A DNA stretch of 64,000 nucleotides, from contig NW_026860905.1 in NCBI RefSeq assembly GCF_026571515.1, positions 1 to 64,000 on the forward strand, written 5' to 3'. The notes below the pieces were generated by a model. It saw only the letters and a program-made list of their open reading frames with translations, did not search any database and was not told the origin of the DNA. Source of the DNA: Ruditapes philippinarum. Lineage: Eukaryota. A program made the translations under genes and the position numbers. Positions 1 through 64,000 of this stretch are shown piece after piece (the first letter of the stretch is position 1; every line of letters begins with the position of its first letter).

Positions 1-198
1 AAATCAATTATTTTACGGGTTGTCTTGATAGCACTGTACTGGCGCCGCAACACAACGATGGGTCGACAATTGAAGTTTGGGCTGGAAAATAATGACGGCT
101 TTGAAAACAAGACTTACAGATACGATACTAACTCGGAACAAGTGACTGAAACAAGAGATGGGTTAAGTTTACGAACAATGAGTGAATCCAGTAGTTAA
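1..198 (+). CDS. 3' end of a gene (partial); probable end of a TM segment and cytoplasmic tail of a single-pass membrane protein
   Basis: Frame 1 is open from the window edge to TAA 196-198: KSIILRVVLIALYWRRNTTMGRQLKFGLENNDGFENKTYRYDTNSEQVTETRDGLSLRTMSESSS*. It shows a hydrophobic stretch, a basic stop-transfer RR and an FENxxY (NPxY-like) motif. AT-rich 3'UTR follows, with AATAAA near 412. Confidence 0.55.
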   Translation, partial: KSIILRVVLIALYWRRNTTMGRQLKFGLENNDGFENKTYRYDTNSEQVTETRDGLSLRTMSESSS

Positions 199-748
199 AG
201 TGCTTATTTTGTTTTTATTTTGTCTGTATGCATATTGTATCACTTAAGTTGATATGAATTAGTGTTAATACTCATTTATAGCCAATTATAGGTTGGGCTA
301 TTCTGTTGCATTTGATGTATTTTTGGTCTTAGGAATGTTGAGTTGTTTTGTTAAGCGTTTCATTTTTTACAAAAAATGTACAATGCAATATTTATGCTGA
401 ATATTTCTTGAAATAAATAGCTTTATTTTTTACAGGAGTTTATTTCTACAGGGAAAACATTTATTCTCAAGATATCTACAATAACTTATTTTGTATTGAA
501 ATTATTTGTCAAAAAGTGAAGTTTACATAGGAAACGGTTGAGAATCATAAATATATGTAAATGTGCAATATATAATGTGCAATGTTTTTTTGGGGTTTTT
601 TTGTTTTGTTTTTTAAATATTATAAAATGCAATATTGTTTTTAAAAGTCGGTAGTGTATTTTACAATGCAGTTCTCTCATTGTTTCCCGTTTTTTAATAC
701 AAGTCATTTTATAGCAAAATATATCCCAGATTCAAATATATGTTAAAC

Positions 749-783
749 CACGGATTTATATTACAGTGTAATATAAATCCGTG
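749..783. mobile_element. 35-bp palindromic DNA-transposon remnant (P-element-type excision footprint) with 7-bp TSD
   Basis: CACGGATTTATATTACA-G-TGTAATATAAATCCGTG (17+1+17 perfect inverted repeat) flanked by the direct repeat GTTAAAC (742-748, 784-790). Confidence 0.8.
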
Positions 784-2761
784 GTTAAACACGTAAAATT
801 GACATTTTCTAGTGCAGGATAATCTGCATTTTTACATCCTGTTTACACCCCTGGAAGACAGGTCGCGTGCTTTACATGACGTCATACCTGCGCGCCTTTT
901 ATGAATGAACTGCATTCTTAAAATGACATTTTTGCCGTTATCACGTTGTTAATGCATATGTTACTGTAAGAAAAAGATCTAAATGAAAATGTTAAGTTTT
1001 CATAATTTATTTTCGAAAAATAATAAACATGTAATATGCAAGAAAAATAATCAAACACCGGTTGTCGTCACACACATACAGGAATACATGTATCTAGCTT
1101 TAGGGTAACTATTTAGCGGAATATCAGCAGAGCCTTGTTACCGCCTCGAGCTAGATATTCCAGTGTGTACCGGTAGCCGGTGTTAGATCCTTATAATATA
1201 CAATAAGATATTTGACACGAAAATGCAAATGAGCATATATAATAATGAATAAACTTACTGTTGACACTAGTTTAATAGCTATTTTTTATGAATATTGATG
1301 AAATAGAGGAATTGGTCTGTTTCAAAATAATGTTAAATTTATTCAAGAATTTTTTTTGTATTATGTATACGTTATAAATGTATAATGTACAGATTAAATA
1401 AAGATAAGTAAACAGTGTTGTATTATTTAGAATTTCATTTAAAATTTGACAGGAAAATGTAATTATATCCTGCTAAAAGGAAGTAATATGACTGTACTGT
1501 ATTGTCGTCTGCCAGCATGACCTTATCAGTTGATCATTCCTAGGAATGGAAATCCGATTAACAAAATGTTGCACAGCAAGAGTTTTTTTTTTACAGATTC
1601 CTTACAATACACCAGCGCAGGGCTCTAGCTAGAGCAACATTTGTAAAAGACGGATGTTGTACTATCTACACATTAAAACTGCGCATCATAAGCCATGCAC
1701 ATAACGTATTTGAGAAATTATACGGCCATCGTGTTTGTTTAGCAGTATTATATATGGAGCTTACATTTAGTTGTAAGCTGTATGCCTCCATCTTTATATC
1801 ATTTAAAACCTTGAAAACATTTCGACTGTTTCAAAGTTTCTGATAAATGACTGCTGAATTTTTTTTTATACAGCTCTACATGTATATCTGCTGCAAAAAT
1901 CATTGTCTGAATTAAAAAAATAATACAAATGTACGTCTAAAATGCTTGTGTGAAATAAAAAAGGTAGTTAATGAAATTGCCTAAAAGTGAATGGCGCATG
2001 ATCGGAATCATTCTCAACGGATAAAACCCTTCTCAAAATAGCAGAATCATATTTTGATTCTGTTTACTTAGATATACAATAATTATGTGTGTTAAATGAC
2101 AGAGACATTCTATTTCTCTTTTCTTCGTTCTAGGCTTAATAAGTGTCCATCTGTCCTTTCAAGCACTGCGAGTACGGACCCCGGAAATGTCACCATTTAT
2201 GTCCTTAAATGTTATTATTATATCTACTAAAAGGTGACCTATAAATTTTGAATTCAGTAATTCACTGAACGATACTAAATATGTATGCAAGTCGATTATT
2301 TCGTACTAAGATTTAGCTTTATACCCTTTAATATAAATAATCAAATACTGTCATTGACGAAATATCCGTCCGGATAGCAGTTTAATATTTGGAACTGAAT
2401 CAAATATTGACCTAGCTTTGAGTAATAAATTGCAGTTAAGAAAAGCTGTCAGCGAATTTATGAGATTTTAATAATTTCCCACATGTTATTTAACTTCTAG
2501 AGGTCATGTCAGGCAGACGACAATGAAAATTGCTTTCCGACCGAAAGTAAAAGGGAAATAACCTCTAATGACATAATTGAATTACTAGGTCAGCAAATAA
2601 CAATGAATTATATAAACACCTCGGTCATAATTGGATTTTTTTTTATTATGAATAGAATGAAATAGATTTTGTATTTACTCCAGTTAAAAGGTTTCCAAAT
2701 TACATTCACTGAGTTCAAGTTAAATTCTTATTTACATGTACGTAAAGTGATCTGTGCACAT

Positions 2762-3030
2762 GACCCTTGTGGCTGAACGGTTGCCTTTAATGGTTGAAGC
2801 GTAAGAACTGCAGCCACCGTTTTCATCCCTGCGTGATCGTAAGAGGCGACTTAATGGGTTCGAGTAATTGGAGTCTGTGCATCTTTTAGCTTCAGCAGAT
2901 GTGATGGTTTTGACCCTTGGTGTTGCTTTGAAGTTTGTATTACTAGAGGTTAGCCAAAGTCATCTTTCCTGTTTCGGCGCCATATGACCTATACTGTGTT
3001 GATGCGCAGTAAAACCAACCAAACAAACGA
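2762..3030 (+). mobile_element. SINE-like element (probably tRNA-derived)
   Basis: GC-richer block with a degenerate A-box-like head (GTGGCTGAACGGTT), internal CCTGCGTGATCGTAAGAGGCGACT core, and a 3' end TGTGTTGATGCGCAGTAAAACC followed by an (AAAC)n tail typical of invertebrate SINEs. Confidence 0.5.
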
Positions 3031-3640
3031 TATGTGCATAGAGGCTGCAGCTTACACTTCCAGAAGGCCATATCCACCAATCACTTTAAATAGTAATTTA
3101 TTATTACTGTAAACAGTATGGGATTTAAATCTTGAAAATACACATATGATTTATCAATATGTTTATTAATTGAATCACTCATCCAGACTTTTTTCATTAT
3201 GTTTTGTTATTGAAAGTATTTTAGATGACAAATTGTAAGCTCCAATTGCCGTAAGAGAACAATATATTTTTTTGAAAATGTTGCATTATTTATAAAGCAT
3301 ATAAATTACATGCGATAATTATTCAAACTTTATTTCCAGTAATAATGTATAATTCAAAACCAGGCATGGTTTATATACATTGCATGCTTAATCACAGATC
3401 GATTTAAACTCAATACTACAGTTGTGAGAGAACTTCATTATGCATTAGAGAACAGTTTACTTTTTTACTAAAGAACTCATTAACTAAACTTTATTGAGAT
3501 CTTATAACTTTGGAATGATAAGGTATAAATTATGTTTTTTTGCGGGGCGAGACGAAAGCTTCATCGAATGTTCAGAAATATTTGAAACTACCGTGCCGCC
3601 TTGACCCTAGATCCAGTGGCGTAATCAGCTCGATATCCAC

Positions 3641-4028
3641 AAGTCATCTTAAATCATAACACAATAATTGAGCCGCGTCATGACAAAACCAACATAATGG
3701 GTTTGCGACCAGCTTCCGCGCAGTCTGATCAGGATCCATGCTGTTCGCTATCAGTTTCTTTACTTGTTATAGGGTCTGTAAGCGAACAGTATGGATCCTG
3801 ATTAGACTGCGCGGATGCGCAGGCTTGTCTGGATCCATGCTGGTCGCAAACGCATTATGTTGGTTTTGTCGTGACGCGGCTCATATCATTTATCATGCAA
3901 TATGTTTGTTTTGTCAAGGACAAAATCCTAAATTTCGTTGGATTTTAAATCACAAAACAAAACATCATATGTCCTAGACAGAACAAACATTGCATGATAA
4001 ATAATTGTGTTATGATTTAAGATGGCTT
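3641..4028. mobile_element. Fold-back MITE (host) interrupted by a nested MITE
   Basis: AAGTCATCTTAAATCATAACACAATAATT (3641-3669) is inverted at ~4000-4028. The left arm resumes after the nested element (TTTATCATGCAATATGTTTGTT vs AACAAACATTGCATGATAAA). Confidence 0.65.
3670..3882. mobile_element. Non-autonomous MITE (GAGCCGCG...CGCGGCTC; Sola-like), copy 1
   Basis: Long TIRs GAGCCGCGTCATGACAAAACCAACATAATG / CATTATGTTGGTTTTGTCGTGACGCGGCTC. Same family at 35998 and 43193. Confidence 0.85.
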
Positions 4029-5071
4029 ATAGGCCCATTGGGTCGGGTGTGGTTGTGTTATTTATAATCTATAAATAACCATAATTTGTATGTACACATA
4101 CGTCACGATTAAAATACAGATTTCTGATCTGATCTGATCTACTTGTACGCCACACGGCGAATGATATTGTCGTCCAAAGTATCAAGGATAGAATCGGTCA
4201 TTTTTCTTTTGCAAGAAAATAATGCGGTATTTTCTTTAATGATTCTGCCAAAGACTTTTATTACAAATAATATAAAGCTCCACGACAGAAAAAAATGAAA
4301 AAGCAAAATAATCATTTATCTCAAATTAAAACCGAAAACAGTTTATTCATTTACATATTCTTTAATCAAACACAACTTATTTGTTTAAGTTCAATGGTCT
4401 TCTAATGCTTAAGTCAAATAAAATAAATATATGTTCTTTTCTGTCCTACTTTCCGATAAGATCTACATGTAAGAACAATGTAATTAAAACAATAAACTTC
4501 TCGTTCGTGTCCTAAGACTGCATGCAGGCTTTAATAGCAGAAAAGACAGTAAATTTAATTAAGGAAGAAGAAAAAAAGTTTTATTGATATTGGTTCTTTA
4601 TAATAAATCTTTCACCGCCTCATTGAATGAAGTAGTTAAATAACAAATAAATTACAACATGATAGTTGAAATTTAAATACAGCAATTGATTGTGCCGGCC
4701 GCATTGTTTACATTATTTCGATCGTAAACTTCTGTTCAATATTGATAAATTATTATGTACCCTAAAACTATTTTTGTATTCGGTGGCATTTAAACCAAAT
4801 TGTAAATAATGTACAAGACTGTAGGCTAGTTGACAATTTGGTAGCATTACAAAAATTTAATTATTGAAGACTTCTTTGTTTATTTTGCTCATAATGGGAA
4901 TTTGTGCCAATATTTTCAGCATTTTCATTGTGAATGTCATTGTTTCTACGTTGAAAAAAGTTTAAACAGATAATGAAATACAAAACCTCAGGAGACTATA
5001 GGAGTCGCCAATAAATCGGAATTGTTCCATACAGGTATTATTGTACTTGTATTGTTATTTCTCAAAGATTG

Positions 5072-5273
5072 ATTGGCGATATAAAGGACTTTAATTGTGT
5101 GTTACGAGAGTGTATATAATTATACCATACTTTAAATTGTCGCTCAAGCGGGTTTTTAAAAAAATTAAATTATGCAAGACAAGCGAAAATTGTTAAACGG
5201 CTGAAATAAGTTAAGTTTTTCTTCTTCTCCCTGCTGCGGACATTTTGTGGATAACGGAAGATAAATCGAAAAG
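5072..5273 (+). promoter_or_regulatory. Candidate promoter and non-coding first exon of the KY/hillarin-like gene
   Basis: Reverse CCAAT (ATTGG 5072) and TATAAAG (5080), followed ~190 bp later by a good donor AAG|GTAACT (5273). The first coding exon at 11163 starts with an acceptor, so an upstream exon must exist. Confidence 0.3.
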
Positions 5274-5868
5274 GTAACTAGTATATTTTCGTCTATATTT
5301 TTAATTATATTCTTATTTATATATGTATGAATGTTTTATGTTTTAAGCGTATCTAAACAAGACGCATATTTGTGAATTATTGAGAATACTAAACGGGATT
5401 TTAGAATGCAGGATACGTTTACGTTCAGTGTTGTCCTCGTCAGTTCATGTGACTGGTTATATAGTTATTTATTATCACAAAGTATTTGTCTTTATTAGTT
5501 GTATTGTAAATATGCAAATTGGGATTAATAGTGAAGTCCCTATGTACTAAAATTTTCGTTTTTCCCCGACCGAAGTGTTCCATAAATGGAAAACATATAA
5601 AATATGATTTAATACTTAATTAAGGTCCAATGAAAGTATAAAGACAATTCAAAAGATAAACGGAAAATTGGTCTGCTTAATGGTTAACACCTTTAAATTT
5701 GAAATACCTTTTTTTTAAAACATTTTATGTAAGTGAATATTTTTTGTAATATAACCGGAAGAAACGTTAACACTGTTAAGATTGGACTATATGATATGAT
5801 TATGGAATGTGATTTAATTTGAATATTGTGTATGGTGATATATTTTGTACAATTTTGAAATATAGTTT

Positions 5869-5896
5869 TCTGCTCTGTTCTGTTCTGTTCTGTTCT
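5869..5896. repeat. (TTCTG)n microsatellite
   Basis: tctgctctgttctgttctgttctgttct. Confidence 0.8.
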
Positions 5897-7303
5897 ACTC
5901 GGTTCTGTAATACGAGAACGTATAAAAAATTCAATTTGACATTTGCTAAACAAACATAATAATGAATTGGATCTTGATTCTGGCATTAACATAAAAGATT
6001 CAATACGATTAAACAGTTTTATCAGGATTATTATAAAGGAAAGTATATGTTTAATGCGGTAAAATCCCTCTTGCTTGACCTCACGTCTTCACCGTTAATT
6101 GAAATTCTACAATAAGTGCAATAATTAATCGAATGAACACCTCTTCGTTATATTAAATTATTGATGAGTTTTTTCGTCTACTGTAATAGGTGTTATAATA
6201 TATTGTAATGGGAGGGGTATTAAAGCTACAGGTTAAGATTAATGCCGCTGTCATTGGGTAGAGAACACATATCTAATTTACCGGAATTATTAGAGGTATT
6301 TAATTCAAAATATTGCCTATATTGTTTCAAATTTTGACTATTCTAACTTTGATTTTATCTACATTTATTGATAAACTTGTCGCATATGGTTGATATATAC
6401 AGAGATAATAAATTATTCTTGGATAGTTTTCTATGCAATAAATATGTAAATTCCATTATGTATGTTTTAAAGTTTGGATTATGACTGATATACATGTATG
6501 TAGTGTTTTACTTTTTGATCAAACGTACATAATAAGCATTTGGATCTTCTACGTATACATGTAGAACAATATAGAGTGACTACTACATCCTAAGTTTTTT
6601 TTTAATTGTAAAAGCCTTGATCCATATTTTCTCATTACCCCATCAAATCTCATTTTCCTTTATTGTGTTTTTCTATATTTTCTCGATTTGAATTTCCAAG
6701 ATCATATTTATTATTTTCATTTGCCCTTCTATGATAATTGATATACTCTCTAAAAACTTAAATTGAATCATTTTTTCTACTATGTATGGTAGTTTTTAAT
6801 AATATGTTGTAACTGTTTTTTAAGCTATCTATCCAAATAGCGCAATTAACTTTTTTTAAATGCTTTTTTACGCTTATTGCGTGCCACACGAACCTTTTAA
6901 CAACCATATAACGTAACAAAAAGATAAAAAGAATACTATTGGTTATTTGATTTTCCATTGTAATAAAAATGAATGAAATTCTATTGCAAATTTAATTTAG
7001 ATCAAAAGCAAATATTTGTTTATTTATTATTACACTGATATTTTTGTTGAATTTGGAGTCACATCGTTATTGTTAAGGCCAGCTTGACGCATTATTTCAG
7101 GTCACTTTTTATAAGGCAACTCGAAAGCTTCCCTACATGACAAATTACTATGATCATAGTTTAATTCGAATAAGGAGTTTAATAAGCCTCTTACAATATT
7201 GTATTCGTACATATTTATATTAACTATATATACAAGCGGAATATCCTCTTAACTTTTATCATATACTCCAATCAGTATACTCTAATTGCCTGCTTAACTT
7301 TAA

Positions 7304-7643
7304 AGGGACTCCCTCGAGTTTTTTTTTACTTGATGGGACTGGATTATTTTCACGATTGTTATGTACCATTTGATGTAAGTTTATAACGATAGCTTATGAG
7401 CAAATTTTTAGATTATTTCCTCACCCCGTTTTTCAAGAATAATAATTTTTATTATGTAAAATGTCCCAAAGATGAAAAGCGTGAAGTTAGGTCAACAATA
7501 GCATAAAAATCGTAGTTCGATTTTATTCTGAGTATATTTCAACACCAACCTTTGCAGATTTTTTCATTTGAAGTTTTTCACATGATCCCTGTAAGATTTT
7601 CAAATTTTATATTTTTAGGCTTTTTGACCTCAGTGGAGTTCCT
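7304..7643. mobile_element. Kolobok-like MITE, copy 1
   Basis: TTAA|AGGGACTCC...GGAGTTCCT|TTAA: TTAA TSD and purine-purine termini. Related termini at 27276-27640. Confidence 0.65.
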
Positions 7644-10600
7644 TTAACTGCTTAACATGATCTTACCCTTTCTTAAAATCAGCACGAACTGAAAATATCA
7701 AGAATACATATTAAAGCGAAGATCAGATTAAAAGATCGCTATAATATTTGTATTTATGATTTTTTAAACAGAAATGGCTATAACCGTTTACTTATCCGAT
7801 TTAGATATCATTTTAAGTTTTAAAACTGGATATAAAAATAATTTTATTATTTCATGAGAACAGCTGATAAGCTTTTTACCCTAGTTTAACTTCATAAATC
7901 TACATAAACATTTAATATATCAAGGCACCGCCGGTAGGGGATCTATCGCAATGTAGCAATCCTATGTTAATACGCTATCTTTAAGTTTATTTAAATTGGA
8001 ATTAAATAGTCTCAGGTTGAACAGATAAACTAGGCCTAGTTATAAAGCTCTTCTGTTATTTTAATCCTTTGTGGCCACAATCAATAAATTGTATTGTTTT
8101 AATTAAATAGGGCAAAAATTGATTAAAACGTCGACCACAAAGGATTGTTTTAGTTCATTCAGTGTCTCTTTAAAGTAATGATATGTTTTATATCATTAAT
8201 ATTCTTGCAAGCTTAAGGTGACTAAGGTCACAAAAGTCATATGAGATTTATTATAGGTGTAGATCGTTCTTACACTGGCTATAAAAGTTATATCATGCAA
8301 AATTTGATAAATTGTCAACAAGGGCGAATCAAGCGCTTAAGCTGAACCAAAGAGAACAAATAATAAACGGCAATATTATGTATTTCTGGCTTCGAGTACC
8401 AGTTGTAAGTTTGAATCCCACTTTGTATGTTAAATACATGCGAAGCTTGCAAATGGAAAACAAAAAACCAAAAAAACCAAAAACATCTGCCAACTGTAAT
8501 GATGGAATGTTTTCTTATAGTAGTACTTGTGGAACTCAAATCCTTACAATAATTAAATAAATAATGTCAATCAATAAATTGATATAACTGATAGATAAGG
8601 TCATTCATTAAGGAATAGATGCGGCAATTTAACAGTTTTTCTCACTAGCGACATGTTTTCGTATCATTTAAGTTTTATTCGCCGCTGTTGGTTTTTGTAA
8701 GGAAGAGATGTGAAATCTTCCGAGAAACATAATTTGATCGTGTAAGGTAAATGTATGTACACGTATGGTACATAATAACCATGTAACCTTCTAATACGCT
8801 AATAGATATAGTACACGAGAAAGAATAAAAAGTGATTATCATGACAGTCGAGCTTGCAGAAGAAATTTGGTCACGAAGTTGGCTATGCAGAGATAGTTCT
8901 CTTTCTTGTCTCAACACCATCATTTCATGCTTTCAGTAACTGGAAATAAGCACATCCCGGAAATTAAAAAATGGTTGTGATTGAAAGCATTTTCATGAGA
9001 TGCTAAGAAATAGCAATACCAATTTAGTAACCATAACCAGTTTAGTTTATTCTTAACCAAATTATTGAAGCATACGCAAATGTGTGTGTTTTTTTACAAA
9101 AATTAAAGTATTTATAAGTAATGTGTTGGAGCGTTTACACAACATTTACTGATGGATATTTTTTGTAAATGTTCACGATTTCGTAACCTAAAATGACATG
9201 ATGTAGCCAAAGTGTAACCGCCACGTGCCCGGATGATAGCCTCACCCTTTCTCCTCGTACTACCAGTAAGGCGTCTAGCTATTGCGATTTTGAGGTAAAT
9301 TTTGACATTCTTGGTGCAGAGCTTGTTCCAGGTTGACTACAGGTGGTTCATACCATTGCCCAAATAAAATTGAAAATTTCAGCTGTGGTCATGTCAAAAT
9401 TGAGGCCAAATGCCGGGTGTGTTAAATTAATTTCCAGTTTTGCGTTGTATATCATACTAATAAGTGATCTGTTATAATTGTACAACTATGTACAAGATGT
9501 AACACATGCATATTTTAAGACCATTTTTTAGACCATCACACTCTAAAATGCTGGTTAGAAATAAGTTTTTTTTTTATTTTCTTAAATGTCTAGTCGGGAA
9601 CTTATGGAACTGTAAACGGTTATAATAAAATCTGATCGCTAATCCTTGAACTGAAAACAATCACATTTAAGGCCAATGACCGTTAAATTTTGCAAACTTG
9701 CAATATTGTAAATCAAGATCAGAGAATAAAAGAAAACTATAACTCGTAAAAACATTATAATAGTATAAAAGAAATATTTAAGTATAGCACACTTATATGT
9801 CGCCAGTCAAATATCAACAACCCTTGTATGATCAATTTAAATTAAGTATCGATTACTTTTTATTAACATTAATGATTACTTATTTTATAATCATTGAACG
9901 CAGAATGAAAACCATAGTCGCTTAAAAGCCGTACTGTAGTGCCCATCCTAAAAACGCACTGAAGACTCCGTGAGTCCCACAAGACACCGTAAAAACTCAG
10001 TATAAGCTCAATAAATGATATGGGACGACCACCTGAAAATACTAATTGGTAAACAAAAATGCATCGGGGTTCTTAGAACGACTACAGCGTTTTCCGAAAA
10101 ATATCCGTCTTGGTGGCCGATATTTAACGCCATGTTAGCGTTACGGGGGTATGATGAAGCAAAAACTGTTATAGTTGAAGATATACTTCTTTAGTTATTC
10201 CTTTGATATTGTCCGCTTTTGGCTCACTACCTTAAAATGCACAATAGGGGTACTTTATACATTTTGTATTGTTTGACAAATTGGCAGATTTTCATATTGA
10301 AACAAAATAACACCTTCATGACTATTTACATATGCTTGTTGTCGTGTTTAGGTAAAATAAAAACTAATAGTAAAACTTTACGATGACAGTTTACGATTGC
10401 ATGTCCGCTTTAAACTAGTAAAGATGATAAATTCAGTAAAAGTATGAATTATTAAATACTTTGCACAACTAACTACTAATAATACATGTGTATAGCATTA
10501 CATTAGAACCAAATATAATGTCGGATAGACTTTTTTACAGATGTTCATTACTAACCGTGTCTATCTCCTTCCCCGACCAAATTTGTATGATTAATTTTGA

Positions 10601-11190
10601 TAGTTTGAGGGAATTCAGAATCAAAATACGAAACTTACAGCGTCCAACCAGAGCTTGGTCGGTGAACATCACTATTAACGTTTAATATACATGTATTGAT
10701 AGGTTATGTACCTGGTCTGTTAGCTGTTTGATGTATCTCATAGTGAATCGATTAAAAAATTTGCAATATATAATACTTAAGTTTAAATACAAAGGCACAT
10801 TTATAAACAAAAGTGTTTTTTTTCCAAGTTATATTAAAGCACCTACTGATTAATAATTCATGTTTAGGTAATAAAACCTGCTGGTCAACATATACAAACT
10901 GCTGATGAAAAGAAAACTAGTTGACCTTATAAGAGAGTTTGAAGACACTGTTTGCCAATATGATTATACCGGATATAGATACATGTTTAGTTTCTTACAT
11001 CACGCACAGAAACAAATATTTGCAGAAATAAATGTAAACACTCCATTTCAAAATTTGAAATAGTTTCAAGATGCGAGAGAAAATTTAATTTGGTTCGGAT
11101 TCACTTTCAGATTGAAAAAGTTATGTTTATTCAATAGAAAATGTGATTAAATATTATTTCAGGAAGGGGTATAAAGTAGAAGGACCTAAG

Positions 11191-14100
11191 ATGATGAACG
11201 CATACAATATGGACGCTTCTAGTCCGCCAATTCTGTTCCATGGTTCCTCAAGACGCAAGGAAAAGGAATTCTGGGAAACAATTAAAAGTCACCTGATATA
11301 CAAAGGTTTGGTTTTTTTTAATGTATAAATCATTAACACATTAAACCAATTTCTTTTTGTTTTTCATAGTACCAAACTGAATTAAGATACAAGGCAGTTT
11401 ATGTGGAAGCAGATACTTAATATTAAAGTCTTCAGATTGTATAACAATTTCATTAACAACGTACCTTGTAACTCTCGAATCAGACAAAATAATATCGGGC
11501 AAAAAATGGCCATAGACAATAACTGGAGAAAGTATGCTGCGTATATGATTCAAACTAGAAATTCGTAGCTCCTTGATTCATTGACCTTAAAATGAACAAG
11601 GATGCGCGACATTCCCCAACAATCAATATGTCATTCTCTATCTTTGACATGAAAGCAGACACTTATTTAGTTACAATTATTAATATATCCAGGCACTGAT
11701 GTTGGAGATTTAAAAGCATCATTTCTTGTTGCCATCATACTATTGTTGTGATACATAACACGTGTTTATGCTTAAAATAAATGATATCATATACCGTAGG
11801 TTTTTATGACAAATTTCCGACTCCAAGACTTTTACGTGAAGCACAAGAAGAGTACAGAAGCATTCACCTGGAACCGCCCCTAGATGCCACAGGCAAACCA
11901 CTCCCATATCCGGCACTTACAAATAAAGCCGAAATCATAAACCGAGATGCCATTGAAACTGTAGACTGTCATGCATTAGGGGTATGTTTTTAATTACGTA
12001 GTTACTTTTACTTTAACTTTTACATTTTATTTAAAGTAAAAACAGTTGACATACTTTTGCTTACAATACTGAATTTGGACAAGATGGGCATGAATGAAGG
12101 GTATCAAACATATAATTGTATAAATACTGTACAAATTTTATTGTACCTAGTATCAAATAAAAAAAAAGATTAAGGATATGCATATAGCTCTCCTTAAAAT
12201 TGGAATATACAAACTGGTAAATGTCATTTGCACTTGTGCTGATTTGTCAACCTTTTATGTATCTTTAAACTGTAAGCCCTTAAGCTTTTGAGTCTATTCT
12301 TTCTTCAATGTATGCTCTTCTAAGCGTATATATGATTAATATAAAATATTTTTCGAAAACTTTTTTTGGGAGGTTAAATTAAATTTTGTTAGAAACTTTT
12401 ATACATATTTTAAATTTGGGTATTATATTTTGACAGGCACCAAGAGTCTTGGCGTATGAAGACATGTACAAACTTGTTAAATACCTGACAGGTGAATGTA
12501 ACAACGATGTAGAGAGACTTCGTGCTATTTTCCGCTGGATAGCTTCACAAAATCTTAAACAGTGGCATGACGAGGTGTCCTTTAACAGGTATAACTTAAT
12601 TTTGTCAAAGTTTACTGTTGAAAGTCATTTATGTATTGATAACATACAATTGAGACAATACATACCCGGTATTATACCCCATAATTTATTGGTATGTTAT
12701 ATAATAGGTTCAAATACCCGATCAAAATGTGTTTATACTTATTTTCGGTTAAACCTAATTGGTAACAGTATATGTCGGTTATGTTTCAGTAGACAATTCC
12801 GTTACGTTTATTCAAGGAATATTTGTCAGTCATAACTAACAACTTATCAACATACTTTGTACTTTGTTATAACTTAATTTCTACTCCTTCGGGATTATAG
12901 ATTCCAGCGCTTTTAAGTGTTGAAAATTGAGTACCACTCAAGCCGGTGCTAGGGTGCGTGAGGGATGTTGCACTTTTTCATTATCTCTCATGTACAGACT
13001 CAATCAAACCGAGTCTGCAATTTTCATGCTTTCGAGGGATCACACTTTACCCATCTTTTTTTGGCATAGATTTTATAACGGCTACTGAATTGTCAAATAA
13101 TGAAACTTATTTTGGTTGATAATATGTAACCGTTATAAAACCATGCATAACTATTTTCAGGGATTCGGCAGCGTATTACCTTGCAAGAATAAGGGCAAAG
13201 AAGGCCAACCATAACCAGCTGCTACAACGCATGTGCAGGTAATAATAATAGTAGATCGATGCAAATTCTCCCTTGAAGTAGTGAATAAAATGTAAACCAA
13301 GATCTTAATAACTTACTATTATACTAAATTTCTTTTTTCTTTATAAATAAATATTGTGAAATGATATTCTTTTTAGAATAAAAGACATCAACTTTTGACT
13401 GCTTACGGACATTTATATATAAATTTTATCTTATCTATCACCAGTTTGGCGAATATTTACTGTGTGAAGATACGCGGTTATGTGAAAGGTGTTGACTATG
13501 GGCTAGGCCACGAGCTAACTGAGTGTGATTCCACGTGGACAGCTGTGCTTGTAGACGGATCTTGGCGCCTTCTCGATGTATACTGGGCCACGTGTCATCG
13601 CGTGCACTCCGGAGATAGTTCATGGGAGCTGATAGATGATGGTCAAAGTGATATCTCATCATTAGCTTCGACACCACGTGGAACTCCAAAAATATCGAAG
13701 ACAGAATACGCCTATAATGACTACTATTTCTTAACAGGTTGTTCTTTATATCATTATAATCAGTTCTCATAATAGCTTCATTTTCCTTTAAACCCTTTCC
13801 CACAAAACCCGGGGTTTGGTTTACCCCTAATCAACGTAAAATTTTGGTTCTGTAACGACGATTTTTTGTTTTAAGTAAATTAATAAATCAATTCGATCAG
13901 TTGTTCATGAATCTACCGTACTATAATTCCAGATCCAGAACAGTTTATCTACTCTCACTTCCCCATCGATGAGAAGTGGCAACTTCTGGCAAGGCCAGTC
14001 ACCCTCGAAGAAGCCAAGCGGATGGCACTGTTAAAGAGGAACTTTTTCAGCATAGGAATGGATATAATTTCACATCCACGTTACGTTATTGAATGCGATA

Positions 14101-17100
14101 ACGGTGAAGTACAGGTTACATTTGCAACTACAAGCGACGTCAAGACGAATTTCAAGTACGAACTTTATGTTGAGTCGGACGGAGGAAGTCTTGAGGAATT
14201 ACACAACCTAAGTTTGGACAGATACGTATTCTTGGAGAAGGTTACAAAGGAAGGCCTTCTAAACGTTAAAATGCGATTTCCTGCGATTGGAAAATACAAG
14301 CTCAAGATTCTTGCCAAGGAATATGACGAGCGATCATTCTATTACACCGTGACGTACATCATTGACGTCTTAAGTCCAATGGATAACTGTCGACCTTTAC
14401 CTAAAAATGAAAGAGGAGAATGGGGTCCTGGTTTGGAAACAGAAGAACTTGGTCTTGAACCAATCACGCACGATTCTGGAGAGGTCCCGACCGATGATGG
14501 AAAGGCTGAAGTAAGATTTGGAATGTCTAAAGCTGTAGAATTTAAACACAAACTTGTTACAGGAGACGATCAAGAACTTGCACACAGAGTTATACATCGA
14601 GTGGAGAATTCCGAAGCTGTTTTTAACATTAGAGTTCCTGATGAAGGCGAATATGCCTTTAACGTGTATGCCCGAGAAGAAGGGGAGAAAGGTGAATACC
14701 CAAATGTGTGTAATTATCTGTTGAAATGTGATGAGGAACCCGAAGATAAACACGCCTTTCCTGACGTAGGTTCGGACAAACTTGGACCAACCCCTGCCTT
14801 TGCAGATTTTGGTATGAAAAATATTTCTATCATGCCTGCCCTGATGTTAGCACCAGTTACTGGGGAAGTCACTTTACAGTTCAAACTGTCTCACGAAGCA
14901 GTCTTTATACCGGAACTATTGTTACACAACGATGATGGGTCCAAGTCGGATTTCTCAGAATACACCATGTGGGATATTTTAGCCGGTGTTGCAACTTTTT
15001 ACATCACCCTTCCTAGAGTGGGAATGTATAGCCTTGCAATAAGGGCTAAGCCATCTGTCGATGCAGAGCATTTTACTCCAGTTTTCCATTCAATTGTAGA
15101 TGCCATCATTCCAAAGAAACAATGCCTGCCTTGTCCACAACAGTCTATTGATTGGCCTGCTGAGTGCCACGTGCTGAAACCACTTACTGGCGTTCTTGCA
15201 GCGCGAGAAATGATTCATTTTGAAATTGATTTTCCAAAAGCATACGAGCTAATTGCAACAAGTGGTAATGGCTCGAAGCTCCTGAAAAGGAACTCGACTG
15301 GCCTATGGGAAGGAGAGGTATTGGCAGGAAACGAGGACTCTGTGGTAACAATATCAGTACGATATAGTGAAAGAGACGAATATCACTATATCCTAACATA
15401 CAAGGTAAATCACTTAACTCTTTACAAGTTAAATTGTATCTTAATCTATAAGGTAAATCACTGTTCATACATTAATATACTTAGTAAACTGAAAATAAGT
15501 GTTGAATTTGGTGAATAGGACATAAAATCTCGTTGCAACTGAATGAATAAATGTATCTGAAGTTACAATTGAATTCATTTTTTTCTTTTAATGAATACGA
15601 AGTGTGCCATAATATGATACTACTGCTGTTTTCATATTTTTCTTATTTAGCACTCTAACGAGTTAATAAACTAATCATCCATCCAAGTCATAAGGATTAT
15701 ATATGATATCCTGACAAGATTGTGTATTTTTTTCAGGTCATAGATAGAGATGAGATTGTAGGTGAGCGACTTCGTCAGTTAGATCGTTACAAAGACGCCG
15801 TGGCGAGGGCTGAAGCAATGCGAGAAGCTGGCAAGTTGCCAATGAACTTTGACTGGTCTAAACTGGAGGATATGAACGATGATGAACTGGAGGAGTTGGT
15901 AAGCTGACGTATTTGCTTCTTTGTAAATGTATAATATATTTTACCTTTGTATGTCTCGTCTAAACATCCCCTCTCATCCTCAATTCATTATAAACATCAT
16001 GCTGAATACTACGCCTGCTTTTTTCTCGCCTTCCTTTTTTCTTGAGATGTTTCTTTTTCACCTTGTTTCATTTTAATGTTTAATTTCACTTCCTTTTTTT
16101 GCAATCCTGATCTCACTACAGAGTTTAAATTTAATGTATGTGCTAATTAATTGTAACTTTCTTAACCATGATAACGTGGAATAAGTTAAATGTAAGAAAC
16201 GAGTCCTAATTCGTAATTATATATTAATTATTGTATTATCACTTAACTTTTGTTCTATTTTGTTAATTTTTAAACTTCTGTGTTAAAAAATTACAATAAT
16301 TTGTGTAATATATGTCTTCTCTAAGATTGAATTGTTAAAAGGTATTTAACACGCTGCTAAATTCTTTTATTTAACACGCTGCTTGTCGTCGCTAAACTTT
16401 CCCGCGTCTGATCAAAATCATGGCTTCTGGCTGCATACAGAAATCATGCAAGTCATTTTATCGTGCAAAACTGTTTCTCTATTTACATAGCTCGGTGTTT
16501 GGGTGAGTATACTATATACTTCTTTCAGTTTGCATCACATTCTTTCCTTGTTTTGTGATATGGTATAAATTATAATTTTACTATCCATCTGACAGCATTT
16601 TTCATTTTTCATACCAGAAAACTCCGTAGTTTCGAAATAGAAAGTTTGATAACATTGTAGATTGTTGAAATATTTATTAAAATATTCTTTCATACTTAAA
16701 GACATATAAAATGTTGGTATACAATATATTGATAGGTTAATATCGAGGGTTCAAAAGTAAAAGGTGCCAACTTCAATTTTTGTCAAAAATGACATTTTGG
16801 TTTTATTTACAAGTATTTGATGCAGTCTTTCATTTGGAAAAAAAACTACTACTAGTTATGTCCATATAAGGGCAAAAATGACAGAAAGTTATTTGGTTGC
16901 CATCTAGTTTCAGATCTAATTTGTACAGGTAAAAGGGTGCCAAGTTCAGTTGGTGTCATCAAAATAACAATTCTTTGCGGTAAAAAGTGCCATCTTTACT
17001 AGGACCCTTTTACAATAATACTTTTGTGCCAACATTTAATAGTTTTATATAACAGGAAAAGGTGCCAACTTTCCTTGGAACATTTTACCGCTAATGTTTA

Positions 17101-20100
17101 CAACTAAACCAGCAATACATACTTATTAAATCATTGTGGAAATCTAATGTCAGAAAGACTGCTAGATCAAAAGGACTTGAATACATTAACAAACATGGAA
17201 AAGCGGTCAAAGAGAGATCAGTCAAAAAAGTAGATTGTTCAAAATGTAGGTTTCAAATGTACAGAGAACATTTCTAAAGAAGAAAGAAAGGATATCTTTT
17301 CAAACATACTGGGCAGTTGGCGATTTATAACAAACAGAGACAGTTCATTTGCAGCAATGTTGAAAACAAAGCTCCTTGAAAAAAGTTCTACAAGTAGAAG
17401 AATAAAGAAAACTGTCTCAAAATTCTTACTTCCTCTCCTCCACTGAAAAGAAAGTGCGGGTGTGCAGAAATTTCTTTATGAAAACGCTTGATATAGGGAA
17501 AAAGACAGTCGAATGCGCAATTAAACAAAAAGAATGTTGGGGGTGTTTGTTGGGACTGACAAAAGAGGAAAAGGATCACCTGCTAATAAGACATCAGTGC
17601 ATTTGAGAAAGAGCACATCGAAAGTTTTCCAACGGTAGATTCTCACTATACCAGAAAAGACACAACCAGAAAGTATTTGCCACCTGATCTAAGCATACGA
17701 AGAATGTATTCATTAAATGCTGACAAATGCAAAGAAATGGTCAAAACTTTGTGTTACAGAAGCAGTTTTACAGAAGTATATTCTGTAGGGAGTACCAACT
17801 TGTCATTCTTCCATCCCAAAAAAAGACCAGTGTCAGGTGTGTAACAATTTATGACAATTTGAAAAGTGAGGGAACTTTTGAACATGGAAACTGAAAACAA
17901 TTATCATGAACACCAAAACAGAAAGCAATTATCAAGGGTCGAAAAGGAAAATGACAAAAAGAAAGCCAAAACTGACCCTTGTTATAATTGTAACTGCATT
18001 CGATCTACAAGCTGTGTTAAACAACACCATGCAGTCTAATTGGGGAGCTCTATTACGAACGCAAACTTTGTTGCTACAATCTTTCCTTTTATGATCTTGG
18101 GAATAAGAACGGTACATGCTACATACGGGATGAAATGCAGGGCAAACGAGGCTCTAGTGAAGTCAGCACATGTCTTTTTCTACATTTGAATTCCATCGTT
18201 AGTAAGTTATCTGGTGTTGAAGAGGTTACACTGTACAGTGACACTTGTGGAGGACAAAAAAACCGAAACCAGTATGTTGCTAGCTGTTTGGTCCACTGCA
18301 TTCAACATCTCAGTGATACTAATCTTAACATCATAAACCAAACATTTTTTAGAGAGTGGCCATTCTGAAATGGAATGTGATTCAATACATGCATCAATTG
18401 AACATGCAAAGAAGTTAACGAAAGTCTATGTTTTCTTCCCAATGGAAAACAGTAGTCAGATTAGCTAGACATAAGCAGCCATATGTAGACGTTCCATTGA
18501 AGTATTTTGATTTCATGGACTTCAAACAATTCAAAAAGAGAAAAACTTTGGGCCAATGAAGACTGATGTAAGTGGAGAAAAGGTGAACTGGTTAAAGATA
18601 AAGTGGATTCAAATTCGTAAAAATTGCCCAGATTGTATTTTTGTATGTCATGATTTTGATCATAGTCGTTTGAGGGAAATAAAGATCACTTCCAAAACAA
18701 GCAGAAGAAAACAGAAAGTACCATTAAGGCAACCTCCACAAGCATATAAAGAGAAACTACCAATATCTGCAGCGAAAAAGACAGAATTGCTTTCGCTAGT
18801 AGCTTCAGGGACAATTCCAAAGGAATATGAGGAGTATTATAAAGCATTGCCTTGTAGCAAAACTGTTAAAGATACGCTTCCCGTTCCATCGGTCAGTGAA
18901 AGTGATGACAGTGATAACTGATGAATTCTGACTGTTGACATTGTTTTGAGTTTAAACAAAAGGAAGCGAATTTGAAAATTTCCAGAAAAGAAACAGCAGT
19001 AACATTATGATTTGGTTGTAACAGAAGAGTGTATGTGTTATTTCAAAGTAACTGTTCATCAGGAGAATAACATATATTTAAAGTGTTGCAATATGCTGTT
19101 TTCATAATGTAAGCTAGAAATTACATGTACGTGTTTATACTAAGAAACCGTTAAGGAAATGGATTTCAGGCTTACACCTTAACATTTTTAAGCCATTAGT
19201 ACTTTAAACAAAATGGTAATGCATTGGTTTTGAATTCCTTCATTTTTAATGTTAGAATATGACATCACAAGCAAAAACTTTAACTGCCTGCACCTTTTCA
19301 GTACTTCTAAGTTCTAAAATCATTGATGTGTGAATGGTTATTGCCATTATAGTTTTGTTGTTACATAAATTTCATTGAAGATGGCTTCTTATTTTGTACA
19401 TAAAATTTTGTTGTACTAGTTACCCATGTTAGTATTTTCAAGTGGGAAAAGGAGCTAACTTCCTTTGACACCTTTTACCCCAGGAGATAGATCACGTTAG
19501 TGCACAAGAAAATATGGGTAAAAGGTGTCATCTGCAGTTGGCACCTTTTCCTTCTTCTGACAAGTACATTTTTAAGTTACTAAGTGTACTTGGCACCTTT
19601 TACCACTAGAGATTCCTTCATGTTAATCTTTTCGCATTTTTTATTTAAAAAAATAAGATGTTTCTCCGACTTCTATTGTGTTAAAACACTAGTTCCACAT
19701 AAATGAGTGATATTTCTAGCAACAGAAAACAAAATCTGTTACAATTTATTTCAGAATAAAAAAATAATTTGAAAATTCACTTTTTGTGATTTTCTCGAAA
19801 TAAGAAAAATGGCAGTTGGCACCTTTTACTTTTGAACCCTCGATATGAAGTTAGGTACATTCTTCACACCTATGGAAAGCTTATCTTATGTAGGACCTAT
19901 ATAAGTGTGATAACAATTACAAATATAATGTACTGTAAATTTTTATCATACTTATATATAGATACATGTAGATACATAGATATATATACATATCAACAAA
20001 TATACAAATCAAATATATATAGTCTGAAGAATACTTAAAGTATGGCATTTGGAATTTAGCCAGTGATTTTATGCATGTGTTTTTTCCTTCTTTTATCGTA

Positions 20101-23100
20101 TGCACTTGGTTCACTTGAAATGTATTTATATCTGGGTATTGGTACTTTGCTATTGTCATATATTTGTCATAATGGTTATGGATGATAAAGAATTACCTGC
20201 ATAGTTTTACAATATATCACTTTTTGTATGTCTATTACACTCATGCATCCATACAATTGATGTCAAGTACAAACATGTATTTAAACAGGTGTACACTCGT
20301 GACACTGTCGCTTTTAAAAACTTTTTTTTTTCAGGAAATCATGTCATAAATTTAAGACATAACGCCATTTTAGTATTATCATAAATACAATAATTTGTAC
20401 TTATAATGAAATCATGTTATTTTAATAATATGTAGATGAAGGTCTTTATATTCTGAAATACTAAAGATGGAATATTATTAAATTGACGTACCAGAAATCT
20501 ATTATAATGTATTTCTTGGAATAATTTCAGGAGAACACGAAATGTACGCAAACTGTGTTAACATTGCTCACTGCCGATCTACAGCTTACCAGCCAATACT
20601 TGTATTACGGGGAGTGATACAGAAATCGGAAAACAAAGTATTCGGATAATAAAGTATTCGGATAAAGAATCTGTATTACTGTGCTTGTGTTAAAACTGTT
20701 ACTAAATGATATTACTGCCATTAGAATCTATGTGATAAAGTTTTGTAACTGATATATGATGATATTATAGACGTGAACCTCTGTGATATGTATGCTTTCA
20801 TAGATAACATTGTATGGACTCGGAGAAATTTCACAGTGTTGTGTAAAATGTAATAGTTTAAGTGTAGCTCTGTTTACTAGATTTATGTTTTTAGCAGGTG
20901 AATTCATTTTAATTGTATTAATGATGAATGTAGAAAATATTGTCAAGAAAATATTGACCAGTAGTTCCATTGGTCAGACAACATGTCCTTGTTATATTAA
21001 AAATACAAACACCTTTTTCTTTATTTCAACATTTAGTTTACGCATTTGACAATATGTACTTTGCCATATTATCATACATTGTAATTAGGTAAAGGTCTTA
21101 GAAAATTCATATTTATTTGATACCTGTATATGCTTTAACGTGTTTTTTCCAATGTGCCAAAGTCATTTATTTTAATTTGTGATCACAACTTTTCGTATGT
21201 ATTTTCTTCAATAAAGTATAATCATTTGACACATATATTTGTTTTTTTTCATAATTTTTGTCAGCATCATGATGACTCATGTTGTTTTTAACATTGAATG
21301 AATATTATGTATCGATTCAAGGGAGCAAAAATGCAACCATAGTAAATAATCTGTTTTTAGATTCAAAAAGTCTTTATTTCAGAGAGACTACAATAATATA
21401 TTTGCTGATCAATTGGCATGAACATTAACTGAAATAAAAAATAAAGTAACTATCAGTTTAGTATAGATTTGCGAATTCAAGTTGAAATATTAGCGAGCGC
21501 GGGAAACGCAACTGGTACCATACATTTATTTGTTTGCTATTTTCCTTTTCTAAACTTGAAAAAGTAAGGACTACAGCATCAATTGTAAAGGATACGTACA
21601 GCATTGATTGTAAACGTAAGTACTCGTATATTTCATTTCTTTATCAAAGTAATTTTCTGATATTGACTTGTTTTAGACACCTGCCAACTGGAATAAGAAC
21701 GTTTGTCGACAGGTATTGTTTGGTTTTGTAACACAATTCATTTGTTTCATGAACATGTAAAGGGCTAAAAATATTGTATAAACCGACCAATTTCCACACT
21801 TGACTCACTTAAAATGTACCTTGTATAGACATATAAATGGCACAACTATATTTGATTCACGCTATCATGTAATATAATAACTGTTAAAATGATTATATTC
21901 ATTATTCATCAAATAAACCCACACATACACCTGTAAACTATATCTAATGTTTTGAAAAAGTTCAACACATGTTTCAATACAATACGAATAATTCCACAGG
22001 AAGTTTGCAATTTAGAATGTTCACGATAACATGAAGATTATTTTAGTGGTAACAGATAACAACAGTGTAGATGGTGCAATGGTTTTCTAACAGGTAGATA
22101 GATAGATACACTAATACCAAGGCTTATAAAACGGAAAGGTAAAATATATTTAGCGTGTATAATATGAAATATATGAATGATTGAGTAAAATAAAGAAGTT
22201 CTGACTTATTAGTACATATATACTTCGAAAATGCAATAGTTCTAACTAACAATAAAGAACAAGAAGTCAATGTTGGTTGGAAATTTGAATCTTTAGTAGA
22301 GAATACATGTATATAGCCTTTTTTTGCAAAAGATAACTTTATTGTCTGAGTCGTTACGTTCATTTTTATTACTTTAAAGTATACAAAATGTATTTATATT
22401 TATTTAGACGTTGTAGTTTGATGAATTGTTCATTTTTATTCGATCAATAGTTATTCGCGGCAAGTAAAACATTTTTTGTTGTGTTATTTTGTAGATTAAA
22501 AGGCTTCTAGCCGCATATATGAGAGAAAATATGCCACACGAACCATCGGAAATAGAGGACAATGTGGCTGATTGTAGCGGTGACGAACTTGGTGAAACAG
22601 TTAGTAGCCAAGGTGAACCAGTTGATATGCCCGCTGATTGTAGCGGTGATGAACAAGTAGCAAGGGACAATGAAGACGAAATGGATTCTCCTCGGAAGCC
22701 CGAGCCCGAATGTGTTGCCAAGAAAGTACCAACATACAAAAATATAAAACCCGAACCAGATATTGTCATCCGAAAAGGACCTGAGTACACAAATATGAAA
22801 CCGGGCCCGGTAAAAATTTCCCCCAAAGCATCCAGGTACTTTTAAAGTCTAGTTATCATACAATTATAGTGAGATTGTTTTTTTCTTTTTCCTCACTCAC
22901 GTATTTGCTGATAATTTGGTAGTGAAACATGTAATCTCTTTGTTAGCATGGTATAATATCATTCAATGGAATAAAAAATTCTATTTCTGTCTATCAATAC
23001 ATAGTTGTGTATCATTTTTATAAATGCGCTTTTAGGCAGCAACGATTTTTTTCTTCATATTATTTGAGTCAAGTTCTATATCATTATAGTTCACGAATGA

Positions 23101-24188
23101 CGATATTTAATTTAAGTGCATTTGTTTTAGTTTTTATATTCAGTATATACAGACAGTATGTGTACACAAAAACGATATCCATTTTCTTTAGATCAAATTA
23201 TTATCAAAATGTAAATGTTTCATAGAAAAATTTATGAAAGAGTTTTCATTCTGCTTATATGTCTAAATGAAGACGCCAGCTAACGTCTTAACATATGTAG
23301 TTACAGTGACATCGATGATTCAGATGACGAGCTAAAGGAACTCGTTGAAAGGAAGAAACGTTTAGAAAGAGAGAAAGAATCCTTGAGTGATGCAAAACTA
23401 CGTAGGCGAGCAGAAAGGGAGAGACTTAAAGCTAAATTGCAGACTGATGTGAACACATTAGAATCCGAGGTTGCCGAACTTTCCGGAAGATATAAAGGTA
23501 AGATTTACTATTCTTTTATGTGTAAATGTTCATAGGATGAAACATGGATATAAAAATGAGTAAATTTGGTATATTTCGACAAAAATCGGCAAATTATGGC
23601 GACTCGTTTACAATTACTTCTGATGATTTTTAATAAATAATAATTGAATTGAACTGTAAAGTGTTTTATTCTGAATTATTTATTATGGAACACATAAACC
23701 TGCAGTGTCCGTTTACAAGAGAACTTTTAAGTGATTCGTATTTAAACGCGGATCAAAATACGGTTCATGTATATTATTATAGATTCTACATATGGTATTG
23801 CAGAATGTTCGGAAATGTAGTGTTAAAAACACTCGACTTAAAATGAGTTTTTATTTCAACACAAGAAGCATATATACAATATCAATAAAAAAGATCAGAT
23901 TTTTGGAAGGAAATTGATGGTTTACAGAAAATGATCAGCATTTTTAAATGGCTTATTTTATCGTTTTGAATAAATTTCAATATGAGGGACACTTTTGCCA
24001 GGAAAAATATTTAGACATAATACAGAACTTTTTCCTTTGCTAATTCCAGTTTTAAAGATTTAAACATTCTTCTGCAGCTTTAGATGTATCTATATTTGAT
24101 AATAGACATTAGGACTTGCACTTGCCTTTTTTCCCTCACATTGATATATATTTATGCATTTATTTTCTTTACAGACCCAAGACGTTAG
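11191..24188 (+). CDS. Kyphoscoliosis peptidase (KY)/hillarin-like protein: transglutaminase-like domain, KY Ig-like repeats, acidic/coiled-coil C-terminus (~1001 aa)
   Basis: Phase-consistent GT-AG exons: 11191-11305 (exon from 11163), 11800-11981, 12437-12588, 13161-13238, 13445-13737, 13933-15404, 15737-15898, 22495-22835, 23301-23497, 24175-24188 (total 3006 nt). Family motifs: RAIFRWI, CVKIRGYVKG, WTAVLVDGSWRLLDVYW, YFLTDPEQFIYSHFP..KWQLL, and repeated P..G.Y.L.I units. Confidence 0.85.
16744..19842 (+). mobile_element. Sola1-type DNA transposon (full length, degenerate) in KY-like intron 7
   Basis: 29-bp perfect TIR CGAGGGTTCAAAAGTAAAAGGTGCCAACT, 4-bp TSD ATAT (AWWT), and several subterminal AAAAGGTGCCA motifs at both ends. 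Encloses a frameshifted transposase. Confidence 0.85.
17146..18921 (+). pseudogene. Frameshifted Sola1-like DDD transposase
   Basis: Fragments across frames: SHYTRKDT, FDLQAVL, LYSDTCGGQ(K)NRN, GHSEMECDSIHASIE, C-terminal ISAAKKTELL...YYKAL. Start boundary approximate. Confidence 0.8.
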
Positions 24189-24337
24189 TATATACTTATT
24201 GATTCGATGAACCTCAGTACTTCAAACTGTCGATAAGTAAGGAATATGCGAATTATTACAAACAATGATTACGTCAGATATAAACAAAACAGACATACAT
24301 TAAAGACTGTAACGCGATCTCAACAAAGACATTCGTG

Positions 24338-27300
24338 CTAACCAATGAGATTATTTGTCACTTCAATACCGTCAAATCTCTCCTCTATCATTACTTGAAA
24401 ATTCTCTGCGCTCGATATAGGATGATTCTCCTTCACATGTGTTGCGGACAGGCTACCTTCACCGTACTTTGTGAACTTAAATTGTCTGATAAGGTTTGAA
24501 AACATCAAGAATATTTCAAGTCTTGCCATTGAATCTCCTAAACACATCCTAGGCCCTGTAAAACGACAAAGAAGAACGATAAAGTATCAATAAGGAAAGC
24601 AAGAGAAAGGATGTAAATATTGTACACGATAGATAATATATGTATAAGTCAAATATCATATCATAATTTTATTAATTCTATATATTTTTTTATTATATTT
24701 GTTAAGTTTGTGTTCCCTAATATATTCATCACACTGTTGAATGTGTAACTTGTAATAAAGATAATGCACTGCTTATTTTTTTATATTTTCTTTGAAAATA
24801 CATACATGTAGTTATATTTTCCAAATATTATTCCAATGTTAATCAGCCTCTTATGTAATCAAGCTCAACTAGTATGTATATATATTGCATTTCTGTATGA
24901 AGCATAAATTAAACGACATGCAGTAAACAAGATATTGATGACATGTTATAAAGTGTGAAGAATGTTCTTAAAAAAGTTTAACAAATTCAACAATTATACC
25001 TATAGAGAATGGAATAAGCCTCTCGTTTCGTTTGAACTGACCATGTTCATCAAGATGTCGCTCTGGTTTAAAGTCGTTGACATTACTCCATGCATTACTG
25101 TCCATGGAACAGGAGTACAGGTTCCCGAACACAATGGTGTTCTTTGGTATGGCGTAACCTTGCAATGTAGCATCTTCTGATGCCATATGTGGTAATCCGA
25201 GAGGAACTATGAGACAATAAACAACATCAATATTTTAGTTTATCACCATAATATGTAAACATGGAATAGATATGAAAACACAAAAAAGTTTCATATTGAT
25301 CTAATTCGAAAACTGTATGGTGCTTGGCGATTTATGAACAATTATTTTATGCGTTGATCAAATGTCAAAATGACTGGCATATACCAATTGCTATCGTTTT
25401 TTAATGATTTGTTTAACAAATTAACGGAAGGGACTTAAATATTGCAAAAGTAGTAAACAGTTTTGTATGACAAGAACTTAATGTAAAGATTCTACCTATT
25501 ACTGCCTTTCTTTGTATCTCAGCTTTGTATAAAAAGAATTTTCAGTAAATAATCTACCTATGACTGCCAGTCTTTGTATCTCAGCTATGGTGGCTTCAAT
25601 ATATGGTAAATGATGTCTATGTGACCAATCTATCTGCTCCATTTCAGGCTGTATTTTTTGAAGCTGTAATGGAGTGAATTAAAGATTTTATTTCAAAGAT
25701 TTCGTGCTATTGACATTGCAATTGATAACGTATATAAAAATGTTCATCAAGATAAGTATCACTTAATCTTCATGCGTATTTGAGAGTAGACATACCATTG
25801 TTTACAGAAACCGAAACATTTATCGCCTATTTTCTACTTCATCCTGGCCGCTTACTCTTGCAGGACAGAGCCTGATGCATCCTGCTATATTTAATGCGTC
25901 GAATTCATATGAATAAATTCATTAAGAATAGTTTAAATTTATATCTAAAAAATGGCATATTCTTTCAGTGAATATATAAGACTTGGTTTAATATAACGCT
26001 AGCAAACTAAAACAAATGCAGCAAGAGATAATAACACTATAGAGATTCAATATGACCTGCTTTTTGTCGTTGTGACTAGTTGTGAATTTGTGAATTCCGC
26101 GGACAGATTGCTTAGGTCATGAGGCTGGAACCACAAACAACACATATCAATATAGCGGATGTATAAATAACAAATGAAAATTGAAACTTTGTATCAACAC
26201 TTTTACCTTTCTAATCTCTAGAAAACAGTTTTCTTGAATAGCTGGATACTTCACCATGAACATAAAGCACCAGTCTAGGGTACTAGCAGTTGTTTCAGAC
26301 CCTGCTAGGAACAGATCCAGAATCATCCGGAATACTTCTCCTTCTGTGAATATATAATTGTAATTGATTTATTGACAAATCCTTGTTATAACAAGCTCAA
26401 CATCAAAACGTAAAATAATTGGATTTAATCAAAGTATAATGCGATTTAAAAAATGAATGCTATATTGCTTCAGAGTATGAAAGCATGGTTATATTCTCAG
26501 TTGCACAGACAACTAGCTTTTTAAATCATTAAACATCTACTTTCTTTGTTATCACTTCTATGCGTCTTTATTCTGCGGAAAATAACGACATAACGAAATC
26601 CAGTGAATTAACAACAACAACCACAAATAATAATAATTAAAAAACACTTGAAACGTTTACAGAAAACATAATTCTAAGCACGATATTTTTAAATGTTTTT
26701 GTGACAATATATTTCAAGAACAGAGTATGTAACATTACTTGCAATAACATTTATATTTAAAGTAACATACATTTAACTGTAATTGCTTTCCAAAATGGTG
26801 TCAAATCAGCCAATCTCTTTATACATAAGAAAATCTAAAACTTTAAAATCCCACTCTTCTAGACAATTCTAGATATCTTAAAAGGACCAAACGCTATATT
26901 TAATAAAAGCTTACTAGAAATGTTGCTGTCCTCTTGTTTGGAAAAGTTAACGTAAAGGTCTACGAAGTCGCGTATGTTGTTGTTGTCAAAGTTACGTTCA
27001 TGTTCTGATATTCTGTCATATATATACTTCTTTAAGTGGTTGATTGTCGTCTGCTTCTTATTATACACTGCCTCATTCTGCAAAAAATATTTTACCCAAG
27101 AAATCTTAAAAATTACTATCACACTAGTATTTAATAACAATTCAATACATATACACACAGTGAAACATCCATAGCAGAATTCTTAACATATTCGTTAAAG
27201 TGATATTATGCCCAACCAAGGGTATGTTGTAAGTTGAAATAAGCTTTCATTTTGCTATAATTCCTTTCATTTTAAAGGAACTCCACTAAGGTTTATAAGC

Positions 27301-29937
27301 CTAAAAAAATAAAATTTTAATTTTTCACATAGATAAACATGAGCACTTAAAACAGAAATATAAATAAGATATATAAGAAATATACAAGAAATATATTGAA
27401 AATCGTATGTTTGTGCTATTTTCAGTCCTATTTGAGTGAAAAGCGTTTAAACGCTTTTCAAGTGTGGGTCATTTTTCACTATTATAATAATTATTCTGGA
27501 AAAACGGAGCGAGCTAATGATCTGAAATTTTGCACATAAGTAAAAAAACTGTTATTGGTGTAGATCTACACCAAATGGAGTAATAATCTCAAAAAACTAT
27601 TTCCAGTCCCTTCATGCCAAAAAACCTCTGTGGAGTCCCTTTAATAAAGCAAAGCAAGAAAAAGCTCCTTTGTAACGGATTGCATTGTATGTTTTGAAAT
27701 ACTGGTATATGTCGAGAAGAGAGGGGTCACATACCTCGGGCAGAAAATATCTTATAATCCCTGGTAGAAAATTCTTTGGAATGAATAGTCCGCCTTTAAA
27801 GAATTCGTCAATCAGTTGAATTAGCCTGCTTAGTTCATCGTCGTTCAAGTCTAACCTTTAAATAAAAAAATTCATTTTAAAGGCCCATTATGTCTCAGAA
27901 ATCTATTCATTTTCATTTCTCAAAAGCTTTTAATTTCTGGTGTCATGTTATAGCTTCGAAAAAGTTATATATTGGCCAATTACCCGAGTCATCCTTTTTC
28001 TCCTGTTACGTTTTGGCAAGTAGTACATTTAAAGTGATTTAGAATTTTGTATTGAAGTGAAAATACTACTTTGTTTTACTTTACATTTTGCTACTTTTAT
28101 GACAAATAATTCCACATTCAGCGCTACTTTCTTCACGTGTTTATTTAACATCTATTATGCTTTTAAACCGTACGTTACTTACTTTTTAAAGAAAATACAT
28201 GTTGGCGCTTTCTTAAGAAGAAAAAGTATTCTTTTCTTAAGCATTATGTGCCTTTAAATTATTAATGACGTAATTTGAAAAGATTAATGTTAAAACATAC
28301 AATGACATCGTAAGATTTCTTCAGTTTAAACAGCTTCATATCATTAAACAGGAATTAACAGGACTGACAATTGAAAGGATATAAAATCAGTAAAACACGC
28401 CATAGTTACTTTATGAATTTAGCCCCCTTAGAAATTATTATTGTTTAGAAGCGGTGAAAAATTATTCAATATTAAAATACCAAAGCTATCTTTACACGCC
28501 CTCAACTTTACTTACCTTTTACCAAATATAACATCATGTATGATGTTTGTTATTGCTTTTTTTAATGTTGGTTTCAACGTGAAAGGTTTTCCAATCTCTT
28601 CTTTAAAGACATGTGAAATATAACTCGTTTCTTGTAGCACTTTGTCTTGGAGACTTCTTCGACCTAGACCAAATTCTCGCAGTGCTTGGCGGGCGAATTT
28701 TCTGGCCGCGCCGGCGTGTATTGCCTCTTGCCATACCAGCCCTGTTGTAGATTGTCATTTGTTATAATTTTAGTATGAGGTAACCAATGGAAAGAAGCTG
28801 ATTATGAAAAAAAAGTTAAATATTTTTCTTCTTTTTTTTCCGTTCATAGATTTTCAAATATATGTATTACAGTAATACTAATGCATTTAGTTTCTTCAAA
28901 ATAACAATAAACATTTTTATAATGTTAACCTTATAGAGGTGCGATTTCATAAAATGAAAAGAGGCAAGTTAGATTTTATGTCGGACAGACACTATAAATG
29001 TTGTATTGAGATTTTCCAAGTTTCATAAGTAGATGGAGACTTCATCTACACCATCCCCCGCACTGTTTATTATATCAGTCACGAACGGGAATTTTAATAG
29101 AACAACCACCCTTAAAACACTTAAAGTTAACTAGGGAACATCAAATTACATTGTAATTTCTTAACAGCTTATATCATATTTATCCCTTGAAGAAGGTTTT
29201 TTTTGTCAAATAATGTACAACAATACTGAAAATGAAGGAATGTATTTAACAACGTAATTTGTTTCCGCAAACCGTAACTTGTGCAGTAGTATACTTGTTT
29301 CATATTTTACAGAGTCTAAACAAAAGTGATTAAGAGGTGTTGGGAAATAAAAAAGTGAAAGCTTCATATCTTTCCAGTTTAAAGAATGTTACATATATAA
29401 CTATAACAACAACAAAAGTTCCACCACCACCGCAAACAAAAACAACAATAACAAAGATATTTAGAAAAAAAACGCCGAGAGATTGATATGAGATATATAA
29501 AACAATTGATATTTTACATTTTGTTTAGATATATATTGTATCTAAACTTACTAACCTTTTCCCTCTGATAGTCCATATTGTAACGATGGTAACCAGCTAG
29601 GTCGGTCACTGAAGACTGCCGCCTTTTTTACAAACGCTTCACGAATTACGTCATATCCGTTTAGAAAAACAACAAGTTGAGTACCTGCATACACACTGAA
29701 AATATTTCCATATTTTTCACTCAAATCTGACAGAATAAGATGTCGTCTGCGTTTAAAGGCGCGAAAAAAGCCGACACTTCCGAGAATCGGTAAAGCCCAT
29801 GGCCCTGGTGGAATAGTACGCGCACGGATACATTTGCATACAATCATCAAACAAAATCCTGCTATCAAGCAAACAGAAGTTGGCGATTGAAAGCATGATA
29901 TAATGTAAAACATGCTAGGTATTCCGGTTACAGACAT
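24338..29937 (-). CDS. Cytochrome P450, CYP2 clan (intact, 8 exons, ~519 aa)
   Basis: Exons 29937-29556, 28741-28516, 27855-27735, 27077-26915, 26343-26207, 25663-25558, 25206-25000, 24555-24338 (1560 nt, phases consistent). N-terminal anchor, PPGPWALP, AGSETT, EIQR, KPERH, and heme loop PFSIGPRMCLG. Confidence 0.93.
27276..27640. mobile_element. Kolobok-like MITE, copy 2 (CYP intron 3)
   Basis: TTAA|AGGAACTCCAC...GTGGAGTCCCT|TTAA. Confidence 0.7.
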
Positions 29938-31154
29938 TTCAGTAAATATCGTTTTGATGTCTCTAAATGTGCTCAGGTATAATATTAATCGCAAATATAA
30001 TCTCCTCTGAAGAATGTTAGAAAATTTGTTGTTGAATTTTGCTCTTAAGAGCAGGAAGAGATAACGCTGGGATACAAGAGGTGGGAAAGTTTATAGGATA
30101 TCCGCGTCATTAGTTCTCTTTAAATCTGACGATAAACTAGTGTACATCCATTTATCTTTTTACATATAATGATAAGAAACCACATTCTTTTTGTTTATAA
30201 CTATTGAACTCAAGTATATGACGTTAAAATTCAGAAGGAATTTATTTGAAATCACCACAAAACCGACCATTGTTTTCTTTTTGTTTCCTATTAAATATTG
30301 AAATTGTGGAAACTGTCATCAATAGTTTCTAAAGTGTTTGGTAAAACATAAACAATAGGAAAATGAAATTCACTTAAGTTTAAAAAAAAAAACTTCCATG
30401 ACAACGATGTATGTCCTCACTGTCTAATAAAACAATATAATATATATGAATAATTTATATATCCATACATGTACATGTACCCAGAGACTGCAAAATCCAC
30501 CAAAATCTGATCTGATTTTCTGATATGCAATCTACTGATGGTTAAAAGAAATAGTAAGCAATAATTAAGGGCGGAAATATAAAAAGAACGGACAGGCGAA
30601 CGTGTAGAAGGACATAGCGGCGGTCTTGTTTGTTTTCTTCCGAGGAACATAACACATTATTTAAACTATTAATACAGAAAGACCCATTTAGCTCCAAGAA
30701 TGGTATTAAATTTGTTTTTCATGAACTTTGTATTTCCTAATCCTAATTTCTAAATAACAACTCATTGACAATACAAATGAATCATCGTTTGTTTTTACTG
30801 CGTTTTATACAAATTAGTTCATTTACAGTGATTAAGTGTTTTGTATGGAAGTGAAGTTACTACTTTGTTTACATTTTGCTATACCTCTATAAAATTATTT
30901 TATCTTCAGGTGATATTCGTCAAACGTGTTTAAAATTCATTATTAAAACCTACATATAAGCCCTGTGTAAAGAAGAGAAACTATTTTGTTCTCATTTCTG
31001 GGCATTATTGTGCCTGTGGAAATACTTTCAACTGTTCTGAATCGAAATTATTTCCTGATTATTGATATGATATTCCTGAAAAGTTTTTTTTTAAATACAG
31101 ACGTATCTTCGATGTTAGATGATATTCTCACAGACAACTCTACAATAGAGTTTT

Positions 31155-31346
31155 CACGGGGGAGCAACTGTTACACGAAGGATGGAGTTCTTATGCTAAC
31201 TTGTCAGAAGTTTTTTGTGATAACTGTCGAAAAACGAAAAAAAAAATATTTTGGAAATTTTACACAAAACTACCAGATTCTAAGCAAGGGACGATGAAAA
31301 ATCATGAGAACTTCATCCCTCGTGTAACAGTTCCTTTACCCCCGTG
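31155..31346. mobile_element. Transib-like MITE in the intergenic region between the CYPs
   Basis: CACGGGGG..AACTGTTACACGAAGGATGGAGTTCTTATG / CATGAGAACTTCATCCCTCGTGTAACAGTT..CCCCCGTG inverted arms, CAC...GTG termini, 5-bp TSD GTTTT. Confidence 0.65.
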
Positions 31347-31492
31347 GTTTTGCATTGAGGATTAAATTTTGTAAAAATATTTTATTTTTAATATAAATTG
31401 CAATATAATAATTATGTGGTATTTAAACTGTAGAAATAAAGATGAAGGTTAAATTAAGATATCATGACAGCGATCGATTGAAGAGAATCATA

Positions 31493-31572
31493 TCGTCACC
31501 CTAGTGCAGTAACGGTTTAACTCCTACTTAAATCATATTAGGAGTTAACCCATTACTGCATCATGATGACGA
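31493..31572. repeat. 80-bp imperfect hairpin (probable MITE remnant)
   Basis: TCGTCA..TGCAGTAA.GG.TTAACTCCTA / TAGGAGTTAACCCATTACTGCA..TGACGA. Confidence 0.6.
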
Positions 31573-33145
31573 ATTATTCATGTATTTTTTTTTGTAAAGA
31601 AAAATAAAATGATTCAGAAATAGTTGATGCTATTTAACTAGTTTTCCTTAACCCTCTACAATCATGCCCTAAAGTAAACTGAATTTTAAACTTTGTGAAA
31701 CGCTCTAGTTGCGCACGTGTATCTAGCGAACTGTGCTAATTTAAACGGTCGTGACGAAATTCGTGTGTTTATTTGTAATAGTAATTCATCAAAAGGTTAA
31801 AACATAGGACGGTCATGATGAAATAACAAATATGTCACTTTTGATGATGTGTCTGTCATCGAGAGTTGTTATTATTATTGCATTATATGCGGATATGAAA
31901 GGTTAAAACATAGGACGATTTATCTTTGCTATATATAAGACTCAAATATTGATCTTACTAAATGTATTACAGAGATATATCTTTAACTTTAACGATATCG
32001 TCTATTCCGACAAGACAGTTTCATAAATTTTTTTTTGTACCCCGAAAAAAGAGAGGAAAAAAAATTAGATTGGAAATAAACGACAAATTTGGGGAAAATT
32101 TTTTCTACCCATGTTGACAAACCTCTGTAATTCTTCGTGTTTTTAGCAGTTTTTTTTGCTGTTTTAATGATAAATAAAAGGATTTAAATTTTCACCAGGA
32201 CCCTTTTAAGTTTTCCCCATTAAAAGGGGAAATTTTGGTGGGTATTTTACCCGCAGTCAAAGAAAAAGAGACTTCCGGTGGCTTTATGCGATGCCTCAAA
32301 GAGGTATGGGGAAATAATGCATATAACTCTGGGTCCGGAAAATATTATTTTTATTCACGGACACGATGCCATTCACGAAGCTTTTGTCACTAATGCAGAC
32401 AAGTTCAGCTCTAGACCAAGTCGTTTGATGAAAACTGTAGAGCAGGAAGGCGCCGGTGTGGTAATGCAGAGTGGAAAACCTTGGAAAGTATTAAGAAAAT
32501 TTACTCTGCAATCACTCAAAGACTTTGGAGTAGGGAAATCAAGTCTTGAAGAGAAAATTGTGGTTGAAATAGAGGCTGCAACTGTAGTTCTTAACGAAAC
32601 TAAAGGAAATCCTATTGACGTGCGTTTGTTGACTTCAATGATAATTACAAATGTTATTTACGGAATTGTCTTTGGCAAAAGGTAAGCCAATATTGAAAGA
32701 AAATTAAGTTTTAATTGTAAGTAAGAGCTATTTATTAATAAGTACATAAGACCGTCAATATATTTATATTTGGATAATATTTTTTAAATGTGAATTAACT
32801 TGTTGTTCTTAGAGTGATTTATGTATATAACATTACATTCTTTAAAATAGGTCTATTAAATCATTTACAATAAAGAAATTGATTGTAACCTTTCTAATAC
32901 CATGTACATGTACTATATTTTACTGTAGAGGACACACTATGATGTGTATATAATTGTAATTTGATATAAAGTAAATTTCATATTTTCACAATTATATTTA
33001 ACAATTTTGTGTACACTTAAACCAAGTCTTTTACTTTTAATGATTGATGTACGACAGTGTACACATTTAAATCTGATATAAAAAATACTAAATTATTGTA
33101 CATACTTGGCTGCGAGAACTGGCCTGTTATCTGTCGTATGTAATT

Positions 33146-34258
33146 TTTGTGCCGCCTCTACGGAGTAGTGGCGACATATAGGGATCACTTCTCCGTCGTC
33201 TGTCTGTCTGTCTGTCTGTCCGCACTCACAGGAGAGTAATTGTGTGGCTAGAGGGACAATAGGTAACTGTGCTTTCTCTTTGATGTCATTCATTCCGTAA
33301 TGCTTTTATGTGGCTATTTTCTTTTGTGTGGCTAAAAAGAACAATAGAGAGAACAATAGAGTAGCCACATAATTACTGTCCTGTGAGAACTTCCGTCTGT
33401 CCGTCTGTCCGTCACAAAACTTGTCCGGACTAATCCTCATAAACTACTGGTGCAATTTCATCCAAACTTTACAGGAATGATCAGTAACAAGTCTAGTTGT
33501 GCATATTATCAGCATTTTCCGGTTCAATGATTTTTGTCAGAGTTATGGCCCTTTAATTATTTTTATTTTTAAAGTTTGTCCGGAGTACTTCTCTTATACC
33601 TCTAATGCAATTTCAATGAAACTTTACAGGATTGATCTGTAGCTCAAGTCATTGCGCATATTGCACGGGTTTTCCGGTTGAATGATTTTTGGCTAAGTTA
33701 TGGCCCTTTGATAAAAAGGTGTTTTTTCTGTGTATTGCCAGATACACAAAAGCTTGTCCGGACTACTCCTCAAAAACTACTGGTGCAATTTCATCCAAAC
33801 TTTACAGGAATGATCAGTACCAAGTCTAGTTGTGCATATTGTCAGTATTTCTCGGTTCAATGATTTTTGTCAGAGTTATGGCCCTTTAATAATTTTTATT
33901 TTTAAAGTTTGTCCGGACTACTTCTCTTATACCACTTATGCAATTTCAATGAAACTTTACAGGATTGATCTGTAGCTCAAGTCCTTGCGCATATTGCACG
34001 CGTTTTTTGGTTGAATGATTTTTGGCCGAGTTATGACCCTTTGATAAAAAGGTGTTTTTTTCTGTGTGTTGCCAGATACACAAAAGCTTGTCCGGACTAC
34101 GCCTCATAAACTACTGGTGCAATTTTATCCAAACTTTACAGGAATGATCAGTACCAAGTCTAGTTGTGCACTGTCCGTCTGTCTGTCTGTCTGTCACAAA
34201 ACTTGTTCCAACATAAAATTGGCCATCATGAGGCGACACATGTGATTACTGATCGCTC
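33146..34258 (+). mobile_element. Helentron-associated (HINE / DINE-1 / pearl-like) non-autonomous element with internal tandem repeats
   Basis: Starts in a T-run with hairpin GTGCCGCC..GGCGACAT, has (GTCT/GTCC)n microsatellites and ~333-bp tandem units (starts ~33413, ~33746, ~34079) each built from two ~165-bp subunits. Ends GAGGCGACAC..CTCTT. Confidence 0.75.
33225..33387. mobile_element. Small MITE nested in the microsatellite of the HINE-like element
   Basis: TIR CTCACAGGAGAGTAATTGTGTGGCTA / TAGCCACATAATTACTGTCCTGTGAG. Confidence 0.7.
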
Positions 34259-35997
34259 TTCCAAAATTCATATACAAAATATTACAGAATAAAGAGGTAA
34301 ATTGGCTTTATAATTATATTCCAATCACCGAGATTGCAATTTAATTTTCATGCAATTTTGTTGACTTCACTGCTTCCGAAAGATTTCCCTATATCCAAAT
34401 TTTCTATAACACTAGCCCTACATAATTTGAACGCTGTATTATAGTGTATACAAACATATATCAAGTTGCAAAATCAACAAAACAATAAAAAAAAGTAGTC
34501 AGTGGTATTATTTTGTGATATACATATGATAAACATATTCTTAAGATCACATTCTTACTTTTCATCTAGGTCACATTATTCTTCTTTGTTAATATGAAAA
34601 TTAATTTGTGCTCAATATATACTGTTTCAGAAAGAAGAAGGAAAAGAGAGAAATACGAAAGCTGTTAACTGGATTAGAGGACATGTAATGAAAGAAATAG
34701 AAGATCATGAGAAGACGTTTGATGGGGATAATATCAGAGATTTCGTTGACCTTTTTATTCAAGCTAAGCATGGGGAGTCTGAAAATAGTTTGTTTACATG
34801 TAAGAACTGTTTAAAGATTATTTGTTTGTATATTTGAATAGTAAAATGGGTTGAAAATAGCATATTTCCATAAATAGTCAAAGCATATTGCAATGTTTCC
34901 ACTTTATAGTATCCTTTTCCCATGTCACACAATTTTAGCTCTTACCCAACTGGCGGCAACCGATCAAACCAAGATCAGCCAGCACAAGCGTGCAATCTAC
35001 GCCAGAGCGTTTTCTCTAAGAACAGGAAAGCGCGAAACATGACAGTACGGCGGTGCCATTACGACAGTACGATGGTGACAGTACGGCAGTTCGATGGTGA
35101 CAATACGACTCAATCGTACTGTCGCCCTGCAACCATCGTACTGTTTGAAATGAATATGTTCAGAATGAACAATTGTCATGAGCTTTTAAGATATATAGCT
35201 TGGTAAATGAAAAATCGAGAGATTAACCTGTGATATATATGACATATACCTGTATTTATTTGGCATCCATACATAATTGTGCTATATTCATATATTTCAG
35301 TGGACAATTTATTCTATGTCATTTTGGATCTGTTCATAGCTGGGTCTGAGACTACGTCTAACACTCTTAACTGGTCACTTCTTTTCATGCAAGAATATCC
35401 AGATGTTCAAATGAAATGCCAACAGGAAATAGAAGAGGTACGTCGATATAATCAATAGTGAAACGGACATTTAACTTATACCAGTTTGATTGCCGAACTA
35501 AGATATTTTAAAGATTTAAAAATCCATCTTTTGTAAGATAAATCAATCAAAGAAATAATTTCACTAAATGAATAAATTAATGAAGACAAAGCGTATAAAG
35601 ATGGGATTATCTAAGTGTAATTTATTATCAATCAAAATTAAAGTGTATAGAGCTATAAGACTGGTGCTAAAATAGGTTTTAAATTTTGAAAAAAGGATAC
35701 ACCCAAAATATCTGTATGAAAGAAATAGGTTTGTATATTCTCTTCACAGCGTGTGGCAAAGCACGGAATCATAGCTAAACGTAAAAGTTAAAACCTTACT
35801 TAATATAAGATACCATATTTTGTTTGGGAACATTTATTATTCTTCCAAGTTTAATTTATATTATATTCATGTATACTAAATAACAGAGACATTATATGCT
35901 AAAACGTTTTCGAGAATCAACCATACATGGAAACAACATTATGTATGTGTTTGAAAAATTTATGAAAAAATATGATGCAGCTTTATACCCTTTAAAT

Positions 35998-36233
35998 GAT
36001 CCGCGTCACGACAAAACCAACATAATGGGTTTGCGACCAACATGGATCCAGACCAGCCTGCGCGGTCCGCGCAGTCTGATCAGGATCCATGCTGTTCGCT
36101 TACAGACCCTATAACAAGTAAAGAAACTGATAGCTAACAGCATGGATCCTGATCAGACTGTGCGGATGCGCAGGCTGGTCTGGATCCATGCTGGTCGCAA
36201 ACGTACTATGTTGGTTTTGTCGTGACACGGCTC
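35998..36233. mobile_element. Sola-like MITE, copy 2
   Basis: Same TIRs as the copy at 3670; 4-bp TSD AAAT. Confidence 0.85.
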
Positions 36234-37246
36234 AAATATACTTGGATTAAAACACATTGACAAAGGCGATAACATTATTCACCTGTTTAATTCTTACCAA
36301 TCACCTGCTGGACTTGTATAAAAGACTGGTCCAGTTTTTGATCTGGAACAGTCCATTTCAAGTTTGAATGATTTGATATCAGTATTGAAATAAAATACAC
36401 AAAATTAGTTACCATCAGCATAGAACCTAGCTAGACTGCATAAATCTGCGCATGCGCATTTTCTAGACTCAATGGCAAAATTGTTCCTATGTTAAATATA
36501 TCATGAAAAATTTATATTGTAGAAATATGGAGGAAGATCGGTGACGTGGGCAGACAGAGGTACTCTCCCCTTTGTGGATGCGACGTTAATGGAGATACAG
36601 AGATTGTCAAATATCGGTTAGCTGCTCATTTTATTATTTTGTCATGTCATATTTAATCATTTTGATATGTACAATGTTTGCTCATAAAGAAATATATAAT
36701 AACATTTAAAGTTTATCGCAAAAATAATTTCAATTTGCATATATTGTAATAACTAATTTCTAAAAGTGTACTAAAATAAATAAAAAAAAAAGAATTTCAT
36801 ACCATATATAGGTGATGATTGAAAAGCTGTTTGCCTAAACCGCTTTTAACACACTCCATACGATTTGTTGTTTTTATGGTTGTTGTTATTTTTGTTATTT
36901 TTATTACGTTGTTGTTGCTTTTGTTTACAAAATGTAGCACAAAGTCATAGGTTCTAAGTATGATTGCCTTACTATTTCAGCTGAAATGTCTATCCCGCAC
37001 ACAAACGAGAACGAGGCAATATTAAGAGGTTTTCGTATTCCAAAAGATTCAATCATACAGGCTAATATCTATTCTTCACACATGGACCCATTATACTGGG
37101 ATGAGCCCAGGCAGTTTAATCCGGAGAGATTTTTACAGGACGGAAAGATTAAGAAGAATAAAGCGTTCATGCCATTCAGTATAGGTAAATATCTTGTCAG
37201 CATTAAAATCAGCAAAATTACATGAAGATCGCAGACTAGGTTTGAT

Positions 37247-37277
37247 CACGGATTTATATATGTAATATAAATCCATG
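37247..37277. mobile_element. 31-bp palindromic transposon footprint with 7-bp TSD, copy 2
   Basis: CACGGATTTATATA+TGTAATATAAATCCATG flanked by GTTTGAT on both sides. Confidence 0.8.
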
Positions 37278-39440
37278 GTTTGATGAGAGATAATGGAAAG
37301 GTCTCAGAACATAATAACAATTATAAAATTATATTAACTGTTAATAACAGTGATTATCTTCTTTTGAACATTGCCTCTTTTTGTATTGAAAGTGTTGAAT
37401 GTCATAAAATGTAAGATTTTATGTTGATAAAGATAAAAAATATATATAGTAGCAATGTCTTTTTTTCTTTAAATTGTTGATCAATTTTCATTAAACAAGT
37501 TAGTATGACAGACGGGTGGCATAAATATGTAGCCAAGCAGCTTACAGATAACAGTAATCTGTTTTTCAGATTTGTTTAAATACAAAACTATCTAAAGTTA
37601 ACAGCATACAGCTCTTAGCTATCTAAGGTTCATTCAGTCAGATAAAAGTAAATGCTTATCTTCAATGTTATTGGAATCTTGTTTTCCAGGTCCTCGGATG
37701 TGCCTTGGAGAAAATTTGGCAAAGATGGAGATTTTTCTGATATTTACAAATTTTCTACAAAGATTCACGTTTAAAAGAGAGAACGATGACATCCGCCATT
37801 CTTTTGACTGTATTTTTGAACAGCTGACATCAGCACCACTACCTTACAAAACAAGGCCGATAAGCCGGGTATAAGATGGTCAGACAGAAGTCATGTTGTC
37901 AATTGTGTAAAATGTCGTATCTTATTTTTAGTGTAATTATTTTGTTCTGTCCATGTTGTATCACTTATTGCTGGATATTTGAATCTGCTTAAAGTAGTGC
38001 CAGCGGGAATGAGACATGTCGACTCATTACATTTATATATATGTATGTATTTTATATTCAATTCTCATTAAAAACATCGTTCATTTAAATGTTTACAAAT
38101 GTCTATAGACTGCAAATTTTCCATGACAAATCAATCTTCTGGTGTAAAAGTTACATAATAAATGAATCACGCACACTATGTCTTGTTCTGTTGAACTCTA
38201 TTTCATCTCATCTCGTGCAGCTTTGGCTCCATATTAACGAAGAATTAAGGATCAGAATCAAGATCAGGATCAAAGTTCAAAATTAAAAAATTCTCTAGTG
38301 TATATTCCCATAGCTTCAATTTTCCTTTACTTACCTTATCGAAGCGCTAACAACGACAGTGTGGATTTGGTTGCACATCTTTGCAGTTTTACACACTGAG
38401 CTCTTAACATTGTCCATAATGGTTTTGAATTTTATTTTCAAAGTTCCTAGTTACTTAAGCAGTTGTTGAAATTTGAAGTTGGAAAAATGTTGGTAGTAAA
38501 ATAAATTTACAAATTCGTAGCATGACTTTTATTTATTAATGGTGAATATTGACATACAGAAAACGGAACCTCTAAAGAATGCCCAAAACGACAAAAAAAT
38601 AAAATGTTGCAGCGAGCCTGTTCAATGATGGTACTGGAAAGTGCACGTTACCGTTCACGCCCCCCCCCCCAGCACCGGCTTAATAGAATTAAACATTTAA
38701 ATACGAAAATGGTGAAAGTTAGAATTCACGTGTTCATTGGGCGGTTATCATGGAACCTTCAAAGCGACACTTTCATGCCATTTCATGAAAGTCGGCGTGT
38801 GGCCCCCAAGTAAAAGAAAGTGTGTGCTCCGAAGGAAAAAAACAATGGGCGGAACTAAATAAAATGGAATTTTGAAAAGGGATCAGAGGTTATAAAGCCT
38901 GCTAGAGAGTCTAATTCTTGTGCAAAGTGGTTTATTTTATCATTGCTTGAAATCAAAAATAAGTATAGGGTTAATATCAATGTTGGGTGCCAAAAACAAG
39001 AGTATGTACATGCAGTATCGATATCATAAGAATTGGTGCTCAAAATGATCGCTCAATTAATAGTTTCTAACGGTACACACGTTGTGTCAATTATTGTATT
39101 ACCACAGGTAGGGAATTTAAAATTTGCAGCAGCGCGGTATACCTCTGTCTCTCTACGGTGGCACAGAGGTGACATGTGAATGTTTTTATTCATCTCGTCC
39201 GCCCGACATAGTATCTCGTCCGCCCGACATAGTATCTCGGGCGCACGAGATAAATAAAAGCATACACATGTCACCTCTGTGCAGTGATTTAATTTAATTT
39301 AATTAAGCCGTGCGCACGAGTTATTTGTCGTGCGCACGAATTACTATGTCGTATAATACATTTATAAAAATTCAAGTGAATACTTTCATTTGATTTGAAG
39401 ACAGCTGTTGCAAGTAAAATTTAATTCAAATATCTTAGTT

Positions 39441-40006
39441 AACTAGAAATATGCCATAGGTCAATGATGCCCCTCCTTCACCTGCCTGTCACAGTGGCCT
39501 ATATACACACTTATGCTTTTAGGAAGTTTCACTGTCACATTGACTTTTGACCTTACAACCTCAAAATCAGTAGATATCATATCATCTACTTACCATGAGC
39601 AATATTCCTACCAAGTAACATTAATGGCTTATTTAATCTTGGGTTAATGATTTGACAAGAATTTCACATCATGTGTCTCTGTGGCTTTGCCCTTTGACCT
39701 GATGACATCCAAAATCAATAGAAATTTTCTACTGGTCACTGAGGGACTAAGGGCAATGTATTAAGTAACAATACCAATGGCTTATTCCTTCTTAAGTTAT
39801 TGACTGGACAAGGGGTTTACATTAAGCGTCGCTGTGACCTTGATCTTTGTCCCAATTACCTCAAAATCATTAGGTGTCATCTACTGATTAGGAGCAATGT
39901 CCCTACAAGATAAAATAAACAAGGGCTTATTCTTTCTCGAGTCATCGCATAAACAATGATAACAGACAACAGTATGCTCCCCACTTTTTAAGTGGGGCAT
40001 ATAAAA
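39441..40006 (-). mobile_element. HINE/pearl-like element with ~160-bp internal repeats
   Basis: AACTAG..GATGCCCC at one end and hairpin ATGCTCCCCAC..GTGGGGCATATAAAA at the other. Three degenerate TGACCTTTGACCT..CAAAATC..ATCTACT units. Confidence 0.6.
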
Positions 40007-40251
40007 GGGCCATAGCTCAAAAGAAATGGCTGTCATACGTGACCTCCTGATATGATCCTAACCCTGTATCAATATTCACTTGAATACATTCAGTTATTTT
40101 AAAGATTAATATTGAATGTTAATCTTAACCAGGAACTTTCTAAGTTTAAAACATTAATGTATTTAAAGTGTAATCTAATTAGTTTATAATGTTTTGCGCA
40201 CGGCTTAATTATATCGGTCGCACGGCCTAATTATTTCGTGCCCATGACTTA

Positions 40252-41511
40252 CGAGGGATGTTCAAATATGAATGCAACTAGGTCAATATCTTGTTTTTAA
40301 CCACGTTTTACACGAACTATGTACATGTATCGCATTTGATTCAATTGATAAATACAGGAGTCGCTCGATTAACGTTATCTACTCGTGTAAACTAAAGTTA
40401 AAAATGGTTGGAAAAGGTCTCCTTTCACTGACCAAATACGGTCCTATATAAAGAAAAACCCGCTGTATTCTTAGTATACAGGCGAAATAATATTTAATGA
40501 AATATTGCGTGTGAACTTTCTTTTTTCATCTGTCACACAGTGGTGTAAGAAATTTAAAAGTGGTGTGGATTCAGTAAACGATGCACATCATGCACGCCAT
40601 CCAAAAACTGCAACTTCGCCAAAAAATGTTTGAAAAGTAAAGGATTTGATTGCTACTGAACTAGGTATACAGCTAAATGCATTGGTATCTCTGTAGGGGT
40701 CGCTCATAACATTCTCAGACGTGATTTAAAAATGAGAAGGATAACTGCAAGATGGATACTCCATCTCCTTACAAAAGAGGAAAAACCTTTCTCGGGTAAG
40801 AATCTCCAAACAATTGTTGAAACAGCTCCCTAAATACAACAATCGATTTTTCGCAAATATCATCACTGGCGATGAGACGTGGGTTCAGTTTTATTAAGCG
40901 AAAGAAACATAACAAAATATGGGCAACCAAAGAAAGTCAAGGACCTTGCATAGAAAAACGCACCACGAACGTCATAAAGGTCATGTTTGTAATTTTCTTT
41001 ACCAATCAAGGTCTTGCTATTCAAATTGCCGTACCAAAGGATAAATCGGTAAATACTAAGTTTTACAAAGGCAATGTCCTTCAGAAATTTTCAAAAACCG
41101 TCGACCAGCAACTGGTCTCCGTGGTGTCAGGTTGTTGCATGAATGCTTCGTCACACAAAGAGGCCATTGTACCAAAATATCTGAAACAGGAAAAGGTTGT
41201 CGAGCTTCCCCACTCTTCTTATTCGCCAGATCTTGCCCCTTGTGATTTTTTTTCTATTTCTGAGGCTCAAAAATACATTGCTGGAAGAAAATAACAAACG
41301 TGAAAAAATCTCATTTCGGCTATTTTCCAGTGTCTGAACAGTATACCTCGAAAAGATTATTAAAACGCATTTTAAAATTAGATTAAAAGGTTTAAACTTT
41401 GTATATCTCATGATGGTGACTATTTTGAAGGATTGAGATAATTATTTTGGCATTGTTTGTTAAGCACTTCTGAAAATTAACTCAATTGAATTCATACTTG
41501 AACACCCCTTG
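40252..41511 (+). mobile_element. Mariner (DD34D) transposon, ~1.26 kb, degenerate transposase
   Basis: TA|CGAGGGATGTTCAAATATGAAT / ATTCATACTTGAACACCCCTTG TIRs. Motifs WILHLL (WVPHxL), ITGDETWV and YSPDLAPCDF, with frameshifts. Confidence 0.9.
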
Positions 41512-42084
41512 GAGTATCCGTTACGCAAGACATAGTGCGCAATACTAAATTATCTCGTGCCCACGACATAGTATCTCATGCGCACAACATAGTATCTCGT
41601 GCACACGACTTATTTATCTCGTGTACACGAGATACTATGTCGTGCGCACGAGATAAATAAAAAAAACACACATGCATGTTACCTCTGTGCTATCGTATCT
41701 CACTTTGTAAATACAACTACTGAAAATATCGAAGAAAGGCCAAATAGAATTCAAAGACAACCGCATTGATTATGTACAGAATGACAAAAGCGTATGTTCT
41801 TTATTGAAAATTGCATGTTTAAATGATCATTGGTTGCGCGTATGGATAATAGGAATATGTAATTAGAACTGTGCTATTTTTACTTCATACGTAAGTCATA
41901 CCGGTAGAAACGTTATATTTTCAAAACCGAGACATACATTATTATATCATTAGGTACGTAAATTTTATTTGATTTTGTCTCGATTTTACCTTTGATAAAA
42001 TAAGATCTTTTTCGTATACTTCAGTCGTACTTTCATTTAATTATGTGTATTTAACAACTGAAAATATTTCCAGAATATTCAAGT

Positions 42085-42285
42085 ATGGATGACAGTAAAA
42101 AGGGAAACGAAAGTGAAAAGATCTTAGATGTCCCTATGTCCAGTTTAGTAGCGAGTTACTCTCCGCCGAAAAAGATACCCCTTCCAACGGAAAGACCGAG
42201 ACCGAACCCACAACCTCAAGCTCCTCCGCCTCGAGATCATCTCGCAGGGCTTGAAACAGGTTCTGACAATACATACATTGCGTAA
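42085..42285 (+). CDS. Short proline-rich ORF or terminal exon of unknown gene (66 aa)
   Basis: Acceptor TTTCCAG at 42073, good Kozak AGTATGG, coding-like GC and composition. MDDSKK...PPKKIPLPTERPRPNPQPQAPPPRD...DNTYIA*. Confidence 0.5.
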   Translation: MDDSKKGNESEKILDVPMSSLVASYSPPKKIPLPTERPRPNPQPQAPPPRDHLAGLETGSDNTYIA

Positions 42286-43192
42286 ACAACTTCCGGTTTA
42301 AATATCAACCGACTCTGTTACAATTCTTTGTGAATATACATTTAATACATCAAATATAAAGGCATTTTGGATATATACAAGACTTTATAAATGAGAAAAG
42401 ATCATCAAGACTGTGTGTTTCTTTAATCAGCATCGGATTTGTTACAACAAAGAAATTGAGAAGTGAAAACAAGCTATATAAAATATTTTAATTATGTAAT
42501 TGAAGACATAACGCTTAACAAAAATGACATACACAAAAAGACTATTATCTTTCAACATTTCAACAATTTTCTTCTGTAGGTGGTTTAAGTAGAGTGTATC
42601 TTTGAATTTACAATTCGTTAATTCTTACATATACTTGTCATGAATATGACAAACTTTGAAAGATAAAACAAATTCATTCTCACATAAATTGCCAAGTTTT
42701 AGTTTTTTCTATATTCCTGTGTCGCCCATATTAGACCATTTGGATTAAAATTTTGATTTTGATTTAATATGCATTATATATACATGTATACTATATATCT
42801 GCCTCAATGTATATGATTCCTGTTTTCAGTGAATAACAACCATTGTGACTAATATATTGTTGTTGAAGAATCAGAAAGTCTCCTTCCTGAGCAATGGAGC
42901 TAATGTTTCTTCTTTTCGGGAAGTGTTCCGAATTTTGTTTACCCCGCTGGAACCTACATACTTGTTTCGGGAGATGTGTACAGTCTATATTAAGTGAGAT
43001 TCCATCGCTAATGCAGCTTTCGCTGTCAAATACGTTCGCCCGGACATGTCACGTGTTAATTTTGTGTGAAAATTTACCGCCATATAATTTATATATATAT
43101 ATATATAAACTTTGAGCTTTTAAGTCGATGGAAGGTGATTGCACAACGGTCATTATATTTGACAATTTCGAAGTTTTTTTTCATTGATATAT

Positions 43193-43389
43193 GAGCCGCG
43201 ACATGACATAACCAACATAGTGCGTTTGCGACCAGCATGGATCCCGGCCACAAACTTACAAACTCTATAACAAGTAGAGGAACTGATAGCGAACATCATG
43301 GATCCTGATCAGACTGCGCAGATGCGCAGGCTGGTCTGGATCCATGCTGGTCGCAAATCCATTATGTTGGTTTTGTCATGGTGCGGCTC
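43193..43389. mobile_element. Sola-like MITE, copy 3
   Basis: Same TIRs; TSD ATAT; absent from the paralogous segment near 49998. Confidence 0.85.
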
Positions 43390-45041
43390 ATATATGTATT
43401 ATAAAACTTTTTGTAATGATTTCTCTATAAAATCACAACTCAAATTAGAAATATATTATATACTGTTATGTTTCATTTACAACTTCTTTATAGTGTAACT
43501 TGGGAGTGATTCATATCTTGATTGCACAGCAGACGACATGCAATTAAAAAAGTCTACTATTGTAATGTTATCATTATAATCCCCGATTTATACAGAGTGA
43601 TACAAGATAATATTTTGTTACGAAGTTTCCGTCAATCAAATTACACTGATTTATCATTTTTATCATAATGCATTTATAACAAAATAAAAAGCTTATTCAG
43701 TGATACACACCCCCTAATACACGCGTTTAAGGAAACTTGAGTTAATTCATATATAAATAAATCAGAAGCTATTTTACTTTTACGAAAGCAAATACATAAA
43801 AATAAGAAAATACATAAAAGAATAACAAAGATCTAGATACAATACAAAGATGATATAATATTTGTAAGAATTTTGTATCTTGCTGTAGGAGTTGTCTTCC
43901 CTGCTTTCACATAAATTAATTGTATACATAATACATTGTACAAGCATCTTGCAATGATTTTAAAATTTAGTTTCATACTTTTCTCGACATATTATGATTT
44001 CCATAAGGTCAACATTTCTATCTGGTGAATCTCTATATTTATCATGTTTTGATATTTTACAATCCTACATTCGTGCTTATAGTGACTTTTAGTCACTATA
44101 GGTCTGGCTAGAAATATTAATGTTTGTTTTTACATAATTAAAATCTAGTTGTATATAGCCCCATTACATAATCATATCTAAATATTCTCGTTATCTTCTT
44201 GTACCTAATCGTCAGACATTTCTATTTTGATACACTTGTAATAAAATTACTTTATTGAATATTCAATTAAAAAGATCTCTTAGAATATATAATAGTTTTA
44301 TTACAATTCCCGTCTTTATCAAGATATGTTTTACAGGCTATAACCGTTTGTTACATGTCCAAATACCGACATCGCATTCTCCTTTGAAGTAGACAATATT
44401 CTTGATAATTAGATAATTATGTGTAAATAGCGTTACTTTTCACACCGATCAAGATAAAAAGTAATATATATAAAGACGAAATTTTGTCAAGAAACCATAG
44501 TTATTCTTTAATTATAAAATATAGACTAAACATTCTTTGCTAGCTTTATTTTGCCAACTTGACAGAATTCTAAAACGTATTTGAAGGTAAGCTTAACTTA
44601 TTTTTCTCTCTTTATTATGCATTCCGCGAAAAATCTTTCATATATTTTTCCCTTCCGTTTATTTAGCATAACTTAAGTATTTCATCCAGACAATTCTTGT
44701 ATATATTACCTCTTTAGCATATCCAGGATACACTTACATACGAAATATGTAAATTTTAAAGTGAATTAAAAGGTGAATCCTTCCGCTCACAAGATGTTAT
44801 TGCAAGTGAAACCTGATAATCTTGAATGATTCTTTAATTTTGAATTATGGCTTATACTTATTTTTTTCAAGTTTTATGAAAAGAAATAACAATGGATTTA
44901 AAATACAATTTCAGTATATATATTTTAGAGAGATCTTATGTGAAATAACTTTTACAAAGCTTATTAGTCATTTGTATAAAAATATATATCAGCAGAAATA
45001 TATATGTACTTATAATGTTTGTCATTTCAGGTTTTAAAAAT

Positions 45042-47172
45042 ATGGCATTTTTATCATTAACCACAGTTCTAGTTGTCTTAGTTTCCATGGATACACAATC
45101 ATTCGCTATGCACATCGATGTCGAATTTGGCAACTTTGAAGGTAACTTTTTCACCTTATTTAAAGCCACCTATCATAAATCTTTACCTATTCCTTCAAAA
45201 TCCAATTCTTAAATTGAGATAGTATTAAAAGTTTATTAAGATGTTCAAAAATCAAATTTATAAATGAAGATACAGTGTAGTATTGTAAATCTATTAAGTC
45301 GAAGCTCATAGAAAACATTCTAAGACAGACCGCTGAAATAAAATATGTGTAATTCGTTTTATTTAATTAACATATGGTTAATTTTGACAACATGAATCAT
45401 TATATTTTTCAGCATTGACTTGCTACACTTGCCCAGATAAACACAACAACAAACAATGCAACAAGTGGGCTCCTGATATCCCTTGTCCATTTAGTAAGTG
45501 TACAAGTTTTCAAAAAAGTAAAAAAGACATAAAAATCAACAGCTAAAACAAAAGCCAAAAAAAAAAAAAAGAGAGAAAAATAAACAAGAAAGAGAAGATT
45601 GATGATAACCATAGGCACATGTTTCGCGGGTTGAGACCCTGTCAAATTTATCTGAATATAACGATTTTAATGTTAAGTATATACGTTCTTTTAATACCCC
45701 CATTTTTTACGTGTAAGAATGGTCCAAGTGCCTATGATACTAACATACCAAACAGTTAATCTGCAGCCTGTCCTGCCACACAGATTCTGTTGTTTCTCAA
45801 TTTTAGTATCTTGATAATGCTTGTTAATTATCATAACTAGTGGATTTGTTTTAAAGTCTATCATACAAACCAGCCGTTGAAGGAACGGACATTTTTTTAA
45901 ATTCAACCACGGATTTATATTACTAATATAAATCCGTGATTCAACTAATTAGCTATAGACTGATCTAATTAAAGTAAACGACATCAATAACTTATAACAT
46001 TTACTTTGTAGGACACACAGTATGCACGACTGTACATCGTTTCAACAACAGCACAGGACAAAGCTTACAGGTGGACAAAATGTGTGCCATGCCAGAACAT
46101 TGTACCAGTGATGACGTGGGTTGCAGGGCTACCGACATAGAAGGAGAAATCGTAAGTTTAAATTATATTGAATTCTAGTTTAATTATAAACTAAACAATA
46201 AGAATTGATCAAATTATAGGCGGAACTTAATGTAAGACTTTTTATGAACTCTGTGTTATTATAAGAACTCTTGTCATTATTGTATTGTATTGTATATATG
46301 CCATGATCACAATATGCCATGACTCTATTATGTCAGTTCGTGAATAAATATATCATCAGCAATTTGAATAAGAAAAAATAATAATAACAATATCAATCAT
46401 TTTAATAAATTTGAACATAACTAGTTGAGACGAAGCAATGCATTTTGCTGAAATTTGCTGATCTTGTGAGTAAACATGTTTATATTTTATGTATCTAAAT
46501 ATAGAGAATACTATCCTAGTGTCTGATATTACAAAGTTTTTCAGACAAGGCTAAAAAGAGCGAATCTCTGCAGAGTCCTTCATTTTTTTTCGTGCCGAGT
46601 CTGATAAATTTTATTTTATCAGACACTTGTTTGGTATTTTATTCATCATGTTTGCATTTTTCACAAGCGTTTCTTCCTTTAAATTTCAAACGTGTTCATG
46701 CCGCGCGCAGTGAAATGCGAAGGATAATATTTTTAAGAAATAGTTTCTAATGTGTTTGTCAAATATAAGAGAGATTTTAAAATCCAACACTGTATTTGAT
46801 TCAAAGTTTAATATTTTCAAACTAGTTGGAGATAAGATATTCCATTCTCTTCATTTTATTTCAATATGCATTGATGAGGTATCTGATAAAGCTGAAGGTG
46901 ACTGATAAAACTGTATTTATCAAGCATGGACTTTATCAACAGAAATCATTGTAATGATATGATAAAAAATAATATTTTATTAAATCTTTTATTTACAGGA
47001 ATGCATTTCCTGCTGTACAGTATCCTATTGTAACGTCGCCGTACCGTATAACGTTACTACGTCACAGACGCTATCCATTTCTCAGACTGGTTCAACAGGA
47101 AGTCACGTGTCGATTATAGACTGGTTAATGCTTGTTGCTACATTTTCGTTGACAACTTTAGGCAACATCTGA
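45042..47172 (+). CDS. Ly6/uPAR three-finger protein, LYPD6/LYPD6B-like, GPI-anchored (164 aa), copy A
   Basis: Exons 45042-45141, 45413-45493, 46012-46151, 46999-47172. Signal peptide, LTCYTC...12 Cys...SCCTVSYCN, Ser/Thr spacer, hydrophobic C-terminal GPI signal. Upstream non-coding exon ends at GAAG|GTAAGC 44586; TATA ~44465. Confidence 0.9.
45908..45938. mobile_element. 31-bp palindromic transposon footprint with 7-bp TSD, copy 3
   Basis: CACGGATTTATATTAC+TAATATAAATCCGTG flanked by ATTCAAC. The paralogous intron carries a single ATTCAAC (62118-62124). Confidence 0.88.
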
Positions 47173-49169
47173 AATGCATTATATGCGTTAAAGTAGAAGT
47201 GCAGCCTTCCAAGTGCTATATATAATATAATTTAATCCGTAAAAATAAAGACAGACAATAAACAAATTTCATGGTCAATCTATGTGAGAAGCTGTTTGAT
47301 GTGAAAATCGTTATGTCAACTTGCAATTACTTGATGAACTTGCAAGTGATTTATTCTATGGTATCAGTGAGGAAATATTTATATTTGTTTATATATTTAT
47401 GTACTTGCATATGAATAATTAAACTGAGTAGTTTAAAAAAAGCCTTGTTCTTTTTCTATATATATGCACATACTTTTGAAAAAAGGAATTAAGGAAACGA
47501 AAGACTCCCATATTACAACTAAAAAAGCAACAGAAAAAAAACACCAAGGGAATGGTCTTTTTTTTTTATACATTTTAAGAACGGATATGCGTTCGCACGT
47601 GCGCGCATGTGTACTGGCAGACTTACATAAGCTTCGTTACCTCATACGTATCCTCTGCTCAGAAACGGATTATGTAAATTATTTCTCACGAAAACATACA
47701 CGTTCAATGTGAAAATTAAACCTTCTGATTCTGATTATAAATAACCTGTCAGCATTTGTAGTTATCTCACGCTGCAAGATAGGAGTGTTACTTTGGCTAT
47801 CGCCCGTTTTCCGTCCTCTTCTGAGTTAAATGCCGAGATGACTGGGATATTTTTTAATAAAACTTCATGTTGGTCCAGGAACTCGTACATAATATGTTAA
47901 CTCCGCCTTCTGTCCTGTCCGTCAAAATCTCTAGGAAATTGGTCAACACTTAATTAACTGTTAACCAATATTGATAGTTGCCTTTTCCTAATAATAACTA
48001 TCAAACAGGGTTATAAAAATGTATTGTCTTTCTAATTCACAAGTTCTCCAAATTACAAACTTTGTTTTAGATGTACATTTTAATTATTCGGAGTCATGTT
48101 TTCCGGCCGGAGGCCGTCTGTTTTCGGTTGGACTTCCTGTAAAATTTAAAGAGAAACCAACTCCCATCTTCGCTAACCTTTACATTTTTTTTTCATATAA
48201 TTATAATATTGAGAAATATTGAGCAATTTTCTGATATGATTGGTTACATATAAGTAATGTTGATACGAATATTAAATCAACAATTGAAAAAATTTGAAAC
48301 CTTACACTTATATGGATCAATTCTATTGAAGTTGTCTCCATGACAACAGGTTCACGGTTACTGACAAGACCTTAAACCACGAAGACGAGAAAAGGCGCCC
48401 ATTCTGAGCGCGTAGTGTGCACGAGCTGTTGAATTTATACACGCCTGCATTTCCGGGTGAACAAGATTTGTATGTTGATATATATAGATATTCTATATTT
48501 ATAAGCCTGCATTAAAAGTACGAGAATGAGCTCGGCACAATTATAAAAGTGACCATTTACTTTGCAGTGGATTATTCATGCATGAAATGCCATTCCACGC
48601 TTGTTCTGTTTTTGATTCTAAGTCTATGTTAATCGAAAGTATGTTTTCAAAGCGGCGGGAAACCAGCATTTCTAATAAAAGATTGCGGCTGCTTAATAAT
48701 AATTTCTTGAAATGTTTGAACATATAAATAAAATCCATATGAAAGTGTACGATTCTGATATGACGGGAAAAATACGCAGAGAGCAGTTTGTCGTCTGTAA
48801 ACACAAGAGAAAATGGTTTATCATAGACGCATGGACTTTTTTGCAAGATAAATTTACATGAAAATGTATGTAAATTATAAAGTTGGTTAAAAGTTACAAA
48901 CTTTACAATACAGTTAATAAATCTAATAGCTACAGTGATCATACGTGGTCCAGGGGAATGGGTTATCTGAAAATTTCCATTCTTCCGCCAGTGCTTCTCG
49001 ATCTCGAGAGTATGACCACATTTTTCACAGCAGTGAAACGTATTCTTTCTATCCTTACTAAACTGTCTTTACTTTTATAAAGTAACTCAGAATCTATGAA
49101 CCCGATGTACGACCACGAGGTATAAAAAATAAGAAAGGAAATTTGAAACATGTATCCTATATATGTGCC

Positions 49170-50846
49170 ATCGTATCTCACCCTTGTAAATACCGAATAT
49201 AGGCAAAATAGAATTCAAATTATATACAAAAGTTTTTATTGAGAAATGCATGTCTACTTGATTACTGATTGTGCTATTTTTACATCATACGTAGGTCATA
49301 TACTTTTTAAAAAGAGAGACATAAATTCTTATAAAGGTACGTAGATTCTGTTTGATTTTGTCTTGATTTTACCATTGATATTTTAAGATTTCTTTCGTAT
49401 ATACTTCAGTCGTACTTTTTTTAAAAAATAATTTCTATTTAACAACATATGAATATGACAAAGACATAACAAATACATTCTCACATAAATTGCAAGTTTT
49501 AATTATTTCTTTCTATATTCCTGTAAATATGAATTATTTATACATGTGTATATAAGTAAGATTCTTTTCTGCGTTCCTATTTTCAGTGAATAACAACAAG
49601 TGTGACTAATATATTGTTGTTGTTTATATAACTTGAAGAATCAGAAAGTATCCTTCCTGAGCAATGGAGAAAATGTTCCTTCTTTTCGGGAAGTGTACCG
49701 AATATTGTTTACCCTGCAGGTGCTACCTACTGGTTTCACTCTCCGTGTAACCTATGTTTAGTGAGATTCCATCCGCCCGTTAAAGCAGAAATGCAGCTGT
49801 CGCTGTCGAATACGTACCCCCGGACATGTCACCAGGCATGCCAAGGAAGAGCTAATTTTGTTGTAAAATTCACCGCCATATAATTTCCACGGAGTATTAG
49901 CAAAATAAGTGAACTGTAATGCCGAAAAAAGGTCATTGCACAACGGTCATTAATATTCGACAATTTTGACATTAATTTTCTGGAAGTTTTTTTTTTGATA
50001 ATGTATAATAATAATGTGTAATGATTTCTCTATTAAAACACAAGTCAAATTACAATTATATCATATACTGTTCTGTTTCATTTACAACTTGTTTAGGTGA
50101 TTCATATCTTGATTGCACAGCAGACGACATGCAATTTTGTTAATCCACTATTGTATTTTTATCATTATAGTCCCCGACTTATACAACCCATGTGTGATAA
50201 TATTTTGTTAGGAAGTTTCCGTTTATCAAATTACATTGGTGAATATTTTTTATCATAAATGCATTTATAACAAATAAGCTTATTTAGAGATATACACCCC
50301 TAATACATGAGTTTAACGAAACTTGAGTTCATCCATATATAAATAAACCCGAAAATACATCAAAAATAAGAAAATACATAAAAGAATTACAAAGATCTAG
50401 ATACAATACATGTACTACGATGACATAATCGTTGTAAGAATTTTGCATCTTGCTGTAGGAGTTGTCTTCCCTGCTTTCATATAAATGAATGATGACATAA
50501 AAAAGTAACTTGCAAGGATTTTGAAATTCAGTTTCATATTTTGCCGACATATTATGACTTCCATAAGGTCAACATTTTTAGCTTGTGAATCTCTATATTT
50601 ATCATGTTTAAATATTTTACAATCTTTCAGTCGTGCTTTTACTGACTATATTAAAATATTTATACGTCCTAAAAATATTAATATTTGTTTTTACATTATT
50701 AAAATCTAGTAGTTGGCTGATTACATAATTATATCTAAATATTCTCGTTATCTTCTTGTATTTAATCGTGAGACATTTCTATTTAAATACACTTCTAATA
50801 AAAAGACTTAATTGATGAAATCAATTAAAATCATCACGTAAAATCT
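49170..50846 (+). repeat. Segmental duplicate of ~41690-44290 (upstream region of the Ly6 gene)
   Basis: Collinear similarity, e.g. GAAGAATCAGAAAGT..CCTGAGCAATGGAG and GATTGCACAGCAGACGACATGCAATT. Lacks the 42085 ORF and the 43193 MITE. Confidence 0.85.
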
Positions 50847-51232
50847 ATAATAATAATAATAATAATAATAATCTTTTATTATAGTGACATGTGTTTTCGT
50901 ACATGAAAATTACATATATACAATGTAAATAAAGAACACCCGGCCTTATAGGCCTATAGGTCACCTTAACAACAGTATAAAATGCACGTGAATATATACA
51001 AATGGACAATTGAAATAATAAGAGTCTGTGTATGTCACAATAGGGACTACGATGGGATACTAGGCCGACCACAATTGCTATCTAAAACAACCAACAACTC
51101 AGAACAGAAAATATATACAAATTTATTTACAAGAAATGAATATCTATAAATGAAAAATGATTATATATGAAAAGTCACTGCGTAAACAAACACTATCAAC
51201 GTATCTCAGTCTATTTCTCCCGTAAAGTTTCT

Positions 51233-54200
51233 AAACTATCATCTTCCTCTAATCTATCATACCCATTTTCCGCTTCTACAACAGCTGCACTTACCTTTGC
51301 CAATGCACCTCGTTCTGGTTCGAAATTTCTTTCAACATACTCCTTCAGCATATTGGCATGGAAAGTTTTGATCTTATTGTTACCTATGTCTATCCGATAA
51401 TCTAATTTGTTCACGACCTCGGAAACTACAAATGGACCTTTCCATTGTAACAACAACTTATTGCGTTTTGTAGGTATAAGAACCAGTACTTTACTTCCCT
51501 TCTTAAAAGTTCTATCTCTAGCTTTCCTATTGTAATACTTTCTATACATAATACTGCTCTTCTCTAACTCCTGCTGTGCTATCTTACATGTTTTTTCTAG
51601 TCTTTCTTGCAAATCAACTACATACTGATAAGTTGTCTTAACTTCGTCATTCTGTTTTTCCTGACCATAACTCTATCAAAATGGTAATTGGACGTCTTAT
51701 ACTACGTCCATATAACAATTCAAATGGCGAGAATCCTAAACTCTCTTGTGGAACTTCCCGATACGCAAACAACATAGCATTCAAATACTTATCCCAATCT
51801 GTAGGTCTTTCACTACACATCCGTTTCAACATCTGCTTTAAACTACCATTAAATTTCTCCACTAAACCATTACACATCGGATGATACGGTGTAGTTGTTA
51901 ACTGTCTAAGAGACAGCAACCTACTTACCTCATTCATAATCTGTGAAGTAAATTGTGATCCACAATCTGTAAGCATTTCCTCTGGAACACCTAATCTACT
52001 ATACATGTCAACTAATGCTTCGGCTACTCTTTCAGTCTCTATACTAGGCAATGCAATTGCTTCAGGATATCTGGTAGCATAGTCTACCATGGTCAAAATA
52101 TATTTGTTCTTCCTATCAGTCATAGGTTCGATCAGACCAACAATGTCAACGGCAACTCTCTTAAAAGGAGTATCAATCAAAGGCATCTTACCTAAAGTTA
52201 CCTTACTTATTCTACCTTTAGAAATAGTACGTTGGCAAATATCACAAGACTGACAATATCGTCTAACCTCTACAAAAACACATGGCCAATTAAACTCCCC
52301 TAAGACTCTATCACTTGTCTTCCTAATACCAAGATGTCCTGCCAAAAGCGAGTCATGCGCTACTTTTAACACAGTCTCCCTAAGATCCTTAGGAACTACT
52401 AACTGCCTACTTACGTCACCATTTCCTGCCGTAAACTCTCTAAACAACATCTTATTCCTGATCTGAAACTTCACTTGCCCTTTACCTCTACAGTTTCTAA
52501 CAGTACCTTCCTCTGCTTTCTTTCTACATCCATCTAATGTACTATCTGCCTGCTGCTTCTCTACAAACTATACATTAGTGATGTCTAAAATCTGTGAAGG
52601 AACTTTAAGTCTTCTATGAGCTTTAACTTTACTCTGCGATCTTGTTTCTACTGCTGAAGCTAACTTACCGAAATTTGGTTCTACAGCACCCTCTGTGTTA
52701 CCGATAATTACATCATTTGTAGGATTATCTACACATAGTGCTTCTACAGTACCCCTGTAATACGGACAATCAAGATCAATTAACGCCATGTCTAATCTGT
52801 GCTCACTACCATCAATGTACTTACATCGTCTGGACTTCCCTAACAATTGATTTGCATTTACCAAATTCCTTCGTACTATGACACATGTACACCCAGTATC
52901 TCTCATTGCAACTATAGCTTTACCATTACATATACCTCTAGTTGTCGGACATGAATTTATAGTAACTGTACCCAAGTCTTCAAAATCCCCAAGTTCTATC
53001 AAACTACTACCACTATCTGATCTCGGCATCGAAATTTTCGAATCTGCATCTCTATTTCTTCCTCTACCTCTACTCCTACCTCTATAACCTCCTCGCCTTC
53101 TATTACCCTGATAACTATTATCATTCTTACTTGGATTCATTGAGTTCGGTTCTATGTCTTCCGCTGCGTTAGCTTTATTTGTAGCCTTATTTCTACAGAA
53201 AAATGCTGTATGCCCTAAACGACCACAATATGTGCATTTATAACCTTCATACTGCTGAGATGCTCTACCTCTATTTACCAGTCTATCGTTACCTCTTTGC
53301 ATACGATAACTACTACCTTGATTTCTATCTACAGGTCTACTCGGCAGTGCATAAGGCTTAACTCTTTCTTTAATTCCATGATTCAGTACATACTTCGGAC
53401 CTCCTCTAGTCTTGGCAAACAAATCTGCATCTTCCGCTACTTCACGGGCTGAAAAACAACTTCTTACTACTAAGGTTCTGATATAGTTCTCTATTGCAGA
53501 TATCTAAAAATTGATCCCTTACTATGAAGTCTAACAACTTTTCATAAGTCTTCTCCACCTTACTCAATCTTAGCCAACCATCTAAGTATCTAGAAATTCT
53601 AGCTAGGAACATAACAAAAGTCTAATTTTCACGGGGCCTTTCAGTCCTAAACTTCTTCTTATACCCATCATCAGTCAACTCAAACTGCCTTAACAAAGCA
53701 TCTTTTAGCTTATCATAATCCGTCCTATCTTCTAATGGAAGCCTATCAAATACCTCCCTAGCAGTACCTTTTAACAAAAACGGTAAGTTTAGTGACCACA
53801 TTTCATGTTCCCAATTCTGAGCAGACGCAAAAGTTTCATAAACATTCGAATACGCATCCATAGAATCAATATTTTCGTCAAATGGAGTCATCTTAACCTT
53901 AACCTTACCTACACTCTTCTTACCTAACATATCTAACTCTATCTTCATCTTATGTTCTGTATCTAACTTCCTAGTTTCTGCATCCTCCTTCTCTCTTTCT
54001 AACTGACGAGCATAATCTAATTTCTCCTTTGCAACCCTAGCCTCATTACTTAACTTCTCTTTTTCCATTCCTATCTCTATTTCTAACTTCTCTTTTTCCA
54101 TTCCTATCTCTATTTCTAACTTCTCCCTAGAAATCTTAAACTCATAATCTAACTTCTCTTTTGCTAACCTAGCTTCTAATTCTAACCTATCCTTCTCAGC

Positions 54201-54419
54201 TTCTAAACGTTCCTTCTCAGCTTCTAACTTCTCTTTTGCTAACCTAGCTTCTAATTCTAACCTATCCTTCTCAGCTTCTAAGCGTTCCTTCTCAGCTTCT
54301 AACCTACTATGTCTTTCTTCACGCTCCCTGGCTTGCTCCTCTTTAACAAAGTTTCTCAAAGCCTCGTCTGTATACCCTAACTCCTGACCTACCTTCATCA
54401 ACTCATTTACACTAGTCAT
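51233..54419 (-). pseudogene. Gypsy gag-pol: coiled-coil gag, CCHC knuckle, aspartic protease, integrase
   Basis: CTYCGRLGHTAFFC; AMRDTGC; H..H..C..C integrase zinc finger; rve D,D(35)E core (VDIVG, LTDCGSQF, NGLVEKFN); WKGPF. In-frame stops at 53622, 52568 and 51647 and a frameshift near 53470. Confidence 0.9.
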
Positions 54420-55492
54420 CTTGAACTTATTATGTATATTTCCTACACTGTAACACTACTACAACAACTTAGGATACAAGTAAAATCTTACCGTGAGGTA
54501 GAACACTGATATCAAAGTATCATTAAAGGGTAACACTACAACCCTTAAACACAAAACGCTATATTCACTAATCACGGTGCACTATAACACTACACTTCAG
54601 TGTAACACCATATAATTAAACGCATTTATCACTCTAGCGCTATAATCAAAATGTACCTTCACTGTACACAGTACTAAAATAAACAATGTATCATATATTC
54701 TAAACACTATACCTCACCACTACAAACACTAAGTTTCAAACTCATCTAAGTATCTCACTAAGGTTGTATAATAATAATCTTAAGTGTACAGTAGACAGTA
54801 GCCAATAATTAAAACTGTTCAAAATACTTTAAACTTCAAGGTCCAAACTACGACCCAAAACTCAATGTCGCGTAGCACTTTACCCACAGTGCAAAAGTAT
54901 AAAAGGTATATGGCCAGTTTCAATATACTACAGACACAAAGTAAACACAAAGTAAAATTGTAAATGACACAATAAATTAAATGTTCACCTAGATAACAGA
55001 CACAGTTTCTTTATCTAGAAAAAGTACACAAGGCGGGTAGTACCTTAAATTGCAGAGTGTATGTGTGTATACGTGTACTTCCGGTGTTTTACCGAAAGGT
55101 CACTTTCAGATTACAAAACTGGTGGTCTCATCATAAAGTGACACCTAAGAGGAAAATGGAACGAACTCACCCTAAACGTCCAAACGTCCACTGTCGGGTC
55201 TGTGTGGCTGTTATAACCTCTCAGCTGGATAGCTGTCACGCACACAAGTCCGTTTCATTTGTCACGGTATCAATCTGAAAATGTTAAGAAATTATAATCA
55301 CACTAAATATAAAAAAGAAAATAATTAAAATGATACAAAATTAAACTACCTTTAAGTAAACTAAATTTAACTTTTAATTGTAAATAAAACTTTTACTTAA
55401 AAATAAAACCAAAGTTTCTAGTGTTAGCTAACCTAGCTGCAGTAAAATGAGTGTGGTTTGTTTCAAATAACAACTATAGTCAACCGGTATCC

Positions 55493-55511
55493 AATCACGT
55501 CGAGGTCACCA
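55493..55511 (-). other. Primer-binding site complementary to tRNA-Trp
   Basis: + strand AATCACGTCGAGGTCACCA matches the 3' end of metazoan tRNA-Trp (..ATCACGTCGGGGTCACCA) and lies 2 nt from the LTR edge. Confidence 0.8.
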
Positions 55512-56360
55512 AATGTCACAATAGGGACTACGATGGGATACCAGGCCGACCACAATTGCTATCTAAAACAACAAACAACTCAGAACATAAAATATATACA
55601 AATTTATTTACAAGAAATGAATATCTATAAATGAAAAATGATTATATATGAAAAGTCACTGCGTAAACAAACACTATCAACGTATCTCAGTCTATTTCTC
55701 CCGTAAAGTTTCTGTCATGATGTTTCAATAAAGTGGTGGCGTTGTTGAACAAAATTCGTCACAATGGCGGGCGTCTTGTATAAAATCTTATCAAGCGTAA
55801 CTGTACTTCCTACAGTGTTGGCACAGTTGATAGGATCCTGAACAAGGGCATGCGTCACCCTTTAGCCATGGACATATGTGTGGAGGGCCCGTGTCATCTT
55901 CGGGTGTGTCCTCAAATAAGAAGCTACAAAGTATAAAACATGATAAGTTCCATGATAATCAAACATAAGGGTATAATAAAGTCCCTTGGAAAAGACTCGA
56001 CCTTTGTCGGTTTCCAATAAAATAACGTGCTTCTTTGAATAAACAAAATGTCCACTATAGTACACCATACATTCCGTGGAACAAAAATTCAATCACATCC
56101 GCATAATACTGCGTTGCAAATATATTCAAATATACGCCACATAATAACCACCAATAAATAAACGTCTTCCAAAATCATGCCACTGAAGATCCTTCTCTAG
56201 AGATACGTTGTATTTACTTATAACAAAACTGATGATAAATGAAATGAAGTAAGATGATAACGTAAATTAAATTGATTGAAACAAATCATTACGATACTGC
56301 AGCATTTTACATAAAGTTACACAAATACGGTAGAACCATAATAAATTATTTATGAATATA

Positions 56361-56535
56361 NNNNNNNNNNNNNNNNNNNNNNNNNNNNNNNNNNNNNNNN
56401 NNNNNNNNNNNNNNNNNNNNNNNNNNNNNNNNNNNNNNNNNNNNNNNNNNNNNNNNNNNNNNNNNNNNNNNNNNNNNNNNNNNNNNNNNNNNNNNNNNNN
56501 NNNNNNNNNNNNNNNNNNNNNNNNNNNNNNNNNNN
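56361..56535. other. Assembly gap (N run)
   Basis: Run of n characters. Confidence 1.
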
Positions 56536-57294
56536 CTATACAATTACAATATAATTAAAACTTCATTTAACATACATCAATTAACATGTCTCGGTATAAA
56601 TTTGCAATAGCGAAACACTAGAATAAAAAGAGCTTTTAAAATTTAGAAAATTTAGAAAACAATAAATTACTGCCAAATCACTAAACCTGAATCAAATAAA
56701 CTATAATTCTAATAGAAAATAGTATTTTACGAAATAGCAAAAATTTATGAAACAAAATCACTAGAAAATTAAATTTACCTTGTACAAGCTGTAATTTTAT
56801 GACAAATATAATTTGTCTGTCACCGTCATAGTGACCTGTATAACGTCCAGTGCATTGCAATATAACACTTAAAATTTAGTCAATATATAGCAAACTACTG
56901 AGTACTGAGCGGGAAAACGGATCGTGCAAAACATGAAAAATCGATTTGCACGAAATAAAGCTGGGACGGCGGGAAAAATAGTTATGTAAAATAAAGGCCC
57001 GTCCTTCAAATACAGACATAATACATATATCTGGTTCATAAAACAAAAATGTAACTTTCTTATTACTGAAAGGATTTTTGTGAAATAAACGGCGAGATGT
57101 TTAAATTGAGACATGGAAATTTATGCAAACCACAAAAATACTCTAAATAATAATTTCACCCGAAAACTCTAAATTGAACAAAAGATGATGCAATCTCACA
57201 TCAATGAATATAGAGTAAAAATGAGGTTCGGCGTGAAAATATAATGCAAGATTTTACAAACGTACTTTCACTTTGTGACAGTGTAACATTATTA

Positions 57295-57572
57295 GTTATA
57301 AAGATTGTTGACAGGTTATATTACCCTATATAAACGGCTGTTTGTAAATATAACCCGAGCCGCTAGGCGAGGGTTATATTTCAAACAGCCGTTTATATAC
57401 GGCCATATAACCTGTCAACAATCTTTATAACGAATTTATAATACTGCAGACATCATTTTTTAGAGAAAAAAGTAAGATTTTTTCATAATTCGACAACAGC
57501 CGTGTATATAAAACTATATAAACGTCACGATTATCCAATGAAAAGCGACGTTACAAACGTGCAGTATTATAA
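57295..57572. mobile_element. Palindromic non-autonomous element (double hairpin; possibly Crypton-type)
   Basis: 137-bp palindrome GTTATAAAGATTGTTGACAGG...CCTGTCAACAATCTTTATAAC with central CCCGAGCC..GGCGAGGG, followed by TTATAATACTGCA...TGCAGTATTATAA. Confidence 0.55.
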
Positions 57573-59525
57573 AATTACATATAACAGCTGTTTAGAGGCA
57601 AAATTAACGTTTAAACATAAATAACAAATGACTACTTTAAACATTAGGAATAATGGTTCTGTATTAAACTTAATTTGTATAGAGTCAGTATAAACGCTTA
57701 ATATCATAAAAGTTGTCGTGATACCGTAAAATTTAGTTGAAATTTGTCATAGCTGTTTCTCAAATTACAATATATCCGTATTATAAATTAAATAAAAGTT
57801 AATACAAATGACCTTTTCAAGAAAATGTGGGTAATAATCGATAATGTTACATGAGGTTCATATATATGTACAACTTTACACAGACAAAATAAAGGATGAA
57901 AATCTAAGGTATTTACTGATGAAAATCACCGCATACTAGTATATAACATACTACTTCTGATATAATAAGCATTAACAATAAATTTTGCACATTTTCTAGG
58001 GTGAGTTTGAACCAAGAAAACAAGTTTGTCTTTGTTTGATTTGCGTATAAATTCATCACAGTTTAAAATGTTTCCAAATATAACAGATCTTGTGTTACTA
58101 TAAAGAGCACATTCAACAAGAAAGTGAGTCTCGTCTTCAACTAGTCCGCTATTGCACAACTTACACAGTCTTTGTTCAGGGGATTCACCCACATACCGTC
58201 CGGTTTCAACCCTAAGTGGAAGTATTCCGGTTCTGAATTGAGCAAATAAAGCCCGTTCATTTCTTTTTAAGTTCAACTTAACATATTCCTCACAAGTAAA
58301 CTCAGTTTTAAATGTTCTATATGTTCTCAACTTTGATACTCGTTCGTAATCTCTAGACCAAAGGGTTGAATAAAACTGGTTCATGTTTTCTTTGGCTAAG
58401 TCCATTGAGACGGCGAGTTTCCTATTGTAATACTCCGTTAGGTGAAGTCTAGACATAACGGTTTTAATATCACTGCCAATAAACAAATTTCATGGTCAAT
58501 CTATGTGTGAAGCTGTTTGATGTGAAAAACGTCATGTCAACTTGCAATTACTTGTTCATCCATATATAAATAAACCCGTTTCATATTTTGCCGACATATT
58601 ATGACTTCCATAAGGTCAACATTTTTAGCTTCTGAATCTCTATATTTATCATGTTTAAATATTTTACAATCTTTCAGTCGTGCTTTTAGTGACTATATTA
58701 AGATAATTATACGTCCTAAAAATATTAATGTTTGTTTTTACATTATTAAAATCTAGTAGTAGCCTGATTACATAATTATATCTAAATATTCTCGTTATCT
58801 TCTTGTATTTAATCGTCAGACATTTCTATTTAAATACACTTCTAATAAAAAGACTTAATTGATGAAATCAATTAAAATCATCTCGTAAAATCTATAATAG
58901 TTTTACTTATCAAGGTATGTTTTACAGGCTACAACCGTTTGTTACATGTCCAAATACCGACATCGCTTTGTCCTTTGAAGTAGACAATATTCTTGATAAT
59001 TAGATAATTATGTGTAAATACCTTTACTTTTCACACCGATCAAGATAAAAATAATATATATAAAGACGAAATTTTGTCAAGAAACCATAGTTATTCTTTA
59101 ATTATAAAAAATAGACTAAAAATTCATTGCTAGCTTTATTTTGCCAGTGTGAATATTGTGATCGTAAATCGTATTTGAAGGTAAGCTAAACTTATTTTTT
59201 CTCTCTTTAATATGCATTCCGCAAAGAATCTTTCATGTTCGCTTGTTGCGATTTAGTCATAGTATAACTTTTTATCAAACCATTTATAACATACGTTTTG
59301 ATACACTTTCATACCCAAAATGTGAATTTATTAATCGCATTAACAAATGAGTTCTCACGCTTTCAAGATATTATTGTAATCTCGAATGAGGTAGATCTTA
59401 TATGAAATAACTATTACAAATCTTATTGTTCTTGGTATAAAGAATATATATCGGAAGATATATACATGTTATTATACATGTATATTTAAAAGTATAATGT
59501 TTTTTTTTTCAGATTAAAAAAGAAT

Positions 59526-60128
59526 ATGGCGTTTTTATCATTAAGCACGGTTTTAGTTGTCTTAGTTTCCATGGATACAAAATCATTCGCTATGCACATC
59601 GATGTTGAATTTGGTAACTTTGAAGGTAACTTTTTCACCTTATTTAAAGCCACTTATAATTAATTCAAATCTTTACATATTCCTTGACAATCCAATTTTT
59701 AAAGGGAGATAGTATTAAAAGTTTATTAAGATGTTAAAAAATCAAATTTTAAAAATGGAAATACAGTGTAGTATTAAAACTTTAGTCAAAGCTCATAGAA
59801 AACATTCTAAAACAGACAGCGGAAATAAAATAGGGGTAAAAACTTTAATGTTTTTTTTATCACATACCCGTGGCGCTTTTGCGATTCCGTAAAAATGAGA
59901 TTGCACGGGAGGTGTTCGCATAATATAATTTTATTCAAGTCGTTCAATAAATTCAGTATTAAACTATTACTCATTCAATATCCTCTATTTATTTCATTAA
60001 CATATTTTTAAATGCTCATTGGCTAATTTTGATAACATATGAATCTTTATATATATATATTTTCAGCATTGACTTGCTACACTTGCCCAGATAAACACAA
60101 CAACAAACAATGCAACAAGTGGGCTCCT
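59526..60128 (+). pseudogene. Truncated Ly6/LYPD6-like copy B (coding exon 1 and part of exon 2)
   Basis: Exon 59526-59625 matches copy C. Exon 2 from 60067 breaks after WAP (60128) and the sequence restarts at upstream promoter DNA. Confidence 0.75.
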
Positions 60129-61116
60129 TATTTTGTGGGTTTCATATTTTGCCGACATATTATGACTTCCATAAGGTCAACATTTTTAGCTTCTGAATCT
60201 CTATATTTATCATGTTTAAATATTTTACAATCTTTCAGTCGTGCTTTTAGTGACTATATTAAGATAATTATACGTCCTAAAAATATTAATGTTTGTTTTT
60301 ACATTATTAAAATCTAGTAGTAGCCTGATTACATAATTATATCTAAATATTCTCGTTATCTTCTTGTATTTAATCGTCAGACATTTCTATTTAAATACAC
60401 TTCTAATAAAAAGACTTAATTGATGAAATCAATTAAAATCATCTCGTAAAATCTATAATAGTTTTACTTATCAAGGTATGTTTTACAGGCTACAACCGTT
60501 TGTTACATGTCCAAATACCGACATCGCTTTGTCCTTTGAAGTAGACAATATTCTTGATAATTAGATAATTATGTGTAAATAGCTTTACTTTTCACACCGA
60601 TCAAGATAAAAAATAATATATATAAAGACGAAATTTTTGTCAAGAAATCATAGTTATTCTCTTAATTATAGAATATAGACAAAAATTCTTTGATAGCTTT
60701 ATTTTGCCAGTGTGAATATTGTGATAGAATAATTTCAAATCGTATTTGAAGGTAAGCTAAACTTATTTATTCCTCTCTCTTTATTATGCACTCCGCGATG
60801 AATCTTTCATGTTCGCTTGTTGTGATTTAGTTATAGTATAACTTTTTATGAAACCATTCTTGCGAATTTGTATATAACATATATCGTTTTGATACACTTT
60901 CATACCCAAAATGTGAATTAATTAATCGAATTAACAAATGAATTCTCGCGCTCTCAAGATATTTTTGTAATCTCGAATGAGGTAGATCTTATATGAAATA
61001 ACTATTACAAATCTTATTGTTCTTGGTATAAAGAATATATATCGGAAGATATATACATGTTATTATACATGTATATTTAAAAGTATAATGTTTTTTTTTT
61101 CAGATTAAAAAAGAAT

Positions 61117-63174
61117 ATGGCGTTTTTATCATTAAGCACGGTTTTAGTTGTCTTAGTTTCCATGGATACAAAATCATTCGCTATGCACATCGATGTTGAA
61201 TTTGGTAACTTTGAAGGTAACTTTTTCACCTTATTTAAAGCCACTTATAATTAATTCAAATCTTTACATATTCCTTGACAATCCAATTTTTAAAGGGAGA
61301 TAGTATTAAAAGTTTATTAAGATGTTAAAAAATCAAATTTTAAAAATGGAAATACAGTGTAGTATTAAAACTTTAGTCAAAGCTCATAGAAAACATTCTA
61401 AAACAGACAGCGGAAATAAAATAGGGGTAAAAACTTTGAAGTTTTTTTTTAATCACATAACCGTGGCGCTTTTGCGATTCCGTAAAAATGAGATTGCACG
61501 GCAGATGTTCGCATAATATAATTTTATTCAAGTCGTTCAATAAATTTAGTATTAAACTTTTACTCATTCAATACCCTCTATTTATTTCATTAACATATTT
61601 TTAAATGCTTATTGGCTAATTTTGACAACATGAATCTTTATATTTTTTCAGCATTGACTTGCTACACTTGCCCAGATAAACACAACAACAAACAATGCAA
61701 CAAGTGGGCTCCTGATATCCCTTGTCCATTTAGTAAGTGTACATTGTACATGTTTTTGGAAAAAAAATAAACAATAAACCAACATTTGAACGCCAGCATT
61801 GATAATAACCATAGTCACTTGGTTTCGGGATGGAGATCCTTGCTGTCATATTTATCAGAATATAACGATTTTTCAAATGTATTAAAATGCGTTATTTTAA
61901 TACCCGCCGTTTTTCACTGGTATCCAAGAGCATATGATAATAAAAGAGCAAACAGTCTGCTTGTCCTGCCACACAGATTCTGTAGTTTCTCAATTTTAGT
62001 ATCTTGATACTTATTACTATTAGTGAATTGTTTTAAATTCAAGGCGTGGCAAATCTATCACACAAATCAGTCGAGTATTAAGTTTACTTTATTGGAGGAA
62101 CTGGCATTTTTTTCTTCATTCAACTAATTAGCTACTGACTGGTCTAATTAAAGTAAACTATTTCAATAACTTATGTATACACAGTGTAACCTTTACTTTT
62201 TAGGACACACAGTATGCAAGACTGTACATCGTTTCAACAACAGCACAGGACAAAGCTTACACGTGGACAAAATGTGTGCCATGCCAGAACATTGTACCAG
62301 TGATGACGTGGGCTGCAAGGCTACCGACATAGAGGGAGAAATCGTAAGTTTAAAATTCTGAATTCTAAATTTTAAAATTCCAGTTTAATCAAAACCAAAA
62401 CTATAAGGATTGACAAAATTATAGGTAGAACTTAATGTCAGAAATTTTATAAAATCCTAGTAATTATAAGAACACATGGAATTATTGCATTGTATTATAA
62501 ATTGTATGAAAACCTAGTTATTATAAGAACACATGGAATAATTGCATTATATTGTACTATGCTGGTATGTATGGTTGCAAATTTGGGACACCTTTGTGCG
62601 TCGTGATGTCGCTAGCTATAGCACGACAAAGCGTCAAACGGCGCGTTATCACGCTTTCGTCTGGTCGTCATGTCGATAACGAAGCACGCCAATTAAACGG
62701 CCGGTTGTCGTGCGGCGTGTTGTCGCAATGTCACATTGTTGCTCGGCTCAAATCGAAGGATTGGCTATTTGTATTATAGAAGCCAAGCGACAAAGCGACA
62801 TCGCGAAAACTCGCCGCACGACAATGTGCCGTTTGGCGCGTTTCACTAGCGACAAGACGGCAAGACGAAATGAAGTGATACCGGCTTATTTAATGTAAAC
62901 ATGTTTATAATTCTTGTTCCAAAATAAATTTAAAAAAAATATTAATTCATTAAATTAATTGATTAATTATTTAATAATTTATTAAATGTTTTATTTATAG
63001 GAATGTGTTTCCTGCTGTACAGTATCCTATTGTAACGTCGCCGTACCGTATAACGTTACTACGTCACAGACGCTATCCATTTCTCAGACTGGTTCAACAG
63101 GAAGTCACGTGTCGATTATAGACAGGTTAATGCTTGTTGCTACATTTTCGTTGACAGTTTTAGCCAACATCTGA
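61117..63174 (+). CDS. Ly6/uPAR three-finger protein, LYPD6-like (164 aa), copy C
   Basis: Exons 61117-61216, 61652-61732, 62204-62343, 63001-63174. Same exon lengths as copy A with ~9 aa differences. Confidence 0.9.
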
Positions 63175-64000
63175 AATACATTATATGCGTTAAAGTAGAA
63201 GTGCAGCCTTCCAAGTGCTATATATAATATAATTTAATCCGTAAAAATAAAGACAGACAATAAACAAATTTCATGGTCAATCTATGTGTGAAGCTGTTTG
63301 ATGTGAAAAACGTTATGTCAACTTGCAATTACTTGATGAACATGCAAGTGATTTATTCTATGGTATCAGTGAGGAAATATTTCTATTTGTTTATATATTT
63401 ATGTACTTGCATATGAATAATTAAACTGAATAGTTAAAAAAAAGCCTTGTTCTTTTTCTAAATATATGCACATACTTTTGAAAAAAGGAAAGGAAACGAA
63501 AGACTCCCATATTACAACTAAAACAGCAACAGAAAAAAAATCACCAAGGGAATGGTCTTTCTTTATACATTTTAAGAACGGATATGCGTTCGCACGTGCG
63601 CGCATGTGTACTGGCAGACTTACATAAGCTTCGTTACCTCATACGTATCCTCTGCTCAGAAACGTATTATGTAATGCTTAAATTATTTCTCACGAAAACA
63701 TGCACGTTCAATATGAAAATTAAACCTTCTGATTCTGATTATAAATAACCTGTCAGCATTTGTAGTAATCTCACGCTGCAAGATAGGAGTGTTACTTTGG
63801 CTTACGCCCGTTTTCCGTCCTCTTCTGAGTTAAATGCCGAGATGACTGAGATATTTTTTAATAAAACTTCATGTTGGTCCAGCAATTTTGAAAGTACGAC
63901 TCGTACATAATATGTTAACTCCGTCTCCTGTCCTGCCCGTCAAAATCTCTAGGAAATCGGTCAACACTTAATTAACTGTTAACCAATATTGATAGTTATG

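Follow-up and report, generated by a model that had tools for sequence, protein, structure and literature searches.

A 17-nt stagger is a distinguishing feature of P transposition (PMC7776569), and for cleavage of the Drosophila P element passages of that source cite Beall & Rio 1997. Excision junctions of P{wa} consist of the 8-bp target site duplication (TSD) and up to 17 nt per transposon end, with blunt 17+17 joins among them (PMC2895639, Tables 1-3). The same junctions contain 1-3-nt microhomologies such as (AT)/(TA), as well as AT-rich templated insertions, and were explained by the joining of 3' tails that are 17 nt long and non-complementary (PMC2895639). Galileo, which also belongs to the P superfamily, makes a 7-bp TSD with the consensus GTAGTAC (PMC2775673). 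For zebrafish Pdre2, passages of PMC10983969 give terminal inverted repeats (TIRs) of 13 bp and a TSD of 8 bp, and describe larger flanking deletions upon excision by zfTHAP9. Direct mapping of a 17-nt staggered cut was found, in the literature searched, for the Drosophila P element only. The footprints of Tc1/mariner and Stowaway elements keep 2-3 nt per end, which corresponds to a stagger of 2-3 nt.

The window analysed here (the whole stretch of 64,000 nt from Ruditapes philippinarum) contains three short palindromic sites that were described in an earlier note. Re-reading of the sequence confirmed that they are head-to-head pieces of one TIR and that each has its own perfect 7-bp TSD. The arm lengths given before (17+1+17, ~14+17 and 16+15) were also confirmed, the ~14+17 of site 2 being equivalent to 13 + A + 17. 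The features of the three sites are as follows.

742..748, no strand: site 1, left TSD GTTAAAC (this heptamer occurs only once in the paralogue C3583)
749..765, plus strand: site 1, left arm, 17 terminal nt (CACGG...TTACA), the same as the first 17 nt of the 30-bp TIR in a 2-kb family
766..766, no strand: site 1, junction base G, which may be a filler base or may be nt 18 of a G-type end, the two being indistinguishable
767..783, minus strand: site 1, right arm, inverted 17 terminal nt of the opposite end
784..790, no strand: site 1, right TSD GTTAAAC
37240..37246, no strand: site 2, left TSD GTTTGAT
37247..37277, no strand: site 2 scar of 31 bp, the left end being represented by 13 exact nt and the right end by 17 nt, with A in between
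37278..37284, no strand: site 2, right TSD GTTTGAT
45901..45907, no strand: site 3, left TSD ATTCAAC
45908..45938, no strand: site 3 scar of 31 bp, in which 16 nt from the left end abut 15 nt from the right end, no filler
45939..45945, no strand: site 3, right TSD ATTCAAC

The core of site 1 (749-783) is 35 bp long and has two 17-nt arms around a single G. In site 2, one G>A substitution (CCATG) is present in the right arm. The 13-nt tip had six matches in the 64-kb window and all six lie inside sites 1-3; this 13-mer tip search found neither solo ends nor a long element in the window.

A paralogue of the site 1 region on contig C3583 (89% identical) aligned cleanly with the window, minus exactly 42 bp. 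The missing DNA is the 35-bp core plus one GTTAAAC, which makes C3583 the exact empty site for site 1. The same scar was present in C1990, a 96%-identical copy of the region. The window sites are insertions relative to the ancestral state, and for site 1 the empty site is at hand; the assembly yielded no empty counterpart of site 2 or site 3 when searched for exact patterns, up to 3 mismatches being allowed. The scar of site 3, together with both flanks, was found in contigs of four out of four other samples, which came from four studies. It is therefore a shared germline allele. At this site, neither an empty nor a full-element allele was seen in the four samples, and no joint spanned the site. 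The palindrome of site 3 had a very high read depth and discordant loose ends, the source of which was many other loci. We infer excision from its products, no single locus having been found that segregates the full element and the scar.

To obtain genome-wide numbers, we searched an assembly of 1.41 Gb in 15,874 contigs. The exact 13-mer, followed by 0-12 nt and the inverted 13-mer, was present at 721 sites, whereas the reversed control gave 0. Exact 8-nt tips with a core of at most 42 bp gave ~1,400-1,600 sites (about 1,370 matches per strand, control 2 and 1). These differences exclude chance. Approximately 30-45% of the matches were passive copies of two scars residing within other repeats, as recognized by flanks that were identical between the copies. 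One is a 29-bp core with the TSD TACATAT, recurring with identical 12-nt flanks on both sides; the other is a 37-bp core with an ATTTTAA-type TSD, the flanks of which were identical wherever both were listed. Both are single scars in other repeats that were amplified later. By hand tally, ~41 of the first ~57 sites listed in the 8-nt-tip search (~70%) were independent. Genome-wide, independent scars of the window end type thus number about a thousand, and a second, unequal-ended type (see below) adds about a hundred further scars.

The earlier note had read three scars in 64 kb as a hint of a very high genome-wide number. The genome has ~1 scar per Mb, and the window, with three in 64 kb, exceeds this average roughly 30-45-fold; the three window scars are a local cluster and no guide to the overall density. 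Scars had close neighbours elsewhere too, with two 3.5 kb apart on C356, three within 14 kb on C446 and two 22 kb apart on C622. Close pairs numbered ~6 observed versus 3 expected, a weak excess in a small sample. P elements are known to hop locally (PMC7776569) and, by analogy, a trail of scars left in this way would be a reasonable explanation of the cluster.

The junctions between the arms were of several kinds. Some were blunt (17+17) or had one extra base (17+N+17). Others (17+13, 17+10 and 16+13) were consistent with a 1-nt overlap, and a 22-bp core fits a 4-nt ATAT overlap. The fillers included ATAAA, TTAATATAA and duplicated pieces of the arms. The simple cores 17+17, 17+AT+17 and 17+ATAT+17 occurred at several loci with different flanks. 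In some scar events, a 5'-truncated LINE copy was located exactly between two 17-nt arms.

A perfect 7-bp TSD flanked most scars, including almost all of the independent ones, and every long element examined (2 kb, 3.5 kb and 9.9 kb; see below). Among 42 TSDs tallied by hand, R was found at position 1 in 86%, T at position 2 in 81%, A at position 6 in 67% and Y at position 7 in 60%. The target is a loose GTnnnAC-like sequence that resembles the target of Galileo. The TSD figures, and also the arm-length figures below, are hand tallies over the first ~40-55 sites listed.

A TSD at each site raises the question of whether the 29-38-bp palindromes are themselves mobile, that is, micro-MITEs of which each site is a primary insertion. 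The recurrence of the three simple cores with different flanks fits this explanation, as does the TSD of each site's own, and the empty-site comparison is compatible with an insertion of any size. However, the cores were not of the uniform length that the earlier note had associated with a micro-MITE: they were highly heterogeneous, arm lengths and filler varying from site to site. Moreover, the cores that recur are the simplest outcomes of end joining, and the identical cores of high copy number, the 29-mer and the 37-mer, share flanks and were copied passively. A DNA of ~30 bp would presumably also be unable to bring two ends into one synaptic complex. We consider mobile micro-MITEs extremely unlikely. 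Mobilization via the 17/18-nt ends alone was considered for a set of copies consisting of an 18-nt end and unrelated DNA, and was rejected: seven of seven copies share one flank and are passive copies.

Parent elements were sought by extending the 17-mer by 30 nt. About one-fourth of its occurrences ran on as RGGATCGGACACT..., and these belong to a family of ~2-kb elements with a 30-bp TIR, CACGGATTTATATTACA followed by RGGATCGGACACT, that start with CACGG and end with CCGTG. Five pairs of such ends bound elements of 1,959-2,886 bp, each with the 30-bp TIR. A perfect 7-bp TSD, different each time, was present in five out of five elements, and the mutual identity of the five copies was 84-98%. 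We found at least 637 candidate loci of this family, many of them 97-98% identical to the query copy. The 2-kb family is young and non-autonomous. Neither the 2-kb elements nor the 3.5-kb elements described below had an ORF of note, and comparison of 2-kb copies with P-like loci by tblastx gave no match. The complete 28-nt TIR is essentially confined to this family; when the full 28-nt TIR was sought next to other subterminal sequence, only three mutated copies of the 2-kb family itself came up. No autonomous element in the assembly was found to have the exact TIR variant of the window at both ends.

The TIR identity of the parent extends to nt 30, whereas the arms of the scars end at 17 nt (18 nt at the unequal end). 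Among 39 independent sites listed in the 8-nt-tip search, 30 of the 78 arms were exactly 17 nt and none was longer; approximately two-thirds of these sites had at least one arm of 17 nt. With R demanded at nt 18 of each arm, there were 23 '18+18' sites, all of which then continued with A/T (AT, ATAT, ATAAT etc.) and never with the GG of the parent. An arm that includes the parental RGG (nt 18-20) and has the opposite tip no more than 30 nt away occurred at 2 sites in 1.4 Gb. The earlier note had said that arms often longer than 17 nt would speak against excision; these two exceptions, C6724 (arms of 30 nt and 14 nt) and 17+AGG+15, are the only short elements in 1.4 Gb with an arm of at least 20 nt.

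Drosophila P elements commonly yield internally deleted copies. On this precedent, the short elements could be deletion derivatives, reduced to their tips by aborted gap repair (template switching during SDSA), by replication slippage or by hairpin processing between the inverted repeats, with no defined staggered cut; C6724 looks like such an event. Breakpoints of this origin would be expected anywhere in the element, yet here they were capped at nt 17 or 18. Since the parental identity continues to nt 30, deletions that are independent of a cut should often leave arms of 18-30 nt, and apart from the two exceptions such arms were absent. Thus there were 2 longer-armed short elements versus 721 sites with exact 13-nt cores and a spacer of at most 12 nt, and the tallied arms had their mode at the maximum (30/78 at 17 nt). 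The ceiling on arm length rules out internal deletion as the general cause, and we regard it as very unlikely for the window sites, although the single case of C6724 may have arisen in this way.

A few scars combined the usual 17-nt arm with a different arm starting with CACGGAC, and these led us to the unequal-ended 3.5-kb family. One end of this family is CACGGACTTTAATTGACA followed by AGGATCGGACAC, with 18 nt ahead of the conserved block. The opposite end is of the usual type with one base changed (...TGTAATTTAAATCCGTG). Most arms of the CACGGAC type ended with ...GACA (18 nt) and some were shorter, whereas every ...GACAAGG ran on as a full-length end of the family. In the scars of this family, 18 nt from one end are followed by filler and by 17 nt from the opposite, unequal end. 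These scars are non-palindromic. Their structure therefore follows the ends of the element, and explanations based on palindromy are ruled out. The hard ceiling at 17 nt that the earlier note had predicted held for the usual end type, at which no tallied arm exceeded 17 nt, but the CACGGAC-type end has a ceiling of 18 nt. Judged from the sequences of the scars, both end types appear to be cut at ...ACA^RGGATCGG. The ceiling probably marks the position of the 5'-strand cut, and the scars point to a donor cleavage with a stagger of ~17 nt that leaves 3' tails on the flanks.

The unequal-ended family connects the window TIR with a longer element. The relevant features are as follows.

L058:200-3680: copy of the unequal-ended family, 3,481 bp, TSD GTTCAAC
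C4936:146543-156451: full-length element, 9,909 bp, perfect 7-bp TSD GTACATC, tips the same as in the 3.5-kb family
L025:1177-2844: open frame of 556 aa, within the 9.9-kb element

The internal DNA of the 3.5-kb copy was 90-95% identical to the 9.9-kb element, and the 3.5-kb family is a deletion derivative of this element. The 3.5-kb copy was also 68-72% identical to the 2-kb family over ~340 subterminal bp. The right end of the 9.9-kb element agrees with the G-type end of the 2-kb family at 16 of the 17 tip bases and at all 15 bases that follow (GGGATCGGACACTCC), whereas the inner TIR on its left side is degenerate. Homology of the TIR and of subterminal DNA, via the 3.5-kb derivative, links the window TIR variant to the P-type transposase of this element.

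The coding region of the 9.9-kb element is split: two open frames that lie on the same strand have 355 aa and 556 aa. The element also has an antisense ORF of 312 aa. The 556-aa frame had three Pfam matches above cut-off: PF21787 (TNP-like RNaseH_N, 3e-27), PF21788 (GTP-binding insertion, 1.2e-19) and PF21789 (RNaseH_C, 1e-5). Its sole PDB match was the Drosophila P transposase (6P5A/6PE2, E 4.6e-15), and the motifs SDxPHLIK and NQDxxE align between the frame and 6P5A. Because of the TNP-like domains and the PDB match, the parent lineage is assigned to the P superfamily. In the assembly, this is the only near-intact transposase copy; the second-best shows 68% identity and others have decayed. 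The earlier note had expected longer elements with the same termini to encode THAP and a P transposase. The P-type transposase is present in the 9.9-kb element, whereas the THAP part of the expectation found no counterpart: the upstream 355-aa frame had no Pfam match, and no C2CH or AVPTIF-like motif was detected in any open frame of the one full-length copy, in which the gene is split and exons may be unrecognized. The transposase lineage of the 9.9-kb element is the probable maker of the cuts.

Other P-like sequences were rejected as parents. Thirty PF21787 loci plus four extended loci (L024-L057) were without the TIR tips and without the inner GGATCGGACAC block, and the boundaries of three young P-like families showed different termini. 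The TIR-less P-like loci are other P lineages or domesticated genes. A near-match, CACGGATTTACAGGATA in L056, is apparently coding sequence with no partner end and was treated as chance.

The window's exact TIR variant resides on non-autonomous elements only and is absent from the other 30-plus P-like loci examined. Both observations would agree with a non-P transposase that makes a long stagger, the likeness of the tips to those of the 9.9-kb element then being coincidental or captured. To our knowledge, no other eukaryotic superfamily leaves ~17 nt of each end. Against such a transposase stands the right end of the 9.9-kb element, where agreement in 16 of 17 tip bases is followed by identity throughout GGGATCGGACACTCC. 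The 9.9-kb element also has a 7-bp TSD, and homology of 68-72% over ~340 subterminal bp ties it to the 2-kb family through the 3.5-kb derivative. The parent that the earlier note had feared might encode a non-P transposase was found to combine the same tips and the 7-bp TSD with a transposase of the P type. We give the non-P explanation hardly any credence.

The earlier reading of the three sites as germline excision scars of a P-like element is largely supported by the scar counts, the parent elements, the ceiling, the junctions and the shared allele of site 3, and we regard it as highly probable that a DNA transposon of the P superfamily left them as footprints when it was excised in the germline. 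Their formation may be pictured as follows. An element, most likely a copy of the ~2-kb family, would have inserted with duplication of a 7-bp target and would later have been excised by a P-type transposase acting in trans. In the proposed staggered cut, the 3' strand would be cleaved at the tip of the element and the 5' strand 17 nt into the TIR, just ahead of the RGGATCGG block. Such a cut would leave each flank with a copy of the TSD and a 17-nt single-stranded 3' tail of transposon DNA. The two tails would be alike in sequence and non-complementary. End joining could then proceed in a blunt manner (17+17), after trimming at 1-4-nt microhomologies or with a short AT-rich templated filler, and the predicted product is a near-palindrome of 22-45 bp between intact TSDs.

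The clam elements resemble the Drosophila P element in several respects. The tips are CA...TG and the TIR is ~30 bp; in the transposase, the RNase H fold is split by a GTP-binding insertion domain; and the scars consist of the TSD and up to 17 nt per end, joined bluntly, at microhomologies or with AT-rich templated filler. Both the fly P TIR and the clam TIR presumably share A followed by AGG at nt 17-20. There are also differences. The TSD is 7 bp here and 8 bp in the fly, one end type here has a ceiling of 18 nt, and THAP was not detected in the one full-length copy. Furthermore, the scars described here are about a thousand natural germline alleles in a mollusc rather than laboratory products.

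With Galileo and 1360 (Hoppel), the clam elements share the 7-bp TSD, a GT...AC-like target, a P-type transposase and abundant non-autonomous derivatives (PMC2775673). The TIRs of Galileo are very long and internally repetitive, in contrast to the 30 bp found here, and the literature searched mentions no genome-wide 17-nt scars of Galileo. Vertebrate THAP9 and zebrafish Pdre2 offer a further parallel from outside insects, a transposase that is homologous to that of P and excises the elements it belongs to (according to passages of PMC10983969). The natural scars of the clam indicate the position of the cut, whereas those passages report no cut position for Pdre2. Footprints of Tc1/mariner and Stowaway elements are similar in principle, as the TSD and a few terminal transposon bases are kept after end joining (PMC4561436), but in the clam up to 17-18 nt per end are kept.

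The mechanism is already known and the host lineage is new. Beyond this, we tentatively propose a joint reading, which we hold with somewhat more doubt than confidence: an ancestral, conserved long stagger, a cut set by the inner block, and scars that form a library of end-joining products. The stagger would then be ancestral to the superfamily and older than the arthropod-mollusc split. The inner block (...ACA^RGGATCGG), and not the distance from the tip, would set the cut. The scars would represent a natural germline library of joins made on non-complementary 3' tails.

The relics of 22-45 bp escape repeat finders, although each marks the past visit of a transposon, and they deserve recognition as a class. 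They constitute a natural data set on the repair of non-complementary 3' tails in the germline of a mollusc. The young 2-kb family, together with the candidate transposase, makes the idea testable in a mollusc. Finally, to meet the same 17-nt figure about a thousand times in a distant animal lineage argues that the cut belongs to the whole P/THAP9 superfamily.

The ceiling on scar arms, which stop at 17 nt (18 nt at the unequal end) although the terminal inverted repeat (TIR) match of the parent elements runs to 30 bp, has an exception in a short element at G000:C6724:138717-138764 in the clam assembly. It combines a full 30-nt TIR arm with a 14-nt arm and was the sole such short element found. 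This structure looks like the product of cutting at a single end or of an internal deletion.

At two loci, full 17-nt arms and a perfect 7-bp target site duplication (TSD) enclosed unrelated DNA:

L022:501-2612 (G000, contig C35), unrelated DNA between full 17-nt arms, perfect 7-bp TSD
L021:501-1075 (G000, contig C191), unrelated DNA between full 17-nt arms, perfect 7-bp TSD

In L022 the enclosed DNA is a non-LTR retrotransposon truncated at its 5' end (RVT_1 match, 4e-21, profile positions 71-194), and it terminates in a (TTATC)n tail plus AT-rich filler. The L021 insert is a 541-bp piece with the terminus AATAAA...(TTTGAC)n. These arrangements could reflect either insertion of a LINE into a scar or capture of retroelement cDNA at a break made by the transposase.

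Three scars (at about 1716, 11702 and 13889) were packed into the first 14 kb of contig C446 (G000:C446:1-14000; L023 covers 1-2300), together with two element ends at about 406 and 679. This cluster may be a trail of local hopping. Immediately next to the scar at window positions 742-790 lies a repeat of ≈ 290 bp (839-1130), for which a first-look search returned 1,772 candidate matches in the genome; it forms arrays in both orientations in several contigs (e.g. C13510, C10934 and C1947).

P-like open frames of 858 and 830 aa were present in L054 (G000:C9423) and L055 (G000:C9393), respectively. TIRs were undetected within the about 2.5-3 kb searched on each side. These frames may be domesticated THAP9-like genes or may belong to other P lineages.

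A GC-rich palindrome, CGCGCGCATGCGCG, is conserved in the subterminal region of both the 3.5-kb and the 2-kb non-autonomous elements, ~ 50-65 bp inward from the element end (e.g. L058:~250-275), in otherwise AT-rich surroundings. The palindrome is similar to an NRF1-type promoter motif.

The 9.9-kb transposase-bearing element (G000:C4936) contains a further open frame near its left end, on the strand opposite the transposase:

L059:325-1263, minus strand, 312-aa open frame

The frame had no Pfam match. The 3.5-kb derivative, itself non-autonomous, retains a short fragment of this frame (LQPIYFKILN.ASESDNNTNE) at L058:1194-1331 on the minus strand. The 312-aa frame may represent a second gene carried by the 9.9-kb element.
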